A stretch of 20,000 bases of DNA from an uncultured virus (IMG/VR IMGVR_UViG_3300032046_001865) (IMGVR_UViG_3300032046_001865:52729-72728), one strand, 5' to 3'. Positions 1-20,000 are shown, numbered from the stretch's first letter. Made by a program: numbers and translations. Notes: generated by a model from the letters alone, not told the origin.

Positions 1-537
1 GTTGTGTTCTTCGACATCAGCAACCTGTTCTTCGGCGAACGCATCCGTCCGGGTTCGTTCATCATCACAGATCCTGCCATGTCGGGATCCAACGGTCGCG
101 TCTCCATTCGTCTTCAAGACGATGGCAACGGTGGGCTCTTTCGTGCTGACAGCGTCACGCAACGCGCCATGTGGAACCACGTCGGCAACGTCTTCTACGA
201 GGAAGGCGTTGTGGCTATCAAGTCACCCGCGTTACCGTTCTTCGGCGCCGAAGGGTTCGAGATCGAGTTCGAGGGTGAGAAGGCAGTGCACACGACAAAG
301 ATCAGCGTGCTTGTTGATGCGACATCGTACAACACGTCGTCGAACCCGTCGTGGAGCCCGACGATGTCAGCGTCCTTCGACGCGAACCGCGACCCTGAGA
401 ACCAGAAGTTCGTCACGGTCACCGGCGTCAACTTCCACGACGAGAACCTCAACGTCGTGATGCGCGCGCAGCTGGCGCAGCCCATCGTCAAGCGCAAAGG
501 CGACCGTTACCTGCTGCGGATCAAGTACGATTGGTGA
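1..537 (+). CDS. C-terminal part of a probable virion structural protein (tail/baseplate-like); 5' end lies outside the window
   Basis: The frame is open from base 1. The C-terminus VTGVNFHDENLNVVMRAQLAQPIVKR...RIKYDW resembles the 'IT.IGLY......AVAKL..PI.K' ending of large-phage structural proteins (recalled, not searched). Confidence 0.55.
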   Translation, partial: VVFFDISNLFFGERIRPGSFIITDPAMSGSNGRVSIRLQDDGNGGLFRADSVTQRAMWNHVGNVFYEEGVVAIKSPALPFFGAEGFEIEFEGEKAVHTTKISVLVDATSYNTSSNPSWSPTMSASFDANRDPENQKFVTVTGVNFHDENLNVVMRAQLAQPIVKRKGDRYLLRIKYDW

Positions 538-935
538 GAAAGCCTCGCCGCAAGCGCGTCAGCCGCAAAGCGAAACGCGGCGTCTACCGAGCGCTCAAGT
601 GCGTGCTGCCGATCAACTACCGATCCGGGTGGGAGCTCGAGTACGCGAAGTGGCTGGACGCCTGCCCGTCCGTGCTCTCGTACAAGTACGAGCCGTACGC
701 CGTCGGCTACGTCTCCAACATGAAGTCCGGGAAGCTGCGCAAGTACTACCCCGACTTCGAGGTGACGTACACGGACGGCACGAAGGCGCTCATCGAGATC
801 AAGCCGAAGAAGAAGGTGACGTTGGCGCGCAACGTGAAGAAGTTCGCGGCCGCGTCCGCGCATTGCCTGAAGCAAGGCATCGACTGGCGCGTCGTCACGG
901 AAGTGGACCTGAAAGCTCTAGGTTTGCTGAAGTGA
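531..935 (+). CDS. Head completion nuclease, T4 gp4-like / TnsA N-terminal PD-(D/E)XK endonuclease
   Basis: Motifs YRSGWE, WLD, YEP, YYPDF and LIEIKP, ending W.VVTE.DL. The start codon is uncertain (TTG 531 or GTG 534). Confidence 0.8.
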   Translation: MVRKPRRKRVSRKAKRGVYRALKCVLPINYRSGWELEYAKWLDACPSVLSYKYEPYAVGYVSNMKSGKLRKYYPDFEVTYTDGTKALIEIKPKKKVTLARNVKKFAAASAHCLKQGIDWRVVTEVDLKALGLLK

Positions 936-1486
936 GGATCCTCGGGCTTGACATCTCGACTTCGGTCGTCGGTTACGCCATCGTCGAGGCTGACGACATG
1001 AGCCTCGTGAAGATCGGGCACATCGACCTCAAGAAGGCGCCTAAATGCCTTTACCGCAAGGCCGACATCGTCGTCGGGAACCTTCGCGAAGTCTGTGAGG
1101 GCCTTGGGGTCGAACGGAAGTCCGTCTGGGTGGAGGAGCCGGTCATCCGCTTCACGCCTGGCATGTCTTCAGCCCAAACCATCTCGATGCTGCTGAAGTT
1201 CAACGCCATGGTGTCGTACGGCCTCTGGACGGGATGGGACCGCGAGATCGTCCACGTAACGCCTGGCGACGCTCGCCGCACGTGCGGGCTCCTGATGACG
1301 ACGAAGAAGAAGTCGGGCGGGAAATCGCAGAAGGAGCAGGTCTACGACCAGCTCACCGCCGTGGGCGGTTTGCTAGAGTTTCTTCCTTGGCCCATGACCA
1401 AGACGAACAAGCCAAAACCAGAGAATTACGATAGGGCTGACGCCTACGTGGTCGCGTACCACGGGGCGAAGGAGAGCCGCAAATGA
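932..1486 (+). CDS. RuvC-like Holliday junction resolvase
   Basis: The real start is GTG 932, overlapping the upstream TGA. MRILGLDISTSVVGYAIV carries the first catalytic Asp, followed by VWVEEP and C-terminal DRADAYVVA. The ORF-track extension from 599 is spurious. Confidence 0.85.
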   Translation: MRILGLDISTSVVGYAIVEADDMSLVKIGHIDLKKAPKCLYRKADIVVGNLREVCEGLGVERKSVWVEEPVIRFTPGMSSAQTISMLLKFNAMVSYGLWTGWDREIVHVTPGDARRTCGLLMTTKKKSGGKSQKEQVYDQLTAVGGLLEFLPWPMTKTNKPKPENYDRADAYVVAYHGAKESRK

Positions 1487-1659
1487 ACAAGACATCTGGT
1501 TACTGGTGGACGAGCAGCCCCGACGAAGGTTGGGAGGGTTTCGCGCCTTCGCGTGAAGAAGCCCTGAAGCAGATCGACGAGTGCAAGTACGACTCCGACG
1601 ACGAGCTGCAAGAGATCGCCTTCACCGGCCCAAGCGAGACGATCCAGATCAGCCCGTGA
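1483..1659 (+). CDS. Small acidic hypothetical protein (58 aa, MNKTSGYWWTSSPDEGWEGF...QISP); not in the ORF track
   Basis: ATGA overlap with the RuvC stop, AAGGAG upstream, and a GTGA overlap with the primase start. It fills the gap exactly. Confidence 0.7.
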   Translation: MNKTSGYWWTSSPDEGWEGFAPSREEALKQIDECKYDSDDELQEIAFTGPSETIQISP

Positions 1660-2645
1660 TAACCGTCTCGCAGAAGTACGAGCTGCTCGTGAAGCTGCTC
1701 GGGCCTGGCGACATCGACAGCCGCGCGATCAACGCGCAGTTCTGGTGCCCGTTCTGCAAGCACCACGACGCGAAGAAGCGCAAGCTGGCCGTCCGCCTCG
1801 CTGACGGCATCACACATTGCTGGGTGTGCAACTGGTCAGCGAAGAGCCCAACGCGGCTCGTTCCAGTCTTCGGCGCACGTCACCTGTTGGCCGAGCTCAC
1901 AGCTGCGTTCGGAGACGGAGGCACCGTCGTCGAGGATGAGCCGATTGAGAACGTCGCAGACGCCGAGTTGCCGTCCGACTTCTCGCTTGTGTGCGATGAG
2001 ATCGACAACGGCGTGCGCCACCCAGACAAGCTCGACGCCATCAGCTACCTCGAGAAGCGTGGCGTGTCGTACAGCACCGCCAAGTACCTTCGCCTCGGGT
2101 TGTCGACCACCGGAGCGTTCCGACGACGCGTCGTCTTCCCCTCGTTCGACGGCGACGGCGCGCTCAACTACGTCACCGCGCGAGCCATCGACGACGCGAC
2201 AACATTCAAGTACTTCAACACGCAGAGGCAACGCTCTGAGCTCGTGTTCAACGAGGTCGACGTGGCGTGGAACCGTGAGCTCATCCTTGTTGAAGGACCG
2301 TTTGACCTGACCGCTTGCGCTGGGATGAACGCGGTGCCGATGCTTGGCTCGTGGCTCGATGAGAATTACTTGCTGTTCAACCGCATCGTGCTCAACCGCA
2401 CGCCGGTGTGTCTCGCGTTTGATCCAGACGCAGCGAAGAAGCAGGCGAAGGTCGCGGCTCGCTTCCTACGCTACGAGATACCTGTGCGCACCGTTGATTG
2501 GACTGGGCATCCGCTCGATCATGATCCGTCCAAGGTTGGGCATGTAGCCTTCCGTCAGATGGTGAAGGCGGCGAAGACGTTTGACGAGACGACGGCCTTC
2601 CGGTCAAGACTGGCGCGAGCACTAGGTTCGATGAGGTTGACATGA
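1656..2645 (+). CDS. DNA primase (DnaG-like: zinc-binding domain plus TOPRIM)
   Basis: CPFC...HCWVC zinc finger, YLEKRG, RVVFP, LVEGPFD and FDPDA TOPRIM motifs. The likely start is GTG 1656, coupled to the upstream stop. Confidence 0.9.
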   Translation: MITVSQKYELLVKLLGPGDIDSRAINAQFWCPFCKHHDAKKRKLAVRLADGITHCWVCNWSAKSPTRLVPVFGARHLLAELTAAFGDGGTVVEDEPIENVADAELPSDFSLVCDEIDNGVRHPDKLDAISYLEKRGVSYSTAKYLRLGLSTTGAFRRRVVFPSFDGDGALNYVTARAIDDATTFKYFNTQRQRSELVFNEVDVAWNRELILVEGPFDLTACAGMNAVPMLGSWLDENYLLFNRIVLNRTPVCLAFDPDAAKKQAKVAARFLRYEIPVRTVDWTGHPLDHDPSKVGHVAFRQMVKAAKTFDETTAFRSRLARALGSMRLT

Positions 2646-3241
2646 AGATTGCACACATTGCCGATTTACATGTTCGTGGTCTCACACGTCACGATGAGGT
2701 TCGCACCGTCATCACAGCCTTCTGTGAGGATGCCAAACTACGACAGGTCGATCACATTGTCATCGCCGGCGATCTTTGGCACACGAAGACGTACGGCATG
2801 ACAGCTGAGTACTTCGAACTCATGACATGGATGCTGCGTTCGATGGCCGAGGTTGCACGCGTCCACGTCACGTTGGGTAACCACGACGGCGCGCTCACCA
2901 ACTTCTCAAGGCAGGACGCGATCAGCCCGATCGTTGACGCTATCGCTGACCCACGGATCAAGCTGTATAAGAAAAGCGGTGTGTACCCGATCCAAGACGG
3001 TGTCAATCTGTGTGTGTACAGCTTGTTTGACAAAGAAAGTTGGGATGCTGTTGGTCCTGTCGACGGCGATTACAACGTCGCAGTTTACCATGGCTCTGTC
3101 GGCGGTGCGGTGACAGAAGAGGGGTGGATCCTCAAGCATGACGTGACAGTCTCGTGGTTTGAGGACAAGAAGTACGACATCGTGCTGCTTGGAGACATAC
3201 ACAAGCAGCAGTACCTCGGGTACAGGGAGTACGAGGAGTGA
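2642..3241 (+). CDS. Mre11/SbcD-like (T4 gp47-like) metallophosphoesterase nuclease, N-terminal fragment
   Basis: Motifs ADLH, AGDLWH, LGNHD, YHG and LGDIH. The ORF stops before the expected Y-x-GS motif, which is found in 4116..6662. Confidence 0.9.
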   Translation: MKIAHIADLHVRGLTRHDEVRTVITAFCEDAKLRQVDHIVIAGDLWHTKTYGMTAEYFELMTWMLRSMAEVARVHVTLGNHDGALTNFSRQDAISPIVDAIADPRIKLYKKSGVYPIQDGVNLCVYSLFDKESWDAVGPVDGDYNVAVYHGSVGGAVTEEGWILKHDVTVSWFEDKKYDIVLLGDIHKQQYLGYREYEE

Positions 3242-4119
3242 AATCGTGCGCTCGTTGCTTGCAACCGCTCCGCGGAAGACAGAAAGTCTACTGCTCGCGA
3301 ACATGTCAAGCGAAAGCGTTAGGTGTCAAAAGCGCCTACATCGTTGTTCGTAATTGTGCGACGTGCGCCAAAGAATTGGTGATTCGGATTCGAAGTCGCG
3401 GCGAGAGCGATCGTGTGTACTGCTCGAAGAAGTGTTACGGGGTCCATCTGAGCGTTGCGTACGTCGGCGCCGCGAACCCGGGCGTCGGTCGAGTTCGTTC
3501 CGCGGAAGAAACCGCAAAGCGTTCCGAGTCGATGATAAGCAAATGGAACGACGAGACGTACCGAGCGAACGTGCAAGCTGGGCAGGCAGCGTTCGTCGAG
3601 CAGCACGGGCATTGGGGTGGCTCTGACATTCAAACGATCGAGAAACGACGTGCTACTTGTCGTGTTCGTTTTGGCGTTGATCACCCCTGGATGATCGAAT
3701 CGATCCGTGAAAAATGCGAAGTCACATCATTGAAACGTCACGGCAAGCTGACGTGGCAAATCGCGAAGGACGCGGTGCCGACTTCTGACACGCGACCCGA
3801 ACTGCGTTTCGCCGAAGCGCTCCGAGCGGCAAACATCACCCATGCTCACCCGTTCGACGTGTTCTACGACCAACGACGAAAGTTTGAGTACGACTTTTAC
3901 CTCCTCGGCAAGCGAACGCTCGTCGAAGTCGACGGGGATTACTGGCACGCTCACCCTGACAAATTTCCTGAGCTAGACGCGACACAGAAGTGGAATCGCG
4001 ATCACGATCTGAAGAAGAACGAGCTCGCCGAACGATTAGGCCTTCGATTGGTCAGAGTGTGGGAATCTGATGTGATGAACGAGGAACAATTGACGAAAGT
4101 AATCGAGGGCTTGCGATGA
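3238..4119 (+). mobile_element. Free-standing putative homing endonuclease (Vsr/DUF559/EDxHD-like C-terminal nuclease with Cys-rich and NUMOD-like DNA-binding modules)
   Basis: Two CxxC...YCSxxC modules, a NUMOD3-like helix (RSAEETAKRSESMISKW) and a TC.VRFGVDHP-type segment. The catalytic end reads TRPE...YDFYL...VEVDGDYWH...DLKKNELA...LVRVWESD. It lies between two halves of a nuclease domain. Confidence 0.8.
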
Positions 4120-6662
4120 AGAAGTTGATCCCTTGGATCGGATATGCGGGCAGCACTCTTCAGAACACGTACGCGGAAGATCTGGAACACGGTTATCTGC
4201 TTTGGGACGTCGACCTCGCCAAACGCAAGCACACCGTCGATTTCGTTGGCCTTCCTAACCCGCGTCCGTTCGTCACGGTGGATTGGGCAGGTGACGTTGT
4301 CTCAACTTTCGAATCTGCGTCCACCTGGCCTCAACAGAGCCGCTTCAGAATACGTTCGGCGTACGCGCTTCCGTCATCCGACGCAGCGTCTCTCAGCGCG
4401 AAGCTTCGCAAAGATAAGCAAGCTACCGAGATCGTCTTCAAGTCAAATGACGAGGAGTCGGCAAAGAAGTTCGCCTCAGCCAGCCTTGGCGTTGACGTGC
4501 GATCCCTTGACGCAGTCGAGGGTTTGCTGCGTGAATACTACTCCAGTGAGGAGTTAGACGACACGACATGGGATGGAATGCATGACGCGCTCGTGGCTGT
4601 CCACCCACAAGCCATAACTGAGGATGACATCGCTCGTGGGACCGTTTGGACTCTCAAAAGTTTGGAGTTCGACAACCTGTTTGGCTACGGAAGTTCTAGC
4701 AAGATCAACTTCGAGGACAAAGCAGGCATCGTTGGCATCTTTGGTCCAAACCAGATAGGAAAGTCTGGCATCGTTGGCGCCATCATGTACACGTTGTTCA
4801 ACACGTCGGATCGTGGCGCTGGCAAGAACGCGCACATCGTCAACAAGAGGAAGAAGCTTGGATCGGCGCGCGCCGTCGTGAACGTTGTAGGCTCAGACTA
4901 CGAGATCAAGCGACAGTCTGAGAAGGTCATCTCGCGTGGACTCCTCACAGCCAACACGTCTCTCACGTTGAAGCAGATGGACGGCGACGGGCTTGATCTC
5001 ACCGGAGAGCAGAGGCCGGACACTGAGAAGAATCTTCGCAAGCTGATCGGCAACTACGAGGATTTCGTCGTGACGTGTGGATCAATGCAGGACGACGTGT
5101 CACGTTTCCTTCGCGAAGGTGCCACGCAGCGTAAGGCGATCCTGTCGCGTTTCCTAGGCATAGACATCTTTGAAAAGATCTACGCACTGCTTAACAGCGA
5201 GCTCAGCGAGGCGAAGAGCAAACTCAAGAACGTTCCGTCGCGTGACGCGTTGCTGGATGAGATGAAGCAGCTCAACGAGCTGCAGACCACGTCTCACATT
5301 TCACTCTCTGCCAACGAAGTCGAGAAAGGGTTGTTGGATTCCCAACGCTCAGAAGCTTACGTTGAGATGCAGAACCTTGCAGCGGCTGTCGCCGTCAGAA
5401 AGGCTGTCGTCGAGAAGAACGACATAGTCAAACACGCGCTTTCTAAGATACAAGAATGCGCGAGCGCGATGCGTTCTGTGCAGACAGAGATAGACTCAAA
5501 GAAGACAAGCGTCGTTGTCGCCGAAGCACTCCTGAACGACTGTCTCACGTGGGACGAGATGGACGCTCGCCGCACGCAGATCGGCAACGCACGACTAGCC
5601 CTTCAGACGCTGAAGTCTGAAGCTGACAAGCAAGGGTTGGAACTGGAGCGCTCGAAGAAGATCGCGTTGAAGCTCGTGGATGTTCCTTGCGGGGATGAGT
5701 ACGCGGATTGCGTCTACATCAAGGATGCTCACAAAGAGAAGAAGCGGATCGCGACGCTAGAGGAGCAATTTCGTGTGGCGCTGGATGAGCATGCGACTGC
5801 TGCGAACTTGATCGCTGACCTCGGTGAGAGTGACCTTGATCTCGCTCGAAAGACGCGAAAAGGACATGAGGAGAGCATTGTTTCTCTCAACTTCCACATC
5901 AACGCTCACGAGTCAAAACTGAAACAACTCGGTGAGGAACACGACAAAGCGAAGGCAAGCGCTGCGAAGTACGCGACCATCTCGTTGGACGACAGCGACA
6001 TCGAAGAACGACACGCAGCAGCCATCGCGCTGCATAAGCGATTGACCCTTGATCTAACGAGCGTGGATGGACACATGAAGACCACCTCGCATTTGCTAGG
6101 CATTTACGAGGCAAACCTGAAGAAGGCGCAGTCAGATCTCGACATGCGAGTCACGCTCGAGCGTCAAGCCCGTGTTCGTGAACTGCTTGTGAACGCGTTC
6201 TCACGTCGTGGCATCCCCAACGTCATGTTAGGCAGGATGTTGCCGGTCGTGAACAGTGAGATGAGCAAGATCCTTAGCGGCGTGACCAACTTCAACGTCA
6301 CGCTCGTGGCGGAGGATGCGACCAACGCACTTGAGATCTACATCGACGATGGAGACACAAGCAAGGAGAGCCTTCGTCCGCTCGAACTCGGTTCTGGCAT
6401 GGAGAAGACGATGGCGTCTCTAGCGCTCAGAGTCGCGCTGAGCAACCTCACGACTCTCCCCAAGACTGACTTCATGATCATCGACGAGGGTTTCGGCTCG
6501 CTTGACGACGAGAACGCTGTGGCATGCGTGTCGTTGATCCGTTCACTCAAGCAATGGTTCCGTTTCGTGCTTATCATCAGTCACGTGGACATCATCAAAG
6601 ACGCTGTAGATTGTCACATAAATGTTGTGACAACACCCGACGGAGCGCAGGTGGTAGCGTGA
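4116..6662 (+). CDS. Fusion of the Mre11/SbcD C-terminal portion with a Rad50/SbcC (T4 gp46-like) SMC-family ATPase
   Basis: N-terminus WIGYAGSTLQNTYAE...GYLLWD (the SbcD Y-x-GS region). Then Walker A GPNQIGKS, Q-loop SMQ, coiled coil with a Cys pair, signature GSGMEK, Walker B/D-loop IIDEGFGSLD and H-loop ISH. A GAGGG SD-like sequence and an ATGA overlap mark the start. Confidence 0.9.
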   Translation: MKKLIPWIGYAGSTLQNTYAEDLEHGYLLWDVDLAKRKHTVDFVGLPNPRPFVTVDWAGDVVSTFESASTWPQQSRFRIRSAYALPSSDAASLSAKLRKDKQATEIVFKSNDEESAKKFASASLGVDVRSLDAVEGLLREYYSSEELDDTTWDGMHDALVAVHPQAITEDDIARGTVWTLKSLEFDNLFGYGSSSKINFEDKAGIVGIFGPNQIGKSGIVGAIMYTLFNTSDRGAGKNAHIVNKRKKLGSARAVVNVVGSDYEIKRQSEKVISRGLLTANTSLTLKQMDGDGLDLTGEQRPDTEKNLRKLIGNYEDFVVTCGSMQDDVSRFLREGATQRKAILSRFLGIDIFEKIYALLNSELSEAKSKLKNVPSRDALLDEMKQLNELQTTSHISLSANEVEKGLLDSQRSEAYVEMQNLAAAVAVRKAVVEKNDIVKHALSKIQECASAMRSVQTEIDSKKTSVVVAEALLNDCLTWDEMDARRTQIGNARLALQTLKSEADKQGLELERSKKIALKLVDVPCGDEYADCVYIKDAHKEKKRIATLEEQFRVALDEHATAANLIADLGESDLDLARKTRKGHEESIVSLNFHINAHESKLKQLGEEHDKAKASAAKYATISLDDSDIEERHAAAIALHKRLTLDLTSVDGHMKTTSHLLGIYEANLKKAQSDLDMRVTLERQARVRELLVNAFSRRGIPNVMLGRMLPVVNSEMSKILSGVTNFNVTLVAEDATNALEIYIDDGDTSKESLRPLELGSGMEKTMASLALRVALSNLTTLPKTDFMIIDEGFGSLDDENAVACVSLIRSLKQWFRFVLIISHVDIIKDAVDCHINVVTTPDGAQVVA

Positions 6663-6859
6663 TTCGTCAGTGGAAACGAAAGGGATCGCCTGTCAACAGG
6701 CCAAACCTCTTCTGTCCCAAGTGTGATCGGTGCATGTACACAAAAGAAGATGTGCGCTCTCGTGAAGAACGCGGATTTTGTGCGAAGTGCTCAGAAACAT
6801 CTGTCACATCCGAGTATCAGACGGATGTCGTCACCATCGTTATCCGTGAAGGTGCCTAA
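6659..6859 (+). CDS. Small CxxC-CxxC zinc-ribbon hypothetical protein (66 aa)
   Basis: GTGA overlap with the Rad50 stop; contains FCPKC and GFCAKC. Confidence 0.65.
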   Translation: MIRQWKRKGSPVNRPNLFCPKCDRCMYTKEDVRSREERGFCAKCSETSVTSEYQTDVVTIVIREGA

Positions 6860-6873
6860 CTATCGTTAATAAC

Positions 6874-7326
6874 ATGGCTGACAAGAACATCGATCTGAAC
6901 GCGCTTGGGCAGGCAATCGACACGTCGTTCACACGTTCGAGCGCTTCGTACGGTCCGGCTTTTGAGACACACTCCATCAAGGTGGGGTTCGCTCACGGTG
7001 ACAAACTGAAGATCAAGGTTGTCTACTCCTGTGTGGTGAACATGGTTCGTGATCGTGACATCCAGGAATCGAAGACGACGTACGAAAAAGAAGGCGACGC
7101 TTACATCGACGCCGCCTCGAAACAGATCGTCAAGGATTACCGTGAGATCGTCGCAGGCGAGGATGATCACAACGACGTTGCCGATATCGCAGGCAACGAA
7201 GTGAAGTCAAGCATCAAGCTCACGCGCGCTGACGTTGGCACCTCCATCGAGATCATCGATCTCAACATTCACAACAACAAGAGGTCTGCGCTCTTCCGAC
7301 GTATTGCCTTCTTCGAAGTGACTTGA
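6874..7326 (+). CDS. Hypothetical protein immediately upstream of the terminase
   Basis: 150 aa ORF with codon style like its neighbours; fills the gap. Confidence 0.7.
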   Translation: MADKNIDLNALGQAIDTSFTRSSASYGPAFETHSIKVGFAHGDKLKIKVVYSCVVNMVRDRDIQESKTTYEKEGDAYIDAASKQIVKDYREIVAGEDDHNDVADIAGNEVKSSIKLTRADVGTSIEIIDLNIHNNKRSALFRRIAFFEVT

Positions 7327-7334
7327 GGTGATCC

Positions 7335-9026
7335 TTGGGAGTTCCAAGCTCAGGACGTCGTCAGATAGTCGATCGCGCATCACCTAAAGGGCCCGAGATA
7401 CAAGAGTTGATCCGCGTGGCTAGGGATCCATCTTACTTCGCGAACAATTACTGCAAGATCCAGCACCCAAAACGTGGAACGATCCCGTTCAAGACGTTTC
7501 CGTTTCAGGATGATTGTTTACGTGCGTTCAAGAAGCACACGTTCAACATCATTCTCAAATCAAGGCAGCTCGGATTGTCAACTGTCGCAGCAGCGTACGC
7601 TGCTCACATGGCGCTCTTCGCGCGCGACAAGAACATCTTGGTCATCGCGACAAAGCTGTCCACCGCGAAGAACTTCATCAAGAAGGTTGTGAAGATCCTT
7701 GACAACCTCCCACCGTGGATGCGCATGTGCAACTACGACAAGAATCAGCAAGAAGTCAGGTTCGACAACGGATCGCAGATCAAAGCCGTTCCGACCACTG
7801 ACGACGCGGGTCGCTCAGAAGCGCTCTCGTTGCTCATCATCGACGAGGCCGCGATCATCCGCAACTTTGAGGAGATCTGGTCAGCGCTCTTCCCTACGCT
7901 GTCTGAAGGTGGTGGAGCCATCGTCCTCTCAACACCCAATGGTGTTGGTGGGCAGTACCACGATCTGTGGCTTGGAGCTGAGACAAACGGGTTAGGCCCT
8001 GATGCTGTTGGTGAGAACGGCTTTCACCCGATGTGTCTGCCGTGGCAGGTTCACCCTGAACACGGTGAAGAGTATTTCGAGAAGATGTCGAGGAAGCTCG
8101 GCCCTCGCAAGACAGCGCAAGAGCTGCTCTGCGACTTCCTGTCTTCTGGCGAGACGTTTCTCAAGGCAGTTACGACTAGTTGGATCAACCAGGAGCAACG
8201 AAGCCCAATATCAAGAGAAGGTCCTGAGGGGGCTGTTTGGGTGTGGAGTCTGCCGCAGCAAAATCACAAGTACTTGATCGCTGCTGACGTTGCGCGGGGA
8301 GACGCTCGCGACAACACGTCGTTCGTTGGGATTGACATGACGACGGGAGAGATGGCCTTCGAGTATGTTGGAAAGATCTACCCCGATGGGTTGGCCGAGG
8401 TGTTGGATTCGTACGGACGCAAGTACAACACGGCTTTAGTTGTGGTTGAAGCGAACACGTTCGGCAACCACACGCTCATCGATCTTCGAAAGCTACGTTA
8501 CCCGAACATCTTCTACCGCACCGCCCCAAAACACGCTGTGGAGAACCATTACCCAAGCGACAAAGACAAACACGGGTTCGACACCCAAACGGCAACACGA
8601 CACGACGCGCTCATTCGCTTCGAAGACAGCATGCGTTGTCACGTTGTCACCCCTCGCTCAAGTCGCTTCTACGACGAGGTCCAGTCTTTCGTCTGGATCG
8701 ATGAGAAACCACAAGCGAAGAAGGGTAAACACGACGACCTCGTCATGGCGATGGCGATCGCGTGCTGGGTGTACCGCACCTACTTCGAGGTGTATCGTCT
8801 CAGTTGCTGTGGACCCGACGGTCAGTTACGTGCCTCTGGTGTGAAACCGCTTTTCATGTACATGTCAAAGACGACAAAGACTTACAACCCAATCAAGCCA
8901 AACATTCTGCTCAGTCGTGACATCGATAAACAGCGTGACTCAAAGCTGCTTCTTGAAGAAAGACGTAAAAAATTGCCGTCTGGCGTCGAGCAGGAATTCG
9001 AAGAGTTCAAGTGGTTACGCAACTGA
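7335..9026 (+). CDS. terL: Terminase large subunit (T4 gp17-like)
   Basis: FPFQ Q-motif, Walker A KSRQLGLS, Walker B LIIDEAA, STPNG coupling motif, and nuclease motifs AADVARG and HDDLVMA. GAGGTG lies upstream of the TTG start. Confidence 0.95.
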   Translation: MGVPSSGRRQIVDRASPKGPEIQELIRVARDPSYFANNYCKIQHPKRGTIPFKTFPFQDDCLRAFKKHTFNIILKSRQLGLSTVAAAYAAHMALFARDKNILVIATKLSTAKNFIKKVVKILDNLPPWMRMCNYDKNQQEVRFDNGSQIKAVPTTDDAGRSEALSLLIIDEAAIIRNFEEIWSALFPTLSEGGGAIVLSTPNGVGGQYHDLWLGAETNGLGPDAVGENGFHPMCLPWQVHPEHGEEYFEKMSRKLGPRKTAQELLCDFLSSGETFLKAVTTSWINQEQRSPISREGPEGAVWVWSLPQQNHKYLIAADVARGDARDNTSFVGIDMTTGEMAFEYVGKIYPDGLAEVLDSYGRKYNTALVVVEANTFGNHTLIDLRKLRYPNIFYRTAPKHAVENHYPSDKDKHGFDTQTATRHDALIRFEDSMRCHVVTPRSSRFYDEVQSFVWIDEKPQAKKGKHDDLVMAMAIACWVYRTYFEVYRLSCCGPDGQLRASGVKPLFMYMSKTTKTYNPIKPNILLSRDIDKQRDSKLLLEERRKKLPSGVEQEFEEFKWLRN

Positions 9027-9059
9027 GGTCTGTCACTCAATAGTTACCACGAGATCCAC

Positions 9060-9497
9060 ATGGCAAACACCACTGAACAGAACGAGATGATCGAGCTTCG
9101 CCGCAGGGTTCGTGCCTGCATCAAAGAGACGGTTGGCACGCCCGGCGGCGCTGGGGTCGCTGGCGAGGTGATCTCCAACGAAACCGAGAAGCCGAAATCG
9201 TTGAACGTGTCGGTCAAACCCGATGCGACCATCCAATCCACGGTTGTCGACATCACGAAGTCGGCCGCGTACGGTCTTGAACGTTTGGAGCTGCTCAAGA
9301 AACGTGATTTCCCGACACATAGGTCGGCGAATGCAGTGAGCACAGCGCTTGACGCTCTCGAGATGATCTTCCAGGACATGCTCAAGAATCCGATGGGTTA
9401 CCTTGACGAGGATCCGACCGAGAAGGTTGCAGAGTACGAGAAGTCGCTTGACTCTGAAGAGGCAATGCTCTCAAAGGGATCGCCGGCGGCCTTCTGA
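9060..9497 (+). CDS. Hypothetical protein, possibly an internal head protein
   Basis: 145 aa ORF between terminase and portal with an N-terminal ELRRRVRACIKE helix. Confidence 0.65.
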   Translation: MANTTEQNEMIELRRRVRACIKETVGTPGGAGVAGEVISNETEKPKSLNVSVKPDATIQSTVVDITKSAAYGLERLELLKKRDFPTHRSANAVSTALDALEMIFQDMLKNPMGYLDEDPTEKVAEYEKSLDSEEAMLSKGSPAAF

Positions 9498-9520
9498 GTC
9501 GGCGTATCTTCTAGGTCAAC

Positions 9521-11584
9521 ATGGCTGATCGCAGAGGCAACCTTTTTGCACAGTTAACCCGACTCTTCAAATCTGGACCTATCGTCAAGAGGAAGGTCAA
9601 GTCGGCAAACACACGCATCGCACGCGCTGATCCCACTGGGATGAGCAGCGTCCTCCTTTTGTCGAAGACACAGGGAGTTGGGTTCAACGCGTCTCTCAAC
9701 GGTCAATACGGCGTTCAAGAACGCCAGTCACGCTTGCAAGACTACAACGAGATGGACGCGTACGCGCTAGTCAACGCTGCACTTGACATCTACGCAGATG
9801 AGTCTGTGGCACAGGATGCTAACGGAAAGACGCTCCACATCCACTCTGACAACCCGGCCATCAAGGAGAACCTTGAAGAGTTGTTCTACAACACGCTCAA
9901 CGCCGAGTTCAACCTACGGCCGTGGACACGCAATCTGTGTAAGTACGGTGACTTCTACCTGTACGTGGACGTTTCGCCTGAGTACGGAGTCATCAACGTC
10001 ATCCCGATACCAGTGAACGATCTCAACCGTGAGGAAGGTTACGACACCGCCGATCCGTTGGCTGTTCGCTTCCGTTGGACGAGCCTTGGAAACAAAGTTC
10101 TTGAGAATTGGGAGGTCGCGCACTTCCGATTGCTTGGCAACGACATGTACCTTCCGTACGGATCCTCCATGGTTGACGGTGGTCGTAGGTCGTGGCGACA
10201 GCTCGTCATGATCGAGGATGCGATGCTGGTCTACCGTGTGACGCGCGCCGTCGACAGACGTGTCTTCTACGTTGACGTTGGTGGTGTTGCTCCTGATGAG
10301 ATCGGCGCTTACATGGAAGCTGCCAAGATGAACATCAAAAGTCAGGCCATCGTCGATCAGGCGACTGGAAGAGTTGATCATCGATACGCTCCGCTCTCCA
10401 TCGAAGAGGATTACTGGGTCGCGACACGTGGCGGAGAAACTGGCACAAAGATCGACACGCTTCCCGCGGGTACAAACGTCGCTCACGTTGAAGACGTCGA
10501 GTACATCAAGAAGCAGCTCATCGCAGCGCTTAAAGTGCCAGCTGCTTACCTTGGGTACAACGATGCTATCCCAGGCTCGTCTGGGCTCGCGCAGGTTGAC
10601 ATCCGTTTCTCACGCACGGTCAATATGATCCAGCGAACGATCGTCAGTGAACTCAACAAGATCGCGATGATCCACCTTTACGCAGCGGGTTTCCGTGGCG
10701 AGGATCTAACCGACTTCGAGCTTAGCCTGAGCAACCCATCGACCATCGCACAGCAACAGAAACTTGAACTACTTCGTTCACGTTTCGAGATCGCCGGCAC
10801 AATGCCTATGAACGGTGAGACCCCGCTTATGAGCGAACGTTGGCTGTTCCGAAACGTCATTGGGTTGAATGATCAGGAGATCTTGCAGGTTCGACGTGAA
10901 CGTCTAGATGACGTTCGTGCGTCTGGTGCGCTTGAAGCAGCTGGAGCTCTTTCAGGTGGTGCTGGTGGTGAGGCAGGCGGCGAAGCTGAAGTTGGTGCAG
11001 AGGCTTCGGCTGGTGGTGAAGAAGCTGGCGGAGCCGAGGCAGGCGCGGCAGCACCCGGGCTTGAGACCGCCGCGGATGACAACCGCGGGCAAGGAGACAT
11101 TCTCACGGCGGTTGGATCACGTTTGAGAGAACAAGACGGCCCTGTCAAGATCTCGCCACACCTGAAGAACGCGATGTACAACCGTCGTCGCAACCTGAGA
11201 CGGCGAGGGGATGGCTTCCCCAAGATCAACGACCGTGCGCTCAACGGTGACACAGCTGTGCCGTCTAACCCTGGTCTCAAAGAAGCGTTCGAGGATCTCT
11301 ACGAGGAGACCATTGAGAGCATGCAAGGCGTGAACGTTGACGACAAAGACGAAAAGAAGATCTCGGTGTCTCCCACATTTGGCATGGTTGAACTTCGTAT
11401 GCTGCATGGCCTTGCGGCTCACAAAGGCATGTCTGCGCCCGAAACAACTCAATGGAGGGCAAATACGCCTGCTCGCATGCTGTCTGAACACCATGTGTCT
11501 AAGCTCGTTGTGCACGAGGCTGAGCAACCGGAATTGTTTGAGCTCTACGACACTGAAGATGACGACTCGGAGCCGACTACTTAA
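9521..11584 (+). CDS. Portal protein (T4 gp20-like) with a long low-complexity C-terminal extension
   Basis: AALDIYADE, KYGDFY, EDAMLVYRVTRA..RRVFYVDVG, EDYW...RGG..GTKIDTLPAG, ALKVP..YL and DIRFSRTV motifs. Confidence 0.95.
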   Translation: MADRRGNLFAQLTRLFKSGPIVKRKVKSANTRIARADPTGMSSVLLLSKTQGVGFNASLNGQYGVQERQSRLQDYNEMDAYALVNAALDIYADESVAQDANGKTLHIHSDNPAIKENLEELFYNTLNAEFNLRPWTRNLCKYGDFYLYVDVSPEYGVINVIPIPVNDLNREEGYDTADPLAVRFRWTSLGNKVLENWEVAHFRLLGNDMYLPYGSSMVDGGRRSWRQLVMIEDAMLVYRVTRAVDRRVFYVDVGGVAPDEIGAYMEAAKMNIKSQAIVDQATGRVDHRYAPLSIEEDYWVATRGGETGTKIDTLPAGTNVAHVEDVEYIKKQLIAALKVPAAYLGYNDAIPGSSGLAQVDIRFSRTVNMIQRTIVSELNKIAMIHLYAAGFRGEDLTDFELSLSNPSTIAQQQKLELLRSRFEIAGTMPMNGETPLMSERWLFRNVIGLNDQEILQVRRERLDDVRASGALEAAGALSGGAGGEAGGEAEVGAEASAGGEEAGGAEAGAAAPGLETAADDNRGQGDILTAVGSRLREQDGPVKISPHLKNAMYNRRRNLRRRGDGFPKINDRALNGDTAVPSNPGLKEAFEDLYEETIESMQGVNVDDKDEKKISVSPTFGMVELRMLHGLAAHKGMSAPETTQWRANTPARMLSEHHVSKLVVHEAEQPELFELYDTEDDDSEPTT

Positions 11585-12453
11585 TGGCTATGACAGCGCG
11601 ACGCCCCAACAAGAAGCGCAACTCTTTGCTTGCTTTCGAGTTCCTCACGAAAGAAGCATCGCGCCGAGTTGTGGCTGGTGACGATGAAGGCGCTGATCGT
11701 GTCATCACGCTCATCAAAGAATCGTTCGCGCCTGGCACCGAGCTACACCGTGAACTACGACTTGCACGTTCGCTCTGTGTCACGAGGGTGTCTTCATCGG
11801 CTGTCGCCGCACACATCCTCACAGAGGCGCGTGGCATCGTGAAATCCATCAACGCTTCAAAGCTTGATGTTGAGAAGACGATGCTCATCACACGCGTTGA
11901 ACGCGAGATCGACCCCACGGGGATCGTCTACGAGGAGCAACTCGCGAATTACCGTCTTCTGTCAACGATCGGGACGCTCATCTCAGATTGGCGCACCGGC
12001 TCAGATGATTTGCAACGGATCGCCTCCTACGAAGATCAGCTCATGGAGCATCTCACAGCAGCTGTCGTGGTCCCTGACGCCATCGACGATCAAACCGAGC
12101 GCATGTCAGCCGGCGAGCGTCGTGCTCTCATCGCGATCATGTCCCGTAAGCTGGAAGAGAAGTGGGGCGCTGCTCTGACGAAAGACCAGAAGTCGTTGCT
12201 TCGCGAGTACGTGCTTGCAAAAGAACCTGCGTCGTTACTGCAACGTTTACGCTCGATCCAAACCTCAGCCGTCAAATGTCTTGATGAGTGTCGGGCTCTG
12301 TCTGACAAGACCGATTACTTCATGGAACGACTCGATGATTCGAAGCGCGCTGTCGCGACGCATACGATCGATGAAGTCAACGATGAGACCGTGGGCCTTG
12401 GCCTGCTCTACCTCAAGCTTATCGCCGAGGCGGCGGAAGAGGAATCGCGATGA
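11584..12453 (+). CDS. Helical hypothetical protein between portal and prohead protease
   Basis: 289 aa ORF starting NKKRNSLLAFEFL, overlapping both neighbours. An alternative start is ATG 11590. Confidence 0.75.
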   Translation: MAMTARRPNKKRNSLLAFEFLTKEASRRVVAGDDEGADRVITLIKESFAPGTELHRELRLARSLCVTRVSSSAVAAHILTEARGIVKSINASKLDVEKTMLITRVEREIDPTGIVYEEQLANYRLLSTIGTLISDWRTGSDDLQRIASYEDQLMEHLTAAVVVPDAIDDQTERMSAGERRALIAIMSRKLEEKWGAALTKDQKSLLREYVLAKEPASLLQRLRSIQTSAVKCLDECRALSDKTDYFMERLDDSKRAVATHTIDEVNDETVGLGLLYLKLIAEAAEEESR

Positions 12454-13049
12454 ACGAGAAGAAGCTACTCACCAGCTTCCTTCCTCTCGATGTTGACGTC
12501 AAGTCAATCAAAGAGAACAGGGAGATGAACGGCGGAAAGATCGTCTTGCGTGGCATCATGCAACGCGCTGACGCTGTCAACCAGAACGGCCGCATCTACC
12601 CACGTTCGGTTCTTGAACGTGAAGTTGAGAACTACCAAAAGTTCATTCGTGAGCGTCGTGCACTCGGCGAGCTCGACCACCCCACGGCGAGCGTCGTGAA
12701 CCTGCAGAACGCTTCTCACCTTGTCACAGAGGTTCGCTGGGAAGCAGATGCAGTGATGGGTGTCATTGAGCTGCTCAACACCCCGATGGGTAAGATCGCG
12801 CAGAGCCTCGTTGAGGATGGTGTCAAGCTTGGCATCTCGTCTCGCGGCGTTGGCTCTACAAAGCCACACGGCGAGTACGACATGGTCGATGACGATTTCA
12901 TGCTGCTATGCTTTGACCTAGTTTCGGAACCTTCAACATCTGGAGCGTTCATGCTGCGTGAAGGACGTGTGGTCGACCCTCGCACCTTCATGAACAAGTC
13001 CGATCGGATCGATCGTGTCTTGACTGACATCCTCCGTCACAAGAAGTGA
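12450..13049 (+). CDS. Prohead core protein protease (T4 gp21-like)
   Basis: NQNGRIYP, ALGELDHP, SH, LLNTPMG, GISSRGVGS and FDLVSEPST motifs. Confidence 0.95.
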   Translation: MNEKKLLTSFLPLDVDVKSIKENREMNGGKIVLRGIMQRADAVNQNGRIYPRSVLEREVENYQKFIRERRALGELDHPTASVVNLQNASHLVTEVRWEADAVMGVIELLNTPMGKIAQSLVEDGVKLGISSRGVGSTKPHGEYDMVDDDFMLLCFDLVSEPSTSGAFMLREGRVVDPRTFMNKSDRIDRVLTDILRHKK

Positions 13050-13146
13050 CGTGGACGAAAATGTTCGACCGTTCGCGGACAGGTGCTGCGGAGGGTACGG
13101 ATCTACCCTAGAGATGCCTACCTAGACGACAAGGAACCCGATCTGC

Positions 13147-13569
13147 ATGAGCCTTAACAACGTCCGCCCTGGATTCAACGCCGCAGCCGAGTACATGGTT
13201 TCTGGCATCCCTCACGTTCTTAGCGGGTCGGCAACCGGTTCGGCTGCTGGGACAAAGATCGAGTTCGATTACGTCTCACGTGCCATCACTGTTGCGAACA
13301 ACGCGTCTGCTGGCACTGTGTTGCTCGTTGGTTTCACCAACAACGGCATCAACGGCACGAACTGCTTCCCGTTGGATGGCGGCAAGGTTCAACGTTTCGA
13401 GGTTCGTGTGCGTGACCTATGGCTCAAAGGCCAAGCTGGCACCAACGTCAACTTTGGTGTGCTTGCAGAACTCACAACCATCGAACGCATGTACGCGCTT
13501 CCCTTGACAGGATCTGCGGTGTCGCAGAACGAGCTCACCGGCTCGATCATCTGGCGCGGCGTCGGTTGA
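13147..13569 (+). CDS. Hypothetical beta-rich protein, probably a virion component
   Basis: 140 aa Gly/Ser/Thr/Asn-rich ORF in the head cluster with AAGGA upstream. Confidence 0.65.
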   Translation: MSLNNVRPGFNAAAEYMVSGIPHVLSGSATGSAAGTKIEFDYVSRAITVANNASAGTVLLVGFTNNGINGTNCFPLDGGKVQRFEVRVRDLWLKGQAGTNVNFGVLAELTTIERMYALPLTGSAVSQNELTGSIIWRGVG

Positions 13570-14048
13570 TCAGGCTTGTACGTCATCCCGACCCTCGCCT
13601 GAAGCAACCTTGTCGTGAGGTCTCTCTGTCTGAACAAGGTGAACTTCGCGCGTTCGTTGACGGCATGCTGGATGTCATGTACACTAACGAAGGCGTTGGT
13701 CTAGCCGCTCCACAGGTGGGATGGAACGTTCGCGTGATCATCATCGATCCTTCAAATGGCGAAGATGATAAAGCATGTCGCGTCATGATCAACCCGGTGT
13801 TGGTCAACGTCTCGCCAGCTAACGAGGAGTGTATGGAAGGTTGTCTCTCTTTACCGGGCGAGCTTTACAACGTTGAAAGACCTTGTTTCGCGTTAGCACG
13901 ATGGCAAGATCTTGAAGGGAAAAATCAAGAATCTTGGTTCTCTGGACCAGAGGCACGCATTTTTTTGCACGAACTTGATCACCTTTTGGGCAAGTTGATC
14001 AGTGATGTTGGAACGAGAGCTACACTTAAGCATCGTGAAGATCGGTAA
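13566..14048 (+). CDS. def: Peptide deformylase
   Basis: All three PDF motifs are present: GVGLAAPQVG, EGCLS and HELDH. The likely start is TTG 13566 (MIRLVRHPDPRL), overlapping the upstream TGA. Confidence 0.95.
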   Translation: MIRLVRHPDPRLKQPCREVSLSEQGELRAFVDGMLDVMYTNEGVGLAAPQVGWNVRVIIIDPSNGEDDKACRVMINPVLVNVSPANEECMEGCLSLPGELYNVERPCFALARWQDLEGKNQESWFSGPEARIFLHELDHLLGKLISDVGTRATLKHREDR

Positions 14049-14541
14049 ACAAGAGCTCAAGGCTCTAATCAAAGAGTGTCTCGTGGAGTTGCTGGCCGAA
14101 GGGCTTGGATCGAACCTGACCGAGTCAGTCAAGTCCGTTTCGCGTCAGGTTGGCCCACGTAACCGCGACGCTGAACCGCTGCCCGGCTCGATGAGACCAC
14201 AGCAGAACACAGTTCAACGTCAACGCTCTCCGCTTGATGAGAGAGTGATCCCTCGTCGCACGCCTGGCCCGCCACCTATTCCTGCAGAGATCAGTGCGAT
14301 CACACGCGATCCGGTGATGGCTGCCATCTTCGCCGACACAGCTCAGACAACGTTGCAGGAGCAAGCGCGTGGCGTGATGCCAGGTGACATGGCTGCGCAA
14401 GCTGCTGCACGTGCCGCTCCCGAACAGATGTTCGATGAAGCGACGATGGACAAGTGGAACAAGGCTGCGTTCCAAACTTCACGTCCTGGGCCCACTGGCG
14501 TCCCGCAATCGTTCATACAAGACCTGCTCAAAGGTGACTGA
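14035..14541 (+). CDS. Hypothetical Pro/Gln-rich protein, possibly an internal head protein
   Basis: The likely start is GTG 14035 (MKIGKQELKALIKECLVELLAEG). The ORF-track start at 14002 overlaps def more extensively. Confidence 0.7.
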   Translation: MKIGKQELKALIKECLVELLAEGLGSNLTESVKSVSRQVGPRNRDAEPLPGSMRPQQNTVQRQRSPLDERVIPRRTPGPPPIPAEISAITRDPVMAAIFADTAQTTLQEQARGVMPGDMAAQAAARAAPEQMFDEATMDKWNKAAFQTSRPGPTGVPQSFIQDLLKGD

Positions 14542-14604
14542 TGAGAGCAACTTCTGTCATGTCTCCACGAACCCAGTAGTTAACACGCGAGGCCCTACAA
14601 ACCA

Positions 14605-14877
14605 ATGAAGATTCGTTACAGCGTGCTCAAGAAGGTCGTTGTTGAGGAGATGATCAAGCTCGGTCTCCTTCCCTCTCTCACAGAAGCTGACGCAAAGAAG
14701 CTCAAGTCCGTCGAAGCCGAGAAGGGCGACGAGATCGAACCCGGCGACGAGGCAAACACTCTTGCTAAGAACGTCGACTTTGAGAAGGCTCTGAAGATCA
14801 AAGAAGCCAAGCTCCTTCGTGCGCTCGGCGAGACGCGTCAGCAGCTCAAGCGTTCGACCGCTCGTCGCAGCAAGTGA
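14605..14877 (+). CDS. Small hypothetical protein, possibly an internal head protein
   Basis: 90 aa charged helical ORF beginning MKIRYSVLKKVVVEE. Confidence 0.7.
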   Translation: MKIRYSVLKKVVVEEMIKLGLLPSLTEADAKKLKSVEAEKGDEIEPGDEANTLAKNVDFEKALKIKEAKLLRALGETRQQLKRSTARRSK

Positions 14878-14894
14878 TCTGAAGGGGAACGAAA

Positions 14895-15470
14895 ATGGCA
14901 GGACAGGCAAAGTACACGAACTACGCTCCGATTCAGAAGGACCTTACTTCTGGGGGCAGCACTCCGCCTTCCATGGGTAAGGCAAACTACACCCTTCTCA
15001 ACACGTTGTTCGGGACACGTCCTGATGCGATCCCTCTCACCAACAACGTGTCTGATCTCGAACCGATCATGAAAAGAGCAAACGATCTGCTCAACCCACC
15101 CGTCGCGGATACGTCTGCTGACCCTATGTGGTGGCCGAAGGGAGTCTACCTCAACTTCCTCAACCCTGCTGCTGGGATGTCTGCGCCTGACATACAGAAT
15201 CTCGACATCAGCAAAGTTGGCGACGGTGGACCTTCAACGCCGTACACACCCAACCTCACGTCCACCGACACGACTGGCGCCGGCAAGACCGATCCCGTTG
15301 CTGCCTACGTGATGACGACTGCGGAAATCCAACCAACACTTGCGATCGGTGCGGACAATGGCACAGCCAACCCGTCCGTCACGTCGCTCAACATGTTCCA
15401 GGGCAACAAGCTCGGCACCTCGACGCTGCTCCCTGGCTTTCGTCCTGGTAGGACGCTTCCGGAGAGGTGA
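14895..15470 (+). CDS. Hypothetical Pro/Thr/Gly-rich protein, probably structural
   Basis: 191 aa ORF with an AAGGGG SD-like sequence upstream. Confidence 0.7.
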   Translation: MAGQAKYTNYAPIQKDLTSGGSTPPSMGKANYTLLNTLFGTRPDAIPLTNNVSDLEPIMKRANDLLNPPVADTSADPMWWPKGVYLNFLNPAAGMSAPDIQNLDISKVGDGGPSTPYTPNLTSTDTTGAGKTDPVAAYVMTTAEIQPTLAIGADNGTANPSVTSLNMFQGNKLGTSTLLPGFRPGRTLPER

Positions 15471-17044
15471 TCAAAGTGCCGAACAAACCCAAGACCGTGT
15501 ACGACGAGGCGATCGCCGACGTCAAGAAGCTCAAGGAGCTTGCGGAGTCACGCGCTCGTGACGCCGTCCTGCTGAGGGTAGAGCCACAGCTCAAGCGTCT
15601 CGTCGAACAACACCTCTTCAACGAGGGTGGTGACGAAGAGGATTGCGATCATGATTTCGAAGATGGTGACATCTGCTCGAAGTGTGATCAAATGAAGGAG
15701 TCCAGCGGAGTCGCCGCCGTTCAAGGCAGCATGTCTCCTCCCGTGGACGAAGACGATCGTCAGTACGAAGTCGACGAAAGCGCTGAGTCGCCACTCGCTC
15801 AGCTTGCCGACTTCACACATCCAGTGACAGACGATCGTTTCGCGGTCGATGTCTACCGTCTGCAAGAGGATATTCAACGCCTTGTGGTTGCAGATCGCAA
15901 AGAAAAGATGTCGAAGCCTTTCTCCACACAGCTGGAAGAGGCAATCTCTAAACTTGAAGATATGTACGCTTATCTCAGGGAGTCATATACCGGCATTGAC
16001 CGGGACGCCATTGAGATCAAGCTGGAAAAAGGTTACGGCTTGGTAAACGCCGTCAAGGAGTCAACAATGAAGATGCGTGATTTGCTCAACGAGGAAGATC
16101 TGACCGTGAAGATCAATAATCTTCCTGATGGGGTCGACCCCGACGCGATCACGATCGACGTCGTCTCTGATGAGCCCGAGGCCGAACTCGGTGCAGACGC
16201 TGGTGGCGCTCCGGCAGAAGCTGGCGCTCCTCCCTTCCCTCAGGCTGAGGGTGACATGAACGAGGACGACGTTCTTGAGATCTCCGAGTCTGACCTTCGG
16301 GCTGAGCTCTCTCGCCTTCGCAACCTCCGTGAGGGTGATGCCACTCCTCCGGCGACCAAGGGTCACGGTCCTGACAGCACGCTCGACAACTTCGGCGACG
16401 CCGACTCCGAGGGCGACGCCTTCGAGAACCCAGACGACGAGCTTGACCTCGTCGAAGGCGATGACGAGCCAGTCACTGCAGACGAGCCTAAGAGCACACA
16501 GGAATCCGTTCGCAAGCGCCTCGCTCGCGCCGCGAAGCGCCTCTCTGAGGCTCGCGGCACCGACCGTGAGGACTTCGCAAAAGCCATGTATCGTAGCGCT
16601 GTCAAGGCCTACCGTCAGACCCGCTCCCTCGTGGAGTCCAACAAGAACTCTGCTCCTGCCGCCAAGAATGCGACAGGGAGCAAGCAGCTCGCCCAGGCGA
16701 ACGGCAAGGTCAACTCGTTGACCAAGCAGCTCGTCGAAGCGCAGCTTCTCAACGCCAAACTGATCCACGCGAATAAGCTCCTGAGGCTCGAGGGTCTCAC
16801 CAAGGCACAACAGGCCATGGTGATCGACAGGCTCGACGAGGCTCGGAACTTGCGAGAGGTGAGGCTCATCAGCGAGAACATCAAGGCTGTCCTCGCTGGC
16901 AGCAAGGGCTCGGTCAACGAGTCCGCCTCGCGGCGCCCTTCGGGCTCCGCTTCCCGTCCGAGCCAATCCGGCACGGCGTCTGCACAGACCCTCACTGAGG
17001 GCCTCCAGACGGCGCGTTGGGCGACGCTCGCCGGCATCAAGTGA
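15467..17044 (+). CDS. Prohead core/scaffold protein (functional analogue of T4 gp22)
   Basis: Lies directly upstream of the major capsid gene. Acidic low-complexity middle, coiled-coil ends (EAIADVKKLKELAE; LLNAKLIHANKL) and C-terminal RWATLAGIK. The start may be GTG 15467 or 15476. Confidence 0.75.
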   Translation: MIKVPNKPKTVYDEAIADVKKLKELAESRARDAVLLRVEPQLKRLVEQHLFNEGGDEEDCDHDFEDGDICSKCDQMKESSGVAAVQGSMSPPVDEDDRQYEVDESAESPLAQLADFTHPVTDDRFAVDVYRLQEDIQRLVVADRKEKMSKPFSTQLEEAISKLEDMYAYLRESYTGIDRDAIEIKLEKGYGLVNAVKESTMKMRDLLNEEDLTVKINNLPDGVDPDAITIDVVSDEPEAELGADAGGAPAEAGAPPFPQAEGDMNEDDVLEISESDLRAELSRLRNLREGDATPPATKGHGPDSTLDNFGDADSEGDAFENPDDELDLVEGDDEPVTADEPKSTQESVRKRLARAAKRLSEARGTDREDFAKAMYRSAVKAYRQTRSLVESNKNSAPAAKNATGSKQLAQANGKVNSLTKQLVEAQLLNAKLIHANKLLRLEGLTKAQQAMVIDRLDEARNLREVRLISENIKAVLAGSKGSVNESASRRPSGSASRPSQSGTASAQTLTEGLQTARWATLAGIK

Positions 17045-17074
17045 TCAAGAAACGTTGAACCAGGAAAGAACAAC

Positions 17075-18985
17075 ATGAAGAATTTCAATAGCTCGGTCCT
17101 CTTTGAGGGCATTCGCGAGCGACACATGGGCACCGAGCGCAAGCGCTTGGTCGAGAAGTGGATGAAGACCGGCCTGCTCCGCGGTCTCGACGGCCAACGA
17201 CGCGAGGACATGTCGCAGCTCCTGGAAAACCAGGCTGCCCAGGTTCTTCGTGAGTCGAATGCTCTCTCCACCGGCGGTGGTGGTCTCTCTTCGAGCGGCC
17301 AGATCCAGGGCTTCTCGACGATCGCGTTCCCGATCGTTCGTCGCGTGTTCGGTGGCCTCGTCGCCAACGAGCTCGTCTCGGTCCAGCCGATGGCGCTCCC
17401 CGCGGGCCTCATCTTCTACCTTGACTACACGTACGGTTCGAACAACGGCGGCGACGCTGGGTTTGGGCTCTCCTCGGCCGCGACGCAGTCCACGTACACG
17501 CGTGGCACGTCGATCTACGGAAACCCGGTCGGCAAGGGCATCCAGTCCGGCTCGGTTGAAGCGGGCGGCATGTACGACCTCGTCGGCAGCGGGTACTCGA
17601 AGGTCCACCAGGCCTCGAGCGCGCTCTCGATGTCCAACGACAACATCGGCGCGTTCACTGGCGCGTCCAACGCTTGGTCCGTCGGCGGCCGCGTTCAGAC
17701 GGTCACGTCCTTCACCGGTTCGAACGCGCGTTTCGCGAACTTCGACCCACAGGTTGAGGCAGACCTCTCGCAGAACGTGCTGGACTTCCAGCTCATTCAC
17801 GTTCCCGTCTCGTCGTTCACAACGAACCTCGCGAACGCGGACATGCTCGCGGTTGATCAGATCGCCGTCTTCGGCTTCGGCGCTGGCCACGTTGGCGGCG
17901 CGGTAGCCTGGGGTTCGGCGTACCAGGCAGGCACCGGCGTGCTCAACCTTCGTCGCGCAAACAAGCGCGGTAACTGGGACGGCACGACCTTCACGCCGAG
18001 CCCGCTCAACGGTGATCACGTCCAGTTCCTCGTCCGCCTCTCCAATGGCGGCGCGTCGGTCTCTGGTTCGGTCGCTGCCAACCTCAAGTTGACCTGCTCT
18101 GTCGCGATCGTCGATAAGCTCACGGTCGACGGCAACACGGCTGCTACCCTCGTGCTCCCGTCCTTTGAAACGGACTTCAGCGCGTCGGGTTCGCCCAGCA
18201 TCCCCGAGATCGACATCAAGATCGAGTCCATCGCCATCACCGCTGAGAGCCGCAAGCTCAAGGCCAAGTGGTCGCCGGAGCTCGCTCAGGACCTCAACGC
18301 GTACCACTCGATGGACGCCGAGGTCGAGCTGACGAGCATCCTCTCGCAGCAGATTGCCCTCGAGATCGACCGTGAAGTCCTCGTCGACCTGCTCACGCAG
18401 GCCTCCGGCGCGAACCTCTACTGGTCTCGCGCGCCCGGTCGCTTCGTGAACAAGCTCACGGGTGACCCCGTCAACCTCGCCTCGAGCCTCTCGATCGGCC
18501 CCGCCTTCACCGGCACGGTCCGTGAGTGGTACGAGACCCTCGTCGAGACCATCATCGACGTTGCGAACACCATCCACCGCAAGACCCTTCGTGGCGCTGC
18601 GAACTTCATGGTGTGCGGTCCCGACGTCGCGACCATCCTCGAGGCTTCGGCGATGTATCGCACGAAGGTCTCGATCGACGGTGACGGCCAGGCGGCTTCG
18701 GTGTTCTCGATTGGCTGCGAGGCAGTTGGCACTCTGACCAACCGCTTCACGGTCTACAAGGACCCCTACTTCCCACGCTCCAAGGTGCTCGTCGGCTTCA
18801 AGGGCGGCAGCTACCTCGAGACCGGGTTCGTGTACGCTCCGTACGTCCCACTCATCGTCACACAGACGATCTACAACCCTGAGGACTTCTCGCCACGCCG
18901 CGGTGTCATGACCCGGTACGGCAAGAAGATGGTTCGGTCCGACTTCTACGGTACCGTCTCCCTCATGGACATGTCGATCATCTGA
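17075..18985 (+). CDS. Major capsid protein (T4 gp23-like)
   Basis: LLENQ, FPIVRRVF, VSVQPM..P.GLIFYLD, SRKLKAKWSPELAQDLNAYH, EIDRE, YAPYVP and GVMTRYG motifs. Strong codon bias; AGGA upstream. Confidence 0.97.
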   Translation: MKNFNSSVLFEGIRERHMGTERKRLVEKWMKTGLLRGLDGQRREDMSQLLENQAAQVLRESNALSTGGGGLSSSGQIQGFSTIAFPIVRRVFGGLVANELVSVQPMALPAGLIFYLDYTYGSNNGGDAGFGLSSAATQSTYTRGTSIYGNPVGKGIQSGSVEAGGMYDLVGSGYSKVHQASSALSMSNDNIGAFTGASNAWSVGGRVQTVTSFTGSNARFANFDPQVEADLSQNVLDFQLIHVPVSSFTTNLANADMLAVDQIAVFGFGAGHVGGAVAWGSAYQAGTGVLNLRRANKRGNWDGTTFTPSPLNGDHVQFLVRLSNGGASVSGSVAANLKLTCSVAIVDKLTVDGNTAATLVLPSFETDFSASGSPSIPEIDIKIESIAITAESRKLKAKWSPELAQDLNAYHSMDAEVELTSILSQQIALEIDREVLVDLLTQASGANLYWSRAPGRFVNKLTGDPVNLASSLSIGPAFTGTVREWYETLVETIIDVANTIHRKTLRGAANFMVCGPDVATILEASAMYRTKVSIDGDGQAASVFSIGCEAVGTLTNRFTVYKDPYFPRSKVLVGFKGGSYLETGFVYAPYVPLIVTQTIYNPEDFSPRRGVMTRYGKKMVRSDFYGTVSLMDMSII

Positions 18986-19020
18986 TCGTGAGCCGCTAGG
19001 CAACTAGCGATTCAAGACTG

Positions 19021-19050
19021 AGAGCCACCGAAAGGTGGCTTTCGTCGTTT
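19021..19050 (+). terminator. Probable intrinsic terminator after the major capsid gene
   Basis: Stem-loop AGAGCCACC-GAAA-GGTGGCTTT followed by a broken T tract (TTTCGTCGTTT). Confidence 0.75.
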
Positions 19051-19060
19051 AAGCGACAGA

Positions 19061-19070
19061 GATGTAGAAT
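19061..19070 (+). promoter_or_regulatory. Sigma70-like -10 element (TAGAAT), possibly giving a leaderless transcript
   Basis: GATGTAGAAT ends 6 nt before GTG 19077, and a similar GATGTATGAT occurs at 19299-19308. No good -35 was seen. Confidence 0.45.
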
Positions 19071-19076
19071 CAAAAC

Positions 19077-19265
19077 GTGAATCCTATCGCTGTGTTCTAC
19101 TACCGATACGATGAAGCAGAGATCAAGATCATGTTTGAGACAGGGTTCCTGTGGATCACAGACACAACACACTGGGTGTCGTACGATCAATACTCACAGG
19201 CACACACGCTTGTCGCAACGCTTGATTACCACCGTGTTGCTTCCAACTGGATCGAACTCCTTTAG
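19077..19265 (+). CDS. Small hypothetical protein (62 aa)
   Basis: ORF following a -10-like element; resembles the next two ORFs. Confidence 0.55.
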   Translation: MNPIAVFYYRYDEAEIKIMFETGFLWITDTTHWVSYDQYSQAHTLVATLDYHRVASNWIELL

Positions 19266-19319
19266 AGCAACATTGAAGAGCTAACGTAAGTTTGCATCGA
19301 TGTATGATCCGTCATTGAT

Positions 19320-19523
19320 ATGAAACCTATCATCTTCTGGTCGCTGCGGTCGTTCAACAACGACCTCGTCGCGTACCGTTTCGTGTTTGAGGACAGCTAC
19401 GTCTGCTTCAACGCGACGACCGGAGCGTCACGTGAGCTGTTGTTCACCGACTCTGTGAATAGAGCTTCCACCATCGCAATGTACCGCTTTGACCCCGAGC
19501 ATTGGAACGAGATGCCGCGATGA
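19320..19523 (+). CDS. Small hypothetical protein (67 aa)
   Basis: ORF preceded by TATGAT and coupled by ATGA to the next ORF. Confidence 0.6.
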   Translation: MKPIIFWSLRSFNNDLVAYRFVFEDSYVCFNATTGASRELLFTDSVNRASTIAMYRFDPEHWNEMPR

Positions 19524-19708
19524 TCTCGGGCGGTGCGTTATTCATCTCCAGAAACATCGACTACCCGCAGTCACGTTACATTTACGCAGACGGCATGATC
19601 GACGTGTACGATGGCGTCGCGGAATTCTCTCCGTTGACAGCGCTCCAGGTACTGGAGTACATTGAGGCGCACCTGTTGATGTTCGAATGGTGGGAGCTGG
19701 TTGAGTGA
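19520..19708 (+). CDS. Small hypothetical protein (62 aa)
   Basis: An ATGA overlap at 19520-19523 suggests the start MISGGALF rather than 19502. Confidence 0.6.
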   Translation: MISGGALFISRNIDYPQSRYIYADGMIDVYDGVAEFSPLTALQVLEYIEAHLLMFEWWELVE

Positions 19709-19749
19709 CGAAGAGTTCACGTCTCAGCCTACAACGGTAGGTTCAACGT

Positions 19750-20000
19750 ATGTCCACCTTCGCTGTGATCCAAGCAGAGTCATCATCCGTAAGCAACGAG
19801 GAGCATCCTACGTTGCAGGGTTCTGCGCTCACGAAACTGTGGAGCTCCGCTGCTCTGACTTTGTCACGTAAGCTCGTGGAATGCGCACGCCTGAAGCGAC
19901 GCTGCCCCGACATCTTCGATCCAGAGAGCGCTGAGGTTGCCTTTCGCATGGCGAAGGAGCTGCTGAACATCTCGCGGGTGCTCGACACGCTCGACAACCT
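19750..20000 (+). CDS. Hypothetical protein running off the 3' end of the window (MSTFAVIQAESS...RVLDTLDN)
   Basis: The frame is open from ATG 19750 to the window end; TAGGTT ends 6 nt upstream. Confidence 0.5.
   Translation, partial: MSTFAVIQAESSSVSNEEHPTLQGSALTKLWSSAALTLSRKLVECARLKRRCPDIFDPESAEVAFRMAKELLNISRVLDTLDN

Follow-up and report, generated by a model that had tools for sequence, protein, structure and literature searches.

Two pieces of a phage Mre11-Rad50 fusion gene flank a free-standing gene for a Vsr-like homing endonuclease

The stretch of DNA analyzed here (the window, 20,000 nt) comes from a large uncultured phage of sediment metagenomes (IMG/VR IMGVR_UViG_3300032046_001865), whose 72.7-kb record is estimated to be ~20% complete. 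Three consecutive ORFs on the plus strand, 2642..3241, 3238..4119 and 4116..6662, encode proteins of 199, 293 and 848 aa, respectively. Their start positions modulo 3 are 2, 1 and 0, placing them in three different frames, and there are zero non-coding bases between them: everything between the first and third ORFs is coding sequence of the second. At the first junction (GTGA), the GTG start codon of the 293-aa ORF (3238-3240) overlaps the TGA stop codon of the first ORF (3239-3241); at the second (ATGA), the ATG of the third ORF (4116-4118) overlaps the TGA of the second (4117-4119). Shine-Dalgarno-like sequences precede both starts: AGGGAG (3224..3229) lies 8 nt upstream of the GTG, within Y-R-E codons of the first ORF, and GAGGG (4105..4109) lies 6 nt upstream of the ATG, within the last codons of the second. 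A first-pass annotation, made from the sequence alone, had described this arrangement, and both coordinates and sequence agree with it; as an observation it is confirmed, while the interpretation attached to it is partly supported (see below).

The first ORF (fragment 1), whose product ends in ..GDIHKQQYLGYREYEE, encodes the N-terminal 199 aa of an SbcD/Mre11 phosphoesterase domain. It matches phrog_100 and Pfam Metallophos (PF00149, profile positions 1-190 of 191, E = 1.4e-13). Metal-binding motifs I-V of the calcineurin-like fold are complete and all lie within this fragment, as had been annotated, and the metal-ligand columns (D8, H10, D44, N80, H81, H150, D185 and H187) show no variation across 56 relatives. 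The fragment closes with a 4-aa acidic end, EYEE (tail charge -3). The third ORF (fragment 3) begins with MKKLIPWIGYAGSTLQNTYAEDLEHGYLLWD. Its residues 1-175 (4116..4640) comprise a basic head, MKKLI, followed by what alignment and co-folding contacts indicate to be the remaining SbcD/Mre11 domain (PWIGYAGS..Q..Y.E....GY.LW) and the capping region. Residues 179-848 (4650..6662) form an SbcC/Rad50-type ATPase with a coiled coil (residues 179-846; phrog_77, 3.3e-48; SMC_N, 2.6e-11; SbcC_Walker_B, 3.1e-06); the Walker A, signature and Walker B strings were taken by eye from the translation. What is interrupted here is thus a gene for an Mre11-Rad50 fusion rather than for a stand-alone Mre11: the first-pass annotation had recognized the split in the Mre11/SbcD nuclease, but had missed the fused ATPase. 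The single-chain Mre11/Rad50 state is absent from the window, as the chain is broken inside its Mre11 part and Rad50 is still joined to the last ~175 aa of Mre11.

The 293-aa product of the middle ORF matches phrog_3339 ('homing endonuclease', 1.6e-14), phrog_559 (4.7e-13) and, weakly, Pfam Vsr (0.0091); PDB sequence searches found no nuclease. When its structural model was searched with Foldseek, rank 1 was 3r3p (I-Bth0305I; probability 1.00, TM 0.69 on the target), with an E-value of 1.5e-3, slightly above the 0.001 threshold of the tool, and the Vsr structures 1cw0 (E = 4.8e-3) and 1vsr were also listed. The C-terminal nuclease domain (residues ~180-293, 3775..4116) is modelled with a pLDDT of 71-91, and its residues E230, D232, H237 and D257 are unchanged in seven homologues. 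By these sequence and model matches the insert is a Vsr-like/EDxHD homing endonuclease with a predicted Vsr-like fold in its C-terminal domain, as the annotation of a free-standing Vsr-like endonuclease between collinear nuclease halves had proposed. The N-terminal region (3238..3460) carries two Cys motifs (C..C...YCS..C) in which C40, C43, C62 and C66 are invariant columns, matches phrog_1271 at residues 2-74 and is presumed to be a zinc-ribbon-like DNA-binding part. Other matches at this end are weak (MYND zinc-finger rows, E = 0.7-0.8; SAP-like 1jjr, E = 0.0015), and the Pfam search found no NUMOD or helix-turn-helix families there. We identified 153 relatives of the endonuclease in viral contigs, with as many as five per contig, and its dN/dS is 0.08 (window versus L007).

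I-Bth0305I, described by Taylor et al. (2011, Nucleic Acids Res 39:9705, PMC3239194), is the prototype EDxHD (Vsr-like) homing endonuclease. The two enzymes have in common a nuclease domain of the Vsr-like type at the C terminus, and the invariant E, D, H and D of the window enzyme may, as a set, be the counterpart of the D196, H213 and D222 given in that paper. I-Bth0305I is reported there to be encoded in a recA group I intron and to have an N-terminal NUMOD/helix-turn-helix region, whereas the window enzyme is free-standing and shows the two Cys motifs and the weak match to the SAP-like 1jjr; the same kind of nuclease domain is joined here to another, presumed DNA-binding, module.

The uninterrupted GDIH...Y-x-GS alleles that had been anticipated in relatives are common: 65 of the 88 loci that hold both halves carry an uninterrupted fusion, and 23 are split. 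Uninterrupted homologues of 1066 aa and 1202 aa are found in Microcystis phage Mel-JY01 and LR756501, and the two half-ORFs of the window are collinear with two parts of an uninterrupted homologue. Mapped against such alleles, the break point lies between ..LGYR(D/E) and (K)PWIGY.GS. The loop from GDIH to Y.GS ranges from 12 to 47 aa among uninterrupted loci (examples include ..LGYRDGKPWIGYPGT), and this variability in length marks the break site as tolerant, as the first reading had supposed.

Co-folding of the halves, another suggestion of the first reading, favours reassembly. Fragment 1 and residues 1-178 of fragment 3 gave an ipSAE of 0.91 in 3/3 runs (best control, 0.19), although a fold with so many solved relatives is expected to pass when given as two halves, and resemblance to those structures may by itself explain the score. 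The runs shared at least 97% of contacts, with a partner pLDDT of at least 75, and residues 1-15 and 25-32 of fragment 3 touch fragment 1. In calibration, the tool's mark was reached by 116/157 solved complexes and 2/215 mismatched pairs. Judging by these models, the two separately translated pieces probably reassemble non-covalently, and the resulting two-piece enzyme may be active as a nuclease.

In a tree built with FastTree only, the window and its split relatives L005 to L009 form a monophyletic clade (support 100), and the nearest outside groups include uninterrupted genes. The endonuclease is intact in the window, L006 and L007. L009 retains just ~125 nt from its start and ~45 nt from its end, L008 only a decayed stretch of the last ~190 nt, and in L005 it is gone and the halves overlap by ATGA. 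Both half-frames are open in 6/6 clade members, which have diverged to 54-74% identity: the split persists in this clade while the endonuclease decays. The Shine-Dalgarno-like sequence upstream of fragment 3 is conserved as GAGGG in L008 and L009, which have only an endonuclease stub, and reads GAGGA in L007; L005 has the AGGGAG hexamer 5 nt upstream of the fragment-3 ATG. Where dS was computable (3/10 pairs for fragment 1, 6/10 for fragment 3 and 7/10 for the first 175 codons of fragment 3), the dN/dS of the halves was 0.055-0.30, ratios that are rough because dS is saturated (>1.3, or not computable in 14/30 pair comparisons). These sequence comparisons indicate that both halves are under purifying selection.

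A second allele was found in an independent metagenome run, X3. Here the flanks are identical and covered to a depth of ~13, the segment 3233..4229 is covered to ~4-5, and an alternative contig departs at 3232 and rejoins at 4230, where the loose ends lie. Two alleles that differ only at 3233-4229 therefore coexist in one natural population. From its sequence relationships, we infer that the window endonuclease would cleave uninterrupted alleles and be copied into them (homing). Two observations touch on this reading: the allele pair in X3, and the full-length endonuclease homologues (29-30% identity) that occupy this same position in the split, very distant sbcD genes of L092 and L105.

The explanation that we favour, to which we assign a probability of roughly 0.72, is that the endonuclease gene landed in an Mre11-Rad50 fusion gene whose halves became coupled and reassembled, and that the endonuclease later decays. 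The repair/recombination nuclease is normally one chain, an SbcD/Mre11 phosphoesterase fused to an SbcC/Rad50 ATPase, and the free-standing Vsr-like gene would have entered the loop that follows metal-binding motif V (GDIH). The three genes would then be translationally coupled, through AGGGAG and the GTG/stop overlap and then through GAGGG and the ATG/stop overlap, so that the metal ligands would all reside in a 199-aa piece, while an 848-aa piece would supply the final two core strands together with the cap and the ATPase. In the rebuilt, non-covalent fold, the ..YLLWD strand of fragment 3 is predicted to pair with strand 1 of fragment 1, with the new ends side by side and acidic EYEE set against basic MKKLI. 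To spread, the endonuclease would cut alleles that are still uninterrupted and be copied into them as they are repaired; after fixation it would decay, leaving the gene in two pieces.

An insertion is likely, on comparative grounds, to have caused the split, but an older break has evidence of its own. The gene may have broken alone, for instance through a frameshift where a long surface loop has its tip, which would have left a stop and a start overlapping, and endonucleases, which when free-standing are often located between genes, may have colonized the junction later. The majority of split alleles lack the endonuclease: besides L005, L008 and L009, there are 16 'long-tail' loci, split at the same site, in which the halves abut by an NTGA overlap (in-codon GAGGTGAT) without a trace of an endonuclease, making a break without one possible. 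Similarly, fragment-1 clusters among proteins of 109-349 aa number 47 short-tail and 44 long-tail, against six clusters of the window's endonuclease. In L057 and L084 the same long loop is in one frame, with tail and head fused; relative to L084, the split locus L013 has one extra T where its stop and overlapping start lie, so that a break by frameshift only is possible there. LR756508 carries a different, TnsA-like nuclease domain at the same junction, as expected of a landing site. Set against these points are the stubs of the same endonuclease on the deepest branches of the window's clade, L009 and L008, which place loss after insertion in this clade. The tail and head of the clade are just 4-5 aa long, the endonuclease start and stop overlap both halves, and the same endonuclease family occurs with a homologous tail and head in the very distant L092 and L105. 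The long-tail state requires at least 3-4 changes on the tree, with L024 nested among uninterrupted genes, a pattern more readily explained by a mobile cassette than by a single old break. We therefore regard an older split as unlikely for the window; in the 16 other loci, either event may have come first. The initial proposal that the endonuclease fractured the gene had named relatives split at the same site without it as evidence that would refute the proposal; such relatives exist and weaken it in part, whereas the stubs in the window's clade strengthen it.

Restoration of a single polypeptide by an intron, an intein or ribosomal bypassing, solutions that the literature describes as common in phage genes invaded by endonucleases, is barely credible here, in keeping with the first-pass annotation's rejection of introns and inteins. 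An Rfam scan of positions 2000-7000 at E up to 10 gave no intron match (the best, E = 0.1, was an unrelated viral hairpin), scans of six related loci gave nothing at the gathering score, and the Pfam search of the locus found no Hint or intein families; a ribozyme of an undescribed kind is a formal possibility. The three frames are unlike and leave no non-coding room, the 4-5 aa of the new ends contain no split-intein halves, and in L005 and the 16 other loci with a 4-nt overlap each half has its own start codon. That the split killed the gene, leaving decaying pseudogenes, is very improbable: L021 and L032 do have an additional stop ~171-173 codons into the downstream part, but this reading is opposed by the invariant ligand columns in 56 sequences, the low dN/dS, the open frames throughout the diverged window clade and the occurrence of the split form in ~90 protein clusters.

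The first-pass annotation knew of no such split in Mre11/gp47; this is contradicted by Dassa, London, Stoddard and Pietrokovski (2009, Nucleic Acids Res 37:2560, PMC2677866), who reported, in GOS data from Lake Gatun, an SbcD-like gene that a Vsr-like endonuclease divides in two without any intein. The window case is not new in kind, since the same sort of split in the same sort of gene was published there. In both, an SbcD-like gene occupies two ORFs with the ORF of a Vsr-like putative homing endonuclease between them and no split intein, each of the new ends carries extra residues, and the endonuclease ORF overlaps the one downstream. In the published locus, the one described in that report, the tail measures 25 aa and the head 9 aa, which resembles the long-tail form of L092, L105 and 16 others, whereas the ends in the window are 4-5 aa. 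To that account our analysis adds the identity of the host gene as an Mre11-Rad50 fusion, the 65 uninterrupted and 23 split loci, the series of endonuclease decay and the two alleles in one population.

The precedents named in the first-pass annotation, Aeh1 nrdA/mobE and the T4 39/60 genes with mobA, are apt as far as the published accounts go. Like the nrdA-a/mobE/nrdA-b locus of Aeromonas phage Aeh1 (Crona et al. 2011, Nucleic Acids Res 39:1381, PMC3045599), in which an essential enzyme gene is split in its catalytic region by a free-standing endonuclease without RNA or protein splicing, the window has an endonuclease gene that overlaps the downstream gene and an insertion with oppositely charged C- and N-terminal tails. 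The host enzyme differs, and mobE is of the HNH type according to that paper. The polarity is also reversed: Aeh1 has its basic tail upstream and its acidic tail downstream, whereas 20/21 split loci here combine a tail of net acidic charge with a head of net basic charge. The Aeh1 tails were found experimentally to be essential; those of the window are described from sequence and modelling.

More tentatively, and with some doubt, we suggest that the endonuclease may carry a 'fracture-healing' kit: on the upstream side a short acidic strand with a stop codon, and on the downstream side a ribosome-binding site and a start codon followed by a basic strand. Any coding sequence in which it landed would immediately be turned into two halves that are coupled and assemble by themselves, and the kit could outlive the endonuclease as a permanent gene fission or re-fuse into a longer loop. 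Many uninterrupted relatives have loops of 15 to 47 aa, which on this view would be the scars that healed fractures left behind, a single site having been repeatedly broken and mended across a large family of aquatic phages.

Aquatic viral metagenomes are rich in Mre11/Rad50 fusions of the Mimivirus R555 type (Yoshida et al. 2011, Virol J 8:427, PMC3175470); the word 'split' is absent from the main text of that report. The fusion described here resembles the R555 type by layout, with an N-terminal Mre11-like and a C-terminal Rad50-like domain, and in having primase and endonuclease neighbours on phage-like scaffolds. A primase gene lies upstream of the Mre11-Rad50 locus both in the window and in Microcystis phage Mel-JY01.

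The SbcD/Mre11 gene of the window is divided among three plus-strand open reading frames (ORFs), each in a different frame: fragment 1 (2642..3241, 199 aa, ending in GDIHKQQYLGYREYEE), an endonuclease ORF (3238..4119, 293 aa) and fragment 3 (4116..6662, 848 aa, beginning with MKKLIPWIGYAGS). The GTG start of the endonuclease at 3238 overlaps the TGA of fragment 1 and the ATG of fragment 3 at 4116 overlaps the TGA of the endonuclease, leaving no non-coding bases between the three ORFs. AGGGAG (3224-3229) precedes the internal start of the endonuclease and GAGGG (4105-4109) that of fragment 3. This arrangement is exactly as described in the first-pass annotation. Because a consensus scan of 2400-4400 found no promoter-like sites and no excess of terminator-like sites (three, versus 2.3 expected), a single transcript across the locus is compatible with the sequence; none of the 13 sequencing runs listed for the locus is of RNA.

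The interrupted gene belongs to an Mre11-Rad50 fusion. For fragment 1, the matches are Pfam Metallophos (E 1.4e-13, covering profile positions 1-190 of 191) and phrog_100, an SbcD-like subunit. Residues 179-846 of fragment 3 match SbcC-like phrog_77 (3.3e-48), SMC_N and SbcC_Walker_B; the 848-aa protein does not consist of the Mre11 end alone. Uninterrupted, the two domains form one chain, of 1066 aa in Microcystis phage Mel-JY01 and of 1202 aa in LR756501; a primase gene lies upstream of the fusion in Mel-JY01, as it does in the window. Such fusions are known, and aquatic viral metagenomes contain many of them (Yoshida et al. 2011, PMC3175470).

The endonuclease matches phrog_3339 ('homing endonuclease', 1.6e-14) and phrog_559, with weak Pfam matches to Vsr, MTES_1575 and DUF7487. 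A fold search was needed because its single sequence had no matches among solved structures at E up to 1 and its profile retrieved no nuclease from the PDB, the matches being one SAP-like and two weak zinc-finger entries. In an AlphaFold2 model built with seven homologues (mean pLDDT 69.8; 71-91 over the last 110 residues), the top Foldseek PDB match is the catalytic domain of I-Bth0305I (3r3p; E 1.5e-3, TM 0.69 on target), followed by Vsr itself. Residues E230, D232, H237 and D257 do not vary among the homologues, in keeping with the EDxHD family as Taylor et al. 2011 (PMC3239194) describe it; unlike that of the prototype I-Bth0305I as described, the N terminus has two Cys motifs and a weak SAP-like match. 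Viral contigs contain 153 relatives of the nuclease domain; the largest number on any one contig, of 168 kb, is five. Such a pattern is typical of mobile endonucleases. T4-type phages process double-strand breaks with a recombination nuclease of the same kind as the interrupted Mre11-Rad50 enzyme, so the endonuclease may sit in a gene whose product aids its own spread.

The position of the break was compared across 88 loci in which both halves are present: three phage records, five close IMG/VR relatives, 79 loci from 80 kept of 234 relatives found by a fragment-1 profile, and the window. LR756501 and one further locus (L004) were excluded, having no tblastn match for one or both halves. The gene is uninterrupted in 65 loci and split in 23, proportions that are biased by selection of the sample on similarity. 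In the 65 uninterrupted genes, GDIH and Y.GS are joined by a loop of 12 aa (33 genes), 15 aa (11), 20 aa (18), 24 aa (one) or 45-47 aa (two). From relatives such as ..GDIHKQQFLGYRDGKPWIGYPGT.., the window break maps between ..LGYR(D/E) and (K)PWIGY, within this loop; the wide variation in its length supports the earlier proposal that the gene was broken at a tolerant loop.

The window and five IMG/VR relatives (54-74% identity) form a clade with a FastTree support of 100, all members of which are split at one same codon with new ends of 4-5 aa (a short-tail split). Two near-identical members, L006 and L007, keep a 298-aa endonuclease. In L009, the deepest branch, the endonuclease gene is reduced to its first ~125 nt and last ~45 nt; in L008, a decayed last ~190 nt remains; and in L005 it is wholly gone, with fragment 1 ending in ..GYREYK, its TGA overlapping the ATG of MKLVPWIGYPGS. 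In L005, fragment 3 is preceded by the AGGGAG which, in the window, serves the endonuclease. Since intact, two stub and absent states all occur within the clade, the endonuclease was present at its base and was lost at least three times, in three ways, with the split never repaired. Pairwise dN/dS values, given where dS is computable (the remaining pairs are saturated), are 0.09-0.13 for fragment 1 (3/10 pairs), 0.13-0.30 for fragment 3 (6/10 pairs) and 0.055-0.20 for its first 175 codons (7/10 pairs); that of the endonuclease is 0.08 for the window and L007. In the protein database, the 103 fragment-1-sized relatives comprise 47 short-tail, 44 long-tail (two of these being partial or read-through forms), eight reading on and four partial sequences, and the window-type endonuclease forms only six clusters.

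In L007 (4921..5112; the same in L006), 184 extra nt without counterpart in the window lie between the fragment-1 stop and the endonuclease start. A strong hairpin is predicted in this segment (MFE -67 kcal/mol, z -2.54, equalled by 1 of 200 shuffles); hairpins upstream of such endonuclease ORFs are mentioned by Dassa et al. 2009 (PMC2677866).

A second allele of the locus was found in run X3, which comes from a sediment metagenome and is not flagged as the source. Contig depth is about 13 in the flanks and about 4-5 in the endonuclease, one contig departs from the window sequence after 3232 and another rejoins it at 4230; alongside the endonuclease-bearing allele there is therefore another, identical to it except at 3233-4229. 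The differing stretch takes in the first 38 codons of fragment 3. In the second allele, ..TACGAG is directly followed by a stop; a putative ATG overlapping this stop would open an ORF. Of two 30-nt strings from its loose ends, one had no matches in viral or metagenome contigs and the other none in metagenome contigs; within the full set of collected loci, matches were of 10-12 nt and at chance level. Two other runs, X4 and X5, each covered 7 of 30 bins.

A second kind of split, with longer extensions at the break (long-tail), is found in sixteen loci, none of which has an endonuclease. Fragment 1 ends in ..R(D/E)VE(L/I)EIDE.DL.KYPGAEVIG, its stop overlapping the next start as NTGA with GAGGTGAT within the AEVIG codons, and fragment 3 begins with M(S/G)K(K/R)IKI(R/K)VK(K/R)PW. 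Of 21 split loci, 20 pair a net acidic tail with a net basic head. Two very distant AT-rich phages, L092 and L105, have a like tail and head with a full-length homologue of the window endonuclease in between; their downstream piece is just 74-75 aa, with further genes before the ATPase part. The gene is in at least three pieces there (L105 3897..4121 and 5057..; L092 3873..4100), the mini-ORF carrying the two core strands only; in L105 this mini-ORF is followed by two unrelated ORFs, of 152 and 116 aa, and then by the ATPase part. In LR756508, a similar tail and head flank a 305-aa ORF that shares the Cys region but has a TnsA-like nuclease domain. It was considered as the same endonuclease (E 2e-4) and rejected: its C-terminal domain (P0002 residues 194-298) matches a conserved TnsA-like phage gene present in many loci, and only the N-terminal Cys region is common to both. 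The downstream frame of two further loci, L021 and L032, is about 171-173 codons long and ends at the SbcD/SbcC boundary, perhaps through another break or because two separate genes are present.

At least 3-4 changes are needed to account for the long-tail state on the tree, where L024 is nested among uninterrupted genes. No transferred flank was detected around the L024 break in 10 windows, including 40-residue windows beside it: in all 10, L024 is closer to at least three of four uninterrupted sister-group genes (L030, L023, L037 and L029) than to any long-tail locus, L029 just tying with the closest long-tail locus in the first of the windows that follow the break. Tail and head lie within one frame in L057 and L084. 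In an AlphaFold2 model of the domain from L084 (mean pLDDT 87), the 45-aa loop forms a strand, a short helix and two further strands, which would fit a hairpin arm broken at its tip.

Of the mechanisms considered, splitting of the gene by the endonuclease, as proposed in the first-pass annotation, is the best supported. That the gene broke before the endonuclease arrived is rather unlikely, and it keeps this weight because the origin of tail and head has three candidate routes: they may travel with the endonuclease, they may derive from an older loop, or the long-tail break may have arisen by frameshift, since L013 has an extra T relative to L084 exactly at its stop/start. Splicing was a further alternative, and the annotation had seen neither intron nor intein while suggesting an intron scan. 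Rfam, run on the window and six related loci, returned nothing of note: 2000-7000 gave three chance-level rows only at E up to 10, and L003, L007, L008, L009, L092 and L105 gave nothing at gathering score. An intein was rejected, as no Pfam intein family was found and the ORF frames differ. The strongest point against splicing is that relatives without any insert still have two genes.

The two halves are predicted to fit together. Fragment 1 was co-folded with residues 1-178 of fragment 3, each as a 56-row alignment, and ipSAE was 0.91 in 3/3 runs versus 0.19 for the best control (contact agreement >=97%; partner pLDDT >=75). Calibration had put 116 of 157 solved complexes at the mark, as against 2 of 215 mismatches; these counts are only a rough guide with custom alignments. 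Contacts join fragment 1 residues 1-10 and 178-199 to fragment 3 residues 1-15 and 25-32 and, in the model, would rebuild the phosphoesterase core sheet. Such a prediction is expected for halves of a well-known fold and is evidence of likeness rather than binding.

This kind of event is already in print (2009-2011), and the locus is a further example of it. In the single Lake Gatun locus described by Dassa et al. 2009 (PMC2677866), a Vsr-like endonuclease ORF interrupts an SbcD-like gene and there is no intein; the tail measures 25 aa and the head 9 aa, and the endonuclease overlaps the downstream ORF. Crona et al. 2011 (PMC3045599) report that the split Aeh1 NrdA cannot function without the oppositely charged tails it gained from the mobE insertion, and point to T4 gp39/gp60. 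Full-text literature searches found no later paper on endonuclease-split SbcD/Mre11. Particular to the present locus are the minimal 4-5-aa ends, the coupling by double overlap, the in-clade decay series and the two-allele population. It shows how an essential enzyme may withstand a selfish-gene cut in its catalytic domain without splicing, and its clade is an unusually complete natural series (intact endonuclease, two different stubs and clean loss, the split always kept) that could be used for testing whether such fissions turn irreversible. Because of the published cases, it is of value as a well-documented case and for the natural split points that it offers to Mre11-Rad50 engineering, rather than as a new principle.

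The window lies at the end of a 72.7-kb viral record with an estimated completeness of about 20%, and also encodes T4-type terminase, portal, protease and major head genes. A phage-encoded peptide deformylase (13419..14048, +; phrog_2890, 7.7e-32) lies among the head genes. A 134-aa TnsA-like endonuclease (531..935, +) matches PF08722 (5e-17) and phrog_218, labelled 'head closure', and is conserved upstream of the primase in relatives (e.g. L008 3081..3479, L009 2779..3186). A 175-aa ORF (959..1486, +), which begins MRILGLDISTS.. and is conserved in L007-L009, matched no PHROG family at 1e-5; by eye only, its product looks like a RuvC-type resolvase. Between this resolvase-like gene and the primase, L009 has a 121-aa ORF (3700..4065, +) with no counterpart at that place in the window, L007 or L008, which may be another inserted gene.
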